Under the pieces are notes generated by a model, which was not told the origin of the DNA, did no database searches, and saw nothing but the letters and a program-made list of their open reading frames with translations. The position numbers were made by a program, and so were the translations under genes. Of a stretch of DNA of 64,000 bases, positions 1 to 64,000 are shown piece after piece. How positions within the stretch are numbered: position 1 is the stretch's first letter; each line of letters begins with the position of its first letter. Origin of the DNA: an uncultured Bdellovibrionales bacterium (GTDB lineage: Bacteria; Bdellovibrionota; Bdellovibrionia; Bdellovibrionales; JAMPXM01); assembly GCA_964543475.1 (NCBI GenBank), contig CAZIYJ010000012.1, positions 25,951 through 89,950 on the forward strand. The letters run 5' to 3'.

Positions 1-758
1 TTTTCACTTCGTCCGCCAAAAATTGCCGACTTGGTTTGTGGCCAAAAGTGGTCTGCTAAAAGCGCTTCACCATTTTGATCAGCCGGATAACTTTTTAAAT
101 CTATGAACTGTTTGAATCTGCTCGCCGAATCTCGATAAAGAAATTCTGAGAACTCTCGTGACACAACTTTCTCGCGATCAGAAAAGACTATGGTCATCGC
201 GGTGCTCGGCGACATTACCGAAGCAGTCTCTGAATCAAATCCCGCTAAACCGAAAAGAACCGTCGCACCCGGGGTCGGCGATAACTGATCACGCGCAGAA
301 ATTCCGCTCGCGATTGACGCAACATAAGCTCCTTTTGAATGACCCGAAAAAACAACCTGATCTACAGAAAGCTGAGGCTGCGATTTAATAGCGCACATAG
401 ACATAGCGATGTAATCACCGGCCATGCGGGTCCAATCTTGGTCGAAAAATCCTTTGTCATACATCGGGAAGACAACTGCGATTCCCTTTTTAGCAATATG
501 CTCAAAAGTACCCGTATAGTGCTCTAGCTTGAGTGCCTGTCCATGACCGAAGACAACAACCGGGACTTTCTTTTTAGCATCTTGAAGTTTTGGGGCGTAA
601 ACAGTGACGTCTCTCCCTAAGCACTTCATTGCCTGCACTGTGAACTGATGAGTGTAGGTTTTGCTGCCAGGGTGATCAGAATCTGAGGGAGCAGGTGGCG
701 CCGCGTGGGCATTGATTGATAAGAAAAGTAAAATGATGAACTTAATTGATACTCTCAA
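1..758 (-). CDS. Secreted alpha/beta hydrolase (dienelactone-hydrolase/chlorophyllase-like), C-terminus outside window
   Basis: Hand translation of the minus strand is open from TTG 758 to the window edge, with GGAGG 4 nt upstream of the TTG. The N-terminus MRVSIKFIILLFLSINAHA looks like a signal peptide. VVVFGHG and the nucleophile elbow GHSKG are present. The + strand ORFs at 158..388 and 339..527 are its shadows. Confidence 0.55.
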   Translation of the reverse strand, partial: MRVSIKFIILLFLSINAHAAPPAPSDSDHPGSKTYTHQFTVQAMKCLGRDVTVYAPKLQDAKKKVPVVVFGHGQALKLEHYTGTFEHIAKKGIAVVFPMYDKGFFDQDWTRMAGDYIAMSMCAIKSQPQLSVDQVVFSGHSKGAYVASIASGISARDQLSPTPGATVLFGLAGFDSETASVMSPSTAMTIVFSDREKVVSREFSEFLYRDSASRFKQFIDLKSYPADQNGEALLADHFWPQTKSAIFGGRSE

Positions 759-828
759 TTTGCCTCCATTATCGCAATACGACTAAGATAGGTGCTTTTC
801 AAGCCTGAATCAATGTGGAAGGTCGTAA

Positions 829-2219
<1,391 letters not shown>

Positions 2220-2220
<1 letters not shown>

Positions 2221-2669
2221 TGCGATTATTTCGAGCTTTCATTTTCTTACTTTTCATTATTTCAACCAGCGCGTGCTCGACCGTCGCGCTGCTTAAAGAC
2301 CCGCCGAAAGTAAAACTGAAAGATGTGCGCTTGCAGGAAACTGACTTCAAGACGGCGATTCTTAATATCATTCTCGAAGTTGAAAATAAAAACTCGGCCT
2401 CAGCGACCGTCCGAAAACTCAACTACAATTTGTCGGTTAACGAGAAGGAATTAGCCTCTGGAATTTTTGATAAAAAAGTTGAGCTTGCTGCAAATCAAAT
2501 TACTCGAGTTGCAATTCCAATTAGCGTAAAGCTTGAGGATATTGTTTCTTCGGCCTTTGCTTTACTTCAAAATAAGGGTGCTCCCTACCGCGTAAAAGGC
2601 ACTGTTGCCGTTGGACTCTTTGAAATTCCATTCGACGAGTCAGGCAAAATTGATCTCGAGAAACAATGA
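2220..2669 (+). CDS. LEA14/LEA_2-like (water-stress/NDR1-HIN1-like) lipoprotein
   Basis: The start forms a TAATG overlap with the asnS stop. The signal peptide has lipobox-like STSAC. The beta-rich pattern VKLKDVRLQETDFKTAILNIILEVENKN matches the LEA_2 fold pattern. Confidence 0.45.
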
Positions 2670-2877
2670 AACTGCCTCTCTCATAACCAGGTAAAATCGA
2701 CAGAATTTTTTACTACTCTACTCTACGACGTCGTTTACGACGTCTAATCGAAGCCTTTGCGATCAAAGTGACGATTTCGGGCGCGCGTCTTGAATTGATT
2801 TCGAGAGGCTTCTTAAAAAATTGAGAAAATTGCCACAAAAGCATTTAATTCACCTCACAGGAACGGGGGTTCCAGAT

Positions 2878-3762
2878 ATGGAAACAACAATGGGCAATAG
2901 TCTAAACAGGAATTCAAAAATAATCGGCGCGGCAGCGTTACTCATCAGCTTATCTGCTTGCGGCCAAGGCTTCAAAACTCGTCAATCTCGTGAACTAACT
3001 GCTGACGGTACAAACGTTCAAAATTTTGCAGTCATTCTAAAAAATAAAGATGTTCAGTTTGAGCGAACGCCAGCGGCTGCACCCGCTGCAAAAGCACCTG
3101 CTACACAACAGCACACTGCGAAGATTCCTGCGAAGGTTCCTGCTAACGATAACCAGCCAGTGAAGTTTAGGTTCGTAACTTTAAATGCAGCCGGTGAAAC
3201 GAAAGTTTTTGAGAAGTTTAAGCACATTGATCCAAAGCGTGAGATCAATACGAAACTTCTCAAAGATGCGTTGACGTTCTTTTACGTTAACCAATCGAAC
3301 TTCTCCAATACAAAAGTGATCACAGTGATCGACTACTCACGCCCTTCAAGTGCAAAACGACTTTATGTAATTGAAATGAGTACTGGCCGTGTTTGGAGCA
3401 CTTACGTTGCGCACGGGCGTGGCTCTGATCGTAACCATGACGGGATGCCTGAAGTGTTCAACAATAAACTCAATAGCTATGCGACTTCTGTAGGGCCTTA
3501 CCTAACATTGGGAACATACCAAGGCGATCACGGACTCTCGCTTCGTTTAAAAGGTCTTTCTAAATTTAATTCGAATGCACTTGATCGCAATATTGTAATT
3601 CACGGCGCATCGTATGTTCGCGACACGGCGGCGAAACAAGGGCGTAGCTTGGGTTGCCCGGCGGTTGCTCCTAAGTACACGTCTAAATTAATTAGCGCTA
3701 TCAAAGGTGGAAGCCTCGTCTACTCGGGCGCGAGTAAACCATCGAATCACCGCCAACTCTAG
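2878..3762 (+). CDS. L,D-transpeptidase catalytic-domain family lipoprotein (YkuD_2-like), paralog 1
   Basis: C-terminal motifs HGRGSD, GLSLRLKGLS, NIVIHGASYV, KQGRSLGCPAV and IKGGSLVYSG are shared with the ORFs at 11767 and 14284. Lipobox LSAC is followed by an Ala/Pro-rich linker. ATG 2878 follows a GGGGG-rich RBS. The ORF-track TTG 2821 start is less likely. Confidence 0.75.
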   Translation: METTMGNSLNRNSKIIGAAALLISLSACGQGFKTRQSRELTADGTNVQNFAVILKNKDVQFERTPAAAPAAKAPATQQHTAKIPAKVPANDNQPVKFRFVTLNAAGETKVFEKFKHIDPKREINTKLLKDALTFFYVNQSNFSNTKVITVIDYSRPSSAKRLYVIEMSTGRVWSTYVAHGRGSDRNHDGMPEVFNNKLNSYATSVGPYLTLGTYQGDHGLSLRLKGLSKFNSNALDRNIVIHGASYVRDTAAKQGRSLGCPAVAPKYTSKLISAIKGGSLVYSGASKPSNHRQL

Positions 3763-3894
3763 AGCCCGACATTAGTTAGGTTCAGCACAACCGACTTCCG
3801 ACGATGGGCTAGCTTCACGGCTAGACCCAACTCGCATCGCTTGTTTCCAAGTATTCTATTTATTCATTGATCAAAAAATTGGGAGTTCAAAGGA

Positions 3895-5268
3895 ATGAAC
3901 CTATCACTCAAGAGCTTAGCTCTGAGATCTGCCGTACTTATTTCGTCTCTCGTTCTTTTTGCAAACTGCGGACCTAATAACGAAAGCGCTCAGCAAGATG
4001 TTGGCGGCGACGATCCCGTTGCAACCGAAAACTCGAAGTCTTCGAAAACTTTTGGCTATCGAGTGATGCTTAACAATGATCCATCAACAACTGCAACGAT
4101 CGGTTACAGCACTAACCAATCGACTTCTGTTAGCGTTCCGGGTTCAAAAATTCCAGCTAAAGAACTTACGGAAATGAACACCAAAGTTTACGTCGACACG
4201 AAAGATAAAGGTCTCGCCTACCAAAATTATTCGAACTCCTATGCTCCAACAAGAACTGTCGAGCACAAAGGTATGTTCAATTACTTCCTACAACTTAAAG
4301 GTTTGAAGCCATCAACGACATACTACTTTATGATCACTGACGGCAAAGGCGGAGTCAGCCGAAGACTATGGTTTAAGACCGCCGCAGATTCAAATGCGAC
4401 TCGGTTATCAATTATTTCTGGCGGCGACACGCGCACCAATCGAAAGCCACGCCAAGACGGAATGAAGATTGTCGCAAAACTTCGCCCCGACGTGGTCATG
4501 TTCCAAGGCGACCACACAACCTTGAATTCAGATTGGGAATGGGAACGTTGGCTTGGCGATTGGCAGCTGACGATTGCTGATGACGGCAGAGTCACTCCAA
4601 CAATTTTTACTCGCGGCAATCATGAGTCTTCAAATAAAGACCTCGAGAATATCTTTGATACGCCAACGGGAGTTTATTATGGCGTCACTTTTGGGAAAGA
4701 TCTCCTTCGAGTTTACACTCTCAATTCAGAATCAGCCGTCACAGGTGACCAAACAAAATGGTTAAGTTCAGATCTAAGCGCAAACTCTCATGTTGCCTGG
4801 AAGTTTGCTCAATACCACAGCCCGATTCGCCCGCACACAGCTGGCAAAAAAGATGAGACTGCAATGTATCAATCATGGGCCCCACTCTTCTACTCTGGCC
4901 GTATGAATGTAGTTGCCGAAGCTGATGCGCATGTAGTGAAAGTGACATGGCCGGTGCGCCCTTCTGCAGGCGGCGAGGCAGGATTCGAACGTGATGATCA
5001 GAACGGAACAGTGTTTATTGGCGAAGGCACCTGGGGTGCTCCGCTTCGCAAAAACGACAATCTAAAAAATTGGACTCGAGATAGCGGGCGTTTCAATAGC
5101 TTCTTTTGGATCTTCGTCGATAAATCAAAAACCGAAATTCGCTCAGTCGTGATCGAAAATCCCGAAGCTGTCGCGAAAATTTCTGATACAAATCGATTTT
5201 CGATTCCCGCTGGCTTAAATATTTGGAAGGCACCTAACGGCTCTGTCGTTACTCTCCAAAATCGATAA
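3895..5268 (+). CDS. Secreted metallophosphoesterase, purple-acid-phosphatase-like
   Basis: Lipoprotein signal LFANCG. The calcineurin-like motif series is present: SGGDTR, FQGDHT, RGNHES, YHSPIRPH, EADAHV. The N-terminal region is beta-rich, like a PAP N-domain. Confidence 0.7.
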   Translation: MNLSLKSLALRSAVLISSLVLFANCGPNNESAQQDVGGDDPVATENSKSSKTFGYRVMLNNDPSTTATIGYSTNQSTSVSVPGSKIPAKELTEMNTKVYVDTKDKGLAYQNYSNSYAPTRTVEHKGMFNYFLQLKGLKPSTTYYFMITDGKGGVSRRLWFKTAADSNATRLSIISGGDTRTNRKPRQDGMKIVAKLRPDVVMFQGDHTTLNSDWEWERWLGDWQLTIADDGRVTPTIFTRGNHESSNKDLENIFDTPTGVYYGVTFGKDLLRVYTLNSESAVTGDQTKWLSSDLSANSHVAWKFAQYHSPIRPHTAGKKDETAMYQSWAPLFYSGRMNVVAEADAHVVKVTWPVRPSAGGEAGFERDDQNGTVFIGEGTWGAPLRKNDNLKNWTRDSGRFNSFFWIFVDKSKTEIRSVVIENPEAVAKISDTNRFSIPAGLNIWKAPNGSVVTLQNR

Positions 5269-5476
5269 GCAGAACTCTCAAAGCTCTGTCTCAAATTGAA
5301 ACATTTCATTTCATCACCTGCCAAAACTTGGCAGGCCCCTTGCACTTTAAGCTGAGCAGTAGACTTTATTAGAGACGCCTAACAGATCGCAGATCAGATC
5401 TGTTTAAAGCAGAGTCTCAGTAACAGTCTTAGACAGTGTTTAGAAGTTAACTGTCGCGTTTTCATAGGGGGCTCCT

Positions 5477-5959
5477 TTGCAATTAGTAATTATGGTCATT
5501 GCCGCGATATCAGTGCTCACAGCAGCCCTTATTGGTGAAGTTGGCAATTGGACCAATCGTTCTACTGTGATTTCTCAAATTAACACTCCGAGCGACGCAC
5601 ACTTGCGCGATGTTCAACAAGCGAAAACTCAAATTGAAAAGATCAAAGCGCGAAATGCAATTCAAGACCTCTCGCTTCGAGATCCGAGTGATGCCTGTAA
5701 AGATCGAGCTAACGAATTAGCAAAAGATCGTGGTCGCGCAAGGTACGCATGGGCTGACACAGTTAAAGTCGCCCGCACGCGAAAAATCAAAACTGCCCAA
5801 GGTAACCCTGCGTTCTTAATTAACGTAAAGGCCGACAGCGAGCGCACATTCTGCGCTGTGATCTTCGAAAACTCATCATGCAAAGTCGATATGCTCACGT
5901 GCTCAGAAGAGCAGAAACAACTTCAAGTTGCTCGCTTTGGAAAATTAGCTGCGAAGTAA
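5477..5959 (+). CDS. Hypothetical membrane-anchored protein
   Basis: TTG start lies 5 nt after AGGGGG. There is one N-terminal TM helix. No family recognised. Confidence 0.4.
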   Translation: MQLVIMVIAAISVLTAALIGEVGNWTNRSTVISQINTPSDAHLRDVQQAKTQIEKIKARNAIQDLSLRDPSDACKDRANELAKDRGRARYAWADTVKVARTRKIKTAQGNPAFLINVKADSERTFCAVIFENSSCKVDMLTCSEEQKQLQVARFGKLAAK

Positions 5960-6769
5960 ACGCAGCCCCTTCGGGAGTCGCTCAAGTAAATCTTCTGGCA
6001 TCAGACTGAGCTGGTCATTGCGGTCACTGATCCACTGATCAGCTAGCCAACCATGAATGAATGCTCCCAGACACGCAGCCTCCTCTGGCTTAAGCCCTTG
6101 AGAAAGTAAACCCGCAATCATTCCTGTGAGAACATCACCCGTACCCGCCTTTGCTAAGGCGGCATTACCCGATTGAATTTCTGTAAGCGAGTCGGCTGCA
6201 ATCAACGTCCGGTTGCCTTTAAGTAAACAAATGCATCCAAGTTTGTCCTGAGCTCTCTTGATCGCATTTTTTCGATCACTTTTTACAACCCGCGAGCTAA
6301 CACCAATGATGCGTGCAAGCTCTGCTTCATGTGGAGTCGCAATCCATGTTGGCGGAAGCGGCCACCATTTATTTTGGGAACAAATATTTAAAGCATCAGC
6401 GTCGATGACTACTTTCTCTGGAGCGTTCTTGATCAATTGCTTCAAATAACTTTCAGCTCTCTTTGATTTGCCCAGTCCCGGCCCAATGGCGATAGCACTT
6501 GCAAGATTGAACGGAATTTTATTCTTTGCAGAATCAACCACCAAAAAACTTGGATGTTTCACAGTCAAAAACGCACTCTTTGGCGAATATAAGTAAACGT
6601 ACCCTGAGCCTATGCGAGCGGCGGATTCAGATGCTAAGACAGCCGCTCCGTACATTCCCTCTGAGCCAGCAATGATTAAGCTACGACCTGCAGAAGACTT
6701 GTTATCAGTCTTTTTTCGAACCGGAATAAGCTTGCGAGCTTCTTTAGCCCCGAATTTTTTGAGTCGCAT
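5945..6769 (-). CDS. nnrD: ADP-dependent NAD(P)H-hydrate dehydratase (YjeF C-terminal type)
   Basis: Motifs GRSLIIAGSEGMYGAAVLA, GPGLG, VIDADAL, TPHEAELARI and the C-terminal AGTGDVLTGMIAGLL are characteristic of this carbohydrate-kinase-fold family. Confidence 0.85.
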   Translation of the reverse strand: MRLKKFGAKEARKLIPVRKKTDNKSSAGRSLIIAGSEGMYGAAVLASESAARIGSGYVYLYSPKSAFLTVKHPSFLVVDSAKNKIPFNLASAIAIGPGLGKSKRAESYLKQLIKNAPEKVVIDADALNICSQNKWWPLPPTWIATPHEAELARIIGVSSRVVKSDRKNAIKRAQDKLGCICLLKGNRTLIAADSLTEIQSGNAALAKAGTGDVLTGMIAGLLSQGLKPEEAACLGAFIHGWLADQWISDRNDQLSLMPEDLLERLPKGLRLLRS

Positions 6770-7568
6770 TTCGAATCACCTGAAAGTAAAAAGCTCCGCC
6801 AAATAACAAGCCCGTGATCGCTAGCGGAAGGATAAAACCACGGTAGCCAGCCTGCCGAAATAAAAAGGCACCGACAACTGAGCCCGCTATGAACGAGAAA
6901 ATAATTCCGCCTCTCATCCAGTTAGCTTTTATATCATCGCACACATTGCCAAGCGCTTTACGATTTAAAACACGAACAATTCCGATACCTAAATCTGTGG
7001 TAATGCCGGTTAAGTGAGTTGTCCGAACTACTGCTCGTGAAACTGAAGTCACGGTCGCATTCTGAATTCCGCAGATCAAACAAAGCAGTGCAAGCATCGC
7101 GTAGTCGCGTCTCAGCGCCAAGGGCTCGCCAAACATCCCAAAGAGATTATTGAACCCTCCGACAACAACACAAAGTAAAAGCAAAAACATAACGGCAAAT
7201 GCGATGTAGTACTTTGGCTTCTTGTTAGTTCGAAGGCGTAAATCAACCAGGTATCCACTCACCATTGCCCCGCAAAGAAACCAAAACGGCACAAGTAACA
7301 TTCCGATGGCAGCTGAATAGCTTCCGGCGCTTAGGTCTGAGCCAAAAAAAGTTGCAAAACCAGTCACGTGCGAGACAAATCTGTGACAGGCAAGAAAGCC
7401 ACCGACATTCAGAACTCCGCCTTGAAATGCGAGAGCCATCCACACAGCAATGTTGCTGGGAGTGTAAGCCGCAATTGTTTGATTCCCGTAGATCATGAGG
7501 AAAACTATAGTAGATCGCTTTGTGCAGGCCAAGGCGTATAACGCTGTAGAACTTCTTAACAGCGCCAT
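6744..7568 (-). CDS. YoaK/DUF1275 family inner-membrane protein
   Basis: Polytopic membrane protein with HVTGFATFFG and TTHLTGITTDLGIGI, typical of UPF0700/DUF1275. Confidence 0.7.
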   Translation of the reverse strand: MALLRSSTALYALACTKRSTIVFLMIYGNQTIAAYTPSNIAVWMALAFQGGVLNVGGFLACHRFVSHVTGFATFFGSDLSAGSYSAAIGMLLVPFWFLCGAMVSGYLVDLRLRTNKKPKYYIAFAVMFLLLLCVVVGGFNNLFGMFGEPLALRRDYAMLALLCLICGIQNATVTSVSRAVVRTTHLTGITTDLGIGIVRVLNRKALGNVCDDIKANWMRGGIIFSFIAGSVVGAFLFRQAGYRGFILPLAITGLLFGGAFYFQVIRNATQKIRG

Positions 7569-7645
7569 ACCTCTAGCGCCAATCGATTCGGACAGCTTTT
7601 AGAGCCGCCTATTTGCAATAGGCACCATTTGCGACGGTTCGAGTA

Positions 7646-9247
7646 TTGCTTTTGGTAGATAACGTGAAAACTCGCATGTCTGGACTTAAAGCTAAACGAG
7701 CCTCGACAGGAAGGATCATTGCAGTTGCAGTGACTTGCATAAGCCTCTTATCACAAGCTACTTTTGCGAGTACCTTGCACCCGGCGGCACAGACTTTCAG
7801 TCTGCAAAACTGGAAACAAACTGCTCAGGCACTTCGCCCGCGATTCATGACCACCATCCGACCAACAGCTGCGCAAATTAATCAAAAGAACGTAGAAGGA
7901 AAATACAAATCAACTCATATCGGTCAAGCTGGCCGAGTTTTAATTTTAATGACGGCCCTTGCCGGTGTCGAACTTGTGCGCCGACAAGCAAGACAAGCCA
8001 AGCTTTCTGGAAAGACGCTTTCAACAGAAGAATACTCTAAGCTTGCAGCAGAAGCCGCACTCAAAGTCGCAGATAGCGGCGATGTCTGGTTTGGTATCGC
8101 AAGCGATCTTGGCATCGGAGCCATCTCTAAAAAGCCAGTTGCGGCATTAAACGAAGTTCTCAAAAACAAAGTTGCCCGCCCGATTTTTATTAATCTTATT
8201 CAAAGCGGCATCATGTCGTTGATCTACTTTGTCGGTTTTCAAGCTTGTGCACAACTCTGGCGTGACGCCCGCCTCATGCTTGATCCAAAAGACTACGACA
8301 AGTCTGAGAGAATTTGGAGCATGGGGTTTAGCGCCCTTGTCGACACGGCAAATTCAAATAATAATTCTGACGAAGCTCGAATTACTCGTTTGATGATTGG
8401 AAACGTAGCAAAAATTTTATTTTTCGACGATGAGTTGCGTGAAAACTGGTTTTACAATACCTGGAGACTTGCGATCGCGACTGGTCGATTCGTAACTCTT
8501 GTAACTGGAATCATCACAGCAACCACTGTCGGAACAACGCTTTTTCCTGGCGCAGGCACCATCCTCGGATTTATGTTCGCACTCACTGGTGCTCTTGCGG
8601 CTGCAGCACTCCCAGCGTCATTCACTGAAAAGGTGACCTTTAAGTTAAAAGATGTACGAATTGCTTTTGCGAAACACGAAGCGCGACAGTTTAATTGGCG
8701 ATTAAAAAAATTAATTGATGCATATTCCAACGAAAACATCTTTTGGCAACTCATGAGCAGTAAAAAAGAGATTACTAAAACATTCGAGCTTTTAACTGAT
8801 ATTCGTGAGCGGGTCACAACAGCATTCATTGAAGAAATTTATTTGGCTAATACGAACATTCAAAAATACACCCACGAGCTCGAGGTAGCGAAGGCTCATA
8901 AAAGAATCCAGGCTGCTAACGAAGCACAAAATCTTCTCGAGCGCCAAACGCTCTATCGCAATGGTATTTTGCAGAAGATGGTCTCATTCTATCGTTTACA
9001 ATTCAAAAATTTAGACAAAATCAAGGTGACTTCAACCACGCCACTTTCGGTCATCGGCCAGCTCGATAAACAAAAAGTCGAGGTTGCAAGTATTCATAGT
9101 TTCTTAAAGACTTTCTCTCAGGCATTGGTGCAACCGTCTCTTTATCCGTCAAGTGAACAAGTTCTACAAAATTTCTATCTGCGCTCATTCAAAGAGCCAA
9201 CCATCTTCCGAATTAGCGGAATACCTGTAGACTCAAATCCGAGATGA
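7646..9247 (+). CDS. Hypothetical membrane protein with C-terminal coiled coil (first gene of the Hsp70-like/J-protein operon)
   Basis: Signal/anchor AVAVTCISLLSQATFAS. Hydrophobic segments occur near residues 180-200 and 270-320. The C-terminal third is a long helix. ATG 7676 is an alternative start. The stop lies 18 nt before the next gene. Confidence 0.5.
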   Translation: MLLVDNVKTRMSGLKAKRASTGRIIAVAVTCISLLSQATFASTLHPAAQTFSLQNWKQTAQALRPRFMTTIRPTAAQINQKNVEGKYKSTHIGQAGRVLILMTALAGVELVRRQARQAKLSGKTLSTEEYSKLAAEAALKVADSGDVWFGIASDLGIGAISKKPVAALNEVLKNKVARPIFINLIQSGIMSLIYFVGFQACAQLWRDARLMLDPKDYDKSERIWSMGFSALVDTANSNNNSDEARITRLMIGNVAKILFFDDELRENWFYNTWRLAIATGRFVTLVTGIITATTVGTTLFPGAGTILGFMFALTGALAAAALPASFTEKVTFKLKDVRIAFAKHEARQFNWRLKKLIDAYSNENIFWQLMSSKKEITKTFELLTDIRERVTTAFIEEIYLANTNIQKYTHELEVAKAHKRIQAANEAQNLLERQTLYRNGILQKMVSFYRLQFKNLDKIKVTSTTPLSVIGQLDKQKVEVASIHSFLKTFSQALVQPSLYPSSEQVLQNFYLRSFKEPTIFRISGIPVDSNPR

Positions 9248-9265
9248 CTTTAGGCTTTTAGCTTC

Positions 9266-10555
9266 ATGTCGAAAACTCAATTAAATTCAAAGTCGGTTGT
9301 ATTTGCTATCGATTTTGGAACAAGCAACTCTCTCTTAGGCGCAACCGATGGTCGAATCGACATTCCGGCTGTTGCGCTCGATAGGACAGCACCAGATCCG
9401 AGTGTCCTTCGAAGTCTTTTATACTTTCCAAATCAGAGTCAGTGCTACTACGGGCAAGAAGCTGTTCAAATGTACAGCGAGAATCAAGCAGAAGGCCGAC
9501 TCATCCGATCGATAAAAAAGTTTCTTCCATCAGAGAACTTTCTTGGTTCATGGATCGACAATCGACTCGTCAGGCTAGAAGATCTCATCAGCTTCTTTTT
9601 GCTAGAGATGAAAAAGCGGGCTTCCGCTGAACTTGGAGTCGATTCAGATACAGTGCTTTTAGGCCGACCTGCAAAATTCTCAGATGACCCTGTCAAAGAC
9701 GGAATTGCCGAACATCGACTTAGAAAAGCGGCCACACTTGCAGGCTTTAAGAACATCGAGTTTTTGGCCGAGCCACTTGCCGCTGCATTTGAGCTTCGAA
9801 AGAAGCTTACTGAACCAAAAACTGTTTTGGTTGTCGACTTAGGTGGTGGCACTAGTGATTTCACAATTATCAAAATCGGCCCTCAGACTTTTAAGAACGA
9901 AGATTTGCTTGCGATGGGCGGAATCAGTATTGCGGGTGACGTCATTGATGGCTCATTTATGCAGGAAGAAATCGCACCCTGGTTTGGTTCAAAGGTGTCT
10001 TACAGACTTCCTCTGAGTTCGAACATCTTACAAATGCCCAAAAGTCTTCTCGATCACATTTGCTCGCCGGCCGACATCGCTCAACTTCGAAAAAGCGAAT
10101 ACTTTAATTTCTTTCAAGACGTTCAACGATGGGCTATCACGGCTGACGACAAAGCTCGTCTCGCAAGACTTTTTGTTTTGGTTGATGACCAACTTGGTTT
10201 TGATTTGTTTGAAAATATTGATAGCTGCAAGAGGCGCTTTACAACTGAGATGATTTCTCGATTTTCGTTTGACTACCCTGACATTGAAATCTCTATGGAC
10301 GTCGCGCGCGAAGATTTCGACCGGTTCGTTCATGGACCTTCCGAGAAGATTTTAAGAACAATGGACGACACAATTAAGGCCGCACAGATTTCTCCGGCGC
10401 AAATCGATCTGGTCTACTGCACGGGCGGAACATCGAAGTTAGCCTTGATTCAAAAAGGGCTTAGAGACCGATTTTCTGAAGAAAAAATTGTCAAAACTAA
10501 CTTCTTCCATTCCGTGACCGAGGGCCTCGTCGCTCGCGCTCGCGAATTGATGTAG
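9266..10555 (+). CDS. Hsp70-family ATPase, YegD-like (nucleotide-binding domain only)
   Basis: Actin/Hsp70 phosphate-1 motif FAIDFGTSNS and phosphate-2 motif VVDLGGGTSDFTIIK, plus adenosine motif YCTGGTSK. At 429 aa it has no room for a substrate-binding domain. The overall layout resembles E. coli YegD. Confidence 0.8.
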   Translation: MSKTQLNSKSVVFAIDFGTSNSLLGATDGRIDIPAVALDRTAPDPSVLRSLLYFPNQSQCYYGQEAVQMYSENQAEGRLIRSIKKFLPSENFLGSWIDNRLVRLEDLISFFLLEMKKRASAELGVDSDTVLLGRPAKFSDDPVKDGIAEHRLRKAATLAGFKNIEFLAEPLAAAFELRKKLTEPKTVLVVDLGGGTSDFTIIKIGPQTFKNEDLLAMGGISIAGDVIDGSFMQEEIAPWFGSKVSYRLPLSSNILQMPKSLLDHICSPADIAQLRKSEYFNFFQDVQRWAITADDKARLARLFVLVDDQLGFDLFENIDSCKRRFTTEMISRFSFDYPDIEISMDVAREDFDRFVHGPSEKILRTMDDTIKAAQISPAQIDLVYCTGGTSKLALIQKGLRDRFSEEKIVKTNFFHSVTEGLVARARELM

Positions 10556-10564
10556 ACTGCCAAC

Positions 10565-11602
10565 ATGTCTGGTCAATGGAGCTCAAGTCCCACAATCAAA
10601 CAATACCTCGAACTTCTTGGTGTGACTGAGACAGCATCAAAAGAGGATCTAAAAAAAGCTTATCATCAACGTGCTTTTCTTTACCACCCTGACCGCAACG
10701 ATGACCCAACTGCGGTTGAACATTTTCAGAAAATCAAAAAGGCATACGAGTTTTTGATTGATCCAGTGCAAGTGGCACTGATTAAACAAAATCATTTAAA
10801 GGAACGTCTCTTTGATAATTGTATCGAAGGAATTCAAATTAGTTTTGGGGCATTTTTTGGTCATCGCGTCTTCGTATCGGGACCAGCTGCCGTGCCAAAG
10901 GAACGGCGACTTGGGAATGACCCCGGTGCCGACTCTCCCACAAGTAGCGAAAGCACGACTGTCTATATTGAAGAAGATAAATCAATCTTGGATAACGCCG
11001 GTTATGACTCAATTGAAGTGGTCTACGCGGGGAAATTCAATTCTGAAGACGAAGAACGCTTGGTTGCCGATGGCAAGGTTACTCGGCATGGGCAACTTCC
11101 TTGGGTAATTTTGAACAATAAAGGAATACTCGACTTTCTTGACGAAAAGTATGAACGATCACTTAGCTGCTACGAAGAGCTGAACGAGCGAATTCCAAAC
11201 AATATTATTTTTCTTTACCGTGAAGCAATTTGCTTAATCATTCTTGCCTTTAAAAACCCAGAGCGAAGCCTCTTCGGACATCGCCCAGCGAAGCGCAATA
11301 TTCAAAAAGCCGTTCAACTGCTAAGGCACTGTATTAAAATTGGCGAGAGCCGTTCTGTGGGAAAGCAGAAATGTTTGGTGATTCGAAAGACTTTAGCCGA
11401 CGTTCTAGAGAAGGTTGGACAAAAGCGAAATTCAAAAAAAATCTGGAAGGAAATTTCAGCGCTTCAGCCAAACTCCGCCGAAGCCCAATTTAAATCTGGC
11501 AACAGTAAGCAGGCACGAGAATTAATTCGCTCAAATAAAAATGCGGAAACCGCGAAAAAGAATTTGAGTCGGTCCCTGCTTTTAAGTCGGGGAAAGTTCT
11601 AG
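10565..11602 (+). CDS. J-domain (DnaJ-like) protein with helical/TPR-like C-terminal region
   Basis: Canonical J domain YLELLGV...KKAYHQRAFLYHPDRN...FQKIKKAYEFL with an intact HPD motif. It starts 9 nt after the Hsp70-like gene. Confidence 0.8.
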   Translation: MSGQWSSSPTIKQYLELLGVTETASKEDLKKAYHQRAFLYHPDRNDDPTAVEHFQKIKKAYEFLIDPVQVALIKQNHLKERLFDNCIEGIQISFGAFFGHRVFVSGPAAVPKERRLGNDPGADSPTSSESTTVYIEEDKSILDNAGYDSIEVVYAGKFNSEDEERLVADGKVTRHGQLPWVILNNKGILDFLDEKYERSLSCYEELNERIPNNIIFLYREAICLIILAFKNPERSLFGHRPAKRNIQKAVQLLRHCIKIGESRSVGKQKCLVIRKTLADVLEKVGQKRNSKKIWKEISALQPNSAEAQFKSGNSKQARELIRSNKNAETAKKNLSRSLLLSRGKF

Positions 11603-11766
11603 TTAACTTGCCAGCAGACCAACGTAAGTCCCGCTTCAGGGGCTAATTCCTTAGAAACTAGTCGGGACAATTGTCGATATTGAAGGCCTCGACTCTGTTA
11701 ATGCCTCTTCACAAAAGAGAAAATTTAGTTTCGCACAAAAGCATAGTGATACAGGAGGTAGTGCTT

Positions 11767-12480
11767 ATGCTTCATACGCTTACGAATGGATTCGTTGCGC
11801 TTGGACTAATGGCTGGGCTCTTGACTGGCTGCGGATCACAAGAAGCATTCAGCTCCGTAAAACCACCCGCTCCTCCTGCTTCTCCAGGCAAATCCGATTT
11901 GCTTTCGCCATCTTTAGATGAGCAGATCCTTTCAAAATATAGCCACTTCGATCCAAAGCGATTGATTAATACTAAATTGCTCAAAGCAGCTACTTTGTAT
12001 TTCCATAAAAACAAGAGTCAGTTTGCAAATCAAAAGGCACTTACGATTATCGATTTCTCGATTCACAGCTCAAAAAAGCGTTTTTATTTGATGAACGTCG
12101 CCACTGGTGAGGTCTGGAACACCTACACTGCCCACGGCGCCGGTTCAGATCCGGGCTCGTTCGATGATAGCTCGGGGTTTGCAGAAGTCTTCAGTAACAC
12201 TCCACAGTCGAATGCGACTTCAATTGGGCCCTACATGACCGACGTCACCTATCAGGGCAAGCACGGCTACTCACTGCGCTTAAAGGGCCTAGCTAGCACG
12301 AACTCTAATGCCTATTCACGAGCGATCGTCATTCATGGTGCAAGTTATGTTTTGGATGAGGCTCGCAAACAAGGCCGCAGCCAAGGCTGCCCAGCGCTTC
12401 CGATGGAGTATCACGAAAAAGTAATTGATCTCATTAAAGGCGGAAGCCTTATCTATGCTGGTGCAAGCGCAAAGCTTTAG
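11767..12480 (+). CDS. L,D-transpeptidase catalytic-domain family lipoprotein (YkuD_2-like), paralog 2
   Basis: AGGAGG lies 8 nt before ATG 11767. Lipobox LLTGC. Shares HFDPKRLINTKLLK, TIIDFS, HGAGSD, GYSLRLKGLASTNSNA, AIVIHGASYV, KQGRSQGCPA and IKGGSLIYAG with paralogs 1 and 3. Confidence 0.75.
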   Translation: MLHTLTNGFVALGLMAGLLTGCGSQEAFSSVKPPAPPASPGKSDLLSPSLDEQILSKYSHFDPKRLINTKLLKAATLYFHKNKSQFANQKALTIIDFSIHSSKKRFYLMNVATGEVWNTYTAHGAGSDPGSFDDSSGFAEVFSNTPQSNATSIGPYMTDVTYQGKHGYSLRLKGLASTNSNAYSRAIVIHGASYVLDEARKQGRSQGCPALPMEYHEKVIDLIKGGSLIYAGASAKL

Positions 12481-12504
12481 GATTCGTTAGTCGTCCCCAG
12501 ATAT

Positions 12505-13149
12505 TTACGTACCTTTTGATACAATCTGAAAATCCGCGCTCTCAACTCCTGAGTGATTACGGATCGCATGAATCAGTTCAGTCAGATCCTGGTCTAATGG
12601 CAACTTGAGAGTTGCCGTCTTTTTTAGATCGTTGACACTGATGATTTCTGATTTCGACCCTGAAGCAACAAGCCCGGCCACCTCTGGGGATTTCACTTTC
12701 ACAATCACATTGCCAGTCACGACTCCCAACTCTCCATCTGTTTCGTTGATCACGACAGGAAGTTTATTTAAAGTTACAAAAAATCCGTCAAATCGAGATT
12801 CGTCCTCAGCTGCGAAGACGATGAAATCATCTTTCTTGGCCAGATATTTTCCCATCTCTTTTTTGTAATCATCAGCTTTAATTGCAAACGCCTGAGCCAA
12901 AAGATAATTGCGATGCTTGACCTTCAGAATGCGCTCTGGCCAGACAGCTAACTTGTTATTGTTCGCCACCAAGCGCTTCTGAGACTTACTCTTTAAATTT
13001 AATGCATTAGAACTAAATGATGCACCTGTTACCGCACTCGAATAGTAGGCGCTGCCTGTGCCATCGCTTGCCTCAGAGGTTTGACGATCGACCAGCATCA
13101 GCAGAACTAATGCCGTGATCACCACTATGTAACCGATGATTGATTTCAT
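12505..13149 (-). CDS. Hypothetical secreted/anchored protein
   Basis: AGGAGGTG RBS before the ATG. N-terminal hydrophobic helix. No family recognised. Confidence 0.45.
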   Translation of the reverse strand: MKSIIGYIVVITALVLLMLVDRQTSEASDGTGSAYYSSAVTGASFSSNALNLKSKSQKRLVANNNKLAVWPERILKVKHRNYLLAQAFAIKADDYKKEMGKYLAKKDDFIVFAAEDESRFDGFFVTLNKLPVVINETDGELGVVTGNVIVKVKSPEVAGLVASGSKSEIISVNDLKKTATLKLPLDQDLTELIHAIRNHSGVESADFQIVSKGT

Positions 13150-13336
13150 GATTCACCTCCTATTTACCTAGTGTACTTCAGGAAAATGGAGGTTTTTGGC
13201 TGGAAGGAAACTATCTCGATCTTCTAAACTTCGTTTGCCGATTATAAGGCGTAAGAGCGGATATCGACGGCCACGAATTCTAATCAAAGAAGAGTGGCCA
13301 TCTTTTAGACGAAACTGATTTTATGCCCAGGAGAGC

Positions 13337-13948
13337 TTATAGGCCGTTATCGTAAACAGTGATGCGAGTTCGCTCAACGCCAACTTCTTCAACCAAATTC
13401 CAGATCATTTCAGCGTGTTCGTAAGTAACGCGAACACAGCCACCTGATGCACGTGTTCCAAGCTCTGCATAATGATCTTTGCTTGTTGCGTGAATTGCGA
13501 TTCCGCCTGTAAAAAACTGCGCAAATGGCATTGGTGCTTTCCAAGTATAAGAGAAGTGGTCTTTTGAACGGCGATAGATTTTGAAAGTTCCAGTTGGAGT
13601 GCTAGAGAAGTAAGTTCGTCCTGACTTTGCTAATTCTGTCTTTTGACGACCAGTTGAAACCAAAATGTTGCTGATGAGCACGCCGTCTAAGTAAATTTCC
13701 ATCGTTTGTGCAGTCGCAGATGTACCTTGAAGCGACTTATCAACTTTAATGTGCAAACGAGGCTCAAGGTCGTTGAAAAGCATGTTCGAAAGGATTGAAG
13801 ATGCGTCTTCCTCAAGCCCCATCTCTTGAACGAGTTCGTCGGGACTTAAGATGTCTGCCAACACTTGCTGAGTGTCGTTCGCAAGCGCGAGTGTTGAAGT
13901 AAACGTGAACGCTAAAAGAACTAAGAACAAACGAATGTTTGAACGCAT
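13337..13948 (-). CDS. L,D-transpeptidase (classical YkuD domain)
   Basis: Signal peptide present. Catalytic signature GGIAIHATS...GTRASGGCVRV matches H-x(n)-S-x-G-C-x-R. Confidence 0.85.
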   Translation of the reverse strand: MRSNIRLFLVLLAFTFTSTLALANDTQQVLADILSPDELVQEMGLEEDASSILSNMLFNDLEPRLHIKVDKSLQGTSATAQTMEIYLDGVLISNILVSTGRQKTELAKSGRTYFSSTPTGTFKIYRRSKDHFSYTWKAPMPFAQFFTGGIAIHATSKDHYAELGTRASGGCVRVTYEHAEMIWNLVEEVGVERTRITVYDNGL

Positions 13949-14283
13949 TAAGGGATCCTCCGTTGGATGGCGGATTTATAAGTCCGATTGAGCTAAAGCC
14001 GTTAGGAAATTTTGGAAAGTAACTTCTATTTTATTCGAACGTGCAGATGCTACCCGCTCGCCTTTGCCCGCCGCTGGCAAAAAGTTCAGACTTAGAGCCT
14101 AAGACCTCCACCCTAAAAACCATAATTCAATAAGGCACAAGCTTAGTTGGCCAGTGAATCCCAAGACATACGTCCTCGGTTAAAGGGTTCTGGCCTTTGT
14201 TGCAACGTCGACATTTAGCAAACTGAAAGAGCACCCACGCTAAAAACTATTTTTGTCGGCTATAGAACCCTGGAAGGATTCTC

Positions 14284-15045
14284 ATGAATATTCGCTCTTT
14301 TTTGGTGCTCGCTTTTGCCCTTTCAGCAATCGCGTGCGCCCCGGCCTCTGACACTCAGTTCCCGCCCGCAGGCTACGATACGAATGCTCCCGCTCTTCCA
14401 GATGATCCAAGTAAAGAGGGAACAGACCCGTCGGTTGCTCCAGATGAATCTGCTTCACGAATTTCTGATGCGCGATTTGAAACTCCAAACCTTACCAGCA
14501 ACCAAAAATCGCAAGTGCTTTCAAAATACAACTTCATCGATAAAGACAAAACGATTCGCACGTCATTATTAGAGAAAGCAGTTATTTATTACAACGCAAA
14601 CAAATCGCGCCTTAAACGAACTTCAATTCTTACTGTTCTCGATTTCTCACTTCCATCAAATAAAAAGCGACTGCACGTGATTAACATGTCAACCGGGACC
14701 GTTTGGTCGCTACACGTCGCTCACGGTAAGGGTTCAGACTCAAATCACGATGCCTATGCTGAGCGGTTTAGTAATACCTCTGGTTCGAACGCAAGTTCAC
14801 TTGGAGCGTACTTAACGGCTGAAACCTATAGTGGGAGTAATGGATATTCGCTTCGACTTGATGGACTATCATCAACCAACTCAAACGCTCGCCGCCGCGC
14901 AGTCGTCATTCATGGAGCGTCTTACGTCAAAGACTCAAACGTGAAGCAAGGTCGTAGCTGGGGGTGTCCTGCGATTTCGATGACGAACCGAACTAAATTA
15001 ATTGATACAATCAAAGGCGGAAGTTTAATTTTCGCCGGCAACTAA
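14284..15045 (+). CDS. L,D-transpeptidase catalytic-domain family lipoprotein (YkuD_2-like), paralog 3
   Basis: Lipobox SAIAC. Motifs TVLDFS, KRLHVINMSTG, HGKGSD, GYSLRLDGLSSTNSNA, AVVIHGASYV, KQGRSWGCPA and IKGGSLIFAG. Confidence 0.75.
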   Translation: MNIRSFLVLAFALSAIACAPASDTQFPPAGYDTNAPALPDDPSKEGTDPSVAPDESASRISDARFETPNLTSNQKSQVLSKYNFIDKDKTIRTSLLEKAVIYYNANKSRLKRTSILTVLDFSLPSNKKRLHVINMSTGTVWSLHVAHGKGSDSNHDAYAERFSNTSGSNASSLGAYLTAETYSGSNGYSLRLDGLSSTNSNARRRAVVIHGASYVKDSNVKQGRSWGCPAISMTNRTKLIDTIKGGSLIFAGN

Positions 15046-15074
15046 CTTATTACATCTATTGCCTTAAACTTGAT

Positions 15075-15104
15075 GCCCGGTGCCTATGCAACCGGGCTTT
15101 TTTT
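15075..15104 (+). terminator. Rho-independent terminator after LDT paralog 3
   Basis: GCCCGGT (15075-15081), 9-nt loop, ACCGGGC (15091-15097), followed by TTTTTTT. Confidence 0.7.
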
Positions 15105-15293
15105 GCTCCGATTACGCGCACCAATTGTCCACTGACGCAAACCTGACAGCAATTTTTAAAACTTTTCGATTCGTCGTTTGACTCACTCAACTTTGGCCAC
15201 CTAAAGTTTTAGTCAGAGACCGAAGTATAAGCCGAAAATTGGTTCGGCGTTTCTACGGGCCGCCGTAAATGGCCCACTACCGAGGGGAAGAAA

Positions 15294-16199
15294 TTGAGAG
15301 ACGTAGCAAAAAGAGGGGCTTTGCTGCTCGCTTTGTGCGCGCTGTTTACGACAGAAAGCGCACATGCAGGCAAAAACACCTTACAACTTGGAACATTCAA
15401 CATTCGATGGTTCGGCTCTGAAGAGCACGACAAGACCTATCAATTACCGACAACAAAGCTTGAGCGCATTAGCGCAGTAAAAGATTTTCTCGCAAAAGAA
15501 ATGCTTCCTCTTGATGTGGCTGCTTTTCAGGAAATCGTAGATCTTGCAGCCCTAAAAAGTGTTCTTCCTAAAGGCTGGAAGTGTGCAAGCTACAAACATC
15601 CGTTTGCTCTCCACCAGCACGTGGCCGTTTGCGCTTCAGCTACCTACAAACTTGCGAAAGTTCCTTACGATAATGACGGGCTCATTAATGAGCTCGCATA
15701 CTACAATGCTGATCGCGCAAGACCTGCCATCAGAGTCGATGTTGTTAACAAATATAATCAGCGACTTCTTCGAGTTGTTGGAGTGCATTTAAAGTCTGCT
15801 CCGCACTTTGCACTACTGCGGCTAAAGCAGGTTGGTATGATCGGTCGAGATTTAAAAAATGATCCTAATATTCCTATGGTAGTCATGGGCGACTTCAACA
15901 CTTTCTCTGCTAAACAGACCGGCTTAAAGCAAGACGATGTGGACCTCATCAACAATCAGCTAAATCAGTCAGGCGCAGGCTTTAGAAGAATAGGTCACTT
16001 AAACTACACATTTCGAAGCGGTAACGTCCGAGGTCAGTTCGATCACTTCTATGTAAATCGTTTGGTAACAGCAACTTCCGTTCCTCAAGCGTTTTCTGTT
16101 TGCACGAACATTAGAGACGGCGCCGGATACAAGAACGCCAAGCATTACCTTCGATATGTATCAGATCATTGCCCCGTGAGAATGAAAGTCCGCTTCTAA
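15294..16199 (+). CDS. Secreted endonuclease/exonuclease/phosphatase (EEP) family protein
   Basis: TTG start after GAGGGGA. Signal peptide present. Motifs LGTFNIRWFG, VVGVHLKS, VVMGDFNT and C-terminal SDHCPV. Confidence 0.8.
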   Translation: MRDVAKRGALLLALCALFTTESAHAGKNTLQLGTFNIRWFGSEEHDKTYQLPTTKLERISAVKDFLAKEMLPLDVAAFQEIVDLAALKSVLPKGWKCASYKHPFALHQHVAVCASATYKLAKVPYDNDGLINELAYYNADRARPAIRVDVVNKYNQRLLRVVGVHLKSAPHFALLRLKQVGMIGRDLKNDPNIPMVVMGDFNTFSAKQTGLKQDDVDLINNQLNQSGAGFRRIGHLNYTFRSGNVRGQFDHFYVNRLVTATSVPQAFSVCTNIRDGAGYKNAKHYLRYVSDHCPVRMKVRF

Positions 16200-16291
16200 T
16201 TGCTGAAACAATTCGAGTCTATGGGCGTTAGCTCTGCCAGAACGCAAATCTTAGTTGTAGATTCGTCCTTTGTAACCGGAGGAGAACGTCA

Positions 16292-16765
16292 ATGATCGCA
16301 GTAAACACAGGAATCCCAGAGAATAATCGAATTGAAATTGCCAAGGGGCTGTCTAAGTTTCTCGCTGATAGCTACACCCTCTATCTCAAGACTCACAACT
16401 ATCACTGGAATGTAACTGGACCAATGTTCACAACCCTTCACGTGATGTTCGAACAACATTACACTGAACTTGCTTTGGCAGTTGATGTGATCGCTGAACG
16501 GATCCGCGCTCTCGGCGAATATGCACCAGGAAGCTATAAAGCATACGCAAAACTCTCTCAAATTGAAGAATCAGAAGTAGTTCCAAACGCCACCGACATG
16601 ATTAACGACCTTCTTAAAGGTCATGAGGCAGTCTGCCGCACGGCTCGCGAAATTTTTCCGGCTGCAGAGAGCGGCGGAGATGAAGCGACGGCCGACTTAC
16701 TTACTCAGCGAATTCAATTGCACGAGAAAACAGCTTGGATGCTACGCAGCCTTCTCGCTAAGTAG
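16292..16765 (+). CDS. dps: DNA starvation/stationary-phase protection protein Dps
   Basis: 157 aa. Contains [34 protein letters not shown] (ferroxidase-centre region). GGAGGAG RBS. Confidence 0.9.
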
Positions 16766-16863
16766 TCTTGAGTAGTAAAAATCAGCATGCTCTAATCTTC
16801 TAGTCTTCAAATTGAAGCGGCCAGCAATGACGCTGGCCCAATGATCTACAAGGGGTTTTTCAG

Positions 16864-17322
16864 ATGAAACGCATTCTATTAGCAGCAGCAGCAGTTGTAC
16901 TCGGCGCTAACTTCGCACAAGCACAAGACGCAGGTTGCGGTCTTGGCTCAATGATCATTCAAGAAAATACAAAACTTATGCAAGTCCTTGCAGCAACTAC
17001 AAACGGTACTGGCGGTCAAATCTTTGCAATCTCTACTGGCACTTCAAATTGCAAATCACAGCAGATCGTTCGCAATGACAAAGCAATTCAGTATTTCACA
17101 GAAGCTAACCAAGCTGACTTAAGCCGTGAGATCGCTCAAGGCCAAGGCGAAAAGCTTCAAACACTTGCTTCTCTTTACGGTTGCCAAGGCGATGCTCAGC
17201 GCGCTTTTGCCGCTAAAGCACAAGCTTCTTACTCTTCAATCGTTTCTTCTTCAGACGTATCTGCTGAAGCGATGGTTCAGAACATGAACAACACTGTTGC
17301 GAGCACCTGCGCATCAATCTAA
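16864..17322 (+). CDS. Small secreted protein, DUF3015-like
   Basis: Signal peptide ending AQA, then DAGCGLGSMI. The size (152 aa) and Cys pattern recall DUF3015. Assignment is from memory only. Confidence 0.4.
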   Translation: MKRILLAAAAVVLGANFAQAQDAGCGLGSMIIQENTKLMQVLAATTNGTGGQIFAISTGTSNCKSQQIVRNDKAIQYFTEANQADLSREIAQGQGEKLQTLASLYGCQGDAQRAFAAKAQASYSSIVSSSDVSAEAMVQNMNNTVASTCASI

Positions 17323-17351
17323 ATCGGCCGAACGCCTTTTTTTCGCTTGAA

Positions 17352-17375
17352 AGCCCACGCAAAGTGGGCTTTTTT
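17352..17375 (+). terminator. Rho-independent terminator after the DUF3015-like gene
   Basis: AGCCCAC (17352-17358), loop GCAAA, GTGGGCT (17364-17370), then a T-run to 17375. It lies inside the ORF-track N-terminus of the next gene, which argues for the later ATG start there. Confidence 0.7.
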
Positions 17376-17382
17376 GCGTCAT

Positions 17383-19287
17383 ATGACCGTGATCCTTCGT
17401 CTAATCTTTTTTACTGTTATCCTAATTCTGCTATCGCCAATCGTTAGCGATGCAAAAGAATCGTTGGCTTCTCGAGAGGGTATCGATCAAGTAAAGAAAC
17501 GCGCCCTAGATACTGCCCTTGCAACTTCACGCGAATGGCTACTGATGAGCCACTATCGCAAAAGAACCATTCTCGGTGGCTATAAGTCTGAAATCGATGG
17601 GAATGATTACTTCCTTGATAAAAACGGACGACTCAACCCCGAAGCTGAAGCCCAAGCAACTATCGAAGCATTCTCACAGCCAGTAGCTACGGGAAACGAT
17701 GAGCATCCGCAGTGTCGCTACATCGGGCGACGAAATTTTCTGTTCGAGCGACTAGCAATTACTGAAATTCCAAAACTTGAATGCCCCGCTCACGCTAGCT
17801 GGAAGAAACAGCTCGATGTCGTAGGTGCATCGATCATTTTTGCGTCGGCGTACTTTGGAAATCCAGCAAGTATGTTCGGGCACACATTTTTAAAGCTCCA
17901 ATCAAAAAACAACCGTCAAGATCGTGATCTTCTGAATTACGGAGTTAACTTTGCAGCCAATACCGGAGTCGACGGCGGTGCTGCTTTTGCAATTCGCGGT
18001 TTGGCCGGAGGATATCGAGGCGAGTTCGGTTTACTCCCCTATCACCAGACCTTAAAGGATTACACGAATCTCGAAGGCCGCGACGTTTATGAGTACACGC
18101 TTAATCTTACCCCTGCCGAACTCGATCGAATGCTTGATCACCTTCTTGAAATTCAGAACACGCATTTCGACTACTATTTCTTAGATGAGAATTGTTCGTA
18201 TCAGCTGCTTGCATTGCTTGAGATCGCAAGACCATCGGTGCATCTCACTGATAAGTTCGTCTACTTCGTCATTCCCGCCGATACTGTTAGGCGCGTAGTA
18301 TCGACGAACCAGCTAGTCGGCGAAATTAAATATCGACCAAGTCTTGTCACAGAACTCTATTCATCTGCCTACGGCTTATCTGAGGCAGAGAAAGTTCTCA
18401 CTCGTGAATTAGTCCATCAGGAAACTCCACCTACTGACTTAGCTAGCCTTCCGGCAATTGATCAGGCGAAGGTTTATGATGGCGCTCTGAGATACGTGAG
18501 TTTGCTTGCGTACGACAAGCCAGATCGGTGGAGAGAACACTCTCATTCGCTTCAAAAGCAACGAGCCGCCCTTGGAGTTCGCTCACCAAGCTCAACGAGC
18601 GAAGCACCGGCACGGCCTGAGCAAGGTCACGATTCATCGCAACTGGCATTAGGTTATGGCGAGCGCGATACGAATACATTTGTCGAGTATCATGTTCGTG
18701 CAGCCTATCATCACCTTCTATCGAACGAGACAGGCTACTTGCCAAGCTCTCACTTAGAAATTTTCAAACTGAGCGGACGTAGTTACATCGACCCAAGCGA
18801 CACACTCCTCCAAGAGATTTCGATTCTTGATATCATGGCTCTTTCGCCTTGGAGTGCTTACTTTAGACCGCTCTCGTGGAAAGCAAACTTTGGAGTTGCG
18901 CGTTTGCCTGATCAACCATTTTCCTCAGCGCTTGCGTTCACAACCACGGCCGGCGTCGGAAACGCTCTTGCCTTTGGCCAGTCACAAAATGTCGTCTGGT
19001 TTTCGTTTCTGCAACTTCACTCAGATTCAGGCGGCGATCTTGAAAAAAACTCTCGCACAGGTGCTGGCGTACAAACGCAAATCCTTATAAAACCATTTTA
19101 TTGGCTAAGAGCGACTGCGGGAGCTGAATACCGAAATTATTTTTTAGGCGGTGAATATAAATTCAGCCGCGCATTTGGCGAAGCCGGACTTTCAATTAAC
19201 CGAAACCTCGAGCTACGCGGCGGCTACAGCCGCACGGCAAACGTTGACGAGGGAAAAGCGGTACTGATTCATCACCTACTCTTCTAG
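17383..19287 (+). CDS. DUF4105 (Lnb N-terminal-like) domain protein with beta-rich C-terminal half
   Basis: Start moved to ATG 17383, after the terminator. MTVILRLIFFTVILILLSPIVSDA looks like a signal peptide. PASMFGHTFLKL and YYFLDENCSYQLLALLE resemble the DUF4105 core. The C-terminus has an alternating pattern like an outer-membrane barrel and ends LIHHLLF. Confidence 0.55.
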   Translation: MTVILRLIFFTVILILLSPIVSDAKESLASREGIDQVKKRALDTALATSREWLLMSHYRKRTILGGYKSEIDGNDYFLDKNGRLNPEAEAQATIEAFSQPVATGNDEHPQCRYIGRRNFLFERLAITEIPKLECPAHASWKKQLDVVGASIIFASAYFGNPASMFGHTFLKLQSKNNRQDRDLLNYGVNFAANTGVDGGAAFAIRGLAGGYRGEFGLLPYHQTLKDYTNLEGRDVYEYTLNLTPAELDRMLDHLLEIQNTHFDYYFLDENCSYQLLALLEIARPSVHLTDKFVYFVIPADTVRRVVSTNQLVGEIKYRPSLVTELYSSAYGLSEAEKVLTRELVHQETPPTDLASLPAIDQAKVYDGALRYVSLLAYDKPDRWREHSHSLQKQRAALGVRSPSSTSEAPARPEQGHDSSQLALGYGERDTNTFVEYHVRAAYHHLLSNETGYLPSSHLEIFKLSGRSYIDPSDTLLQEISILDIMALSPWSAYFRPLSWKANFGVARLPDQPFSSALAFTTTAGVGNALAFGQSQNVVWFSFLQLHSDSGGDLEKNSRTGAGVQTQILIKPFYWLRATAGAEYRNYFLGGEYKFSRAFGEAGLSINRNLELRGGYSRTANVDEGKAVLIHHLLF

Positions 19288-19294
19288 GGAAACA

Positions 19295-20143
19295 ATGAAA
19301 ACGCTGAAGTACATTTTGGTCGCTCTTATTTTTAGCGGGTGCACGAGCGTTTTCTTTCAGCCAAGCAAACGGATATTTCCGGCGTCGTTTGAAAAGAACA
19401 TCGCGCCTCAAGCATTCAGCATTCCTAGCTTTGATCAAACGCCTTTAAGTGCCTGGTACTTCTCCGCTCCAAAACAACCAGCTAAAGCGATCGTAGTACA
19501 GTTTCACGGTAACGCCGAAAATATGACAACACACTTTCAGTCGGTTCATTGGCTTGCAAATGAGGGATTCGATTTAATCACATTCGATTACAGAGGCTAC
19601 GGAAGTTCACCTGGTGACCCAAGCATGACTGAAGTTTACAAAGATGTCGTCGCGACAATTCAATACGTCGACAAACTAGCGATCGAGAAAAACTTAAGCT
19701 TGATTCTCATTGGACAAAGTCTTGGCGGAAGTCTGATGCTTAAAGCGCTTCAAGAAATTCATCCGAAGAAACTAAAAGCAATTGTGATCGAGGGAAGCTT
19801 TTACAGCTACCGACAAATCGCCCGAGAAAAACTTGATCTTTTTGGGGTAACCAGACCTCTCAAGTTTCTATCATCTTTTTTAATCAGTGATATGTACTCG
19901 CCGGGCGGTCAAGAAAGCCTTGCACGGCTTCCGCGTGTACCAAAGTATCTTCTCTACTCCGAGCAAGATCCGGTCGTACCATTTCATCATGGCGAAAAGA
20001 TCTTCAGCGAAATGAGCGAGCCGAAATTCTTCTGGCCTCATCCAGAGCGCGGCCATATCAACGGCTTCTTCATTCAAAATGGCAAACGAAAAGCTGAGCT
20101 TCTTCGTGCATTTGATCAAGCGATGAATTCAAAAATTATGTAA
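19295..20143 (+). CDS. Alpha/beta hydrolase lipoprotein
   Basis: Lipobox IFSGC. HGNAEN oxyanion region and nucleophile elbow GQSLGGS. A late Asp and His (EQDPVVPFHHG, ERGH) are present. Confidence 0.7.
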   Translation: MKTLKYILVALIFSGCTSVFFQPSKRIFPASFEKNIAPQAFSIPSFDQTPLSAWYFSAPKQPAKAIVVQFHGNAENMTTHFQSVHWLANEGFDLITFDYRGYGSSPGDPSMTEVYKDVVATIQYVDKLAIEKNLSLILIGQSLGGSLMLKALQEIHPKKLKAIVIEGSFYSYRQIAREKLDLFGVTRPLKFLSSFLISDMYSPGGQESLARLPRVPKYLLYSEQDPVVPFHHGEKIFSEMSEPKFFWPHPERGHINGFFIQNGKRKAELLRAFDQAMNSKIM

Positions 20144-20558
20144 CAAGAATGTAGATGACTAGAATGTCCGTCAAATGATGAATCATTTGATCAAAGCCGA
20201 GCGAAACCCAAAAAGAAGACTTATTAGGATCATTGAAGCGACCTAAGTAACGAGGGCCCGCTTTTAAGCGATCCATCGTAAAGTGCACGCAGAAGTCGAC
20301 AATTGATAGCCACCAGTAAGATGGATCAACGACCAAACAAATGACTAATGTAAATCCGCTATGAATAAGGCAATGAAGCGAAAGTGGAATAACAAAGTTC
20401 CATGCTGGCGAAACTTTATATTTCAACATGAAGTTGAATTGAAGTGGGAAGTCAGCAAGGAAGTGTTTAATGTGAAACACAACAAGCAACGCAAAAGTGA
20501 GTCTTAATTGATCGTTCAAAAGATTATCGATCAAGTTGATACTCCTCTGCCTCATCAA
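20136..20558 (-). CDS. DUF3307 family membrane protein
   Basis: FHIKHFLADFPLQ motif and four hydrophobic segments. Confidence 0.55.
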   Translation of the reverse strand: MMRQRSINLIDNLLNDQLRLTFALLVVFHIKHFLADFPLQFNFMLKYKVSPAWNFVIPLSLHCLIHSGFTLVICLVVDPSYWWLSIVDFCVHFTMDRLKAGPRYLGRFNDPNKSSFWVSLGFDQMIHHLTDILVIYILVT

Positions 20559-20982
20559 GCCTTGTATTCGCTATCGCGCGCTCAATCTCTTTTTGAATTT
20601 TGACAAATTCTTTTCTGATAGCTTCTTTTTCTCGTTCTTTTTCTGCCGCTTCATTCGCTAGCATTCTTTCAATAAACTCTTCAGTTGGCTTCTTTCGCTC
20701 TTCGCGTTTTAGCCATTCTGCATAGATTTTTCTTGCTTGTTCGAACTCAGCATCTTCTCTTAATTTTTTAGTTTGATAGTTTGGAATGTCACCGATGCGT
20801 TCGCGCTCAATTTGCTCGAGATATTTGGTAAATCGGCGGAAGTCAGCAGCTCGTTCAGTTTCAAATTTCACTTGGCGGCTGTAGGCCTCAGATTCTCCCT
20901 GTGCTTTGAAAGTGCAAAGCAAGGCGAGCATCAGCACGATGCTGCATAAAACTCGTTGGTGTAATCTCAGGTTGCTATCCAC
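20524..20982 (-). CDS. Hypothetical secreted charged/coiled-coil protein
   Basis: Signal peptide followed by an E/K/R-rich helical sequence. No family recognised. Confidence 0.4.
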   Translation of the reverse strand: MDSNLRLHQRVLCSIVLMLALLCTFKAQGESEAYSRQVKFETERAADFRRFTKYLEQIERERIGDIPNYQTKKLREDAEFEQARKIYAEWLKREERKKPTEEFIERMLANEAAEKEREKEAIRKEFVKIQKEIERAIANTRLDEAEEYQLDR

Positions 20983-21132
20983 GGTGTATCTCCGATAAAC
21001 CTATCGGCCAATAGTAGATTAAATATGAACTTAACAAGGAACTTAACATCAGCCACTTCCGGCCAAAGTCCAGGCATGCTAAAGTTATGTTTCAAAAAAT
21101 GTCTCAGGGTGAGGCAAAGCTGTGGAGAGTAA

Positions 21133-22155
21133 ATGGAGTTCCTTTACGAACTAGGTATTTTCGCTACTAAAACTAGCCTGATAATTCTCGCTATACTCAT
21201 TGTTCTCGTAGCTATATTTAATCTGGCTGCGCGCAATCGATCCCGACAAAGGCAGGAGCTTTCTGTCGATAAACTTAACGATCACTACAATTGGCTTCGC
21301 GATGTGCTTCATTCGCAAATTCTCGACAAAAAAGAATTTAAAAATATAAAGAAGCTCGAGAAAAAAGAAAAGAAAGCAAAAAAACAAGAGGCCAACCGCA
21401 ATCGCTTGTTCGTTTTAAATTTCGAAGGCGACATCAAGGCAACGGCAGTAGGATCACTTCGCGAAGAAATCACTTCGATTTTAACTCTTGCGAAACCGGG
21501 CGATGAAGTTGTTATGAAACTTGAAAGTCCTGGCGGAATGGTGAGCCAGTATGGCTTGGCTGCGTCTCAGCTGCGCCGGCTTCGAGATGCGAAAATTCCC
21601 CTCACCGTTTGCGTAGATACTGTAGCTGCAAGTGGTGGCTATATGATGGCATGTGTGGCTGATAAAATTTTGGCAGCCCCTTTTGCGGTCGTTGGTTCGA
21701 TTGGAGTAGTTGCAGGCGTTCCAAATTTCCATCGGTTGCTTGAGCGAAACAATGTTGATTACCAAGAATTCACTGCCGGCGAATTTAAGCGAACAGTTTC
21801 AACTTTTGGTGAAGTGACGCCCGCAGGTGTTGAAAAATTCAAATCGCAAATTGAGGAGATTCATTCACTATTCAAAAGTTTCGTTTCTACAAATCGTCCC
21901 GCAATCGACATCAAGAAAGTTTCAACTGGCGAATACTGGTATGGTTCGCACGCCGTTGAACTTGGGCTAATTGATCAGATTACGACAAGCGATGACTATC
22001 TCTTTTCGAAGGCAAAAGAGGCTGATCTTTATGAGATTTGCTACAGCCACCCTGAAAAAATGAGCGATCGGTTAATCAAAAGATTGGCCGAGGCCGGTGA
22101 ACTCGCTTTGATTCGAGCTTTTGGTTTTGTAAGGCGTTCTCGCTACGGAATCTAG
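21133..22155 (+). CDS. sohB: Peptidase S49 family protease SohB
   Basis: N-terminal TM helix, a lysine-rich linker, and an S49 core with VAASGGYMMA (Ser nucleophile region). The 340-aa length is typical of SohB. Confidence 0.8.
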   Translation: MEFLYELGIFATKTSLIILAILIVLVAIFNLAARNRSRQRQELSVDKLNDHYNWLRDVLHSQILDKKEFKNIKKLEKKEKKAKKQEANRNRLFVLNFEGDIKATAVGSLREEITSILTLAKPGDEVVMKLESPGGMVSQYGLAASQLRRLRDAKIPLTVCVDTVAASGGYMMACVADKILAAPFAVVGSIGVVAGVPNFHRLLERNNVDYQEFTAGEFKRTVSTFGEVTPAGVEKFKSQIEEIHSLFKSFVSTNRPAIDIKKVSTGEYWYGSHAVELGLIDQITTSDDYLFSKAKEADLYEICYSHPEKMSDRLIKRLAEAGELALIRAFGFVRRSRYGI

Positions 22156-22215
22156 GACGCTGCGCCGTCCTACCTGCTTGCCAACCCAATTAGGCACTAT
22201 TACTTCTATGTAGAG

Positions 22216-24039
22216 ATGCGTCATCGCTGTCGTCTTTGGGGGACTGGCTTGCAATTTATCGCTTTGATTTTCTGTCTAATAATTTCTCCGAAGGCCCTGA
22301 GCTCATCAGTCGATGATTTGTTTTTTGATAGTCTTCGCAATGCCAATTTGCAAATCACAAAATTTGAGTCGTGCAACCTCGATGGAATTTCAGGAGACAA
22401 TCAAGGAAGCGTTCCCGTTGAATGGCGTCCAAATGGTGTGGGCAATTATGTTCAGCCGGCGGCATGCACAGCAGCGACGCTAGAGAATGCGATCATCGCC
22501 GCACCTACTTCGACTCTCAAAAGGCATGCGATTACGACTTTCTTTAATGTGTGCGAGAAGAGATTAGGTCAATTTCATCATACAAATGCCCGAGCCATGG
22601 CGATGTTTGCCGGAGCAAGATACGCCTACTGTAACCACCCTCGTGTACGGCGACTTAATTTAAAGTTCGATGATGGTACAAAGCTCGGCGGCATCATTGC
22701 GATGCAACCGGCCGACAAGAATGGCGTCAATCAACCGAGACCTTTAGTAATTTATAAGTGCGGAGTCTTTTGCGAAGTTGAAGATAGCTCAACGAAGCTG
22801 ATGGTCATGCATATGTTCGACCAAGCTCCTTTTAACGTAATTGCCGTCGGCAACAATACGAGCGCCAACTATGCAGCTGACAATAATCATTTAGCTCTCG
22901 GTGGCTACGATGATGGCATGCAACTCTTGCGTATTGCGCGCATCGTGCGTAATTCGCCTCTTTCAAAACTAACTTCAAGCATTCATGTAATCGGCATGAG
23001 CCTAGGCGGACACGCATCGTTGATGAGCTCTTATCTTAACGAGCATAACCTCGACACGATGAGCGTACCTTATTTCTCAAGCGCTCTTGCACTTTGTCCA
23101 GTTGTCGACTTAAAGCCATCTGTTGATTATTTGTTTGCCGATACGGTCCGCGGAAAAGTTTCACGTGAAGTTCTAATGCGAAACGTGGCTAAGAAAAAAG
23201 CTGAGTCTCCGCTACTAAGCGAATTTTATGAGAAGCTAGATCAAATTCCTCGCACGAGTATGATCCCGGATATGATTGCTGGATACTCTTCGAGTTACTA
23301 CTCTCGGCAACCTCAAGAATGGACGCTGCCTCCGCTTGATAAGCATCCAATTAATTCAGTTGAATCACTCTGGGATCATAACAACTTTTTTAAATATTTC
23401 AAAACACCGCTATCGACTCCGACTTTAGTTTTCTCTGCACTTACTGACTGGGTGGTTAATCCAGCGCCGAACGCTGTTAAACTTCATCGGTTTCTCAATG
23501 CAAGTAACTTGAAAACAGAATTGAAAACAGTTTTGGTGCCAAACGGAAATCACTGCGCCTTCGCTCCCGCCTATGGTTTCGATACGATTTCAAAACTTTA
23601 CTCAAGCTATGTCATGGCACATTCGCCTGAAATGCTTGCGCGAAAGCATCTAGTGAAAGCTGAGATCGATGGGCAGAAAATTTTTTCTGGCAAGCTCGCA
23701 CTAAAAAAAGATGAGCGATACGTTCGGGCCGTTCTAGAACTCAAGGCCATGCAGGACACCGCAAAAATCACAGTTGATATTTGGGGTTCTGATTCGTTTT
23801 TCGATAAACGATGCCTGCTCCTGAGTGTTTACGACGGGCGCTCTTCATGTCTTCGCCAAGCCGAAGCAACTATTCCACTTTCAGATCTGGGCTCATGGAC
23901 AAAGATTCCTTCGACTGAAGCTGAGGCCGAGCAACTCACTCGCTGGGCAAACGCAAACCTTCGCTACGTCTCTGCCGACGGCATACCAATGGTTGGCTCA
24001 AACCAAACACCTTCGGCTCTCCTCTGGCCCGAATACTAA
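22216..24039 (+). CDS. Hypothetical secreted protein, possible alpha/beta-hydrolase fold
   Basis: Signal-like N-terminus. A single GxSxG element (VIGMSLGGHAS) and a late NGNHCAF. Otherwise unrecognised. Confidence 0.35.
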   Translation: MRHRCRLWGTGLQFIALIFCLIISPKALSSSVDDLFFDSLRNANLQITKFESCNLDGISGDNQGSVPVEWRPNGVGNYVQPAACTAATLENAIIAAPTSTLKRHAITTFFNVCEKRLGQFHHTNARAMAMFAGARYAYCNHPRVRRLNLKFDDGTKLGGIIAMQPADKNGVNQPRPLVIYKCGVFCEVEDSSTKLMVMHMFDQAPFNVIAVGNNTSANYAADNNHLALGGYDDGMQLLRIARIVRNSPLSKLTSSIHVIGMSLGGHASLMSSYLNEHNLDTMSVPYFSSALALCPVVDLKPSVDYLFADTVRGKVSREVLMRNVAKKKAESPLLSEFYEKLDQIPRTSMIPDMIAGYSSSYYSRQPQEWTLPPLDKHPINSVESLWDHNNFFKYFKTPLSTPTLVFSALTDWVVNPAPNAVKLHRFLNASNLKTELKTVLVPNGNHCAFAPAYGFDTISKLYSSYVMAHSPEMLARKHLVKAEIDGQKIFSGKLALKKDERYVRAVLELKAMQDTAKITVDIWGSDSFFDKRCLLLSVYDGRSSCLRQAEATIPLSDLGSWTKIPSTEAEAEQLTRWANANLRYVSADGIPMVGSNQTPSALLWPEY

Positions 24040-24779
24040 AGAATGTCGCTGATGATGCCGCGAACGCCGAGCTCTTTTAGTTGATCAGCGCGCGCTTGAT
24101 CGTTCACTGTCCAAACGTAAACAGGAATATTTCGAGAATTGAAGTCTCGCATGCGAGTCTTCGTGATCATAGAGTTTGCAAGATTCAGAGCATGAGGTTT
24201 TGCGAGAAATGCAAACCACATTCGGCGTAAATAAATTGGATTTTTTGACCCAGGCTCTTCGTGAACAAGAAGTGCTCGAGGAACCAAAGGCACAAGCTTC
24301 GCCATTCTCATTAAGCTAAATGGGTTAAAGCTAGAAACAATCACTCTTGACCGAGCACCCGCTTTATCAATCGCTTCAGCCACTGCTTTTTCTAAACCGA
24401 TGTCTTTTACATTATGACCTTTGATCTCGATGTTCACGAGAGTAGGACATTTTGGATCACTCAACACTTCAGACAACCTTGGAACTTGTCCCTTTTCCCA
24501 AAGCTCGGCAGCGGTTAGATCACATACACGCAAATCTAATCCTTGAAGCCGTTTCAATGTTTCATCGTGATTAACGACAGCCACCAAGTCTTTGGACAAA
24601 CGAACATCAAGCTCAACCATTGTTGAGCCTTGAGTTTTCGCAAGCCTGAATGCCTCTAGGGTATTTTCACGCACGCCAGAGTCTCGCCATTGCCCGCGGT
24701 GCCGTTGTATCCAGGGAAGCTGCGGAGCCGTCGAGGGCCAAGGCTGCGGCCGCCATAAGCTTGATAGCCCTATTCGCAT
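24036..24779 (-). CDS. Glycerophosphodiester phosphodiesterase family protein
   Basis: HRGQW..ENTLEAFRLA, VELDVRLSKDLVAVVNHDETL and C-terminal WTVND match the GDPD signature. Confidence 0.8.
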   Translation of the reverse strand: MRIGLSSLWRPQPWPSTAPQLPWIQRHRGQWRDSGVRENTLEAFRLAKTQGSTMVELDVRLSKDLVAVVNHDETLKRLQGLDLRVCDLTAAELWEKGQVPRLSEVLSDPKCPTLVNIEIKGHNVKDIGLEKAVAEAIDKAGARSRVIVSSFNPFSLMRMAKLVPLVPRALLVHEEPGSKNPIYLRRMWFAFLAKPHALNLANSMITKTRMRDFNSRNIPVYVWTVNDQARADQLKELGVRGIISDIL

Positions 24780-24877
24780 GAGATGCCTTCAAGTTGAGCT
24801 ATAGAAATAATTCCCCCGAACCCAAAGTTTAAGAAAATTTATTGACCAATACAAGGCCGGTAGACGAAAAGAGTCTC

Positions 24878-25126
24878 ATGCAGCGCATATCTCAAGCCCC
24901 TATCGTTGACCAGTCTCTTGCTTACCTTGCCGGAGTGGTGACCGTTTTGTTTTTTGGGCTAGCTGCATTTGCGGTAAGTTCAGCTGACCTTGATTTATCA
25001 CTCAACTTGAACGACGACGTAAAAGTTGAAGCCGCTCAATTCCCTTCTGGAAATGATCCAGAAATGGATATCTTCGCCGCTGGTTGCAACGGCAAATCTG
25101 CAAATACTCTTTGCGAAATTCGATAA
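24878..25126 (+). CDS. Hypothetical small membrane protein
   Basis: One TM helix (LAGVVTVLFFGLAAFAV). ATG 24878 is preferred over the upstream TTG. Weak support. Confidence 0.3.
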   Translation: MQRISQAPIVDQSLAYLAGVVTVLFFGLAAFAVSSADLDLSLNLNDDVKVEAAQFPSGNDPEMDIFAAGCNGKSANTLCEIR

Positions 25127-25130
25127 TTTT

Positions 25131-27116
25131 TTAGTTATTTGGTGTGAGTGTTGGATTCTGGGCTGAACCACTAATTACGAATTTTCTATTCGTGGCACCT
25201 GGTTCGATCGTCGTAAGTAACCCAGCAGCTTGTCGATTTGCTCTGATTTCACCTGTGCTTGTGATTTGAACCTTTGAGTTCGCAACCGTAAGGCTTGCGT
25301 TCTTCCAGCCCACTAAGCCCTGCTCAACTGAGATTTGTGATTTGATATTGGAAATTGGAATCCACTCTTCGTGTCTAGCAGGCGCGATATTGATGTCGCT
25401 TGCTACACGCTTGACCCACGACAGCCACTTGGCTTGCGGCGAAAGCTCCCCTGAAGCTGCCTGCGCTGAAATCTCAAATCGTCCTTTAGAAAACGAAGTC
25501 TCAACCACTGGTTTTAAAATTCTAAGTTGAGAGCCACTGTAAGCAACTGCCTGTACTTTTCCATTCCATGTCGCGATTTTATGCTCTCTAATCGCGAGCT
25601 GACCTTTAAGCGAAAGCTCCTCAAAAATTCCATCAGCCATAAGTCGCTCAATATTTGGATCAAGCGAGAGTTCACGAAGATCAAAATTTAAATTACCTGA
25701 AGCGAATTTTTTATCGAACGCGAATGTCGTTTCGCCGGTCGCTTTTCCCGGACTCATTGAAACATTAAATATCTTTCCGCTAACTTCGTCGTTAATTCGG
25801 TCAGCAGCGATTTCGACATTTTTGATTTTTTGAAAGGCGCGAACATTGCGGTTAGAGAAGTACACTTCTAAGTCTTCGATCGAACCACTGAAAGTTTGTT
25901 TGCTGCTTGAAACGTAGCTCAAAGTTCCTTGTAGTACTCCGAAAGAACTTAGAACTCCCGATGGTCCTTTTTCACTGAAGGTCTCTAAAAGATCTTCGAT
26001 GTTGAAATCCTTGATCTCGATATTAAATGGCTGCCAAACACCTACTTCGCTTCGCACAGCGGGACCAATATCAATTCGGCCAGCGTCTCCCTCAACCATA
26101 CAGTCTTCAACTTTGAGAGCTGTCTGCTTAAACAATTTTGGAAGCGGCCCCTCAGAACTTACTTCGCAGTTAAGCCACATGAACTTAGGTTGAAGTTTTG
26201 CATTAGAGAGCACACCTAATTTGCGCAAAAAGTCTGAGAAAATTGATAGCGGCATCGCTCCGGCCCGAACGATTACTTTTGCATTTGGCACCTTTGGATC
26301 TTGAGTTGGAGTGAGCTCGATGTCTGCACCGAGTTCTCCCTCATCAAACGAATTTCTTGCTTCAAGCTTTGCGACTTCAGAAGTTATGTTACCTTTTAAC
26401 TGAAGTGGTGGAAAAGCTTCTCCGTAAGTGAGCTCGGCAGGAAGAGATACTTCTCCGTCTAATAAAATGCTTTCGCCTTTGTGCCACACATAAAAGTAAG
26501 AAATTTGAACGAATTTTTTTGAGTTATCGAAGTACACCGAAGCGTTTCGAATATCGATGCCTGCAATTGCGTTTTGCACACGGGCCAAATCTTCAGACTT
26601 AAACCATGGCTTAACTTGTTGTGGGTCGCGAGTCACAGAGGCGACTGTGACTTCAGGTTCGCTCACTAATGATGCATTCATCTGCGAGCACTGCATGCGA
26701 TCGACACTTACATTCACGCTTTCTGCGATGACAGTTCCAAGTTGGACGTTGCCTGTGAAAAGTTTTAGCCAATCAATTGGCAAGATAAGCAAACCAGCGT
26801 CTGCGAATGGCTCGGTCACGCAAGGCGCAAAGTGCGAAACTTTAACTTCTGTAATGTCGATTGCAAACGTCGGAAAAATTGAGCGCGCTAAAGTTAAGCG
26901 CGCTGACCTGAAATCGATTTTGTAGGGAAGATCTTGTTGTGCGATTTGATGTCTAAGAAACTTTTCGATTCGAGGCGGAGAAAAATAGAGCCTGACACCC
27001 ATTCCGATGATGCCGGCCAGAAGTACACAGACGAAAATTGATTTGATTCTGGCTGCGACGCTGGCCCTAGCTTTGGGCTTAGCCGAAGCAGCCCTCATTG
27101 ATTGGCGCTTACTCAA
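25131..27116 (-). CDS. Large N-terminally anchored periplasmic protein, AsmA-like (tentative)
   Basis: Basic N-terminus plus one TM helix, then about 600 aa of beta-rich sequence. Its start overlaps the greA stop by 8 nt. The AsmA-like call rests on architecture only. Confidence 0.35.
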   Translation of the reverse strand: MSKRQSMRAASAKPKARASVAARIKSIFVCVLLAGIIGMGVRLYFSPPRIEKFLRHQIAQQDLPYKIDFRSARLTLARSIFPTFAIDITEVKVSHFAPCVTEPFADAGLLILPIDWLKLFTGNVQLGTVIAESVNVSVDRMQCSQMNASLVSEPEVTVASVTRDPQQVKPWFKSEDLARVQNAIAGIDIRNASVYFDNSKKFVQISYFYVWHKGESILLDGEVSLPAELTYGEAFPPLQLKGNITSEVAKLEARNSFDEGELGADIELTPTQDPKVPNAKVIVRAGAMPLSIFSDFLRKLGVLSNAKLQPKFMWLNCEVSSEGPLPKLFKQTALKVEDCMVEGDAGRIDIGPAVRSEVGVWQPFNIEIKDFNIEDLLETFSEKGPSGVLSSFGVLQGTLSYVSSSKQTFSGSIEDLEVYFSNRNVRAFQKIKNVEIAADRINDEVSGKIFNVSMSPGKATGETTFAFDKKFASGNLNFDLRELSLDPNIERLMADGIFEELSLKGQLAIREHKIATWNGKVQAVAYSGSQLRILKPVVETSFSKGRFEISAQAASGELSPQAKWLSWVKRVASDINIAPARHEEWIPISNIKSQISVEQGLVGWKNASLTVANSKVQITSTGEIRANRQAAGLLTTIEPGATNRKFVISGSAQNPTLTPNN

Positions 27117-27588
27117 AGTAGAATTTTAAAACCTCATACTCTTTGTCAGTTTTAGGACTTCGTACTTGGATTAGATCACCAGTCTTTTTTCCGATCAAGG
27201 CGCGTGCAACCGGAGAGATAATTGAAATCTTGCCAGCTTTTACGTCCGCTTCATCAACTCCAACGATTTGGTATTCAACTTTTTCGTCAGTCTCAAGATC
27301 AACCATCTGAACGTGAGCACCAAAAACGATGCGATCGGCTTTAATAGTCGAAGGGTCAATCACTTCTGCGCCAGCAATCTGACCTTGTACTTCAGCAATG
27401 CGACCTTCGATCATCGATTGGCGCTCTTTTGCAGCTTCGTACTCAGCGTTTTCTGAAATATCGCCGTGGCTGCGCGCTTCTTCGATCGCTTTAATAACAC
27501 TTGGGCGCTCTACGTGTAATAGACGCTTAAGTTCTTCTTCTAATTTAGCTTTGCCTTTAATAGTAATCGGCAATCGATCAGCTGACAT
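27109..27588 (-). CDS. greA: Transcription elongation factor GreA
   Basis: 159 aa. Coiled-coil N-domain with SHGDISENAEYEAAKERQ, and a C-terminal FKBP-like domain. Confidence 0.95.
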   Translation of the reverse strand: MSADRLPITIKGKAKLEEELKRLLHVERPSVIKAIEEARSHGDISENAEYEAAKERQSMIEGRIAEVQGQIAGAEVIDPSTIKADRIVFGAHVQMVDLETDEKVEYQIVGVDEADVKAGKISIISPVARALIGKKTGDLIQVRSPKTDKEYEVLKFYFE

Positions 27589-27597
27589 TCAAACTCC

Positions 27598-27637
27598 AAA
27601 AGGTAGCTGCTACCAGAGTGTAGCAATACTGCGTTAA
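27598..27637 (-). repeat. 40-nt repeated element, copy A (in the greA leader, sense to greA)
   Basis: The minus strand reads TTAACGCAGTATTGCTACACTCTGGTAGCAGCTACCTTTT. It is 38/40 identical to the + strand at 46913..46952. It contains the palindrome GGTAGC-A-GCTACC and a GCTAC/GTAGC hairpin. Confidence 0.85.
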
Positions 27638-27826
27638 CAGAACCGTAATGCGATTTCTGTAAAATGAAGCTCAGTGTTATACACACTGGTTTAGCGACCG
27701 GCAATCAAAAGCTCTAGCCCAGAACGCATAAATTCGATTTGACGAGTGCCTGTCCCTGTTATCTTGTGAAATTCTCATTTTAGCGATTTATCGGCTGGCG
27801 CTGTTTTCCGATGAGATTGAACTAGA

Positions 27827-28831
27827 ATGCTAAAAGACATCGCCCGCAAACTACATGCAGCACGCTCGATCATCCTCACTACTCACCGTCACTGCGATGG
27901 CGATGGCTTGGGCGCACAGATCGCACTCTTTCACGCGCTTAAAAAAGCCGGCAAGAAAGTCCGCGTTCTTAACGTCGACGACACTCCCAAAAAATATTCG
28001 TTCTTAGATACTTCGATCGTTCAAGCTTATGAAGGAGCGCACGACGCAATCACTGATGCCGATCTTGCGATCGTCTTCGATACTAACGATCACCGTTTAC
28101 TCGAGCCTCTTTTTGGCGACTTAAGAAAGCGCGACGTCGAAGTTTTGTTTATCGATCACCATCCGATTTTGAAAAAAGGTCCTGAACCAACAAAAGGTTC
28201 ATGGATTGACGCAAGCGCCGCAAGCACCGGCGAAATGGCGTTTCATTTAGTAAACGAACTCGGAATTAAACTCGACGCAAAGATCGCCCGCGCAATTTAC
28301 ACAGCAATTGTTTTCGATACGCAGCTCTTTAGGTTCGTTCGCAGCTCTCCGCAAACGCATTTGATCACGGCCGAATTGTTAAAGTATGACATTAAGGCTG
28401 AGGAGATACATCGCGGACTTTTCTCGAATTACTCTCCGCAAAAGATGGCCTTGCTTGCTACAGCTTTGAATCAAATCGAATACTTTAGTGACGGCAAGAT
28501 TGCGTTCTTGAAATTGAAGGCCCAGGACTTTAAGAACTTAGGCCTAGAGTCTGATGCCTCGCGCGACCTGATCGATTTTATCATGAACATTGAAACTCTC
28601 GAATGCGCCATCATCTTACGAGAAGATGCTCCAGAAACTTTTAAATTGAGTTTGAGGAGTAAGGGCCGTTTTGAGATCTCGCAAGTTGCCGAACGCTTAG
28701 GCGGCGGTGGCCACCCATTTTCTGCAGGAGCGACTTTGCTAGGACCCTATGATAAGGTCAAAGCAGATGTCTTAAAACTCTTAGAGGAATCGTTGGGTGG
28801 AGCCCGCTCCCCCGGTTATGAGTCAGCCTAA
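27827..28831 (+). CDS. nrnA: DHH/DHHA1 phosphoesterase (NrnA-like oligoribonuclease/pAp phosphatase)
   Basis: Motifs HRHCDGDGLGA, VFDTND, FIDHHP and C-terminal GGGGHPFSAGA. Confidence 0.8.
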   Translation: MLKDIARKLHAARSIILTTHRHCDGDGLGAQIALFHALKKAGKKVRVLNVDDTPKKYSFLDTSIVQAYEGAHDAITDADLAIVFDTNDHRLLEPLFGDLRKRDVEVLFIDHHPILKKGPEPTKGSWIDASAASTGEMAFHLVNELGIKLDAKIARAIYTAIVFDTQLFRFVRSSPQTHLITAELLKYDIKAEEIHRGLFSNYSPQKMALLATALNQIEYFSDGKIAFLKLKAQDFKNLGLESDASRDLIDFIMNIETLECAIILREDAPETFKLSLRSKGRFEISQVAERLGGGGHPFSAGATLLGPYDKVKADVLKLLEESLGGARSPGYESA

Positions 28832-29066
28832 AAACAAAAAAGATATTGTCTGTCTCTGTAACAACGTCGATCGCACGACGATTGAAGATGCTATTCGCAA
28901 CGGCGCAGACACTCTCAACAAAATCTTTGACCGCACAACTGCGGGAGTTGGTCCTTGCGGTGGCTCGTGTCGCCGCAAGCTCGGCCCCATGCTCGATTCT
29001 TATCTAACTTGCGGGGCTTTCCCTGTTCCGCAGCCGAAAAATCAGAACAAGAAAAAGCGCGCCTAA
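28818..29066 (+). CDS. bfd: BFD-like [2Fe-2S]-binding domain protein
   Basis: ATG 28818 overlaps the nrnA 3' end. Contains IVCLCNNV...GVGPCGGSCRRKL, giving two Cys pairs as in bacterioferritin-associated ferredoxin-like domains. Confidence 0.7.
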   Translation: MSQPKNKKDIVCLCNNVDRTTIEDAIRNGADTLNKIFDRTTAGVGPCGGSCRRKLGPMLDSYLTCGAFPVPQPKNQNKKKRA

Positions 29067-29068
29067 GC

Positions 29069-29509
29069 CTAGTCTTCGGTTTCAAAAATTTGGTCTATAC
29101 CAAACTCGTCGCCATAAACCTTTTTAAGCATCACAAGAGTCGCAAGCGTCGGATTCGAATCAACTTCCTCTAATCGTTGATAGCTATAGAGGTTATTGAG
29201 CGACAACTTCTCTTGAATCTGTTTTTGAGTGTAGCCATGCCTGAGTCGTAAATTTCTAATATTCACAGCCAAAGCAACTTTAGGATCGACAGGGATTGCT
29301 ATCACATTAGAAGGCTTTTTCTTAAAATCTTTTGGCGGCGGGAAGATAATCTTCGAGCTCTCGGGCTCCGACAAAAATAGATTCAGAGCTTCCCTCAAAT
29401 TCACTTCAAGCTTCTTTCTCGAGCTCGCCTGGCTAACACAACCCTTGATCTCAATACACTCAGCCCAAAAACCCGAGCCTTCTTTGTGGACTTTGAAGTG
29501 ATATTTCAT
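29069..29509 (-). CDS. hicB: HicB-family antitoxin with C-terminal XRE-type HTH
   Basis: N-terminus MKYHFKVHKEGSGFWAECIEIKGCVSQ (HicB fold). C-terminus NIRNLRLRHGYTQKQIQEKL (HTH). Overlaps hicA by 4 nt. Confidence 0.8.
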   Translation of the reverse strand: MKYHFKVHKEGSGFWAECIEIKGCVSQASSRKKLEVNLREALNLFLSEPESSKIIFPPPKDFKKKPSNVIAIPVDPKVALAVNIRNLRLRHGYTQKQIQEKLSLNNLYSYQRLEEVDSNPTLATLVMLKKVYGDEFGIDQIFETED

Positions 29510-29700
29510 TTCCGCCCCCTCAGTCGCTTAATAAGCTTGTGCTCTAGACCCGCCTTAAGCTCTTTATGCATCGGTATCGTTTCCCTGAGATCGCCTTTGC
29601 CCATGATCACATGCGACCCATTTTGCCTTAAAGCGAGCCAACCATTTTTTTCATAGAGCTTCTTCATTGCTCTCCCACTCATCGGCACTGGCAACTCCAT
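29506..29700 (-). CDS. hicA: HicA-family mRNA interferase toxin
   Basis: About 60 aa. SGRAMKKLYEKNGW...GSHVIM is the YcfA/HicA signature. ATG 29682 is an alternative start. Confidence 0.8.
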   Translation of the reverse strand: MELPVPMSGRAMKKLYEKNGWLALRQNGSHVIMGKGDLRETIPMHKELKAGLEHKLIKRLRGRK

Positions 29701-29703
29701 TAT

Positions 29704-29729
29704 AGTATACCAATTATAGTTGGTATACT
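29704..29729. promoter_or_regulatory. Perfect 10-bp inverted repeat, putative hicAB operator/promoter
   Basis: AGTATACCAA (29704-29713), TTATAG, TTGGTATACT (29720-29729), lying 4 nt upstream of the hicA ATG. The minus strand contains TATAAT within the spacer and arm. Confidence 0.5.
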
Positions 29730-29835
29730 GACTTTTAAATATTTATTTTTATCTGAGCGCAGAGGCTAATCTTAAATGCATAAGCAAATGCCGTACGAGC
29801 TCTACGACCCGCCAGAATGAATCTGAAGCCGCAAG

Positions 29836-30066
29836 ATGTCCGGGACAGTTAAAGAAATCGTTTGCCTGTGCGAAAACATCGATCGCTCCACTTTCGAAGT
29901 TCCTATTTTTAACGGTGCAGACTCACTCAACAGAATCTTCTATCGCACTACTTTGGCGTCGGGACCGGTGCCGGTCCTTTTCGCCGCAAACAAAAACCAG
30001 GAGGAGTGTTCGAATTGCCTGCGATTTGCAAAAAGTGCCGAAATGGCGTGTACTTCTTTCCGCTAA
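29836..30066 (+). pseudogene. Degenerate second copy of the bfd-like gene (second Cys pair lost)
   Basis: VKEIVCLCENIDRSTFEVPIFNGADSLNRIFYRTTLASGP aligns with KKDIVCLCNNVDRTTIEDAIRNGADTLNKIFDRTTAGVGP of the 28818 gene. By hand, 25 of 40 positions are identical. GPCGGSC is replaced by GPVPVLF, and the tail shows an internal deletion. Confidence 0.55.
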
Positions 30067-30146
30067 ACTAAACAAGCTCTACTTAATTGCACTTGGCGCA
30101 GGCTTGCCGATTGCTCTACACCCCAGTGTTAACAATAGGGGTATTT

Positions 30147-30389
30147 ATGCTTTCTACTAAAACTTTAATCAGCTTAGCCTGTATTCTTTCAAACAAAGGT
30201 GATCTAAACACAAATTCTTTGGAGGCGCAGCTCACAAGCGAAGAGCGCACGAAACTTTCCAAAGTTATCGAGGCAGGCGCGTGTCTACCACCTGATGTAG
30301 ACATACTGATAGAAAAAACAAAAATTCGAATTCAAAGTGGTGAAATAAATAATCCACAAGGATCAACTAATCCGACGAGGGAATGCTGA
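30147..30389 (+). CDS. Small (80 aa) protein with hydrophobic N-terminus and C-terminal Cys; candidate precursor/signal peptide
   Basis: AGGGG lies 5 nt before ATG 30147. The TGA stop at 30387-30389 is 1 nt before the next ATG. Cys at residues 12, 46 and 80, the last residue. No family recognised. Confidence 0.5.
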   Translation: MLSTKTLISLACILSNKGDLNTNSLEAQLTSEERTKLSKVIEAGACLPPDVDILIEKTKIRIQSGEINNPQGSTNPTREC

Positions 30390-30390
30390 A

Positions 30391-31869
30391 ATGAAGTTTG
30401 CGATTGCTGGTATCGTTCTGATTTCAGCAATGTTCTTAATTTTCAACAAAGGAACATCTGCCCAAGTGGAGCAAGCAACTGAGACCTTAAAAGTTAGAAT
30501 CACTGGCACCACGGCCATACCAGACTCTGCGAAGATCGAGTCTGCGGGCGACTGGTATTATGCCGATCATATTTCCAGTGGCTTAGTTGCCTATGAAAAT
30601 GAACAACGCAAATTCGCTCCTCTGTACGCGAGCGATTGGAATGTTTCCGCTGATGGCTCCCATGTTTTCAAACTTCGACCTAATATCAAATTTAGCGATG
30701 GAACTCCAATAACTACGAAGGACATCGCTTGGACAATAAAACGTCTGTTAATTTTAAAAAGCTCGACTCATTTTCCACTTTGGGAATACGTAGTCGGCTG
30801 CGAGAGTCTCAAAACGCTAAATGATGATTGCAGTGGCTTGATCTATTCCAATAGCGAAATTCGTATCAAACTTAAAACAATTAATGATTCATTTTTTCTT
30901 CAGCTAGCTTCACCAGAAACTGCAATATGGTCGGCGGATGATATGGACTCCACGACATGCAAAATTGCTCCAACAAAGTTTTCTGGCCCATACTCAGTAG
31001 CGACCTTAACTTCAGAATCTGCGACATTAGTAAGAAATGAAAACTCGCCGATTTCTCAGAAGTTCAAAAATTCACCTCGATCAATCATATTGAAAGCGAT
31101 ACCATTAAAGGCAATAGATGAATCTCTTGTAGATCGAACTATCGATCTCGCAGTTCGCTCGTACAAACCGTACCAGACAGTCAACTGGGCGAGTCATGGA
31201 CTAAGAGTGCAAAGTACCACGCCCTCTTCGATTATCTACCTACAGGGTACTGGGAATGCCGCTCAGGTTGGACAGGACTTTGTCGAGGCCCTTTGGAGAC
31301 TTAATTCAGATACCGTCATCAGCCCAGCCGAGACATTCTTGCCTTTTTCGAAAACCACTTCAATTTCCAAAGACGAATTTCTTCAGTCGCTTCCACCTTC
31401 GACGTCAAAGACCATAAGATTAATAGGTCCCGAGGGTTTTTTCAGCGATGGCTTGATCGATTTAATCAAATCGGCCGGATTATCTGTTCAAGCTGATCTG
31501 CAGTTCACTTTTGTTCCATCCAAAGAATGGTTCGCAGCTTTCGAAGATCCTAAAACAAAAGAAAAATTTGATTTCATCTTGAGTAGTTACGCAGCCTCTG
31601 AACGTTATCCCGCAGTCCAACTCCGATACATCACTCATCCGTTAGTGAAACCTCCTATCGATCTGAAACTTGCGGAGTCTCCGACGATAACTGCGGATAA
31701 CAGTGAAATTTTAAGGGACTACGAGAAATGGCTGCTTCGTAGCCAAGTTGCAATCCCTCTTTTTTTTAATGTTACGCAGTTCATCTTTAGAGAATCGCTG
31801 GATCTGGGCAACCAATCGCTTACCGATGCAGAAATAGAGCTTTGGCGAATACAGGAAAGTTCTCGATGA
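30391..31869 (+). CDS. Periplasmic solute-binding protein, family 5 (peptide/nickel type), orphan
   Basis: Signal peptide ending TSAQ. SBP_bac_5-like N-lobe: WNVSADGSHVFKLRPNIKFSDGTPITTKDIAWTIKRLL. No permease or ATPase genes adjacent. Confidence 0.7.
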   Translation: MKFAIAGIVLISAMFLIFNKGTSAQVEQATETLKVRITGTTAIPDSAKIESAGDWYYADHISSGLVAYENEQRKFAPLYASDWNVSADGSHVFKLRPNIKFSDGTPITTKDIAWTIKRLLILKSSTHFPLWEYVVGCESLKTLNDDCSGLIYSNSEIRIKLKTINDSFFLQLASPETAIWSADDMDSTTCKIAPTKFSGPYSVATLTSESATLVRNENSPISQKFKNSPRSIILKAIPLKAIDESLVDRTIDLAVRSYKPYQTVNWASHGLRVQSTTPSSIIYLQGTGNAAQVGQDFVEALWRLNSDTVISPAETFLPFSKTTSISKDEFLQSLPPSTSKTIRLIGPEGFFSDGLIDLIKSAGLSVQADLQFTFVPSKEWFAAFEDPKTKEKFDFILSSYAASERYPAVQLRYITHPLVKPPIDLKLAESPTITADNSEILRDYEKWLLRSQVAIPLFFNVTQFIFRESLDLGNQSLTDAEIELWRIQESSR

Positions 31870-32792
31870 ACGAGGCAATAGATTTTAGAACCACACAAGA
31901 CTGTCTCGTAGCAGATTTTCTTCGACTACAATTACCGCTCGCTGAATCTCAACTTCAGATTGGAACACTTTCCTATTCACTCTTTTCTACAGAAGGAATT
32001 GGTGGCCCTGCCCACGGTCGAGATCCTTTACGAAAATTAGCCCTAATTAAGTGCATTGCAGAACATTTTGAGCGGCAAGCAATGCAAGAGTACTTTTCCA
32101 AGTGTTTCCAAACTCCTAATACCTTTCGCAACAGCAATGGATGGGCTGCGCATTTCGACTTGGCTGCGGCGATGGCTGCGAGCAGAAATGAATTACTGGA
32201 ACGACATCTTTTGCTTAAATCCTTTTTAAAATTTGGATGGGATGGCTTTTGTCTCAAGCACAGTTTTTCAATCGACGGACTCGAAATAAAACTTCTCACC
32301 TCAAGATTTGTCACTGAATCACGCATAAGCGGGATTGCTATTACTAAAGGACAGTCGCAAAACGGTGTTTCCTTTGGTTATTGCAACGGCGAAAAAGGCC
32401 GACTCGGAAGTCTCGAATTTTGGAAGCCAGCAATTTTTGAATCTATCGATAAACTTTTTGTTCTTGGTAACAATCGAATGCAAGTTGCCGAGAATGCTTC
32501 GTGGATTGAAAAAGGCATTCAACACTATTTAACCGAGCCGCTTTCAGTTTGCTTAAGCGACAACAGCTCGATATTGACTCCTGAACTGAATTACTGCACT
32601 GAAGTTTTCAACCTAAAATCCCGCCTGAACTTAAAAAGTCAATTTTGGGCAGCCCGAACTACTGCGAACAACGCAGTCCCATTGTTCGATACTGGGTGCT
32701 TGTCATCCGACGGCATTAGCTTTGTTAAGAGCGCCCTTGAAAACAATGGTATCGACGCCTACCACCTTCCCCAAAGACATCCAATCTTATGA
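31866..32792 (+). CDS. Short YcaO-like family protein (tentative)
   Basis: ATGA start/stop overlap with the SBP gene. ALIKCIAEHFER aligns with the YcaO A-x2-S-A-x2-E-x2-E-R motif. SNGWAAH...SRNELLERH aligns with the second G-x-A-x-G/H...E-x2-E-R motif. The C-terminus is ...LPQRHPIL. Confidence 0.5.
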   Translation: MNEAIDFRTTQDCLVADFLRLQLPLAESQLQIGTLSYSLFSTEGIGGPAHGRDPLRKLALIKCIAEHFERQAMQEYFSKCFQTPNTFRNSNGWAAHFDLAAAMAASRNELLERHLLLKSFLKFGWDGFCLKHSFSIDGLEIKLLTSRFVTESRISGIAITKGQSQNGVSFGYCNGEKGRLGSLEFWKPAIFESIDKLFVLGNNRMQVAENASWIEKGIQHYLTEPLSVCLSDNSSILTPELNYCTEVFNLKSRLNLKSQFWAARTTANNAVPLFDTGCLSSDGISFVKSALENNGIDAYHLPQRHPIL

Positions 32793-34099
32793 TAAGCCAA
32801 AGGTTTAAAGTATTTCTTTGTGCGATTTTTTTGGCAATCGCATTTACTTGGTCAAGTCGATTGATCCAAGAGTCTTCTCGAGCGAAATTTACTTCGATCA
32901 TGTGTGAATCCGTTGCAAATTACCTAGAAACTGGAAGCTTAAGGCCGGCCTACGAAGTCATGAGCTTCAGCACTTCGCGCATGTATCCGGGCAGTTGCGT
33001 AACGATTGCAGATCAAGGTCGCAAGTTCTCCCCTGCATGTATCGATACGGTTAAAAGTTATGAGACTCATAGCTGCTTGGTAGCTGGTAACAAAGGGGTC
33101 AGAGCAGAAGCTCACTATCCCATTTCACGGTTTTTCAGCATGAACTTCATTCTTATAGCAGCGACTATTTTCTCAATATCGCTCATGCTGATGACTGCTT
33201 TATCAAAATTCGCTGCGGCCATCCGCAAAGAAATGGATCAATCGGTTGCTAGGCTTTTCGAGAATCAAACACAGCCAGCAAGCTTAAGTGATCGGATATT
33301 AAGAACAGTGGGCGCATCGAATAAAATTCAAGCAAATACACAAAACTTAGAGCGGTCGATCTCGGCCTTCAAACTCAAACTGAAGCGAGAAGCTGAGCTT
33401 CGCGCCATTCAGGATGAAATTAGCGAGCGAAATAATAATTATATTTCGAAGGCAGTTCAAATTCGTCATGATATGGCTGCACCAATTGGAGCTCTTATTT
33501 CATTGAAGCCAAAATTACAAACCGACTTTGCGGCAACCCAGATGATGAATGAATCTATTCGCAGGTTAAAACTGATGATGGACGATCTCTCAACAGTGAC
33601 CCGTGAGACATTTTTTCTTCGTCCTGAATTAATTCAAGCTGTTGTCGACGAAGTGGTCTCGCATTTGTCTCCTCAGATAGATAGCAGCCGGACTAAAATT
33701 ATTGTCCAATCGCAGAGGCACGACATCATTGCTGCAATCGATGCCGAGAAAATGAAACGTCTGCTGACGAACCTAATCATCAACGCAATAGAGGCGTCAG
33801 CAAAAGTAATAATCATTAAAGTAGATTCAAAATCTGATCTAGTTCAGATCGACTTGATCGATAATGGAACAGGAGTTCCCGCAGAAATAAGACACGCTCT
33901 CTTTAAAAAAGGTTCCAGTTACGGAAAGCCTGCTGGAAATGGGCTAGGTCTATACTATGCGAAGGAGACATTGCGAGCGTGGCACGGTGACGTCGAGATA
34001 GAACACTTAACAGTTGGAACGAAGCTTCGAATTCGATTGCCGACTCTGTCGCTCGACCCTGAATTCAGTCAGTCCGCGGACCACTCATATCAACTTTAA
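32789..34099 (+). CDS. Sensor histidine kinase (two TM helices, Cys-rich periplasmic domain), orphan
   Basis: ATGA overlap with the upstream gene. H-box IRHDMAAPIGAL, N-box LTNLIINAIEAS, G1 DNGTGVP, G2 GNGLGLYYAKE. Four Cys lie between the two TM helices. No response regulator adjacent. Confidence 0.85.
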   Translation: MISQRFKVFLCAIFLAIAFTWSSRLIQESSRAKFTSIMCESVANYLETGSLRPAYEVMSFSTSRMYPGSCVTIADQGRKFSPACIDTVKSYETHSCLVAGNKGVRAEAHYPISRFFSMNFILIAATIFSISLMLMTALSKFAAAIRKEMDQSVARLFENQTQPASLSDRILRTVGASNKIQANTQNLERSISAFKLKLKREAELRAIQDEISERNNNYISKAVQIRHDMAAPIGALISLKPKLQTDFAATQMMNESIRRLKLMMDDLSTVTRETFFLRPELIQAVVDEVVSHLSPQIDSSRTKIIVQSQRHDIIAAIDAEKMKRLLTNLIINAIEASAKVIIIKVDSKSDLVQIDLIDNGTGVPAEIRHALFKKGSSYGKPAGNGLGLYYAKETLRAWHGDVEIEHLTVGTKLRIRLPTLSLDPEFSQSADHSYQL

Positions 34100-34807
34100 A
34101 AGATACTCTCTAGTAACCTGTTCGAGCCCAAGATATAGGGCATCTGCAATTAAAGCATGGCCGATTGAGACTTCGGCGATGATTGGGATTTCTTTTACTA
34201 AGTGATTCAGGTTTTTTAAACTGAGGTCGTGGCCGGCGTTGATTTCGAGGCCGAGAGCGTGCGCGCGATAGGCGGTATCTTTGTACTCAGCGGTCACTTT
34301 GGATTGCAAAGGAGTTCCGAAGGCGTCAGCGTAGTCTTCGGTGTAGAGTTCGATGCGGTCGCAGCCGAGTTTTACAAGAGTAGCAAAGTCAGCGTCAGAG
34401 GTTCCGGGATCTACGAAGACTGATGATCGCACTCCCCACTTCTTTAACGACGCTAAAACTCCAGCTAGTTGTTTTTCGTTTGCAGAAATATTCCAACCTG
34501 CGTTGCTTGTGATTGCTTCAGGGGGATCAGGCACTAACGTGCACTGAGCAGGTCGAACTTCGTCGATCATCTTCATGAAATCATCTGAAGGATAACCTTC
34601 AACGTTTAACTCAACTGAAATTGCTTTTTTGAGTGCGTAGACATCTGTTTTGCGGATGTGTCGCTCGTCGGGCCGCGGATGAACGGTAATTCCATGCGCG
34701 CCAAACTTTATTAGATCAAGACTCACCTGCAAAACATCGGGATTGTTTTTGCCGCGAGAGTTCCGAAGTGTTGCAACCTTGTTTACATTAACGCTGAGTT
34801 TGGTCAT
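34085..34807 (-). CDS. pdxJ: Pyridoxine 5'-phosphate synthase
   Basis: LSVNVNKVATLRNSRG, GITVHPRPDERHI and EVSIGHALI are diagnostic PdxJ motifs. 240 aa. Confidence 0.95.
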   Translation of the reverse strand: MTKLSVNVNKVATLRNSRGKNNPDVLQVSLDLIKFGAHGITVHPRPDERHIRKTDVYALKKAISVELNVEGYPSDDFMKMIDEVRPAQCTLVPDPPEAITSNAGWNISANEKQLAGVLASLKKWGVRSSVFVDPGTSDADFATLVKLGCDRIELYTEDYADAFGTPLQSKVTAEYKDTAYRAHALGLEINAGHDLSLKNLNHLVKEIPIIAEVSIGHALIADALYLGLEQVTREYLLKLI

Positions 34808-35023
34808 TGTGAGCCCCGACTGTTGGTTGAATAGCTATGCCTTTGTCGGTGAAAGATTGCAATGCCGACGCTGATCTGACTTTTGAATTTATAGGATTTT
34901 AGTCGAGTTTCTTGCCATTAGAGAGCGAGTTTACAGTCTAGTTTTGTGCTTTACGGCAAACCTTTGCGCTCTAGTTATGCAGTTTTCCAAGGGATTTTCC
35001 GATTTTAAAGTGTGGAGGACTCT

Positions 35024-36454
35024 ATGAGCAACTTAGCTAAAACACAACAGGATGAAATCCTGGTACCGCAAATGCCAAAACTGATTGTAGTTCGACAAGA
35101 TCGAGTCACTGTTGACGATCTTCAGACTATCATCCGAACTAAAGATGGTGATTTCAACGTCATCGACTTCAGCCCGTTCGGCTTAGCTGTGTTTACGAAA
35201 GAAGATTTGACCGATAAATCTTATATCGCGTCTTTTGTGGTGCAGAATGTTGAGATCGAACAAATTGAAATCAAAAAAGTTCGCTCAGAAAAATATTTCC
35301 ACAACGAGCACGACGGCTACAAAACTGCTTTTGCAATTACCGGCAATCCAATTTCGATGGAGCGAGCGGTAGCAGTCCGAAAAACAACTGAAGTTCTTTC
35401 TGAACACTTAGCTCAGGTTTCCGCTCCACAAGTCCCTGACGCTTTTAAACTTGTTTCTTATGAAATCACAAACTGGTTAGCGAAGTTACAATCTCTTGTA
35501 AATTCACTTGAGAAATCTTCGTTCGAGCATTCGCGAACGTATCTCGAACCATATGAAGCAGTTGTCACTGAAATGGTGGCTCATTACATCGAGAGCAACA
35601 TCTATCCACTCTATTCAAAAATCCAACACATTGTTGAGGGGCTCGACTCTCAAACTGTAAAAAGCTCGTTCGTTTTCTTTAGAGAACAAGTTGGGCCATA
35701 TCTTTACCAATCAGCATATGCAAACCGCGCATACACTAAACCACGCGGATATGCAGGCGACTTTGAGATGATGAAGAGCGTCTATAATAACGAACAGCGC
35801 GGCCAGAGTCTATTCGGTCGCTGCGTTGAACGTTATTTCGTAAATGTTCCAGAGTCTCAAGCGGTCCGCAATAGAGGCAGATACTTACAAGGCAAGATCA
35901 TCAACTTTATTCAAAGCAACCCGGGTCGCCCTCATCGCTTTTTGTCACTCGCCTGCGGCCCAGCAATGGAAATTCAATACTTGATACAAGAAAATCCCGA
36001 GCTTCTTACTGAAGATGTTGAGATCTATTTCGTAGATCAGGACACCGAGGCTTTGAAAGAATGTCAAAAACGCATTGAGCTACTCGGACGACAATTTAAA
36101 GTAAAAGCTAAGTTCAGATTTCACAATTGGGCAGTAAAGAACATAATCGAAAATGGTCTACAAGTCCCTGAACTCAGCATGATCTATACAGCAGGCCTGT
36201 TTGACTACTTATCCGATGCTGTAGCGTCTTACGCAGCTCAACGATTATTTACGAATGTACTTCCAGGTGGAGAGCTTATCATTGGCAACTTCGATATTTC
36301 GGCTCCGAATCGCTTTGGAATGTCACTCGTAACCGATTGGCACTTAATTTACCGCACGCCGAGAGATCTAGAACGTTTATTTGGGAAACTCGGCAATTTC
36401 ACAGTAGAAAAAGAAAGTCTCGGCATCAACTTATTTGCGTCACTGAAGAAGTAG
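35024..36454 (+). CDS. PilZ-like N-terminal domain fused to a class I SAM-dependent methyltransferase
   Basis: GGAGGA lies 4 nt before ATG 35024. The N-terminus carries RQDR...VIDFSPFGLAV, a DxSxxG PilZ-like element. The C-terminus carries FLSLACGPAMEI (motif I), YFVDQD and IYTAGLFDYLSD. Confidence 0.55.
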   Translation: MSNLAKTQQDEILVPQMPKLIVVRQDRVTVDDLQTIIRTKDGDFNVIDFSPFGLAVFTKEDLTDKSYIASFVVQNVEIEQIEIKKVRSEKYFHNEHDGYKTAFAITGNPISMERAVAVRKTTEVLSEHLAQVSAPQVPDAFKLVSYEITNWLAKLQSLVNSLEKSSFEHSRTYLEPYEAVVTEMVAHYIESNIYPLYSKIQHIVEGLDSQTVKSSFVFFREQVGPYLYQSAYANRAYTKPRGYAGDFEMMKSVYNNEQRGQSLFGRCVERYFVNVPESQAVRNRGRYLQGKIINFIQSNPGRPHRFLSLACGPAMEIQYLIQENPELLTEDVEIYFVDQDTEALKECQKRIELLGRQFKVKAKFRFHNWAVKNIIENGLQVPELSMIYTAGLFDYLSDAVASYAAQRLFTNVLPGGELIIGNFDISAPNRFGMSLVTDWHLIYRTPRDLERLFGKLGNFTVEKESLGINLFASLKK

Positions 36455-36470
36455 GATACTTAACAAGATT

Positions 36471-37931
36471 ATGATTCCCAAAAAGCTACTCGACAATCAA
36501 GTCGAAGAAACTTTGCTAAAGGAAACGCGCGAAACATTCGCGACTGGTTTCCTATTCGCACCGTTTCTGTATCTTGGCTTTTGGGCAGTAGATTGCTTCT
36601 ATGCTCCCGATCAAATGTGGAAGTTCCTTGGGCTTCGAGTTACACACGGTCTCTTTGTTGCAGGATTGTATTTCTACTTCAAACAGCCGAGATCACTGCG
36701 ACAATATCAAATAGCGGGAGCTAGCTGGGCCGCAATCGCGAGTAACTTGATTACTATCATGATACTTATGACTTCAGGCCCTGCCTCAATTTATTATGCC
36801 GGCCTAAATCTAGTTGCTCTACTAGCGATCTTCTTCATACCGTATAGACCTAAAGTTCAATGGTTTGCCCTTGCCACAATCTTTATCCCTTACTTAATTG
36901 GATGCGGCCTTCAAGTTACTAGAGACAATTTTACTACCTACGTAGCCAACTCCGCATTTGTATTCGGGACCGTATTAATTGGGGTCGTCATCAAGAAAGT
37001 TCAATTCCGCACTCGAATTAAAGAAGTAGAGGCGCAGCTTGCCCTTGCAAGCGAAGTTGCAGATCGCGAAGAGGTTATTCAAGTAAAGACCACGGAAAAT
37101 GTAAAGCTCTCGAGACTTAGCAACCAATTTAGCCCACAGGTTGTAGAAGCAATTCGCACTGGCGCTCTTGAGCTTTCAGTAAGCGCAAAGAGAAGTTTAA
37201 TATCGACTATTTTTATCGACATCGTAAATTCGACTGAGCGAGTTGTCCGAGTCGACAATGCAAAAGTAAACAAAGTAATTGGAATGTTTTTAGAAGATAC
37301 GGCTCGTATTCTCCTTAAGTACGATATCACTATCGACAAATTCTTAGGCGATGGAATTCTAGCTTTTGCCAACGATCCCGTGCGCCACTCCGATTTCGTT
37401 GAGCGAACAGTTCGAGCTGCAATGGAAATTCGGGAACGGATAAGTAGCCGGCAAGAAGAATATGAAAATCTTTGGATGAACAAGTTAGAAATTCGCATTG
37501 GGATTGCTCATGGTTACGCAAATGTGGGCTTCTACGGAAACGAAAAGCTTTACAAATGCTATACAGCCATCGGACCAGTAGTGAATTTGGCTTGTCGTCT
37601 GTCGGCGGCTGCTGATCCTAATGAAATCCTGATTACTCACGACGTGTTCGAAAATATGCCTACTTCGCAGTTTGTGACAGCATCAAAAGGTAAACTGACC
37701 CTCAAGGGGTTCGAGCAGGATTTGATCAAATGCTATTCGATTGATGGTTACGCCGGAAATAATAAGGCAGTCGACAAGTTTGAAGACGACTTGGAGTGTT
37801 CGAATTGCCATCAAGGTATCTTCTATCTGGCTTCGAACGACAAAGGCCAGTTTGTATTTAAATGCCGGCATTGCGGCTTTGTTCAAGAGCAAGAAGAAGC
37901 CTCAGCTTCCCTTATAAAGCGCGCAAGCTAA
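36471..37931 (+). CDS. Membrane-bound class III adenylate/guanylate cyclase with C-terminal zinc ribbon
   Basis: About 6 N-terminal TM helices. Cyclase core: TIFIDIVNSTE, KFLGDGILAF, IRIGIAHGYANVGFYG, YTAIGPVVNLACRL. The tail is CSNCHQG...CRHCG. Confidence 0.85.
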   Translation: MIPKKLLDNQVEETLLKETRETFATGFLFAPFLYLGFWAVDCFYAPDQMWKFLGLRVTHGLFVAGLYFYFKQPRSLRQYQIAGASWAAIASNLITIMILMTSGPASIYYAGLNLVALLAIFFIPYRPKVQWFALATIFIPYLIGCGLQVTRDNFTTYVANSAFVFGTVLIGVVIKKVQFRTRIKEVEAQLALASEVADREEVIQVKTTENVKLSRLSNQFSPQVVEAIRTGALELSVSAKRSLISTIFIDIVNSTERVVRVDNAKVNKVIGMFLEDTARILLKYDITIDKFLGDGILAFANDPVRHSDFVERTVRAAMEIRERISSRQEEYENLWMNKLEIRIGIAHGYANVGFYGNEKLYKCYTAIGPVVNLACRLSAAADPNEILITHDVFENMPTSQFVTASKGKLTLKGFEQDLIKCYSIDGYAGNNKAVDKFEDDLECSNCHQGIFYLASNDKGQFVFKCRHCGFVQEQEEASASLIKRAS

Positions 37932-37988
37932 AGTCATTGCCTCCCAACCCACCGCAAGCTAAAGTTTGCTTCTTTAGGAGCAAATCAC

Positions 37989-39248
37989 ATGAGCAAGCTA
38001 CAACCAGTACGAGGTACGAGAGATCTGTTGGCCGATGAGGCGCGCAGGCATCGACATGTGGTTGAGACGTCGCTTGAGGTGGCGCAGCTTTATGGGTTTG
38101 AGCCGATTGAGACGCCGATTTTAGAACCGGTCGCGGTGTTTTCGCGAACGCTTGGTGATACTTCCGACATCGTGACAAAGCAGATGTACAACTTCACTGA
38201 TAAAGGTGGCGACGAAGTAGTGCTTCGACCTGAGGGTACCGCCGGTGTTGCGCGTGCGTTTATCAACGCTGGTCTTGCGCAGAATACTCCCGTGAAAGTT
38301 ATGTACTCGGGCCCGATGTTTCGATACGAGCGGCCACAAAAAGGTCGCTATCGACAGTTTTCGCAAATGGGCGTTGAGTTACTCGGAAGCGATAAGCCTC
38401 AGGCTGATATTGAAGTACTAGCTATGGGTGCCCAAATCCTGAAGACGCTGGGCCTCACCGAGCCGAAACTGCTAATCAATACGATCGGTGATAAAGAGTC
38501 GCGCGCAAAATATCGCGACGCCCTTGTTGCCTATTTTAAAACGCGCATCTCAGAACTAAGTGAAGATTCGAAATCTCGTCTCGAGAAAAATCCGTTAAGG
38601 ATTTTGGATTCAAAAGACGAGGGTGATCGAAAAGTTTTGCAAAACGCGCCTGCGTTCGAAAAGTTTTTGAATGAAGAGTCAAAAACGTTTTTTGCAAAGG
38701 TACTCGAAGGCCTAAAAGCTCTCGGCATCGCCTACGAAGTCGACCCAATGCTCGTTCGCGGTCTCGATTACTACTGCCACACCGTCTTTGAGTTCACGAC
38801 GACGACACTAGGCTCACAGAACGCAGTTCTAAGCGGTGGCCGATACGATCAACTGATTGAAGATATGGGTGGCCCTTACACACCAGGCGTTGGCTGGGCT
38901 GCGGGAGTTGATCGATTAGCGATGATGCTCGAGTCTACTCCTCCGCAAAAATCGATCGTTTCGATCATTCCAGCAAGTGAAGGTCAGGAAGAGTTCGCAC
39001 TTAAACTGATGCAACAACTTCGTGAGAGCGGAATCGCAACCGACATGGCCTACTCTGGCAACATGGGTAAGCGCATGAAGAGAGCTGATAAGATCAACTC
39101 TCCCCTTGCTGTGATCATCGGCGAAGACGAAATAAAAAATGGCTCAGCTACAGTAAAAGATCTAAAGGCCGGCACACAACAGACGGTTCGGTTTGATGAA
39201 CTCGCTGAAAAGCTTGGCCGCATGAGCAGCGCCCGCACAAGCCGATAG
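37989..39248 (+). CDS. hisS: Histidine--tRNA ligase
   Basis: VRGTRDLL, MFRYERPQKGRYRQFSQ and LSGGRYDQL, with a C-terminal anticodon-binding domain. 419 aa. Confidence 0.95.
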   Translation: MSKLQPVRGTRDLLADEARRHRHVVETSLEVAQLYGFEPIETPILEPVAVFSRTLGDTSDIVTKQMYNFTDKGGDEVVLRPEGTAGVARAFINAGLAQNTPVKVMYSGPMFRYERPQKGRYRQFSQMGVELLGSDKPQADIEVLAMGAQILKTLGLTEPKLLINTIGDKESRAKYRDALVAYFKTRISELSEDSKSRLEKNPLRILDSKDEGDRKVLQNAPAFEKFLNEESKTFFAKVLEGLKALGIAYEVDPMLVRGLDYYCHTVFEFTTTTLGSQNAVLSGGRYDQLIEDMGGPYTPGVGWAAGVDRLAMMLESTPPQKSIVSIIPASEGQEEFALKLMQQLRESGIATDMAYSGNMGKRMKRADKINSPLAVIIGEDEIKNGSATVKDLKAGTQQTVRFDELAEKLGRMSSARTSR

Positions 39249-39385
39249 GTAATCAAGAATACCTATCAAAAAACGACAGCAAACCTGAATAAAATTCAGA
39301 CCCAATTGGATTTTGCCTTGAATCCGAGCGAGGCGAAGAGATCTTTGGTAGGGTCTCTCCATTCTCATTGCCGAATGGAGCCCTA

Positions 39386-40141
39386 ATGCGAACTTTCGTT
39401 TTACTTGCGATAACTCTTTCTTCTATCGTCGCCTCTGCGCAAAACAACGCCGATCAAAATGTCGCCCTTAAGTCGATGCGCGAAATGTATAACGGAACTT
39501 TTATTAACGATGTCGATGGCTCAGCTCGAGCAGCGATCGCAGACGGAAAACTTGTGATCGAGCTCGCGGGCGATATCGCAAAGAGCCTTTTGTACAACAT
39601 CCCGGAAGCAAAAGAGCAGATTCAGTGGATCCCTGCTGACAAAGGTTCATCTTGGTCGAACTACTTCGTGCGAACTGGCTCGAGCATACGCTGCGGGCAT
39701 TACTCAAAGGACCTACTTGCCGATCCATTTCCACGCCTACGCTGCCGACTGACCGTTGATTCAGATGGCGCAGTAAAGGCCTTTGGTGACCGTGCGACCG
39801 GCAAATCTGAATCACACAATAGCAAGTATTTGGACATGTTCTATGGCGACCTCGGCGGAACAACTGGCCCAAGCGGCACGTACGACTTCATGAAAAATAA
39901 GTCACCCGCACAAGTTCATCTTCAAGTTTTCGGACAACCAGCTCTGGATCTATTCAATCAAATGACAAACGTTCCAGAAACTGATGACAACATGGGCCCG
40001 ATAAAAACTAAAATGAAACGCGCCCGACAAATTTGGTGCGCAAAGATGAGCTCACCAGATGGTTTCTCTGATGACCCTGCAAAGAGTGTTAAGTGCCGAA
40101 TCGCTCTAAACTCAAAGGGCAATGCGATTAAAGATCAGTAG
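39386..40141 (+). CDS. Hypothetical secreted protein
   Basis: GGAG lies 5 nt before ATG 39386. Signal peptide MRTFVLLAITLSSIVASAQ. No family recognised. Confidence 0.45.
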   Translation: MRTFVLLAITLSSIVASAQNNADQNVALKSMREMYNGTFINDVDGSARAAIADGKLVIELAGDIAKSLLYNIPEAKEQIQWIPADKGSSWSNYFVRTGSSIRCGHYSKDLLADPFPRLRCRLTVDSDGAVKAFGDRATGKSESHNSKYLDMFYGDLGGTTGPSGTYDFMKNKSPAQVHLQVFGQPALDLFNQMTNVPETDDNMGPIKTKMKRARQIWCAKMSSPDGFSDDPAKSVKCRIALNSKGNAIKDQ

Positions 40142-40159
40142 GCTGTAGCCTTTCGGAAT

Positions 40160-40190
40160 AAAAAAAGCCCACTCTTTCGAGCGGGCTTTT
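40160..40190. terminator. Bidirectional terminator between convergent genes
   Basis: A-run, then GCCCACTC-TTTC-GAGCGGGC (40167-40186, one mismatch), then TTTT. Confidence 0.6.
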
Positions 40191-40219
40191 CGTAGTTTTA
40201 ATTTCTTAAAAAGAAACTA

Positions 40220-40576
40220 TTACTTCAAGTGCTTGCCGATGAGTTTAGTCATCTCAAACATGTTTACAGATTTTTTGCCGAATACTTCTTGAAGTTTCGC
40301 GTCTGCATTGATGTTGCGACGATTTTTAGCATCTTGAAGATTGTGCTTCTTGATGTACTGCCAAAGTTTTTTAACAACTTCAGTGCGTGGTACGTTGCCG
40401 TTACCGATAACTGCACCGAGTGCTGAGCTAACAGTAAGTGGCTTCATGAACGCAGCAGAAGGCTTGCGCTTGCCAGCAGTTTTCTTAGTAGCTGCTTTCT
40501 TAGTAGCTTTTTTAGGAGCTGCTTTCTTAGTTGTTTTCTTTGCAGCTTTCTTCGTAGCTTTTTTCTTCTTAGCCAA
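40220..40576 (-). CDS. SWIB/MDM2-domain protein with Lys/Ala-rich histone-H1-like N-terminal tail
   Basis: TTG 40576 is preceded by AAGGGG with a 6-nt spacer. The tail is AKKKKATKKAAKKTTKKAAPKKATKKAATKK. The SWIB core is PRTEVVKKLWQYIKKHNLQD...RRNINADAKLQEVFG. Confidence 0.7.
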   Translation of the reverse strand: MAKKKKATKKAAKKTTKKAAPKKATKKAATKKTAGKRKPSAAFMKPLTVSSALGAVIGNGNVPRTEVVKKLWQYIKKHNLQDAKNRRNINADAKLQEVFGKKSVNMFEMTKLIGKHLK

Positions 40577-40651
40577 TTTCGACCCCTTTGTTGGTGAAAA
40601 ACAATAACCTTGTGACACAAGAGTTTGCCGAATAGAGGAAAAAATCAAGCA

Positions 40652-41311
40652 TTAGAGTGAGTTTTCCTCGGAGAAATCGATTATTTCTTCATTTTGCAGA
40701 GAGAAAACCCCTGTTTTTGCCTGTAGACCGAGCGCAACCATCACTTCGGCGACCTTATTTGCCCTCACAGGAGTGTATTGTTTGAGGGGACCGACGAGAA
40801 ATTGACGATACAAAGGGGCCATCAAAATGGCCATTTTCTCGAGGGGGCGGCTCTCTTTTCGCTCGCCGATCAACAAGCTCGGCCGCAAAATTACCACCGA
40901 TTCAAAGCCAAGATCTTTGATATCTCTCTCGGTTTCTCCCTTGATCCGACTATAAAATACCTTCGAATTTTCGTCAGCACCGAGGGCACTTACCAGCACA
41001 AACGTTCGCACGCCTGCCCGTTTCGCCGCCCGCGCAAACGCCAACACATAATCATGATCGACCGTCTTAAACGCCTTTTGACTACCCGCCGCTTTGATTG
41101 TTGTCCCCAATGCGCAGAGGGCAACGTCGCAAGACGGAAGCTGCTCGGTATCGAGGGCGCCAAAGGTAATAACGACCTGATTCAGCTTTGGGTGTGAAGG
41201 GAGTGATTTGCGAGCAACACTCACCACCTGATGTACTTCAGGTGAGTCGAGTAGCAATCTCAAAGCGTGAGAGCCAATTAATCCGGTCGCGCCAGCAATT
41301 AAGCATTTCAT
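40652..41311 (-). CDS. NAD(P)H-binding (atypical SDR/HTATIP2-like) oxidoreductase
   Basis: MKCLIAGATGLIGSHAL is a Rossmann motif at the N-terminus. Start ATG 41311 was chosen over the upstream ATG 41362, which would overlap the acs leader. Confidence 0.65.
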   Translation of the reverse strand: MKCLIAGATGLIGSHALRLLLDSPEVHQVVSVARKSLPSHPKLNQVVITFGALDTEQLPSCDVALCALGTTIKAAGSQKAFKTVDHDYVLAFARAAKRAGVRTFVLVSALGADENSKVFYSRIKGETERDIKDLGFESVVILRPSLLIGERKESRPLEKMAILMAPLYRQFLVGPLKQYTPVRANKVAEVMVALGLQAKTGVFSLQNEEIIDFSEENSL

Positions 41312-41415
41312 AGTTAAAAACGTACTTTGATCATGGAGCGATGTCATTAACCTTGATCTCAAACCGATTTCGAATTGAGATTAGAGGGCGCAAATACTTT
41401 GGAGGCTACCCTCAA

Positions 41416-43344
41416 ATGATATTCGATGTTTCTCCTGAATGGAAAAAAAGAGCCTTCATTACTCCTGAAAAGTATCAACAGAAGTATAAGGAGTCGCTCG
41501 AAAACCCCGAGAAATTTTGGGGAGAACAAGCCGAGCGCATTACTTGGTTTCAAAAGTGGAACAAAGTTAAAGACGTAAGTTTCAACTCGCCAGTCAAAAT
41601 CGGCTGGTACTTGGGCGGAAAGCTCAACGTCTCTTATAATTGCATCGATCGCCACCTAAAGACCCGCGCCAACCAAACTGCAATTATTTGGGAGTCCGAC
41701 AACCCAGCTAAAAACTCGCAGAACATTTCGTACCAAAAGCTGCACGACGAGGTTTGCAAACTATCAAACGCGATGCGGGCGATGGGCGTTAAAAAAGGTG
41801 ATCGCGTCACTATTTATATGCCAATGATCCCAGAGGCTTCGTACGCGATGCTTGCATGCACAAGAATCGGTGCGGTTCACTCGGTAATTTTCGGCGGATT
41901 CTCTCCCGACTCAATCGCAGATCGCGTAAATGATTGTGAGTCAGATTTTATTATTACCGCTGACGAAGGCGTAAGAGCTGGTAAGCCGGTACATTTAAAG
42001 CAAAACGTAGAAGCAGCTCTTTTGAAATGTCCTGGCGTCAGACATGTTTTAACCGTGAGACACACCGGAGGCCATGTTCCGTGGGTTGAAGGCCGAGATG
42101 TCTGGTATCACGACGCTGTCAGCGATCAGCCGGCAACTTTTAAGCCCGAGGAGATGGACGCCGAAGATCCAATGTTCATCCTTTACACTTCTGGCTCAAC
42201 GAATAAACCAAAAGGTGTTTTGCATACGACTGGAGGCTATCTCGTCTATGCATCGATGACTCATCAATATGTTTTCGACTACAAAGACGGTGAAATTTAT
42301 TGGTGCACGGCCGATGTTGGCTGGGTCACAGGACACAGTTATATCGTGTACGGGCCACTTGCAAACGGCGCGACCACTTTAATGTTTGAAGGTGTTCCGA
42401 ATTACCCGACTGTTTCGCGGTTTTGGGAAGTGATCGACAAACATAAAGTAAACATCTTCTACACAGCACCCACTGCGATAAGAGCGCTTATGCGTGAGGG
42501 TGAAGCTCCGGTTAAAAAAACCTCTCGTGCATCTCTTCGTCTCTTGGGTTCGGTTGGTGAGCCCATCAATCCAGAAGCATGGCTCTGGTATCACGGAGTT
42601 GTTGGCGATGGCCGCTGCCCGGTTGTTGATACTTGGTGGCAAACAGAAACTGGCGGAATTTTAATTTCTCCGCTGCCTGGCGCGATTGCGCAAAAACCTG
42701 GCTCCGCGACATTACCGTTTTTCGGAATCGTTCCTGAGTTAGTCGATGAAAACGGAAAAGTATTAGAAGGTGCTGCTTCAGGAAACTTATGCATCACTGA
42801 TTCTTGGCCGGGTATGATGCGAACAGTTTTCAAAGATCATGCACGGTTTGAACAGACGTATTTCTCCACTTACAAAGGGAAGTATTTCACTGGCGATGGA
42901 TGCCGCCGCGATGAAGACGGTTACTACTGGATCACAGGACGCGTTGATGACGTACTCAACGTATCTGGCCACCGACTCGGCACTGCCGAAATCGAGTCAG
43001 CATTAGTCGGTCACCCGAAAGTTGCAGAGGCCGCAGTCGTTGGGTATCCGCATGACATTAAAGGTCAGGGCATTTATGCCTATGTCACTTTGAAAACTGG
43101 AGAAGCGCCGAGCGATGAGCTTCGAAAAGAACTCGTTCAATGGGTCAGAAAAGAGATTAGTCCCATTGCAACCCCAGACCTTTTGCAATGGGCACCACAA
43201 TTACCGAAGACGCGCTCCGGAAAAATTATGCGCAGAATTCTTCGCAAAATTGCTGAAAATACTCCTGACCAGCTCGGCGACACATCGACTCTTGCTGATC
43301 CGGGAGTAGTCCAGGACCTTGTTTCGAACCGCCTTAACAAATAG
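41416..43344 (+). CDS. acs: Acetate--CoA ligase (acetyl-CoA synthetase)
   Basis: GGAGG upstream of ATG 41416. [23 protein letters not shown] and the C-terminal [17 protein letters not shown], which includes the regulatory Lys region. 642 aa. Confidence 0.95.
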
Positions 43345-43383
43345 AAGGTTGAGAAAACGTTCGGTCTCCCTCATGCTAGCAGT

Positions 43384-44814
43384 ATGTCAGCATGCGCCTC
43401 GACCAAAGGTACTCAGAGCTATTTTACTAAAGAACGTTCGCGGATAGCGCCCACGGTTCTTGGTGCGACCGGCTTAACAGTTTCTCGTTTCGGATTCGGC
43501 AGCTATCGCATTCACGAACTTGATCCGGATCATCGCGAAGCTTTGAAAAGCGCTTTGCGATCAGGAATCAACCTCATCGATACTTCTTCAAACTACACTG
43601 ATGGCAGTTCAGAAAAATTAATTGGCGAAGTTCTTTCTGAATTGTTCATGGCCGGAGAAATCACGCGAGATCAAGTCGTCATCGTTAGCAAAGCTGGGTA
43701 CGTTCAAGGTAAGAACATGGATTTGGCCAAAGAGAAAAAGTCTCAAGGCCAAGCGTATCCAGAGATGGTCGAGTTCTCGGCCGACTGCTGGCACAATATT
43801 TCTCCGCAGTTTATCGAGGAGCAAATCACGCAATCGCTCAGCCGATTGAAGCTTGAATGTCTCGATGTGTTCTTACTTCACAATCCTGAATACTTTTTAA
43901 AAACGACAACTCAACGCGATGGCTACTACGCAAGAATTCAGCGAGCCTTTGAGCACTTAGAAAAAGAAGTCCAAAAAGGAAGAATTAAATTTTACGGAGT
44001 TTCATCGAATACATTTATTGATGTCGACTCATCTTCTGAATTTACTTCTCTTGCCCGCGTTTACGACGCCGCAGTTGCAGCAGGTGGCGGTAAAGTTAAA
44101 AACTTTGCTGTTGTTCAGTTCCCGTTTAATTTGATCGAGTCAGCTGCGGCGTTAATGAAAAATACGAACCAGCAAACTGTTCTAGAGTTTGCTCGTGACA
44201 AAAAGCTTGGCACTCTCACTAACCGCCCGCTCAATGCCATCATGCGCGGCCGTCTCACTCGCCTTAGTTCGTTTCCGCAGTATGATCAAGTCGAAGTGAA
44301 AGGTCAGCTGCACACGGTAATGGGCCGAGTGATTGAGCTAGAGAAGAAATTCTCAGGCGGAAAACTTCCGCAAGGCTTAATGTGGGGCCAAGCGCTCAAA
44401 CAAGGTTTTCAGCAAATCGAAGATATTTTAATGTGGCGAGAAGTTTTGTTTCACCAAATCCTCCCCTCACTCGATTCTGCTCTTGATCGACTTCAGCCGT
44501 CGCAAGTTCCGTGGGGAAATGAATATCGGACGATTGCATTAGAACTGTTGTCGCTGATGACAAAGAATTTAGAGTCCCTTGGTAACGAGCGCGCATCGCT
44601 CCTATCAGAGCAAATTGTGACGAGCGCTCCTTCTCTAAAAGAAACGCCGACGCTTTCTCAACAAGTTTTAAGAACTTATATTTCGGTACCAGGTGTAAAT
44701 TCTGTACTCGTCGGAATGAAATCAGTGCCTTACGTTGACGACGTTACTCGCATCGGCTCGGTCATCAAGCCCGAAGAAGCTATGCAGCTCCTCTCTGACT
44801 TTAAAAAGCGCTAG
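43384..44814 (+). CDS. Aldo/keto reductase family protein with long C-terminal extension
   Basis: GFGSYRI, NLIDTSSNY, VIVSKAGY and FLLHNPE follow the AKR catalytic-tetrad spacing. Confidence 0.7.
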   Translation: MSACASTKGTQSYFTKERSRIAPTVLGATGLTVSRFGFGSYRIHELDPDHREALKSALRSGINLIDTSSNYTDGSSEKLIGEVLSELFMAGEITRDQVVIVSKAGYVQGKNMDLAKEKKSQGQAYPEMVEFSADCWHNISPQFIEEQITQSLSRLKLECLDVFLLHNPEYFLKTTTQRDGYYARIQRAFEHLEKEVQKGRIKFYGVSSNTFIDVDSSSEFTSLARVYDAAVAAGGGKVKNFAVVQFPFNLIESAAALMKNTNQQTVLEFARDKKLGTLTNRPLNAIMRGRLTRLSSFPQYDQVEVKGQLHTVMGRVIELEKKFSGGKLPQGLMWGQALKQGFQQIEDILMWREVLFHQILPSLDSALDRLQPSQVPWGNEYRTIALELLSLMTKNLESLGNERASLLSEQIVTSAPSLKETPTLSQQVLRTYISVPGVNSVLVGMKSVPYVDDVTRIGSVIKPEEAMQLLSDFKKR

Positions 44815-45526
44815 ACTCTGTTCCCATCAAGCGGTCCCAGAACGTAAAGTACACTGCAAAATTTTTATTGAATGCTTGGTGATGAATCGAATGATGAGTA
44901 GCTGAATAAAAGAGATTTGCGCCGGGAATTTTCTTTCTCATGCCGAGCGGAAGATCGTAACCCAAATGAATGTAGCCGTTATAAAATAACCCGAATATTC
45001 CAAAAATTAGTAACGCCAGCGGATGCCACGGCATTACTAAAGCCAAAATGCCGTAAGGGATCATGTTGAGCAATCCTTCAACGATATGAAAACTGTAAGC
45101 TGACACAGGGGTAATATTGTAAGAGCGATGATGAACGTGATGAACGCTCTTTAAATACGAGTGACTGTGCATGAGCCGATGAGTCCAATAGAACCAAGTG
45201 TCGGTCGCGACCGCAAACGCAAAAATAGTAAAAACAAAATAAGCCAAGCCGTATTCGTTGATATCAAGGTACATCGGTGAGTAATTAAATTTCGTCTTTA
45301 GAAAATAAAGCGCAATCCCGGGAAGAAGATAAATCGATAGACCCATCACTGTTCTCGGAAGTTCAGACCGCGTAATTGGCGCAAGCTGCTTCGGCTGATG
45401 AATTCGAAATCTATTGATGAACTTAGGGCGAATGATCCAAAAAACTAGCACCATCGGACCAAGTACCATTACTGCCCTCAACATAATCGTCATCCAGCGC
45501 TCAGTCAGCATTGTTAACAACTCCAT
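44801..45526 (-). CDS. Fatty acid hydroxylase/sterol desaturase family membrane protein
   Basis: Three histidine boxes: WTHRLMH, HHVHHRS, HHSIHHQ. Confidence 0.75.
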   Translation of the reverse strand: MELLTMLTERWMTIMLRAVMVLGPMVLVFWIIRPKFINRFRIHQPKQLAPITRSELPRTVMGLSIYLLPGIALYFLKTKFNYSPMYLDINEYGLAYFVFTIFAFAVATDTWFYWTHRLMHSHSYLKSVHHVHHRSYNITPVSAYSFHIVEGLLNMIPYGILALVMPWHPLALLIFGIFGLFYNGYIHLGYDLPLGMRKKIPGANLFYSATHHSIHHQAFNKNFAVYFTFWDRLMGTESSAF

Positions 45527-45653
45527 TACCGCCCCCTCGTGAGCAATAAGTAGCTTTGTCTAAAGAATTTCGCCACCTAAATCACCGGACAGATTTCGCG
45601 TTTTCTGTCTTTACCATTGACGAAATAGCCCTCTCCTCCGTACCTATCACTTT

Positions 45654-46181
45654 GTGAATTCTAAGTATGAAAAAACCTTACGCCTAAGTGCCCAGCTCAT
45701 CAGACTCGACGTATTGCACGGCCACTTAGGTTGGAAAGTGACCGATCTTTCTCGAGTTTCAAAAGTGGCTCGGTCAGTGATCTACGAGACACTCGGAGCA
45801 AACAAAAAAGCAATGCTGCATTTTGCATTGAAAATGGTTCTCGAGGAACTTTACGGCCTATCAATTGAACGGCAAAAAGCGCATCAAGATCTCAGCGGTT
45901 TCGATGCCTTTATGCGAAGTCGAGCGTTAGTGAATAGCTTTCCTGAATTACTCTCTTTTTACTTTCGAGGCCGAGATCGCAAAGATGAAATTGGTAAAAT
46001 GATTCAATCGTACGAAAAGAAATATCTGGCTGCTGTTTCTCAGCAAACCGGAGTTACTGAACCATCTGATTTACTATTTGTTCGCACCGTCATTCACGGA
46101 GTTTCACTAGCGCCATTTCTTAGCGATAGCGAAGTACGACAATGCATGACTAAACTCTTTGAGCTTATAAAAAAGAAATAA
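45654..46181 (+). CDS. Putative TetR-like transcriptional regulator
   Basis: N-terminal HTH-like WKVTDLSRVSKVARSVIYETLG. The size and helical C-terminus are consistent with TetR. GTG start. Confidence 0.4.
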   Translation: MNSKYEKTLRLSAQLIRLDVLHGHLGWKVTDLSRVSKVARSVIYETLGANKKAMLHFALKMVLEELYGLSIERQKAHQDLSGFDAFMRSRALVNSFPELLSFYFRGRDRKDEIGKMIQSYEKKYLAAVSQQTGVTEPSDLLFVRTVIHGVSLAPFLSDSEVRQCMTKLFELIKKK

Positions 46182-46874
46182 TTAAGCAGCTTTAGTGAGG
46201 GTTTGGAGCATTTCTTGCTCGATCGCTTCAGCATGACGAGCCCAGAATCTGCGCGCCTGCAAGAAGATCGTAACGAGTTGCGGATCAAACTGGGTTCCAG
46301 AGCAGTCGCGCAACTCTTGCTCCACAACGTCAGCTGGTAAGCCTTTACGGTAAGCTCGGTCCATCGACATAGCATCCCAAGTATCTGCAACTAAAATCAC
46401 TTTTGAAATATAGGGGATCTCATCTCCAGCAACTTTGAATGGATATCCCCGTCCATCAATTCTCTCATGGTGATGCATTATTCCTGGGACTAAATCTTTA
46501 AAGAATTGGTGCTGGCAAAGCGATTCGATCATGTGCACGCTCTTCATAGGATGCGACTTCATGATCTCGTATTCTTCATCAGTGAGCTTGCCTGGCTTGT
46601 TGATAATTGTTGTCGGAACATAGACTTTACCGATGTCGTGAAAGAGTCCGGCATACTCGGCTACTTTTTGCTGATATTCATCTAAGCCAGCAGCCTGTGC
46701 AAGAAGTCGCGATCCGCGACTAACGCGCACGCAGTGGTGAAACGTTTCGGCATCAGTATCTAGAACGCGCTTCATGATCGTGCGCACTTCTTCGAAGACA
46801 GAATCTGGTAACTCAGCGAAATGATTCTTTTGCATCAGATACTTATCGGATTGAGACTGGTTTAATGTAACCAA
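46182..46874 (-). CDS. HD-GYP domain phosphodiesterase (no receiver domain)
   Basis: HHCVRVS, GLFHDIGKV, HPMKS and HHHERIDGRGYP are HD-GYP signatures. Confidence 0.8.
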   Translation of the reverse strand: MVTLNQSQSDKYLMQKNHFAELPDSVFEEVRTIMKRVLDTDAETFHHCVRVSRGSRLLAQAAGLDEYQQKVAEYAGLFHDIGKVYVPTTIINKPGKLTDEEYEIMKSHPMKSVHMIESLCQHQFFKDLVPGIMHHHERIDGRGYPFKVAGDEIPYISKVILVADTWDAMSMDRAYRKGLPADVVEQELRDCSGTQFDPQLVTIFLQARRFWARHAEAIEQEMLQTLTKAA

Positions 46875-46912
46875 AGAACGTTTTATTATGAGACAGTTAC
46901 GTTAAATTTCAT

Positions 46913-46952
46913 TTAACGCACCATTGCTACACTCTGGTAGCAGCTACCTTTT
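46913..46952 (+). repeat. 40-nt repeated element, copy B (between the DUF4123-like gene and the HD-GYP gene)
   Basis: The + strand reads TTAACGCACCATTGCTACACTCTGGTAGCAGCTACCTTTT. It is 38/40 identical to the reverse complement of 27598..27637. Confidence 0.85.
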
Positions 46953-47888
46953 TTATTTCCAGAAGTTTCTGTCGAAATTAAGCACGACCTCTTGCCACAC
47001 AGATTCTGAGACCTGGGAGCTAAGGTATTGCATCTTCGCTAGAGGTGGCGCGGCCGGATCTTCAAGAGCCTGACGAACTTCTGGGTGCTCATAGAAGTTG
47101 GGTGCGATTTCGAACATAAGAGATACGAAGCCCACCATATCAGAGACAGAGATCAAGTTGTATTGACGAGCTCGCTCAAGGGCCATCGCAATTCTTGACT
47201 GAAGTGTTTCAGTGTTGAGGAACTGGACCGACTTTGGATGCGAGCCACGCAAATGCCAATAGACGATTTTAACAAGATCTCTCTCAATTGCTTCAGCACA
47301 CTCCAAAAGCTGGCTTTCGCTAAGCGAAAGTAAGCATTCTTCTGGAGATGGAAGCAGAAAATGATCAACTGGCGGCGAAGTAAAAAGTTGAAGATCTAAG
47401 TTCGCTAAATTTGGCATCCCGATACTTTCGATCGGCCCAAGAAAGACTCGGCGTTCGTCATCTGACCATGTTCGAAGAAGCACTTCGATAACCGAAGGAT
47501 CATGGAAGCGTAAGAAGTATGGGTTTTTATCAGGCCCTTTTGCGATAACGAATTTTTGAAAATGTTCAGCCAAGGCCCAAAGATCAAAATTTGAAACTAC
47601 GAAGAATCCCCAGCGTTCAAGCGGCAGACTCTCTGCCAAATACGAAAAGTTTTTTTCATCTACTTGAACCAACATCGGCGATCGAAAGCGAACTTTATCC
47701 CAAGCAATCATTTCAAAAAAAATGGGATCCGTATCACGAAACTGCAAGGTCGCTGCTTCGAGCTCTAACGGCACTTTTGAGGCCGGATCAATCAACGCAA
47801 ACAACCGTCCGTCGACTGCAGATTTGTGAAGGTGATCGCGGGCGCTCACCGGAGTCTGTACTTGCCGTTTTGCTTGGAAAAATCTCAT
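46953..47888 (-). CDS. DUF4123-like domain protein with C-terminal extension
   Basis: LFALIDPA..., SPMLVQVD, WGFFVVSNFDLWALAEHFQKFVI..., NPYFLRFHDPSVIEVLL and RVFLGPIESI follow the DUF4123 pattern (YAxxDxA, PxLV, fRfyDPrvl, ffGPv). Confidence 0.45.
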   Translation of the reverse strand: MRFFQAKRQVQTPVSARDHLHKSAVDGRLFALIDPASKVPLELEAATLQFRDTDPIFFEMIAWDKVRFRSPMLVQVDEKNFSYLAESLPLERWGFFVVSNFDLWALAEHFQKFVIAKGPDKNPYFLRFHDPSVIEVLLRTWSDDERRVFLGPIESIGMPNLANLDLQLFTSPPVDHFLLPSPEECLLSLSESQLLECAEAIERDLVKIVYWHLRGSHPKSVQFLNTETLQSRIAMALERARQYNLISVSDMVGFVSLMFEIAPNFYEHPEVRQALEDPAAPPLAKMQYLSSQVSESVWQEVVLNFDRNFWK

Positions 47889-48080
47889 CGTTATTTCTTT
47901 TCGGTGATCTGGGCGCCGGCCTTAATTGCAGTAACTGCTCTATAGCAAAACTTCACATCTTTAGCTCACTAGACGTAGGTCAAAATGATGCAAATTTAAT
48001 CGTGCAAACCCCTAAGCTCTTTCTCAGCGAAAGCTGCCGACTTGCATTGAGACGAGGATCGCGATTAAATATTCTTCTTG

Positions 48081-49004
48081 ATGAAAAAACTCGCTCAAAC
48101 ATTTTCATGTTTTCTGACAATTCTATTGTCGCTCGGCTCCTTCGCTCAAGAAGTCGCGCCTACTCCAATTGTCAAACCCACTCAAGATTTAAAGAAGATT
48201 TGTGAAACTCGCCTTTCGAAAGTTCCGGGCGCATCGCAGTTAAAGCAAATTGAAAGCGTGTGTTCTGAAGTCGCACAAATGGCATCTTGCACTAGCGTTA
48301 AGGGTGAGCCAATTTTTCATTGGCAAAAAGAAGGTGATCCAAAGGAGCAAAGTTCTCAGAGAATTTTAGTGCTCTCATTAATTCACGGTGATGAACCCGA
48401 AAGCGCGTCCGTTTCTGCTGCCTGGATGGAGCGCCTGATGTCAATTCAGCCGCGCAACACTTGGCGCGTAATTCCGGTGATGAATCCGGATAGCTGGGAT
48501 TTAAAAACTCGCACTAATGCAAATGGCGTTGATGTGAATCGTAATTTCCCAAGCAAAGATTGGGATGAACTTGCGATTAAGTTTTGGAAAGAAAAGCACG
48601 GATCTAATCATCGTCGAAATCCTGGCACTGTTGCTGGAGGAGAGCCCGAAACAAAGTGCGCAGTTCAGCACATCGATGACTTTAAGCCCGATTTCATTAT
48701 TTCGATCCACACTCCGCTGGGAGTGTTAGATTTTGATGGTCCAAAAGTTCCGGCACCAAAATTCGGTCCACTTCCGTGGGTTGCTCTCGGAAATTATCCG
48801 GGAAGCTTGGGTCGCTACATGTGGAAAGACCAGAACGTCCCCGTCCTCACGGTAGAATTGAAGAATGACAAAAGTACAACTAAAAGCTTAGAGCAGTTCG
48901 ATAAGCTTCAAGACATCACTGGCACCGTTGCTATTCAGTCAGAAAAGCTTTTGAAAAAAGAAAAGCCAAAAGCCAGCATCCCTCCTTCAACAAAGACTAA
49001 TTAG
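48081..49004 (+). CDS. M14-family zinc carboxypeptidase/amidase (MpaA-like murein peptide amidase)
   Basis: Signal peptide present. SLIHGDEPES (HxxE zinc ligands), NANGVDVNRNFP and IISIHTP (third ligand region). Confidence 0.75.
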   Translation: MKKLAQTFSCFLTILLSLGSFAQEVAPTPIVKPTQDLKKICETRLSKVPGASQLKQIESVCSEVAQMASCTSVKGEPIFHWQKEGDPKEQSSQRILVLSLIHGDEPESASVSAAWMERLMSIQPRNTWRVIPVMNPDSWDLKTRTNANGVDVNRNFPSKDWDELAIKFWKEKHGSNHRRNPGTVAGGEPETKCAVQHIDDFKPDFIISIHTPLGVLDFDGPKVPAPKFGPLPWVALGNYPGSLGRYMWKDQNVPVLTVELKNDKSTTKSLEQFDKLQDITGTVAIQSEKLLKKEKPKASIPPSTKTN

Positions 49005-49086
49005 AAGCTACTACTAAGTGCTTGGTGCGCACCGGTTTGGTGCAAAATGTATTGCAGGCTGAGTACGGCGCAGTTAAACCTTATGC

Positions 49087-49845
49087 ATGCAAGAGTTCAA
49101 AAGCGTTCTCCAAAATGAATTACTAAGACGATGCAAAAAGAATCCGGGCTACTCACTTAGAGCATTTGCCCGGTCTCTTGAAACAAGCCACACGACTCTC
49201 TCTCGAGTGATTGCGGGAGAAAGAATACTATCAGAGAAAAAAGTAAAGGAGCTCGTCGCTAAGATGGGTTTTGCTGAGGGTGAGATTGAACTCAAGCAAA
49301 AGTCGTCACTAAAGACTCTTTCAAAATCAGCGAAATATAAAATTCTCACTGATAGAGAAGCGAGCGAGATCTCTGATTGGTATCACTACACCATTCTTGA
49401 GCTATCTGACCTTAAGCAGTTTTCTAGTGACCCCAGCTGGATCGCAAAGACAATCGGGATCACCGTATCCGAAGCCAAAATCGCAGTTCAAAAGTTAGAA
49501 AGTTTTGGGCTACTCAAACGCAATAAAAATGGCCAGCTAGTCAAATCAGGTAGCAACACAAACATTAGCGGCACGCTAGACGCAAAAGCAAAGAGATCGC
49601 TTCAAAGAGAAGTGCTTGAGAAAGCAATTCGCGCTCTAGATGAGGTTCCGATCTCAAAGCGCAACCAAACTTCGCTCACTATATCGGTCGACTCGTCCAA
49701 GGTTCATGAGGTCGCAGAACTTATCACTCAGTTTCGCCGCTCACTTGCGGCACTACTTTCTGATCCAACTGCAGATAAAGATTCCGTCTATAACTTTAGT
49801 TTCTCATTCTATCCGGTAGCTTTTTTAAAAGGAGATGGCCAATGA
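49087..49845 (+). CDS. TIGR02147/DUF4423-like protein (HTH-containing)
   Basis: N-terminus LLRRCKKNPGYSLRAFARSLETSHTTLSRVIAGERILSEKK matches the family pattern as I remember it (np.fSyR.fa...vi.GkR.Ls). Confidence 0.5.
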   Translation: MQEFKSVLQNELLRRCKKNPGYSLRAFARSLETSHTTLSRVIAGERILSEKKVKELVAKMGFAEGEIELKQKSSLKTLSKSAKYKILTDREASEISDWYHYTILELSDLKQFSSDPSWIAKTIGITVSEAKIAVQKLESFGLLKRNKNGQLVKSGSNTNISGTLDAKAKRSLQREVLEKAIRALDEVPISKRNQTSLTISVDSSKVHEVAELITQFRRSLAALLSDPTADKDSVYNFSFSFYPVAFLKGDGQ

Positions 49846-50897
49846 TTCGCTATTTAATGTTGTTACTCGTGTGCGTAGCGGTACAGACTCCGACCTTATT
49901 AAAAGCAAGCGGAGGGCAAGAAGGCGGCGGTGGCAAAGGAGTCTTCTGTGAATCACACGGTGAAAGAACCGTTGAATCTCTCGATCTATGGGAGGCAAAA
50001 AATGTTTGGGGCTACAAAATCCCCGCCTCAAAAGACATTCAGTCAGAGATTAAACGAGTTATGCCTGTTTGGTACAGCTCGCTTCACGAAAAACCGACTG
50101 ATGCTCCATTTCAGTATCGCCAAAAAGACATAGCAATGTGGAACAGTTGGTATCACGATGACTTCCTTAGCCGACTCAACCGGATCCCGTCGGGGACACG
50201 ACTCAATCCCACCAATGACACTACTTTAATTTTACAGCCGCCACCGAACTGCAAAGTCGTCCAAGTTCTGGTCTATATCGATGAAGGTGCAGATTCTGGT
50301 CGAATCCTCGCTGATGGAGAATTCTGGGACCTCCTAGATGACGAGAACAAATATGCCTATTACTTTCACGAAACCATTTATAAAAGATTTCGCGATTCCT
50401 ATGAAAATTATCAGTCGAGCGACATCGTTAGAAAATATGTCGGCGCTCTCTTTTCCACGGATGCTTTTCCCTCAAAGAGTGCAAAAGTTCGTCAATTTGA
50501 TAAAGCGCTCGAATGTGAAACCACTGGCTCGGCCAATGGGAACGAAGCTCTTTTTTATGTGACGGAAATCAAAGATCAACAGCAACAGTTTCCAGTGCCA
50601 AAATCAAATGTGTACTTTTGGTGGCTCGGTGACTTCGGTAAATTTGCTGCGCCTGTCGAATACTCTGGAACAACTCAGATTTCTTACGAAACATTAGCTG
50701 GCGTTGATACTGGCGGAATCACTGCCGATCACATTCAGATCAACTCCATTTTTAACGGCTTCAAGGTTACGATCACATCTGATTTTCACCTCGAGCAGCG
50801 AAACTCTGATGGGTCATTATTAAGACAACCCTTCACCTGTAAACCGATCACTCCAATACACAGTCGCAACCGCTCTATGAGGATTTCAAACAATTGA
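49842..50897 (+). CDS. Hypothetical secreted protein
   Basis: ATGA overlap with the upstream gene. Signal peptide MIRYLMLLLVCVAVQTPTLLKA. No family recognised. Confidence 0.45.
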   Translation: MIRYLMLLLVCVAVQTPTLLKASGGQEGGGGKGVFCESHGERTVESLDLWEAKNVWGYKIPASKDIQSEIKRVMPVWYSSLHEKPTDAPFQYRQKDIAMWNSWYHDDFLSRLNRIPSGTRLNPTNDTTLILQPPPNCKVVQVLVYIDEGADSGRILADGEFWDLLDDENKYAYYFHETIYKRFRDSYENYQSSDIVRKYVGALFSTDAFPSKSAKVRQFDKALECETTGSANGNEALFYVTEIKDQQQQFPVPKSNVYFWWLGDFGKFAAPVEYSGTTQISYETLAGVDTGGITADHIQINSIFNGFKVTITSDFHLEQRNSDGSLLRQPFTCKPITPIHSRNRSMRISNN

Positions 50898-50958
50898 GTC
50901 GTTGCAGATAAGAAACACTTTTCAAAAAATTCTGCTTACACATGCGACAAAAGAGGCG

Positions 50959-50967
50959 TTATCCACA
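50959..50967 (+). promoter_or_regulatory. Perfect DnaA box (TTATCCACA) upstream of nrdA
   Basis: Exact 9-mer consensus. A relaxed box TTAATCACA lies at 51099-51107 in the same orientation. Confidence 0.35.
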
Positions 50968-51702
50968 ACAGATATGCTCGATTTCTGACCGCGATTAAGG
51001 TCTAGTCTGTCGCACTCTTGAGCAGTGAAAGCAAAAGTGGTCTCGAATTTTTTTTTAAAATCACGTGAACCGAAAATTTATGCACGGCCGTCAAACCGTT
51101 AATCACAAAGGATTCCGCGAGTTAACGGGAGCAAACTTAAAGCTTGGTAAGGCATAAAAATAAATCAGTCGAGATTCTTAAATCAGGTTTGACAGAAATT
51201 TTATCGCCGTACTACGGTCAAGAGGTTGAGTGAATTGGCTTTTGGTTGAGGGACTAGAAGCCGGGCTGTACACGATACAAGCGCAAGGATTTGCGCGAGG
51301 GACAAGCGAGCTACTCGCAAGTTCAGAGCACGGAAGCAAAGCAGTGTCTGGTTAGTAAGCGTGAGGGGAAATGCTTACAAGTCAGGCGCCGTATCAAAAA
51401 TGTGTTCGGACCAGCCTACCCGTCACTTATATAAATGAAAAAATATACTCCTATTGCGCGAGCTTTTAAGCACCGGATTAATTTTTGGGCTTGATGGCTT
51501 TCGCACGCTGCTCTTTTGAGCGCCTAACTGTTCGTCGCACATTGCGATGACGGTTGAAAGATAGATTGCAACGCCTTAGCGTCTGCAACCCGTCGATGGC
51601 AATCGAGAGAACGGCAACTAGGTACATACGAAGACTTTTACAACTTTGAACGCAACTTTGAGAAATCTCACGAAGAGATTTCACGCTTACTGAGGAGAAC
51701 AT

Positions 51703-54159
51703 ATGGAGATGACCGGATTCACACCTGCAACTACGGGTCTATCAAACAACGGAACAACTGGAGCAATTCAGGCGCCACCACTGATGCGAGTTCGCAAACG
51801 TGACGGCACTCTTGAACCAGTTAACGTAAATAAAATTGTCGAGCGTGTAACCCGTCTCTCTATTGGTCTTACCGAAGTTGATTCTACTCGCGTTGCAATT
51901 CGAGCGATTAGCGGCCTCTACGACGGCGCTTCAACAAAAGAGTTAGATAACCTTTGCATCCAGACAGCATCTCTATTGATCGGAGAAGAGCCACAGTATT
52001 CTCTTCTTGCTGCGCGCCTTCTTGCGACTTACATCGACGAAGAAGTTCATACACTCGAGATCAACACTTTTGCCGAATCGATTGCGTACGGAGCTGAATT
52101 CGGACTTCTCAATAAAGACATCGTTAAATTTGCTACTCAGCATGCAGCTCAGTTGCAAGCTGCGATCAAGCCAGAGCGAAGCCAAAACTTCGAATACTTC
52201 GGTCTTCGAACGGTTTACGATCGCTACCTTTTAAAAGATCCAAAGAGCCGCCGTGTATTTGAAACTTCTCAATACTTCTTTATGCGTGTTGCCTGTGGTC
52301 TTGCACAATCAGTTGATGAAGCGATTTCACTTTATGAATTGATGTCGAAGCTTGATTACATGCCAAGCACTCCGACGCTCTTCAATTCTGGAACTCTTCG
52401 CCAACAAATGTCTTCTTGCTACCTTCTTGATTCGCCAGAAGATGACTTGTCGTCAATTTACAAAAAATATACGGATATCGCGCTACTTTCTAAGTTTGCT
52501 GGCGGTATCGGTGTGGCTTACCACCGTGTGAGAGCGCGTGGTTCACTCATCAAAGGAACAAACGGTCACTCAAACGGAATCATTCCTTGGCTTAAAACTC
52601 TCGACTCTTCAGTTGCAGCAGTGAACCAGGGCGGAAAACGTAAAGGTGCTTGCTGTGTTTACCTTGAGAGCTGGCATGCAGACATCGAAGAGTTCCTAGA
52701 ACTTCGCGATAATACTGGCGACGAGGCAAAACGCGCTCACAACATCAATATCGCAAACTGGGTTCCAGATCTTTTCATGAAGCGTGTAAAAGAAGATGCG
52801 ATGTGGTCGCTCTTTGATCCAAAAACAAATCCTGAACTCGTTGACCTCTATGGCCCAGAGTTCGAAAAAGCGTACACTGAAGCTGAAGCAAACGGAATGT
52901 TTGCAGCACAAGTGAAGGCTCGAGATCTTTACGCTCGCATGATGAAGACCCTTGCCCAAACTGGTAACGGGTGGATGACGTTTAAAGACGCTTCTAATTT
53001 AAAATGTAATCAAACAGCTGCTCCAGGAAATGTCGTTCACTTATCAAATCTCTGCACTGAGATTTTAGAAGTGACTTCGAACCAAGAGACTGCGGTTTGT
53101 AACCTTGGTTCGGTGAATTTGTCTCATCACATTGTTGATGGTCAGTTCGACTTTGCTAAGCTTGCTACGACAGTAAAAACTGCTGTGAAGTTCTTAGATC
53201 GCGTGATCGACATTAACTTCTACCCGATCGATTCGGCTGGCAGCTCTAATAACCGCTGGCGCCCAGTTGGTCTTGGAGTTATGGGTCTTCAAGATGCGCT
53301 GTTCAAGCTTCGCCTTGCATACGACTCTAAAGAAGCTTGTGATCTCTCGACAAAGATCCAAGAAGAGATTTACTACAATGCGATGCTCACTTCGATCGAA
53401 CTTGCCGAAGCAGCTGGTCCGCACCCGAGCTTTAAAGAAACTCGCGCGGCTCAAGGTCACTTCCAATTTGATCTTTGGAATATCAAACCTGTAGACACTG
53501 CTCGCTGGGAAGCATTGCGCACTCGCATGATGAAATCAGGCGCTCGCAATTCACTTCTGATCGCTATCGCTCCAACAGCGACAATTGCGTCGATTGTTGG
53601 CTCTTACGAGTCAATCGAGCCGATGGTTTCTAACTTGTTTAAACGCGAAACATTGTCTGGCGAGTTCCTTCAAGTAAACCGCTACCTCTGCCAAGAGCTT
53701 AAAAAAGTTGGCCTCTGGAACGAAACAGTTCGTAACGATATCAAACGTCACGAAGGTTCAATCCAAAGCATCAATGCAATTCCTGCTGAGATCAGAAATA
53801 TTTATCGCACCGCTTGGGAATTACCAATGCGTGCATTGATTGATATGGCTGCTGCTCGTGGCGCTTACATCGATCAGAGCCAGTCGTTGAACTTGTTTAT
53901 CGAAAGCCCAACCATCGGAAAACTTTCTTCGATGTACATGTACGCATGGGAAAAAGGTCTTAAAACCACTTATTACATGCGTTCTCGACCGGCGACTTCG
54001 ATTTCAAAAACGACTTTAGATACTGAGACACCGACTTCAACTGTAGCTACTACTCCAGACGTAGTTTCAGCAGCTCCGGTTACGTCTTCGGCGTTCTCAG
54101 ACTCTGAAGCAATTGCTTGCTCTCTAGAAAACCCAGAAGCTTGCGAAGCTTGCACATAA
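51703..54159 (+). CDS. nrdA: Ribonucleoside-diphosphate reductase alpha subunit (class I)
   Basis: GAGGAG RBS. ATP-cone RVRKRDGTLEPVNVNKIVERV. Active-site LSNLCTEI. C-terminal redox Cys pair CEAC. 818 aa. Confidence 0.95.
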   Translation: MEMTGFTPATTGLSNNGTTGAIQAPPLMRVRKRDGTLEPVNVNKIVERVTRLSIGLTEVDSTRVAIRAISGLYDGASTKELDNLCIQTASLLIGEEPQYSLLAARLLATYIDEEVHTLEINTFAESIAYGAEFGLLNKDIVKFATQHAAQLQAAIKPERSQNFEYFGLRTVYDRYLLKDPKSRRVFETSQYFFMRVACGLAQSVDEAISLYELMSKLDYMPSTPTLFNSGTLRQQMSSCYLLDSPEDDLSSIYKKYTDIALLSKFAGGIGVAYHRVRARGSLIKGTNGHSNGIIPWLKTLDSSVAAVNQGGKRKGACCVYLESWHADIEEFLELRDNTGDEAKRAHNINIANWVPDLFMKRVKEDAMWSLFDPKTNPELVDLYGPEFEKAYTEAEANGMFAAQVKARDLYARMMKTLAQTGNGWMTFKDASNLKCNQTAAPGNVVHLSNLCTEILEVTSNQETAVCNLGSVNLSHHIVDGQFDFAKLATTVKTAVKFLDRVIDINFYPIDSAGSSNNRWRPVGLGVMGLQDALFKLRLAYDSKEACDLSTKIQEEIYYNAMLTSIELAEAAGPHPSFKETRAAQGHFQFDLWNIKPVDTARWEALRTRMMKSGARNSLLIAIAPTATIASIVGSYESIEPMVSNLFKRETLSGEFLQVNRYLCQELKKVGLWNETVRNDIKRHEGSIQSINAIPAEIRNIYRTAWELPMRALIDMAAARGAYIDQSQSLNLFIESPTIGKLSSMYMYAWEKGLKTTYYMRSRPATSISKTTLDTETPTSTVATTPDVVSAAPVTSSAFSDSEAIACSLENPEACEACT

Positions 54160-54252
54160 GTTTCGTAAGTAGATTTGCAGCTTTGATTACATAATTTACG
54201 CCCACTGAGCCTGCCATAGGCCGCCTCGGTGGATACATCAGGAGAACTGAAA

Positions 54253-55251
54253 ATGATTTTAAGCCCAGGCTTCAACCTCACATTACGCCCAATGAAGTAC
54301 CCAGAATTTTACGAGATGTATAAGAATGGGATTAAGAACACATGGACGGTCGATGAAGTTGATTTCTCTAAGGACACAACTGACCTTCGCACTCGCCTGA
54401 CTCCCGCTGAACAGCACTTAATCAGCCGACTTGTGGCCTTCTTCGCTACTGGCGACTCGATTGTTGGGAATAACCTAGTTCTTAACCTCTACAAACACAT
54501 CAATGCTCCCGAAGCTCGCTTGTATCTTTCACGTCAGCTTTACGAAGAGGCGCTGCACGTTCAGTTTTACTTAACACTTCTTGATACTTATATTCCTAAT
54601 CCAGAAGATCGCGCGAAAGCGTTCGATGCGGTTGAGAATATTCCCGCGATCAAGCGCAAAGCTGAGTTCTGCTTCAAGTGGATGGATTCAATCAACGAGA
54701 TCGACACACTCGAAACAATTCAAGATCGCCGACGTTTCTTGATGAACCTCATTTGCTTCGCTACGTGCGTAGAAGGCTTGTTCTTCTACGGAGCATTTGC
54801 TTACGTTTACTTCCTTCGGTCAAAAGGTCTTCTTGATGGCCTTGCAAGCGGAACTAACTGGGTCTTCCGCGATGAATCAGCTCACATGAACTTTGCATTC
54901 AAAGTTATCGAAACAGCCCGCTCTGAAGAGCCAGAGCTCTTTAATCAAGGCATGCAAGACATGGTTGTAGCGATGCTCGAAGAAGCAGTTGAATGCGAAA
55001 TGGCGTTCGCTCAAGACGTGTTAGGACTAGGTATTGCGGGCTTGTCGGAAAAAGATATGCGCCAATACCTTGAGTATTGTGCCGATCAACGCTTGCGCGC
55101 ACTCAGCATTCCAACGCGCTTTAATGTGAAAAACCCGTTTGGCTTCATGGAACTTCAAGACGTACAAGAACTTACAAACTTCTTCGAACGTCGAGTATCA
55201 GCTTATCAAGTTGGTGTTTCAGGAGCGGTTAGCTTCGACGAAACATTCTAA
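54253..55251 (+). CDS. nrdB: Ribonucleoside-diphosphate reductase beta subunit
   Basis: AGGAGA lies 8 nt before ATG 54253. Metal ligands EEALH and FRDESAH. Tyr occupies the radical position (EALHVQFY). 332 aa. Confidence 0.9.
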   Translation: MILSPGFNLTLRPMKYPEFYEMYKNGIKNTWTVDEVDFSKDTTDLRTRLTPAEQHLISRLVAFFATGDSIVGNNLVLNLYKHINAPEARLYLSRQLYEEALHVQFYLTLLDTYIPNPEDRAKAFDAVENIPAIKRKAEFCFKWMDSINEIDTLETIQDRRRFLMNLICFATCVEGLFFYGAFAYVYFLRSKGLLDGLASGTNWVFRDESAHMNFAFKVIETARSEEPELFNQGMQDMVVAMLEEAVECEMAFAQDVLGLGIAGLSEKDMRQYLEYCADQRLRALSIPTRFNVKNPFGFMELQDVQELTNFFERRVSAYQVGVSGAVSFDETF

Positions 55252-56171
55252 TGTTAAAATTTTTAAATCTAACAGCTTCTTTTGCGATCGCCTCTTTGGC
55301 GATCGCTTCGCTAGCGACCGCTTCAGTTGACGTCAATCGCCCGCCTAAGAACTACATGTACAATTGGTCTGGATGCGATGCCTGCGCACAGCCCGAGAGC
55401 ACTTACTACGATCCAGAATCGAAGATGCTCTTCATTTCGAATATCAATGGAGCGCCAGTCCAAAAGGATGGCAAAGGCTCAATTCAAATGCTTCAGTCCA
55501 ACGGCAAAATGGTGCATTCGAAATGGGTGACTGGATTAAACGCACCAAAAGGTTTACGAGCTCATAAAGGTGTTCTTTGGGTCGCCGACATTGATCAGAT
55601 ACTTTCAATTGATATCAAGACATCTAAAATCACACGACGGCTTAAAGTTCCTGGAGCAAAATTTTTAAATGATGTAGCCATCGACTCAATCGGCACAGTC
55701 TACGTTTCAGATATGCTTGACGATAAAATCTATCAAGTCGTTAACAGCACTGTCGGAACGTTCGCTGAAGGTCCGCAGCTCGAAGCACCGAACGGATTGC
55801 TGGTGCAAGATCAAAAGCTCATTGTAGCAAGCTGGGGAAAACCCGAGGCGAATTTCACTACGAAAATTCCGGGCCGGCTGATGAAGATTGATCTCAAGAC
55901 AAAAGCTATTGAGTACATCACGCAGCGACCTCTCGGAAATCTCGATGGTCTTGAGATCGATGGAAAAGGTAATTATTTAGTTTCAGACTGGATGGCCGGC
56001 AAAGTGTTTTCGGTTACACCATCCGGAAAAGTGCAGGAGCTATTTAAGGGGATGAAGGGCGCAGCCGACATTGGCTTTATTCTCGAAACTCAAACGATCA
56101 TCATTCCGCGAATGAATGAAAACAAAATCACCGCGTTCGATATGTCAAAGTACCCAGGCTACAAAAATTAA
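55251..56171 (+). CDS. Secreted beta-propeller protein (SMP-30/gluconolactonase/LRE-like, tentative)
   Basis: TAATG overlap with the nrdB stop. Signal peptide present. Repeated blade-like segments: LWVADI, VYVSDM, LIVASW, YLVSDW. Confidence 0.4.
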   Translation: MLKFLNLTASFAIASLAIASLATASVDVNRPPKNYMYNWSGCDACAQPESTYYDPESKMLFISNINGAPVQKDGKGSIQMLQSNGKMVHSKWVTGLNAPKGLRAHKGVLWVADIDQILSIDIKTSKITRRLKVPGAKFLNDVAIDSIGTVYVSDMLDDKIYQVVNSTVGTFAEGPQLEAPNGLLVQDQKLIVASWGKPEANFTTKIPGRLMKIDLKTKAIEYITQRPLGNLDGLEIDGKGNYLVSDWMAGKVFSVTPSGKVQELFKGMKGAADIGFILETQTIIIPRMNENKITAFDMSKYPGYKN

Positions 56172-56626
56172 TTAGCTTTGGGTGATTTTTTTCGGATGTA
56201 GAGGACTTTGTCGACAGCTGCTACGTGGATTCCTTCAGTGTCATAAATGTTTACTGTGAGCTGGTGATCAATTTTTCCTTCTCGATCAACTAAACTTTTA
56301 ATCTCAGTGATCTGCTCTTCGGTAAGTTTGAATTCTGCGGTCAGCTTCGTTCTTCCTGGCTTGAGATACCGAATCGAAGCACTTTTATCCCAGACGATAT
56401 AGCTTGGACCGAGGTTCACAATTAACATGACCATGTAGAACGGATCAGTCATTGAGAACATTGATCCACCAAACTGAGTTCCAACATAATTATTGGTCCA
56501 AAATCTGCGCTTAAGCTCAACGCGCAGATACCTAAAATTGGGCTGAACTTCAGCGATTCGGATGCCCGCTCCAAGAAATGGGGGCCAAAAGTTCCAGAAC
56601 TTGAGTATAAACTGTTTTGGAAACAC
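56168..56626 (-). CDS. DUF4442 (hotdog-fold thioesterase-like) protein
   Basis: FWNFWPPFLGAGIRI and GTQFGGSMFSMTDPFYMVML match the DUF4442 pattern. Confidence 0.55.
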   Translation of the reverse strand: MFPKQFILKFWNFWPPFLGAGIRIAEVQPNFRYLRVELKRRFWTNNYVGTQFGGSMFSMTDPFYMVMLIVNLGPSYIVWDKSASIRYLKPGRTKLTAEFKLTEEQITEIKSLVDREGKIDHQLTVNIYDTEGIHVAAVDKVLYIRKKSPKAN

Positions 56627-56656
56627 GGTCTTTGCCTCCTATAATGACTGCATTGT

Positions 56657-57370
56657 ATGAGCTATTTAGATTCTTTAAAGCAAAAAATTGATCTCAGACT
56701 CACGCTCCCCGTGAGTTACTATTTTAAGGAAGCACAGCGACCTACAAACAAAACTGTCCTTTTGCTCCATGGTTACCAAGACTCAGCAGTCGCTCTCCTT
56801 AAAAGAGCTTTCGGTGACGACAAACATCTACAGGAACAACACTACGACTTTAATATCCTTGCGCCAAACGGCGTCTATCCTGTGCCAGTGAAGACTGATG
56901 ATGGATTTCGTGAGGCCTATGCTTGGTATTTCGTCGACTCATCACGAAACCTCGCTCTTGTTTCACCTGAAGTCGCGGCTCGAAGCCTTGTTGGATTAAT
57001 CAAGAGCTTGAGCCTAGAGTCCAATACGTTCCACATCGTTGGTTTTTCACAAGGCGGAGTACTTTCACCATTTATTGCTCGCGAACTCAGTAACGTTTCG
57101 GGGATTATTGGAGTTGGTACCGCTTTCCTCCCTGACCTTTATGATGGACTAAGAAGCACTCTCCCGGTCGACGCCATTCACGGAGCAAATGACGACATTA
57201 TCACGCTCGCAACGAGTTTTAAGGGCTACCAAGAGCTCAAACAAGTGCAGCCGAGGCCAGGTGACTTCTACGAGTTTAAGGGCCTCAAACATTCTCTCGA
57301 TGACGCCGCTAGAGCAAAGCTCAAAGACCTCATTGAGCTCAGATTGACCTCGGGGCTCCTTTCAAAATAA
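56657..57370 (+). CDS. Alpha/beta hydrolase (phospholipase/carboxylesterase type)
   Basis: LLLHGYQD, nucleophile elbow GFSQGG, a late HGANDD, and the His region GLKHSL. Confidence 0.65.
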   Translation: MSYLDSLKQKIDLRLTLPVSYYFKEAQRPTNKTVLLLHGYQDSAVALLKRAFGDDKHLQEQHYDFNILAPNGVYPVPVKTDDGFREAYAWYFVDSSRNLALVSPEVAARSLVGLIKSLSLESNTFHIVGFSQGGVLSPFIARELSNVSGIIGVGTAFLPDLYDGLRSTLPVDAIHGANDDIITLATSFKGYQELKQVQPRPGDFYEFKGLKHSLDDAARAKLKDLIELRLTSGLLSK

Positions 57371-57379
57371 GAGTTAGAT

Positions 57380-57844
57380 ATGAAAAGCGAGAGAGTTGTT
57401 TTTGTTCGCAGAGTTCATTTTAGTGCGGCCCATGCCTACGCGAAGCCTGGCGCGAGCTTTGATGAAAACAAAAAGCTCTACGGATCATCTGCGATGCCCT
57501 CGGGACTAGGTCATAACTTTAGACTCGAAGCTCACTTTCGAGGCGAAATCGATTCTCAAACAGGAATGATCATCAACCTTGCAGACATCGACACGTGGTT
57601 AAAGAAGTTGGTCGCACCACTTGATCACCACCATCTAAATAAAGACGTTGAATTTTTTAAGTCAAATGTGCCGACCGCAGAAAATATCGCAAGATACTGT
57701 TTTGATTCTCTGAAAAAAATCATGACGACTGTTCAAATGATTCACAAACCGATGAATAAATCAGCCCGCCTTCTGAAAGTTCGCTTGTACGAAGGTGAAG
57801 ATCTTTGGGTTGATTATTCTGACTCGCCAATTGAGGTTGAATGA
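57380..57844 (+). CDS. queD: 6-pyruvoyl-/6-carboxy-tetrahydropterin synthase family protein
   Basis: FSAAHAY, GLGHNFRLEAHF, TGMIINLADID and LDHHHLN are typical of the PTPS/QueD fold. Confidence 0.8.
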   Translation: MKSERVVFVRRVHFSAAHAYAKPGASFDENKKLYGSSAMPSGLGHNFRLEAHFRGEIDSQTGMIINLADIDTWLKKLVAPLDHHHLNKDVEFFKSNVPTAENIARYCFDSLKKIMTTVQMIHKPMNKSARLLKVRLYEGEDLWVDYSDSPIEVE

Positions 57845-58422
57845 GCTCCATCTACAAGATTTTCGCAAAAGGCCTTCTGACAATTCTACCGATTACAATT
57901 ACCGTGTACTTAGTCGCATGGCTTATTGAAACTCTAGAGAGTGGATTTTCAACACCCGTAAAACGATTCTTACCCGAGAGCGCATACATTCCAGGATTGG
58001 GGTTAATTTTAAGCCTCACCTTTATTTTTACCATTGGGCTTTTGGTCAATAATCTTATCGCCAACCAAATTCTCTCGAAACTTGAAAGCTCTCTTAAAAA
58101 AATTCCTCTTGTGAAAGCTATTTACTCTCCGCTTAAAGATGTCATGAATTTGTTTGCCGGACAGCAAGCCGGAAAAAGAACAGTTCTTGTAAGCGTTGCG
58201 CCTGGAGTTCGAATTCTTGGTCTCGTAACTCGCGATGACTTCGATGATCTCGGAAACATTATTGGCAACACTGAAGTTGCTGTCTTCGTACCGTTTTCGT
58301 ATGCAATGGGCGGCTACACTATTATTGCAAACAAGAGTCAGCTGACTGAGGTGGATTTGTCTGCTGAAAAGGCGATGCAGTTGTCTCTGACAGCTTGGGT
58401 GAAGTCTCGACCGCAAGTTTAA
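57841..58422 (+). CDS. DUF502 family membrane protein
   Basis: ATGA overlap with queD. KGLLTILPITITVYLVAWL, followed by the soluble region PGVRILGLVT. Confidence 0.7.
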   Translation: MSSIYKIFAKGLLTILPITITVYLVAWLIETLESGFSTPVKRFLPESAYIPGLGLILSLTFIFTIGLLVNNLIANQILSKLESSLKKIPLVKAIYSPLKDVMNLFAGQQAGKRTVLVSVAPGVRILGLVTRDDFDDLGNIIGNTEVAVFVPFSYAMGGYTIIANKSQLTEVDLSAEKAMQLSLTAWVKSRPQV

Positions 58423-58431
58423 ATTATTACG

Positions 58432-59196
58432 TCACTTCTTTAGCGTCAGTAAAACGGGGCAATGATCTGACCCCTTAATATCGCACAAGTGAGAAGCTGC
58501 CTTTAATCGATCGCGATGTTCCTCATTGGCAACGAAGTAATCAAGTCGCCAACCGATATTCTTTTCGCGAACTCCAGGACGATAGCTCCACCAAGTATAA
58601 TGCCCGCCCTCTTTTTCGAATTCTCGGAAAGTGTCGACATATCCATGTGTGAGTAGCTCTTCCATCCAAGCGCGCTCTTCAGGTAAGAAACCCGCATTTT
58701 TGGTGTTAGTTTTTGGATTTTTTAAATCGATTTCTTTGTGCGCGATATTGAAGTCACCGCAGATTATCACGTGCTTCCCTTTTTTCTTGTAACCATCCAA
58801 ATGCCGTCGCATCTGTTGACAGAACTCAAGTTTGAAAGGAAGCCTTGCGTGATCTCTCTGGCTATTGGGAAAGTATGAATTCACCAATACAAAATCTTTA
58901 AATTCTAAAGTGAGAACTCGTCCTTCAGTGTCGGCAACTTTATGGCCGATGCCTTTTATTACCTCGAGAGGTTCGGTACGAGAGTAAACTGCGACTCCGC
59001 TATAGCCGAGCTTGTCTGCTGGATTCCAAAAAGAATGGTAGCTCTTTGGGTGCTTGATGGGTTCTTTTAAAACATCAGGATTAACTTTTATTTCTTGAAG
59101 ACAAATTAAGTCTGCTTTTGCCTGTTCGATGAAATCAAAAAATCCTTTTGTGTGAACCGAACGCAATCCATTCACATTCCAACTTACCAATTTCAT
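58432..59196 (-). CDS. xthA: Exodeoxyribonuclease III
   Basis: MKLVSWNVNGLRS, CLQEIK, CGDFNIAH and SDHCPV. 254 aa. Confidence 0.9.
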   Translation of the reverse strand: MKLVSWNVNGLRSVHTKGFFDFIEQAKADLICLQEIKVNPDVLKEPIKHPKSYHSFWNPADKLGYSGVAVYSRTEPLEVIKGIGHKVADTEGRVLTLEFKDFVLVNSYFPNSQRDHARLPFKLEFCQQMRRHLDGYKKKGKHVIICGDFNIAHKEIDLKNPKTNTKNAGFLPEERAWMEELLTHGYVDTFREFEKEGGHYTWWSYRPGVREKNIGWRLDYFVANEEHRDRLKAASHLCDIKGSDHCPVLLTLKK

Positions 59197-59199
59197 ATA

Positions 59200-59943
59200 T
59201 CAAGAGGCAGAATTTAAAGCCTGGCTGCTAATGACTGGTGGCTTTTGAGATTTTGATTGAACTTGAAACATATAACCCTTGTTTGGAACTGAAACTAAGT
59301 AGCCTGATCGTCTACCAAGCTTTCTGCGAAGTGAACAAATATGTTTGTCAACAGTGCGTGCCACGACATGCATCTTCTTGCCCCAAACTTCGGTCAATAT
59401 AAAATCACGCGACAAGGCTTTATTGAGGTTACGAGAGAGAAGAAATAAAATTCTAAATTCATTTGGCGTGAGATCAAGGTCTTCAGTCGAAGTATCGTCA
59501 GTGGCGACAACTCGAAGAGTTCCAGCACAAAAGCGAAGTTCTGCAGCCCAGTGGAAATCTGTTTTAATCGCAGGGAGTGAATCTTTTAACCTCGCACGAA
59601 CTCGCACCTTTAGTTCAAGAGGTTCAATCGGTAGGCTTAAGTACTCGTCACAGCCTGCTTCAAAGGCACTACTTAGCTGCAGCATACATTTTTCATTACT
59701 TAAGATGAAAACTTGAGAATTTACATAGTGATCAAGCTTTTTCAAAAATGAAACGAGAGTCGTTGCGTCTTTGAAAGTAGCGTAACTTACAGCGCAGATT
59801 AAAATGTCAAAGAAAGAGTCTTCCGCTAACTCGTTGGCTTTTGCGAAATCAGATACGAACTCAATTGCGAACATATCGCCTATTGCATCAGTGACCAGCT
59901 TTGCTGTTTCTTCGTTCGACTGAACTACTAGAGCACGTTTCAC
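59200..59943 (-). CDS. Atypical OmpR/PhoB-type response regulator (pseudo-receiver + winged helix)
   Basis: The C-terminal trans_reg_C region is LTPNEFRILFLL...TEVWG...RTVDKHICSLRRKL...GYMF. In the receiver, the acidic pocket is VVQSNEE, the acceptor position reads ILICAV (no Asp), and the conserved Lys is replaced (YLSLP). Confidence 0.75.
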   Translation of the reverse strand: MKRALVVQSNEETAKLVTDAIGDMFAIEFVSDFAKANELAEDSFFDILICAVSYATFKDATTLVSFLKKLDHYVNSQVFILSNEKCMLQLSSAFEAGCDEYLSLPIEPLELKVRVRARLKDSLPAIKTDFHWAAELRFCAGTLRVVATDDTSTEDLDLTPNEFRILFLLSRNLNKALSRDFILTEVWGKKMHVVARTVDKHICSLRRKLGRRSGYLVSVPNKGYMFQVQSKSQKPPVISSQALNSAS

Positions 59944-60099
59944 GAAATTCCTTCGGAGATATACCTATCACTCGATGTACTGCTAGTAGTTTAGATTTAG
60001 CTGAATTAGACCATCAAGTCCGGGATTGATTTTCCTAACAAAGATTATTTATCCTAAGACTAAGGTCTTGGTGCCTTATTCGTTATTTAGACCAATCGA

Positions 60100-60258
60100 T
60101 CATTCGCGCGACCGTAAACGTTTCTTTGTGTCGCTCTCGGTGTAAAGCTCCGCGCCGAGAATTCCCAAACCAACGATGATTAGGCCAATCACTAAGAAAC
60201 CAATGACGAGCGGGATAGTGAGACCAAGCACAGTTGCAATGTACGAGAGCCATTCCAT
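60100..60258 (-). CDS. Small (52 aa) membrane protein, below the ORF-track size cut-off
   Basis: GGGAGG with a 6-nt spacer before ATG 60258. Hand translation gives MEWLSYIATVLGLTIPLVIGFLVIGLIIVGLGILGAELYTESDTKKRLRSRE. The 66-aa track ORF at 60083..60283 is in another frame, is Trp/His/Arg-rich and looks non-coding. Confidence 0.5.
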   Translation of the reverse strand: MEWLSYIATVLGLTIPLVIGFLVIGLIIVGLGILGAELYTESDTKKRLRSRE

Positions 60259-60510
60259 GACAAACCTCCCTAGCTGTAACCATACCCGATTAAAGCGACA
60301 CCCTGGTCGAGATATAAAATTAGCTTAGGAAACGTATAAACTCTTGTAGACGTTAACTCACTTTCTTCTCGGAAAGATGCCTCAATTGAAGAATCGGTCT
60401 TGAAATTAGACAGAGAAACCAGTCACACTTAACTTATATCTTACGAGGGGGTAGTAGCCTTCAACGATTCAATAAATCGCTCATTAGTTCTCAATTCGAG
60501 CTATCAGCCT

Positions 60511-61005
60511 GTGAAACTCGTCTCCTGGCAAAAGGCGATAATACTCTGGTTCCAAGGAAAAGTAGAAATCTTGGAATACCACTCTTACGAGATACACAGC
60601 GCTAGCGCCTCATTCAAACTTCCGGCAGTCATGCGCCTGAAAAAATATGTCTCGCCTCGCAAATCAACCCGTCTCAAATTCTCAAGAGAAAATGTTTACC
60701 TGAGAGATAACTACACTTGTCAGTACTGTGCCGTGCAGTTTGGCGCAAAAGACCTCACTCTTGATCATGTGATTCCGGCTTCAAAAATGGGACGAAAAGA
60801 TTGGACTAATGTGGTTGCCGCTTGTCGAGAGTGCAATCATCGCAAGGCCAATCGTACTCCTCTAGGAGCGGCAATGCCGTTACTTACTGAACCAAAAGTT
60901 CCCACATGGCTTCCGGCGGTCAGACCCGAGTTCAGATTGTCTGAACAAACTCCAGATCAATGGCTTCCATATTTAATTCCGATGAAATCTGGTCGGACTG
61001 GTTAA
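60511..61005 (+). CDS. HNH endonuclease family protein
   Basis: CQYC...LDHVIPASKMG...NVVAACRECNHRKANRTP is an HNH/zinc-finger core. The reading frame stays open upstream to 60433. See the related finding. Confidence 0.8.
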   Translation: MKLVSWQKAIILWFQGKVEILEYHSYEIHSASASFKLPAVMRLKKYVSPRKSTRLKFSRENVYLRDNYTCQYCAVQFGAKDLTLDHVIPASKMGRKDWTNVVAACRECNHRKANRTPLGAAMPLLTEPKVPTWLPAVRPEFRLSEQTPDQWLPYLIPMKSGRTG

Positions 61006-61117
61006 GGAGAAGTGACGCTCTCTACAAGCTTCACATAAAGTGCAAACCACTCTCTTTTGAGTCTTTCAGCTTGCTATCAATAAGCTAAATTAAGATTTCA
61101 AGGATGAGGAGGTTCTG

Positions 61118-61531
61118 ATGATCCCTTTAAAAGTTCATAATGTGATCGACTATATTGTTGGTGTAGCTTTGGTGCTGTCGCCGTATGTTTTTGGCTTTGC
61201 AGATGTTACGGCCGCCCGAAATGTATTTTTAGTAGTGGGCTTAGCATGGCTCGCATACAGCTCACTCACCAACTACTACTATTCTGTTGCGAAGATTATT
61301 CCGCTCGGCGCGCACATGGCCTTAGATGCATTAGCAGGTATCGTGTTGATATTGTCGCCTGCTCTGTTCGGCTATCGTGACTTAATTTCTGACGGACAGT
61401 TTGCGCTTCACTTTGTAATGGGCATTGGCGCACTTGCTGTCGTTGCACTTACACGCACACGAACAGAAGAGGCAAAGACTCCGGTTGAGCGAACTGAAAT
61501 TCGCCATACCGAAGCTCCGCTGACTCGTTGA
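61118..61531 (+). CDS. SPW-repeat-like membrane protein
   Basis: GGAGG RBS. Four TM helices with duplicated LSPYVFGF and LSPALFGY elements. Confidence 0.45.
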   Translation: MIPLKVHNVIDYIVGVALVLSPYVFGFADVTAARNVFLVVGLAWLAYSSLTNYYYSVAKIIPLGAHMALDALAGIVLILSPALFGYRDLISDGQFALHFVMGIGALAVVALTRTRTEEAKTPVERTEIRHTEAPLTR

Positions 61532-61537
61532 TTTGGG

Positions 61538-61756
61538 CTAAAAAGCTATGAGTGGCTCAAAGAATGCGTAAATGCCGCCGCAGATAAAGAAGACCGAGAA
61601 GAGCCATGCACCGCCAACGACGTTATACATAAGGAAGTGTGAGCGCTCTTCTTCTTTTAATTTCTTAAAGCGATCGCGCCAGATTGAAAAGCTAAGCGCG
61701 CCCGCGATCATTAATAAAATCCCCAAAGTAAGTTGTAGAACTTCCGTGTTCCCCAT
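61538..61756 (-). CDS. Hypothetical two-TM small membrane protein
   Basis: 72 aa with two hydrophobic helices separated by RDRFKKLKEEERSH. Confidence 0.4.
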   Translation of the reverse strand: MGNTEVLQLTLGILLMIAGALSFSIWRDRFKKLKEEERSHFLMYNVVGGAWLFSVFFICGGIYAFFEPLIAF

Positions 61757-62004
61757 TTGCGTTTCTCTCCGAATTGACCCATGTGCAGGTTGTGAACGAT
61801 ATGTGTAAAAGTTATCACACTCCCAAAGATTGCGAAGCTGACCACCTGTCCAGTTAGGTTTAAGCCTAAGAACGGCACCTAAAACGAAATCTCTTCATAC
61901 CAAAAGTGCCCAGCTCATCTGTACACCGATTAGACAGTGGCAGCGGGCTTGCTGTTATCTGGCTTGAATAAAGAAGCCGAATAAAAATAGAGAGAGGTCT
62001 AGTT

Positions 62005-62775
62005 ATGGATTTGAGCAGCTATTGTCCCGTTTGCGGAACAACGATCCCGCAAGAGCGATATTTAAATGGAAAAGCAGTATGTGCATGTGGCTGGTGTTCT
62101 GATGCCCACATTGGAGCCGCCGAGAAAAAACAACAAAAACAAACAATCGGAATCTTCGTTGCAATCGCTGTAGTAGTGACGCTTGCATACGGACATATCA
62201 TCAGCTGGGGACCTCACGCAGGTTCGGCTCTTATTCTTCAAGCTGGGAGCACCTTTGGGATGCTCGGCGCTGAAGGCTATAAAGAATTAGCGCAAGCATG
62301 CGTTGATAATAATAAGTGGGATTGCGCTGAAAAATCTTATGTAAACCTCTTCCAAAAAACTAACGACGTAGAAGTTGTTGGCGAGCTTGCTGAACTACAA
62401 ACAAAACTTGAGCGCTTTCCTCAGGCAGCAGCAACTTACGAAACTTACTTCAAACTCGGCGGAAAAAATTCTGACGCCGCTTACTTCTTTGGTCAGGTTC
62501 TTGAGCAAATCAATCAAGACGAACGCGCAGTTGAAATGTACCAAACATCAATTGAGCTAAAACCAGAAAATCTCTCGATCAATGCAACTAGCGCACTTGT
62601 TCGCTTGTTGATGAAACAGGGTAAAAACTCTGAGGCTCGCGCAATTGTAAAGGCGTTCCACGAAGGTGCTGAAAATGCAAAAGGCTATTTGAATGCTGAA
62701 GCTACAGAGCTTGAGAAAATTCTTGGCCCATCAGTTCGCCGCCAAGTTCGTGCAAAAACTATTGTGCGAATGTAG
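62005..62775 (+). CDS. Zinc-ribbon / TM / TPR-repeat protein
   Basis: N-terminus CPVCG...CACGWC, one TM helix, then TPR-like helical repeats (AAATYETYFKLGGKNSDAAYFFGQVLEQ...). Confidence 0.55.
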   Translation: MDLSSYCPVCGTTIPQERYLNGKAVCACGWCSDAHIGAAEKKQQKQTIGIFVAIAVVVTLAYGHIISWGPHAGSALILQAGSTFGMLGAEGYKELAQACVDNNKWDCAEKSYVNLFQKTNDVEVVGELAELQTKLERFPQAAATYETYFKLGGKNSDAAYFFGQVLEQINQDERAVEMYQTSIELKPENLSINATSALVRLLMKQGKNSEARAIVKAFHEGAENAKGYLNAEATELEKILGPSVRRQVRAKTIVRM

Positions 62776-62806
62776 TTTGTTTCTCAAAATTTAGCGTCCC
62801 CTCTCA

Positions 62807-62839
62807 AGCCCGTTGTCATATTTGATACGGGCTTTTTTT
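62807..62839 (+). terminator. Rho-independent terminator
   Basis: AGCCCGT (62807-62813), 13-nt loop, ACGGGCT (62827-62833), followed by TTTTTT. Confidence 0.7.
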
Positions 62840-63014
62840 CACATCTTCAAGGTATTCTTGCTAGGTGAAATCTTCAAAGGGCTGATAAGCCTCGTTTAAA
62901 CACTCTTAAGCAAATTTCAGACAAAGAGCTCAAGCTTTACCCTTCACTCTCAGTTCAACTCCTTATATACGTCCCACACGTATTTCGAACCAATCGGGAC
63001 TGAAAGGGGCATTA

Positions 63015-63707
63015 ATGAATAAGCAAATTTTCATGTTCATAAGCATGATTTTGTTATCTTCAATCACTCCGGCCGGCGCTCCCATCTTGCATATTGATGA
63101 AGTGATGGCCCCGGCCCGCTTACAGCAAGCAAAAGAAATTTTCGGCCGAAAAAGCTCAGCAATCTCTCTGGTCAGCACAACAATCGAAAAAGAAAACCTC
63201 GTTGAATTTCTAATTGCACAACTCGATCAAGAACTTCCAGAAGCTTATAAAGCGCAAGCAGAAGAGATCGCAGGAACGATTCTTTCGACAAGCACCATCT
63301 ACTCACTCGATCCACTTCTGATTTTGGCAGTCATGCGACAAGAGAGCCACTACCAACCAGACGCAATGGGGCGACACGGTGAAATTGGATTAATGCAAAT
63401 TAAGCCCGAAACAGCTCGATGGATTGCTGGCCGCGTTGGGATCAACTGGTCTGACGAATCAACTCTCTTTGATCCGCAATTTAATATTCGAATCGGCACA
63501 GCCTACATCAGCTTCTTACGAAATCGATTCGAGAATCGGGGTAAGCATTACCTAGCCGCCTATAACCTCGGGCCCGCTGCACTTCGCAGCAAGCTAAAAA
63601 AGAACGAGCTCCCGGTTGAATACTCGACTTCCCTTACGCGTCACTACGCTAGTCTCTATAAAAACTGGCTTAAATTTGATGCTCAGCTGATTGCTGACTT
63701 TAACTAG
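63015..63707 (+). CDS. Soluble lytic murein transglycosylase (SLT domain)
   Basis: Signal peptide present. LILAVMRQESHYQPDAMGRHGEIGLMQI contains the catalytic Glu-Ser motif. AYNLGP is also present. Confidence 0.85.
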   Translation: MNKQIFMFISMILLSSITPAGAPILHIDEVMAPARLQQAKEIFGRKSSAISLVSTTIEKENLVEFLIAQLDQELPEAYKAQAEEIAGTILSTSTIYSLDPLLILAVMRQESHYQPDAMGRHGEIGLMQIKPETARWIAGRVGINWSDESTLFDPQFNIRIGTAYISFLRNRFENRGKHYLAAYNLGPAALRSKLKKNELPVEYSTSLTRHYASLYKNWLKFDAQLIADFN

Positions 63708-63782
63708 AGCCTAAAACCCCGACCAAAAAGTTGCCCCGACCCACATGACAAACCGCTTTGAGCGTGTTGTGCTATTTCTCAT

Positions 63783-64000
63783 ATGTCACCACAAGAACTT
63801 GCAGAAAAATTTCTTCGTGAATCGTCGCAGTTTAGACTCGGCGGACTCACTACCGAAAACCCTCATCCGCTCACAAAAAACTTAAGTGCAATGTCTGCGA
63901 CTCATCCTGGTGAAGCACTCAAGCTTTTCGGTCGCGTTGAAGCTGAAGCGCTTTCTAAGATGCGAGCTTATGCTGATCAAATCGAAGCCATGGGTCAGGC
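63783..64000 (+). CDS. Hypothetical protein, N-terminal fragment (possibly MurQ/GCKR-like SIS family)
   Basis: Open from ATG 63783 to the window end. LGGLTTENPHPLTKNLS weakly resembles the N-terminus of the etherase/GCKR family. Confidence 0.3.
   Translation, partial: MSPQELAEKFLRESSQFRLGGLTTENPHPLTKNLSAMSATHPGEALKLFGRVEAEALSKMRAYADQIEAMGQ

Follow-up and report, generated by a model that had tools for sequence, protein, structure and literature searches.

The window, i.e., the whole 64-kb stretch of DNA that was analyzed, carries a four-gene cassette on its forward strand between bfd and pdxJ. The genes encode a small protein of 80 aa ending in NPTREC (30147..30389, from the ATG at 30147 to the TGA at 30387-30389), a family-5 binding protein (SBP) of 492 aa (30391..31869), a minimal, stand-alone YcaO-fold enzyme of 308 aa that is predicted to be cytoplasmic (31866..32792), and a sensor histidine kinase (HK) of 436 aa (32789..34099). 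The tight packing described in the original prediction was exact on re-checking: the ATG of the SBP gene at 30391 comes 1 base after the small ORF, and ATGA start/stop overlaps join the SBP gene to that of the 308-aa protein (31866-31869) and the latter to the HK gene (32789-32792). The HK gene ends at 34099 and runs into the 3′ end of pdxJ, which is convergent with it. A Pfam search of the cassette returned SBP_bac_5 (E = 7.5e-19), HATPase_c (E = 1.4e-15), and YcaO (E = 0.026). The usual partners of such proteins, noted earlier as missing from the cassette, were missing from the entire 64-kb window: HMM searches gave no further match for a receiver, a sigma54 activator, a second HK, or a second SBP, no ORF carried an ABC ATPase signature, and the response regulator (RR), sigma-like, and VirB4 proteins of the relatives described below had no tblastn match.

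In approximately 27 further independent loci from metagenomes or MAGs the same gene set recurs, which places the arrangement far beyond chance. Among the 26 loci with enough flanking sequence to be counted, the short YcaO gene adjoins an SBP_bac_5 gene in 25 and an HK gene in 25, so that the quartet is syntenic elsewhere. The linkage is kept at approximately 20% identity (L012, L013, L015, and L035) and with a shuffled gene order (L013), and these three proteins co-diverge congruently. The named relatives are Bdellovibrionaceae/Bdellovibrionales MAGs. A literature search found no published description of the cassette, in agreement with the initial impression that the combination is not a described system. 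The quartet is a genuine, as yet undescribed module with wide conservation. In 16 related loci the operon also encodes a sigma54 (NtrC-type) RR, whose gene is in most relatives the operon start, upstream of the module. In 8 loci the module has T4SS genes next to it, and in many relatives it heads a conjugative T4SS cluster on a mobile element. Mobile elements are its typical setting, a context that could not be seen in the initial reading. Neither a leader protease nor an exporter is conserved in the module across the loci, an Rce1-like CPBP protease being found in L012 only.

The 308-aa protein had been called YcaO-like, yet its PF02624 score of 14.3 bits is under the 25.7-bit cut-off of Pfam. 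PF02624 was nevertheless the top Pfam match in 8/8 close members of its family. When the AF2 model of the protein (pLDDT 78.7, pTM 0.78) was searched against the PDB with Foldseek, the best 21 matches were all YcaOs (6cib, E = 6.8e-7, TMq 0.53), and a profile of 91 family sequences reached MJ1094 (9.1e-7), McbD, and the YcaO of M. kandleri. By its modeled fold and profile relationships, the protein is thus a divergent, minimal YcaO despite the low Pfam score. Both ExxER motifs of the ATP/Mg2+ site, E66-H-F-E69-R70 (32061..32075) and E109-L-L-E112-R113 (32190..32204), are invariant in 91 diverse members, and the site is intact. The first aligns with mEAiER of MJ1094 and M. kandleri YcaO; the second is preceded by S90-N-G-W-A94, in a region that aligns with tNGlAsG...lEiiERD of solved YcaOs. 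The extreme C-terminus, P-Q-R-H-P-I-L-COOH (32774..32789), is also conserved, with P-x-x-H-P-[IV]-[LI] recurring in the majority of 118 full-length members that were listed, P306 being invariant in a 29-sequence alignment and near-invariant in the 91-sequence one, and P302 near-invariant in the former. It is similar, but not equal, to the PxPxP C-terminus that has been linked with azoline-forming YcaOs (PMC12338566). The protein has no hydrophobic N-terminal segment, suggesting a cytoplasmic location, and its neighborhood lacks genes for an E1-like/Ocin-ThiF partner, TfuA, or a dehydrogenase.

The 80-aa ORF is, judging from its family of 46 clusters, a real and conserved gene, as first supposed. 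The family has a conserved helical N-terminal domain (residues 1 to 58), a variable linker (59 to 74), and a conserved C-terminal motif, with mean top-residue frequencies of 0.66, 0.30, and 0.60 for leader, linker, and tail, respectively. A11, C12, C46, and P48 are invariant, and P76 and C80 near-invariant. An AF2 model predicts helices at 4-15, 23-27, 31-43, and 51-63 and a disordered tail; it has no structural match, and, being all-helical, it is not a PqqD-like RRE. Thr, Ser, and Cys are the three residues heterocyclized by YcaO cyclodehydratases. The small protein is a candidate precursor peptide, with the Thr after Pro and/or the terminal Cys of its tail motif P76-T-R-E-C80 (30372..30386) as the proposed, heterocyclizable modification site. 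The family tail pattern is P-[T/S/C]-x-x-C: within the last 14 residues, P-[T/S/C] occurs in 51/55 members (PT in 29, PS in 18, and PC in 4) and Cys in 50/55, the exceptions for the latter being L030, L035, P0023, P0042, and P0052. Most relatives end in CF; the window copy stops directly after the Cys. The tail holds one to three heterocyclizable residues, unlike typical azol(in)e RiPPs. Among distant homologues or analogues, canonical Sec signal peptides occur together with tails of a similar kind (SQPSGVCA and GNPTCWKKE), by which the small protein would share its compartment with the SBP and the sensor domain of the HK. In the window clade, the N-terminus is short, uncharged, and hydrophobic, with no canonical signal-peptidase site.

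The SBP, which begins with a hydrophobic export or anchor segment, is the most conserved protein of the module, with 50 to 56% identity to relatives and 50 to 62% in the core clade. Its nearest solved relatives are the peptide- or nickel-binding AapF, MppA, and DppE, and its best NCBIfam match is NikA-like, all of these matches being weak. The earlier description of an SBP without transporter partners extends from the window to all annotated related loci, none of which has ABC permease or ATPase genes; the SBP is thus unlikely to serve uptake locally, and we propose from this gene context that it may be a co-receptor. The HK consists of TM1, a periplasmic domain, TM2, a linker, an H-box, and HATPase_c, with hydrophobic segments at residues 1-19 and 112-130, and alignment with relatives showed H227 and the N and G boxes to be conserved. 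Its periplasmic sensor domain (32870..33133) has no Pfam match. The four Cys pointed out there before (C39, C70, C84, and C96) were all invariant among six aligned kinases of only 26 to 30% overall identity, together with L46, G49, R52, D75, G77, R78, and P82. Core-clade kinases carry a receiver-like C-terminal extension that matches a REC profile (hhalign probability 89%, E = 2.2e-6), which is absent from the window HK. The description of the kinase as an orphan is right for this copy and a few others, but not for most relatives, which have an adjacent sigma54-type RR. RR-less versions occur in L015, L027, and L035, and a REC-less version in L013.

A weak −24/−12-like sigma54-type element, AGGCTTGCCGATTGCT (30100..30115), lies 47 nt upstream of the small ORF. 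In the relatives, similar GG-N10-GC elements with a TTGCT end precede the first module gene, by approximately 50 nt in L002, L007, and L010 and by 114 nt in L009; in L001 the element is at the annotated RR start. The window element alone is not significant, equal or better sites occurring about once per 2.7 kb, and as promoter evidence it is suggestive only. Such a promoter upstream of the operon would suggest autoinduction.

Based on gene linkage, predicted compartments, and sequence patterns, our preferred but tentative explanation, to which we give slightly less than an even chance, is that the cassette is a self-contained RiPP-type autoinducer module combining a YcaO-modified peptide, an SBP co-receptor, an HK, and a sigma54 output. 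The initial idea, that production of a modified peptide is coupled to its perception, is supported in part. The helical leader domain of the small protein would be recognized by the YcaO, which, using ATP, would activate a backbone amide in the tail. The likeliest chemistry would be cyclodehydration of the Thr/Ser/Cys after the conserved Pro and/or of the C-terminal Cys to an azoline. There is a case of a structured leader domain, NHLP, being recognized by a YcaO via protein-protein contacts (PMC12455567). The modified peptide would reach the periplasm or the medium, as the Sec signal peptides of the distant subfamilies may indicate, and be bound by the orphan SBP, which would then dock on the periplasmic domain of the HK. 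The HK would signal to the sigma54 activator, via the receiver-like domain in core-clade relatives, and the activator would turn on the operon itself and neighboring genes, e.g., those for conjugation. The predicted compartments fit this circuit, with a cytoplasmic YcaO, an exported SBP, and an HK with two TM segments. However, several observations count against it: the module has no conserved exporter or leader protease, nor an E1-like/Ocin-ThiF protein, TfuA, or dehydrogenase beside the YcaO; the C-terminal motif of the YcaO is not the canonical PxPxP; and the window-clade small protein has no canonical signal-peptidase site. Moreover, no more than two or three residues of the tail are heterocyclizable, its Cys is absent in a few members, and there is no visible co-variation between tail type and SBP. 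The window copy, whose HK and YcaO are more diverged than the core clade, also has no regulator or receiver-like domain.

Parts of this arrangement have counterparts in known systems. The YcaO superfamily (PF02624) includes the azoline-forming McbD, LynD/TruD, and BalhD, the thioamide-forming MJ1094 and M. kandleri YcaO, and the stand-alone bottromycin YcaOs. The cassette enzyme shares with solved YcaOs the fold, both ExxER motifs, and the SNGxA motif, and with the superfamily a conserved Pro-containing extreme C-terminus, although this reads P-x-x-H-P-[IV]-[LI] and not PxPxP. The cassette YcaOs are shorter (300 to 375 aa versus 586 aa for E. coli YcaO and 775 aa for LynD) and only about 10 to 12% identical to solved YcaOs, and they have no TfuA, E1/Ocin-ThiF, dehydrogenase, protease, or exporter nearby. 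The SBP and HK flanks (25/26 loci) are a YcaO context unreported in the literature searched. Precursor, modifying enzyme, and kinase share one operon in ComQXPA of Bacillus and Agr of Staphylococcus, and the cassette follows the same logic, with a membrane HK and, in relatives, an RR. However, the enzymes there are the prenyltransferase ComQ and the AgrB peptidase instead of a YcaO, the cassette has an additional periplasmic SBP, a sigma54/NtrC-type regulator, and diderm hosts, and there is no sequence relationship. In the co-sensors LuxP/LuxQ and TorT/TorS, and in ChvE/VirA, which controls a T4SS, an SBP is likewise encoded beside a sensor kinase without transporter genes. Those SBPs have a LuxP/TorT/ChvE-type sugar-binding fold, whereas that of the cassette belongs to family 5 (peptide/nickel/opine type), and the contact with its small 4-Cys HK domain is a proposal. 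Peptide-controlled conjugation is known from Enterococcus pCF10 (PrgZ/cCF10), ICEBs1 (RapI-PhrI), and pLS20 (Rap-Phr), and PrgZ, an OppA-like SBP that captures a mobile-element peptide pheromone, is also of family 5. These systems import a peptide that is not YcaO-modified through Opp to a cytoplasmic receptor; the cassette has no permease and an adjacent membrane kinase, and its copy in the window lacks conjugation genes. Methanobactin operons resemble the cassette in a RiPP precursor with modified Cys (MbnA) and a family-5 SBP that binds the mature product (MbnE), but they use MbnBC instead of a YcaO and have a TonB receptor, exporter, and copper uptake but no HK or sigma54 regulator. Lastly, bottromycin YcaOs are stand-alone without an E1-like partner, like the cassette enzyme (PMC4603692).

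In an alternative that we consider unlikely, the SBP and HK would instead detect an exogenous ligand, e.g., a metal, a metallophore, or oligopeptides released by neighboring or prey cells, with the small protein and the YcaO acting as an accessory branch in the cytoplasm; the YcaO-modified small protein could, for instance, modulate the kinase or the regulator from within instead of being the signal itself. The SBP being the most conserved component next to a hypervariable peptide linker, the binding of peptides or nickel by its closest relatives, the lack of an exporter or protease, and the lack of a convincing signal peptide in the window clade would all fit, as would the action of E. coli YcaO and the archaeal McrA-modifying YcaO on cellular proteins (PMC5589413). 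However, the canonical Sec signal peptides of the distant subfamilies argue for a periplasmic or extracellular role of the small protein, and the strict four-gene linkage kept through shuffling (L013) is simplest if all four act on one molecule. Another reading, somewhat less likely again, is that the YcaO yields chiefly a bioactive RiPP, e.g., an antimicrobial or metal-binding one, with the SBP and HK serving only autoinduction, immunity, or re-capture sensing, for which nisin/NisRK autoregulation and the methanobactin-binding MbnE are precedents. The conserved C12, C46, and C80 with a thiazoline/oxazoline-capable tail could chelate metals, the best NCBIfam match of the SBP is NikA-like though weak, and most YcaO products known so far are antibiotics or toxins (PMC4603692). 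Against this, immunity, exporter, TonB receptor, and uptake genes are not conserved, the modifiable residues number only one to three, and the fact that the module often heads conjugation operons together with a sigma54 activator speaks for regulation as its main function.

We regard it as very improbable that the small protein is not the substrate but a partner or scaffold of the YcaO, which would then modify another protein, e.g., the kinase or the not yet exported SBP. A partner protein (E1-like/Ocin-ThiF or TfuA) is often required by stand-alone YcaOs, and none is present here; the first 58 residues of the small protein also show good conservation and a predicted fold. The all-helical model without an RRE or structural match, the conserved disordered tail with a P-[T/S/C] typical of a substrate, and the misfit of signal peptides in distant homologues with a cytoplasmic scaffold speak against it. 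It also seems improbable that the cassette in the window is a relic without function, a fragment of the regulatory operon of a mobile element that stayed behind between bfd and pdxJ once the RR, the receiver domain, and the transfer genes had been lost. The missing RR and receiver-like domain, the missing terminal Phe of the small protein, the rearrangement scars around the cassette (a bfd pseudocopy and a hicAB insertion), and the divergence of its HK (25 to 30% identity) and YcaO (31 to 37%) from the core clade, which exceeds that of core members among themselves, would be expected of a relic. However, although the cassette has diverged deeply from all relatives, its four ORFs are intact, every invariant catalytic and structural residue and the overlapping start/stop junctions are kept, and RR-less and REC-less versions exist elsewhere. 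The GC content equals that of the flanks, so the cassette is not a recent arrival, and its sequence is identical across several samples, the sole close relative available differing by 1 nt.

The cassette in the window is an intact though trimmed chromosomal variant of the module. It has neither a regulator gene nor a receiver domain; with its four ORFs and all catalytic residues intact, it is probably still functional, acting via an unlinked regulator.

The original prediction had placed four same-strand open reading frames in the cassette, and all of them were confirmed at exactly the predicted positions on the plus strand. The 80-aa small ORF runs from ATG 30147 to TGA 30387-30389 and encodes a protein ending in ...NPTREC. 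The gene for the 492-aa family-5 solute-binding protein (SBP; ATG 30391 to 31869) starts a single base after that stop, and the predicted ATGA overlaps at 31866 and 32789 join it to the 308-aa YcaO-like ORF (31866-32792) and join the latter to the gene for the 436-aa histidine kinase (HK; 32789-34099). The HK gene and pdxJ converge, and the stop of the former overlaps the latter's 3' end. Shine-Dalgarno-like sequences precede the small ORF, the SBP gene, and the YcaO-like gene, but none precedes the HK gene, so translation of HK probably relies on the start/stop overlap. The usual partners are missing, as had been claimed: the 64-kb window contains no receiver domain, sigma54 activator, second kinase, second SBP, or ABC ATPase. 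PADLOC gave zero matches and PHROGs no informative match.

The Pfam assignments stood for the SBP (SBP_bac_5, PF00496; 68.5 bits against a cut-off of 32.4, E 7.5e-19) and for the kinase (HATPase_c, E 1.4e-15), but not for the 308-aa protein, whose match spans 32 residues (87-118) and, with 14.3 bits, stays below the PF02624 (YcaO) threshold of 25.7. PF02624 was nevertheless the top Pfam family in 8/8 close homologues (best E 2.4e-6), and several distant members of the short YcaO family have a precomputed match to it. The predicted YcaO fold was borne out by an AlphaFold2 model (pLDDT 78.7, pTM 0.78), for which Foldseek ranks 1 to 21 were exclusively YcaO structures (6cib/6ci7, 4q84-86, 4v1t-v, 7u58). 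The best match was the thioamidation YcaO of M. kandleri (E 6.8e-7, TM 0.53), and the others included E. coli YcaO, LynD, and MusD.

Searches of the PDB sequences with the single sequence or an 8-sequence profile found no YcaO; only a 91-sequence profile bridged the distance, reaching MJ1094 (9.1e-7), McbD (4.6e-5), and the M. kandleri YcaO (9.2e-5). Both ExxER motifs align residue-for-residue with these three proteins, and the SNGxA motif could also be placed on solved YcaOs. We assigned residue roles from the alignment to PDB chains together with prior knowledge. In the 91-sequence alignment, E66, E69, R70, G92, E109, E112, and R113 are invariant and G51, N91, A94, G167, G171, E192, and P306 nearly so, E192 being the third conserved Glu beside the two ExxER helices. 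From prior structural work, we take the ExxER helices to be the Mg2+/ATP-holding elements of YcaOs; the structural basis for assigning YcaO motifs to ATP/Mg2+ binding reportedly comes from Dunbar et al. in 2014. Because the fold and the active-site motifs are intact, the enzyme looks catalytically competent as far as can be predicted.

When 1.84 billion representatives were searched exhaustively with a profile, 213 clusters were returned, 132 of them with E < 1e-10, and a deep-profile search of a word-indexed database returned 16 proteins. Full-length members are mostly 300 to 375 aa long, and the shorter entries appear to be fragments. At 50% identity the short YcaO subfamily comprises ~130 clusters, with no dedicated model in Pfam or NCBIfam. 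Its conserved, Pro-containing C-terminus, ...P-x-x-H-P-[IV]-[LI]-COOH (also as ...P-E-R-H-P-[IV]-[LI]), differs from the PxPxP associated with azoline-forming YcaOs (PMC12338566), which it seems to recall without equalling. The enzyme had been noted to stand without an E1-like/ThiF protein, TfuA, or a dehydrogenase nearby, and this is also true of the relatives: an E1-like/Ocin-ThiF (C protein/RRE) partner and an FMN dehydrogenase, searched as Pfam families, and TfuA are absent from every annotated locus. A thioamidation independent of TfuA is conceivable. No export signal was found in the 308-aa protein. It is a YcaO superfamily member by fold and active site, despite failing the Pfam threshold and having none of the usual partners, and it belongs to a distinct, short stand-alone subfamily that is minimal and divergent.

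We collected approximately 28 non-redundant related loci by exact-protein look-ups and one metagenome scan and annotated them with HMMs of the module proteins. The quartet proved syntenic in other genomes, with the SBP and HK genes flanking the short YcaO gene: in 25 of the 26 loci whose flanks are long enough, the YcaO gene has an SBP_bac_5 gene next to it, and in 25 of 26 a kinase gene, directly upstream and directly downstream, respectively, except in locus L013. The single exception to the synteny is locus L031, which has a truncated 259-aa YcaO-like ORF (L031 1122-1901) and may be a decayed copy. Within ~1.1 kb on each side of this ORF, we saw no SBP or kinase match. The gene set persists at very high sequence divergence. 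In L015 and L035, whose YcaOs are ~25% identical to that of the window, the order is 65-aa ORF, SBP, YcaO, and hybrid kinase; L012 keeps the set at ~19% YcaO identity; and in L013 the same parts are reordered as YcaO, 106-aa ORF, SBP, kinase, and regulator. Between pairs of loci, identity changes in step for SBP, YcaO, and HK, which argues that the genes are inherited as a unit. A scan of GTDB representative genomes yielded one locus, in a Bdellovibrionaceae MAG, and tblastn against PLSDB plasmids yielded no match. Synteny is the strongest evidence for the module, which is real and conserved. It is also apparently undescribed, as originally supposed: no description of the gene combination was found in the full-text literature searched, a body that leaves most subscription journals outside its coverage. 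We class the module as a putative fusion of RiPP biosynthesis with the sensing of a peptide by a two-component system.

The small ORF is a real, conserved gene, since a profile of five syntenic copies retrieved 46 clusters; NCBIfam has no model for its product. Residues 1 to 58 are conserved (mean top-residue frequency 0.66; A11, C12, C46, and P48 invariant), the linker at 59 to 74 is hypervariable (0.30), and the last six residues (75 to 80) are conserved again (0.60). The AlphaFold model has four helices up to residue 63, followed by a disordered tail, and Foldseek returned nothing below E = 3 for it. A PqqD-like RRE identity was rejected because the model is all-helical. Counting the family together with its distant counterparts, 51 of the 55 sequences have a Pro followed by Thr, Ser, or Cys within the last 14 residues, and 50 have a Cys there. 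It is precisely Thr, Ser, and Cys that are turned into azolines by YcaO cyclodehydratases. Most of the relatives' small proteins end in ...CF, while the window copy stops at the Cys. The layout resembles that of a precursor, with a small ORF adjoining a modifying enzyme, a conserved leader, and a separate tail carrying modifiable residues.

Some small proteins encoded at distant loci carry canonical Sec signal peptides (e.g., MESKTATKLIGLAFFLAVPTAALA followed by QSP...), and their tails, such as ...SQPSGVCA and ...GNPTCWKKE, are similar to the window tail. We did not adopt a lipoprotein or Sec reading for the window small protein: Cys12 lies too near the N-terminus, no AxA-type site is present, and many members of the family are missing the basic n-region. 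The window-clade N-terminus, which has neither a basic n-region nor a signal-peptidase site, could be a truncated export signal or a helix used for recognition. Its highly conserved sequence, TLVGLACLIANKG (30147-30200), is similar to the signal-peptide h-region (KLIGLAFFLAVP...) of the small ORFs at L015 6317-6514 and L035 2865-3056. Neither a leader protease nor an exporter is conserved in the related loci. In L012 only, a GNAT acetyltransferase and an Rce1-like CPBP intramembrane protease are encoded directly after the kinase (L012 10657-11979). CPBP proteases are found in some YcaO/TOMM clusters (SagE), and this one could be the missing leader/tail protease of the L012 subfamily.

The N-terminal segment of the SBP is hydrophobic, a predicted export signal. 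Permease and ATPase genes are absent from the 64-kb window and from the annotated related loci, making the SBP a family-5 member without transporter genes in its loci, although an ABC transporter for it may be encoded elsewhere. The kinase has hydrophobic segments at 1-19 and 112-130, an invariant H227 in IRHDxxxP, and four periplasmic cysteines (C39, C70, C84, and C96) that are invariant in its relatives; a HisKA match, at 28 bits, was reached solely in a relative. Apart from its novel sensor domain, the kinase is a HisKA/HATPase_c kinase of the ordinary kind.

Its description as an orphan kinase fits the window copy, as no cognate response regulator (RR) is present in the 64 kb, but not most of its relatives: a sigma54-dependent (NtrC-type) RR is part of the operon in 16 loci, usually immediately 5' of the small ORF. 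Moreover, the kinases of the core clade are 546 to 577 aa long, and a receiver profile aligns with their additional ~125 C-terminal residues (hhalign probability 89%, E 2.2e-6), a domain for which Pfam makes no call. Several loci have GG-N10-GC elements that end in TTGCT 5' of the operon's first gene; the weak GG-N10-GC element at window position 30100 is not significant alone. A good sigma54-like site, TGGCACAATAAATGCT, is located at L001 10953, between the kinase gene and the next gene.

At least eight loci carry, after the module, genes for a sigma70 region-4 protein and TrbC/VirB4-type type IV secretion (T4SS) components, which in L012 precede it divergently, and resolvase, resistance, or integrase genes are often near these T4SS-linked modules. 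The ~260-aa protein with two sigma70 region-4-like domains, also weakly ECF-like (L001 12162-12953, L002 11669-12457, L009 10799-11578, and equivalents), may be a transfer-gene activator under the sigma54 regulator. Its position between the module and the TrbC/VirB4 genes is conserved. Behind two distant modules come nSTAND3-like and TIR-domain genes (L013 6595-9671 and L038 5857-6705) of the kind typically seen in defence islands, so the cassette is not restricted to conjugative elements; in L015 and L028, the neighbours are unrelated genes. With such varied neighbours, the module looks like a portable signalling unit, coupled to conjugation frequently but not always.

The window cassette itself sits among housekeeping genes, namely, a DHH-family phosphoesterase gene, bfd, and pdxJ. 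Its GC content (43-44%) equals that of the flanks, and composition thus gives no support for recent horizontal acquisition. Just 5' of the cassette, at 29836-30066, we noted a degenerate second copy of bfd ([2Fe-2S] BFD-like; compare 28797-29066 and 29069-29700) that has lost the Cys ligands. Similarity to the intact bfd is recognisable over ~150 nt, with a mean column identity of 74% (gaps included) in the two-sequence alignment. A hicB/hicA toxin-antitoxin pair lies on the minus strand between the two copies, and the arrangement looks like the scar of an old insertion or duplication. A second strain, L039 (L039 4472-9179), the only close relative, shows 1 difference in ~4,400 nt over the cassette and upstream region. 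In pdxJ (34085-34807), 8/723 nt differ, more of them toward its 5' end, and homology stops abruptly at 34807. Past pdxJ, the window encodes a 480-aa ORF with no Pfam match recorded (35012-36454) and a MASE8/guanylate-cyclase protein (36471-37931), unlike L039, which has PEMT, FeeM-like, and other genes there; a strain-variable island begins beside pdxJ.

The best-supported reading of the cassette is a circuit that makes and senses a peptide. What the analysis shows is the set of genes, their conservation, the fold, the active-site motifs, and the predicted compartments; the pairing of enzyme and substrate, export, ligand binding, and the transcriptional output are inferred. The cytoplasmic YcaO would bind the helical leader domain of the small protein, and a YcaO that recognises a structured leader as a protein partner has precedent (PMC12455567). 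It would then modify the small-protein tail at P-[T/S/C], at the terminal Cys, or at both. The peptide would reach the periplasm, via Sec in some subfamilies, where the transporter-less SBP would bind it and dock on the 4-Cys periplasmic domain of the kinase, and a phosphorelay to the sigma54 activator would then switch on the operon and its neighbours. Indirect hints of autoinduction are the sigma54-like promoters upstream of the operon and the predicted compartments. Tail type and SBP gave no signal of co-variation, the SBP of L021 (PTRECF tail) being no closer to the window SBP than others.

Rival readings assign the same parts differently. The small protein could be a partner of the YcaO and not its substrate. 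The module could instead be a sensor of an exogenous ligand with the YcaO as a cytoplasmic branch. Were the product a bioactive or metal-binding RiPP, sensing would be secondary. As for the window copy, it might be a relic, having no RR gene, receiver-like domain, or transfer genes. Measured against the core clade, its SBP lies within the distance that separates core members from one another; its HK and YcaO lie somewhat further out. The same trimmed cassette was found in several samples. Because all ORFs, overlaps, and invariant residues are intact and versions without an RR (L015, L027, and L035) or without a receiver (L013) exist elsewhere, we consider this copy, judging by its sequence, to be probably functional via an unlinked regulator and not a dead relic. 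Within the make-and-sense reading, the most specific form is put forward tentatively, as possible but, taken as a whole, less likely than not: the short YcaO would put an azoline or other amide-derived modification on the small-protein tail, yielding a RiPP-type autoinducer of diderm (Gram-negative-type) bacteria that is read by the orphan OppA-like SBP docked on the 4-Cys kinase, and the complete five-gene form, which includes the sigma54 RR, would gate sigma54-dependent conjugative transfer genes.

In its logic, the module is like ComQXPA and Agr, where precursor, modifier, kinase, and regulator share one operon, like the SBP-kinase co-sensing of LuxPQ and TorTS, and like the peptide-controlled conjugation of PrgZ/cCF10. 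Peptide autoinducers are textbook in Gram-positive bacteria and rare in diderm bacteria, and YcaO enzymes are associated with antibiotic and toxin RiPPs and a few protein modifications. If true, the circuit would add a class of quorum or mating signals used by mobile elements and give YcaO enzymes a biological role that is new for them. Its importance, tempered by the trimmed state of the window copy, rests on how deeply it is conserved, on the unusual part that a YcaO would play in it, and on direct testability, the last because the module is compact and portable, with four or five genes and a clear predicted substrate tail; if the circuit works, it could be used as an orthogonal signalling part. 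The family also gives an indication of the minimal size of a functional YcaO domain, its activity being predicted. If conjugative elements carry a circuit based on a modified peptide, this would be relevant to the way in which mobile elements time their transfer, and a YcaO subfamily of this breadth wired to an SBP, a kinase, and a sigma54 regulator, and not to immunity or export, would suggest signalling by backbone-modified peptides.

Follow-up and report, generated by a model that had tools for sequence, protein, structure and literature searches.

Does a 308-residue protein whose YcaO-like motifs were read by eye belong to the YcaO superfamily, and if so, what could it act on? This question is raised by a locus in the 64-kb stretch of DNA analyzed here (the window). 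YcaO enzymes, which activate backbone amides using ATP and Mg, have been described in RiPP pathways for antibiotics and toxins and as modifiers of McrA and the ribosomal protein uL16; most of the superfamily is uncharacterized. The gene in question (31866-32792, + strand) encodes a minimal, divergent protein of 308 aa, cytoplasmic and without a signal peptide. Its ATG overlaps the stop codon of an upstream solute-binding protein (SBP) gene (ATGA), its own stop codon overlaps the ATG of a downstream kinase gene, and a TTG at 31842 provides an alternative start. The reading frame given in the first-pass annotation was confirmed, and the three segments quoted there were all found in the translation, at residues 51-71 (GRDPLRKLALIKCIAEHFERQ), 89-114 (NSNGWAAHFDLAAAMAASRNELLERH), and 301-308 (LPQRHPIL).

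Taken alone, the window protein scores under the cut-offs of both Pfam and NCBIfam. Its match to Pfam YcaO (PF02624/IPR003776) had an E-value of 0.026 and 14.3 bits and was local, covering residues 87-118 only; the gathering cut-off of 25.7 bits is an operational threshold and not a biological feature. Given this sub-threshold score, and given that 3 of the 62 long ORFs in the 64-kb window contain at least 2 ExxER motifs, a motif read by eye is weak evidence by itself. PDB sequence searches with the single sequence or with an 8-sequence profile returned nothing relevant. A profile of 60 diverse relatives (17-39% identical to the window protein), however, matched seven solved YcaO proteins exactly at the quoted motifs: MJ1094, which was the best match, M. 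kandleri YcaO, MusD, E. coli YcaO, TruD, LynD, and McbD. PF02624 was the top Pfam family for all close homologs (8/8; best E 2.4e-6), and TIGR03604 (SagD), the NCBIfam model matched most often, was matched by 29 of the 60 relatives. The weakest matches of the family profile search exceed the Pfam YcaO cut-off (27-71 bits), and one profile match that passes Pfam YcaO (P0151) has the SBP-YcaO-kinase gene order too. Another weak profile match (P0143) was rejected as a low-complexity false positive. The suggested check against Pfam and TIGRFAM models thus gave a divided answer: the window protein alone stays sub-threshold, while its relatives and the family profile reach YcaO.

The predicted fold was examined with an AF2 model (pLDDT 94.3, pTM 0.91), which contained no extra domain. 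In a Foldseek search against the PDB, the top 32 matches were all YcaO domains (E 3e-8 to 3e-4, probability 0.99-1.00, TMq 0.34-0.55), the best being M. kandleri and E. coli YcaO, both of which modify proteins, and a shallower model likewise placed YcaO structures on top. With only YcaO structures among the top PDB matches, the fold prediction came out in favor of the first-pass annotation. The family-profile matches, the transitive links to Pfam-passing YcaOs, and the fold matches all uphold the YcaO-like identity: the window gene encodes a genuine, very divergent member of the YcaO superfamily.

This protein belongs to an undescribed clade, which comprises at least 213 clusters at 50% identity with lengths of 282-375 aa. 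Solved minimal YcaOs are 377-396 aa long, placing the 308-aa window protein 70-90 residues below the smallest of them, in agreement with the earlier remark on its short size. A survey of standalone YcaOs discarded all proteins under 350 aa. A scan of genome contigs recovered one Bdellovibrionaceae MAG only, which was already known, and tblastn against plasmids gave no match.

The residues expected at a YcaO active site could be placed in register with those of E. coli YcaO, where we take E75/E78 and E199/E202/R203 to be the Mg2+/ATP-coordinating residues, and S184, N187, E191, Q195, and R286 presumably are nucleotide-contact positions. Motif 1 (residues 51-70; 32016-32075, + strand) reads G51 ... 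K62 ... E66-x2-E69-R70 and was aligned by hhalign to E. coli G60 ... S71 ... E75-x2-E78-R79. Counted over alignment columns of the 60 diverse relatives, G51 and E69 are each kept in 60/60, E66 in 59/60, and R70 in 58/60. Motif 2 (residues 90-114; 32133-32207, + strand), S90-N-G-W-A94 ... E109-x2-E112-R113-H114, was lined up by eye with E. coli S180-N-G-M-S184 ... E199-x2-E202-R203, in a register that runs for 24 residues without a gap; its placement is also based on the local Pfam match at 87-118 and on the PDB profile alignments to MJ1094 and MusD. E66, E69, R70, E109, E112, R113, and, in a third motif, E192 are each kept in 58-60 of the 60 relatives, and S90, N91, and G92 are likewise kept across the family. 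Both E-x2-E-R motifs of the first-pass annotation therefore stand, and the Glu pairs whose conservation it had singled out for checking (E66/E69 and E109/E112) are kept in 58-60/60. At the nucleotide-contact positions, S184, N187, E191, and Q195 are replaced by A94, F97, A101, and A105; the S184 equivalent is Ala in 58/60 relatives, and the A101 and A105 columns (E191 and Q195) are variable. The published YcaO ATP motif is S-x6-7-E-x3-Q-x3-E-xx-ER (E. coli 184-203; quoted in PMC7774982), and of this motif the window protein keeps E-xx-ER alone, S184, E191, and Q195 being replaced.

Motif 3 (residues 167-192; 32364-32441, + strand), G167-x3-G171-Y ... W186 ... A189-x2-E192, is probably the counterpart of E. 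coli G275 ... R286-x3-E290, in a register weaker than those of motifs 1 and 2. G167 and G171 are conserved in 60/60 and E192 in 59/60, and the R286 equivalent is not Arg but P188 in the window protein and His, Ser, or Gln in relatives. A third repeat unit of the form G-x-G ... A-x2-A-x2-E is visible in the PDB alignments of solved YcaOs; as these alignments pair motif 1 of the query with the third unit of the target, they support an internal repeat, and not the E192/E290 pairing. Since the equivalents of S184, N187, E191, Q195, and R286 are all replaced, ATP binding could be altered or lost.

The HP element that had been noticed at the extreme C-terminus proved to be part of a length-exact, family-wide tail (32769-32789, + strand; P302-Q-R-H-P306-I-L308-COOH). 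P306 is conserved in 58/60 relatives, and 58/60 end in P-[IVFTA]-[LIVA]-COOH, the chain stopping exactly two residues past the conserved Pro. The tail is predicted to be ordered (pLDDT about 95), and its P302-x3-P306-I-L-COOH sequence differs from PxPxP, which is termed canonical in azoline-forming YcaOs (PMC12338566). Catalysis by BalhD and McbD requires the C-terminal Pro or free carboxylate (PMC6395948), and an E202A mutation impairs E. coli YcaO (PMC13063428). Judging from these conserved residues, the window enzyme is probably active.

The main omission of the first-pass annotation was the strict link of this YcaO to an SBP, a histidine kinase, and mostly a sigma-54 response regulator. 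In every one of about 20 independent loci examined, we found the same cassette, in the order (sigma-54 response regulator) - ~80-aa small protein - SBP_bac_5 - YcaO - histidine kinase, its genes always on the same strand with stop/start overlaps. The periplasmic and membrane proteins described as the only neighbors are indeed present, yet they form this conserved cassette rather than an incidental neighborhood. The family 5 periplasmic SBP (30391-31869, + strand; 492 aa, N-terminal signal peptide; Pfam SBP_bac_5, E 7.5e-19) shows weak NCBIfam matches to NikA, OppA, and CntA. Its gene lies directly upstream of YcaO wherever the contig extends that far, except in loci L026 and L027, where it comes after the small ORF. 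As no ABC permease or ATPase genes were found near it, the SBP probably works with the kinase in sensing. The sensor histidine kinase (32789-34099, + strand; 436 aa; Pfam HATPase_c, 1.4e-15) was delineated by TM prediction and alignment and consists of TM1, a ~100-aa periplasmic domain with 4 Cys, TM2, a coiled coil, an H-box (IRHDMAAP), and HATPase_c; it lacks the C-terminal receiver-like domain present in relatives of 553-583 aa. Its gene is directly downstream of YcaO in all 19 of the 19 loci extending far enough, and in the window both SBP and kinase look intact. The sigma-54 (NtrC-type) response regulator was found in 11 related loci, and no homolog of it in the whole 64-kb window. In many relatives, the sigma-54 regulator or the cassette adjoins conjugation (type IV secretion) genes.

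Among the called genes over ~8-10 kb in the window organism and 8 related loci, no E1/ThiF, TfuA, RRE, or nitroreductase/dehydrogenase was found; the Pfam families of the neighboring genes, in the window and in relatives, thus bear out the claim that every known partner class is absent. This is not unprecedented, as partner-less YcaOs exist (streptamidine, McrA, and uL16 thioamidation). Nor did the cassette contain a protease or exporter gene. No valid sigma-54 promoter was found upstream of the window operon, the TGGCGC-N4-TTGC at about 30090 having the wrong spacing, and matches to the promoter pattern across the window equaled chance. Around the operon, no Rfam family or DNA repeat was detected, and promoter-like and terminator-like sites were not commoner than in shuffled sequence.

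The candidate substrate, which may also be a periplasmic ligand, is an 80-aa protein (30147-30389, + strand) without a Pfam family. It had been described as adjacent to the YcaO gene; instead, its gene is the second one upstream within that operon. At its N-terminus, the 80-aa protein has a hydrophobic, signal-like segment (MLSTKTLISLACILSNKG); L-P occupies residues 47-48, and the chain ends in Cys80 (..NPTREC-COOH). A small ORF is found upstream of the SBP gene in 12/12 loci extending far enough. P48 is invariant, and conservation is 90% or more at L47, G65, P76, and the terminal Cys. The conserved Cys, a classic YcaO nucleophile, lies 1-6 residues from the end, frequently after small residues (PTREC, PTDGCF, SGTNCHGKA, QGTCRLY), and is the only one conserved; there is no Cys/Ser/Thr-rich core. 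Relatives in L011, L022, L026, and L027 have clear n-h-c regions and A-x-A-type (Sec) cleavage sites. In the subgroup of the window, the aligned hydrophobic segment is shorter than is usual in Sec or lipoprotein signals and lacks a good cleavage site. A lipoprotein reading (L-A-C12) is unlikely, as this Cys is only 11 residues from the start, a Lys falls inside the putative h-region, and neither L011 nor L022 retains Cys12. In the family of the window, the SBP gene separates the small ORF from the YcaO gene; in L026 and L027, a more canonical short YcaO is followed by the small ORF and then SBP_bac_5, and the small ORFs carry a Sec signal peptide and end in ..GGTCR (L027) and ..EPSCYGNGIN (L026). 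With its terminal Cys, signal-like N-terminus, and conserved position upstream, the 80-aa product named in the first-pass annotation is the best substrate candidate.

The constancy of an operon that joins a small Cys protein, an SBP, and a kinase suggests that the YcaO chemically modifies a peptide that the cell then senses. We give about an even chance to the explanation that the YcaO modifies the small protein before export and that SBP and kinase together detect the product. ATP/Mg binding would involve E66, E69, R70, E109, E112, R113, and E192 of the cytoplasmic YcaO, whose C-terminal carboxylate tail would fold into the ATP/Mg site; the enzyme would activate a backbone amide in the 80-aa protein beside the conserved near-C-terminal Cys, most likely yielding a thiazoline. 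The modified protein would leave via Sec, using its N-terminal signal-like segment. In the periplasm, the family 5 binding protein may bind it, either bare or carrying a metal or some other cue, and this complex would set the activity of the kinase. More tentatively, and in our view doubtfully, the encoded peptide, once altered by a minimal YcaO without partners and exported through Sec, could be a dedicated periplasmic (co-)ligand, e.g., metal- or redox-responsive, of an SBP-dependent kinase. Several observations count against the modification and sensing of the small protein: the window protein falls below curated cut-offs, the TM-scores to solved YcaOs are only about 0.45-0.55, half of the ATP motif is replaced, only one Cys is conserved in the small protein, whose N-terminal hydrophobic stretch is short in the subgroup of the window, and the SBP gene stands between small ORF and YcaO. 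In addition, the cassette has no protease or exporter, and a ~60-aa peptide would be confined to the Gram-negative periplasm, which such a peptide is not known to leave, so that it is hard to see why a cell would sense its own product. RiPP precursors that carry Sec signal peptides, are modified at Cys in the cytoplasm, and are then exported to the periplasm are known from the bufferins (PMC11626156).

The same cassette can be read differently. The YcaO may be a cytoplasmic two-component accessory that ATP-dependently binds or modifies the kinase or the response regulator, with the small protein an unmodified periplasmic co-sensor. This is unlikely, though it has its merits: nearly all loci show the ATGA overlap of YcaO and kinase genes, within an invariant SBP-YcaO-kinase core, and YcaO gene and small ORF are not neighbors in the family of the window. 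Moreover, the best structural matches are YcaOs that modify proteins (uL16, McrA), and E. coli YcaO recognizes a folded protein without an RRE (PMC13063428). Overlapping genes are common in operons, however, and do not prove a complex by themselves; the kinase has no identified conserved candidate site, the small ORF directly follows YcaO in L026 and L027, and the near-terminal Cys is the only feature besides the L-P motif that all small-protein subgroups have in common. It is very improbable that the substrate is instead the SBP precursor, modified before export, or another exported protein, as the terminal-Cys small ORF, directly after YcaO in those same two loci, explains the association more simply, even though the SBP gene is always present and translationally coupled to YcaO.

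The enzyme itself invites doubt of another kind. Replacement of S184 by Ala and N187 by Phe, variability at E191/Q195, the lack of Arg at R286, a size 70-90 residues below the smallest solved YcaOs, and sub-threshold scores against curated models would all suit a YcaO-derived pseudoenzyme in which the fold persists, along with an acidic pocket that perhaps binds a metal or a different nucleotide, while amide activation has been lost; such a protein would act as a scaffold or ligand sensor. We nevertheless consider this quite unlikely: the seven catalytic-site Glu and Arg residues are conserved in 58-60/60 among relatives only 17-39% identical to the window protein, S90, N91, G92, and the exact-length tail are kept as expected of a selected active site, and relatives with the same synteny pass the YcaO model. 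A chance motif match in a protein unrelated to YcaO, which the single-sequence Pfam E-value of 0.026, the empty single-sequence PDB search, and the ExxER pairs in 3/62 window ORFs might suggest, is scarcely credible; profile, transitive, and fold evidence indicate YcaO and nothing else, refuting it as far as computation allows.

Literature searches for YcaO together with histidine kinase, solute-binding protein, response regulator, sigma-54, Bdellovibrio, or Sec signal peptide did not turn up any account of this arrangement. The clade escapes current Pfam/NCBIfam models and would also escape surveys with a lower limit of 350 aa. No YcaO scaffold that keeps the catalytic Glu/Arg set would be smaller, which makes it useful to define the minimal catalytic unit, and it would be the first YcaO linked to signal transduction. 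If the small protein is the substrate, no earlier YcaO-modified precursor would have carried a Sec signal peptide, and here a cell would be making the ligand of its own sensor; a RiPP could then serve as a built-in cofactor of two-component signaling, and not as an antibiotic or metallophore. In relatives where type IV secretion genes adjoin, the cassette may control DNA transfer. As the proposed substrate, enzyme, receptor, and kinase all lie within 4 kb, the hypothesis is directly testable.

Among known systems, the YcaO proteins of M. kandleri and M. jannaschii thioamidate McrA (PDB 6ci7, 6cib, and 6pe3). E. coli YcaO thioamidates uL16 at Met82 (PDB 4q84-4q86; PMC13063428). The window protein has the same Glu pairs and the same Arg in its Mg/ATP site as these enzymes, likewise lacks an RRE or E1 partner, and would also act on a protein and not on a short peptide. 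Unlike them, it is 70-280 residues shorter and lacks a TPR domain, has the equivalents of S184, N187, E191, Q195, and R286 replaced and ERH where they have ERD, and belongs to a family with a conserved C-terminal P-x-x-COOH tail. Its context is a sensor cassette rather than ribosome or methanogenesis genes, with no evident sulfur-delivery partner.

Several features recall the TOMM cyclodehydratases (SagD TIGR03604, BalhD, McbD, LynD, and TruD): S90 keeps a Ser/Thr at the position of McbD Thr148, the conserved Pro-bearing C-terminus is reminiscent of PxPxP and its catalytic free carboxylate, and the candidate substrate Cys is frequently preceded by small residues. In contrast to those systems, the window cassette encodes no E1-like/Ocin-ThiF/RRE protein, FMN dehydrogenase, leader protease, or ABC exporter, the candidate substrate offers one conserved Cys instead of a Cys/Ser/Thr-rich core, the tail reads P-x3-P-[IV]-[LIV] instead of PxPxP, and model scores are far under the cut-offs. 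Unlike in thioamide-forming YcaO-TfuA pairs, a TfuA gene was adjacent in none of the loci examined. Standalone YcaO RiPPs (bottromycin BotC/BotCD; streptamidine, bioRxiv 10.1101/2020.05.04.076059) also combine the lack of a recognition partner with a short precursor nearby; those clusters, however, are actinobacterial, make secreted metabolites, and contain tailoring enzymes, whereas here the only companions are an SBP and two-component proteins, and the candidate precursor has a putative signal peptide.

The logic proposed here parallels that of the bufferins, MNIO-modified periplasmic RiPP metallophores whose precursors are 60-100 aa long with a Sec signal and conserved Cys, which become heterocycles in the cytoplasm in a product that stays periplasmic (PMC11626156). 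Bufferins differ in relying on an MNIO and a DUF2063 partner, without a dedicated SBP or histidine kinase, and their precursor families are unrelated. An orphan SBP that adjoins a membrane kinase without transporter genes is found in LuxP-LuxQ, TorT-TorS, CBP-ChiS, and AgtB-AgtS (PMC11113362, PMC12704726). None of these systems is known to encode a YcaO or dedicated small secreted protein, while the ligand of the cassette described here may be genetically encoded and enzymatically modified.

The gene for the YcaO-like protein (31866-32792, forward strand) encodes 308 residues counted from its ATG, with an in-frame TTG at 31842; start and stop codons overlap at both ends, the ATG with the stop codon of the preceding gene and the stop codon with the ATG of the next. 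The first-pass annotation had proposed a minimal YcaO-like protein from three segments recognized by eye, all of which are present in the ORF (residues 51-71, 89-114, and 301-308). Standing alone, this motif evidence is weak, and at least 2 ExxER motifs also occur in 3 of the 62 long ORFs of the window. The HMM check proposed with it failed for the lone sequence, whose Pfam match to YcaO was restricted to residues 87-118 (E = 0.026) and scored 14.3 bits against a cut-off of 25.7 bits. An NCBIfam search with the window protein yielded nothing relevant, and a PDB sequence search with the single sequence gave no match.

For the relatives, the same check pointed to YcaO: PF02624 was the top Pfam family in all 8 homologues in an indexed search (best E = 2.4e-6). 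TIGR03604 (SagD cyclodehydratase) was matched by 29 of 60 diverse relatives, and TIGR00702 by 4. A 60-sequence profile found 11 matches among PDB sequences, including 7 different YcaO proteins (MJ1094, M. kandleri YcaO, MusD, E. coli YcaO, TruD, LynD, and McbD), and all 7 alignments fall at the motifs recognized by eye. Exhaustive profile searching of 1.84 billion representatives detected at least 213 clusters at E ≤ 1e-3, 101 of which reached E ≤ 1e-30, and 9 of the 10 weak profile matches checked (282-352 aa) passed the Pfam YcaO cut-off with 27-71 bits. Finally, an AlphaFold2 model was made from the 60-sequence alignment (mean pLDDT 94.3, pTM 0.91), and when it was compared to the PDB with Foldseek, the 32 best matches were all YcaO domains (E 3e-8 to 3e-4, probability 0.99-1.00, TMq 0.34-0.55), so that the predicted fold is that of YcaO, as anticipated; a shallower structure model gave an identical ranking. 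TM-scores near 0.5 and identities near 11% to solved YcaOs show that the protein is a strongly diverged, trimmed version of this fold. It does lie at the short end of the family, with 308 aa compared to 377-396 aa in the solved minimal YcaOs.

With four independent lines in agreement, membership of the YcaO superfamily is very nearly certain. The initial observation was thereby confirmed, and its YcaO-like interpretation supported by the profile, family, and fold lines. That the resemblance arose by chance, as the recurrence of ExxER in other ORFs could suggest, is hardly credible. By hhalign, residues 41-79 of the window protein fall on residues 45-88 of E. coli YcaO, in a register pairing G51 with G60, K62 with S71, E66 with E75, E69 with E78, and R70 with R79, and the second motif aligns gap-free over 24 residues (S90-N-G-W-A...E109-L-L-E112-R113 versus S180-N-G-M-S...E199-V-F-E202-R203). 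In an alignment of 60 sequences, which are just 17-39% identical to the window protein, G51, E69, R113, G167, G171, and P272 are invariant, and E66, R70, S90, N91, G92, W93, A94, E109, E112, H114, W186, E192, and P306 are retained in 53-59; the Glu pairs first picked out by eye are thus kept among the relatives. In E. coli YcaO, E202A impairs function (PMC13063428). By eye from profile coordinates (McbD 148-179 on profile positions 130-161), S90 occupies the position of McbD Thr148, where Ser or Thr is typical of RiPP YcaOs (PMC6395948). Of the published ATP motif, S-x6-7-E-x3-Q-x3-E-xx-ER (as quoted in PMC7774982), just the second half is kept: E. coli S184 is replaced by Ala in the window protein and 58 of 60 relatives, N187 is replaced by Phe, the equivalents of E191 and Q195 are variable columns in the 60-sequence alignment, and the R286-equivalent, 4 residues ahead of E192, is Pro, His, Ser, or Gln. 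Judged by this conservation, selection acts strongly on the Mg-binding carboxylates, but the nucleotide contacts differ from the published motif. The partly lost motif could be taken as the mark of a pseudoenzyme; set against the selection on the carboxylates, we consider this improbable, and the window YcaO is rather likely to be catalytically active.

The C-terminus is conserved in exact length, with the chain ending precisely 2 residues past the conserved Pro in 58 of 60 relatives. The tail has the consensus I-P-E-R-H-P-I-L-COOH in the 60-sequence alignment and is predicted to be ordered (pLDDT ~95), which places the HP element of the first-pass annotation within a family-wide feature. BalhD and McbD require a C-terminal Pro with a free carboxylate for catalysis (PMC6395948), and the exact-length conservation argues for a role of this kind, although the tail differs from the PxPxP held canonical for azoline-forming YcaOs (PMC12338566). 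Separately, the YcaO domain resembles 3 tandem units, each ending G-x-G ... A-x2-A-x2-E-x2-(ER), in residues 1-89 (window 31866-32130), 90-127, and 167-201. The first resembles a double-stranded-RNA-binding-domain fold (the profile matches the RNA helicase A dsRBD, E = 0.0096), and dsRBDs are numerous among the lower Foldseek matches of the model.

In the window, the YcaO gene is preceded by a small ORF (30147-30389, 80 aa) and an SBP_bac_5 gene (30391-31869, 492 aa, signal peptide) and followed by a histidine kinase gene (32789-34099, 436 aa), all on the forward strand. We compared this arrangement to that of related loci, about 20 in number and independent of one another, from metagenomes and one Bdellovibrionaceae MAG. 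The YcaO gene had the same neighbors, encoded on its own strand, in every one of them, and most of the adjoining stops and starts overlapped: the binding-protein gene lay upstream wherever the contig extended far enough, the kinase gene lay downstream in all loci with sufficient reach, and the small ORF preceded the binding-protein gene in 12 of 12 loci. An NtrC-type sigma-54 response regulator was encoded 5' of the small ORF in 11 related loci. The cassettes of the window and of one related locus, L011, lack it, and no homologue was found anywhere within the 64-kb window. The long kinases of relatives (553-583 aa) have a C-terminal receiver-like domain, which the window kinase lacks. E1/ThiF, TfuA, PqqD/RRE, nitroreductase, protease, and ABC exporter families were all absent from the neighbors' Pfam families in the window and related loci, bearing out, for the first four, the earlier claim that no known partner class is present.

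Several further features of these loci were observed. Kinases of regulator-containing loci are hybrids with a receiver-like domain of the pattern DD...D...T...KP (e.g., L003 8969-10690); this domain is missing from the kinases of the window, L011, and L012, the last on a contig that stops too short upstream for an adjacent regulator to be visible. Within the Bdellovibrio-like subgroup, 4 cysteines are conserved in the kinase periplasmic domain of about 100 aa. Putative sigma-54 -24/-12 elements (TGGCAC-N5-TTGC, at most 1 mismatch) occur just 5' of the regulator gene (L004 4767, L006 3698) or just 3' of the kinase gene (L003 10953, L019 6663), and none was found near the window's cassette.

The 12 aligned small proteins have in common a hydrophobic N-terminus, a Gly, an L-P motif (mostly L-P-E-N) whose Pro is invariant, and a Cys within 1-6 residues of the C-terminus, frequently after small residues (PTREC, PTDGCF, SGTNCHGKA, QGTCRLY); no Pfam family matched. 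The small proteins of L011 and L022 begin with textbook Sec signal peptides, and the corresponding stretch in the window subgroup is short, with unusually high conservation, on the basis of which export of the small protein is probable. Similar partners surround 3 Pfam-positive short YcaOs from the edge of the profile search. The locus of P0151 has the window's order of binding protein, YcaO, and a membrane protein with a kinase-like N-terminus. In L027 (4345-7703), the YcaO P0157 is directly followed by a 50-aa ORF that has a clear signal peptide and ends in GSGGTCR, and beyond it lie SBP_bac_5 and a kinase-like membrane protein. In L026 (3900-6313), the ORF after P0156 encodes 99 aa with a signal peptide and the C-terminus EPSCYGNGIN, and SBP_bac_5 comes next. 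The latter 2 YcaOs are more canonical, being Pfam-positive and carrying ERD in place of ERH. That the same partners recur in different gene orders is good evidence that YcaO, the small Cys-protein, and the binding protein are functionally linked. L027 also adjoins mer (MerR, MerB), arsenate-reductase-like (LMWPc), and MIP-channel genes.

These arrangements suggest a pathway in which the cytoplasmic YcaO would activate the small-protein backbone amide adjoining the terminal Cys, Sec would export the modified protein, and the periplasmic family-5 binding protein would recognize the product and thereby control the kinase. Family-5 binding proteins bind peptides, Ni-chelates, opine metallophores, and methanobactin, which makes a peptide ligand, metal- or redox-loaded, conceivable. 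We give the pathway as a whole about even odds, and the same odds to the small protein being the YcaO substrate; thiazoline, the simplest product, is a tentative assignment at less than even odds. Each step has a precedent: bufferins are RiPP precursors with Sec signals that carry modifications at Cys and stay in the periplasm (PMC11626156), the YcaOs of streptamidine (bioRxiv 10.1101/2020.05.04.076059) and those acting on uL16 and McrA (PMC13063428) need no partner, and orphan binding proteins activating adjacent kinases have been described (PMC11113362, PMC12704726). The constant adjacency of the kinase would also suit a YcaO acting as an accessory factor on the kinase or regulator, a role against which the near-terminal Cys of the small proteins speaks and that we regard as rather unlikely. 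The binding protein, also a constant neighbor, is a very improbable substrate next to the small protein with its near-terminal Cys.

Downstream of the cassette, 5 related loci have a gene for a conserved protein with 2 sigma-70 region-4 domains and then TrbC/VirB4-type conjugation (type IV secretion) genes (L003 12162-16424, L004 11669-15927, L006 9956-11625, L007 8259-9062, and L014 10578-14873), and close by in L004 are also genes for resolvase, beta-lactamase, and APH. The cassette of those genomes seems to be carried by a conjugative element, which it may regulate. In the window, the place of the sigma-54 regulator is taken by reverse-strand genes for a HicA toxin (64 aa) and a HicB-like antitoxin (146 aa) at 29069-29700. 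A palindrome with a 12-bp stem, TAGTATACCAATTATAGTTGGTATACTG (29703-29730), is found immediately 5' of hicA, for which it may serve as operator. A degenerate BFD-like [2Fe-2S] ORF (29836-30066, forward) lies between hicAB and the small ORF, and an intact BFD-like gene (28797-29066, forward) on the other side. The degenerate copy, whose identity to the intact one is 64% over 39 aa, has no second Cys pair; it is probably a pseudogene remnant left where a rearrangement or insertion took place. DNA-level repeats were not detected. Downstream of the cassette, past the convergent pdxJ gene, lie forward-strand genes for a protein of 480 aa (35012-36454), which has no recorded Pfam family and whose sequence hints at a methyltransferase-like core, and for a membrane adenylate/guanylate cyclase (36471-37931; MASE8-like and Guanylate_cyc). 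Neither is conserved beside the cassette in other loci.

The window protein works like the YcaO superfamily, of which it is a remote member, and since it fails the Pfam and NCBIfam cut-offs and has partly lost the ATP motif, we place it in a new divergent clade. In the literature outside the main YcaO reviews, where an earlier mention is possible, we found no YcaO linked to a binding protein, histidine kinase, or sigma-54 regulator, and no YcaO precursor with a Sec signal peptide. The protein is assigned to none of the characterized subclasses (azoline-forming, TfuA-dependent, bottromycin-type, or E. coli-type); beyond what the first-pass annotation had claimed, it represents an undescribed, widespread clade of minimal YcaOs built into a sensor cassette.
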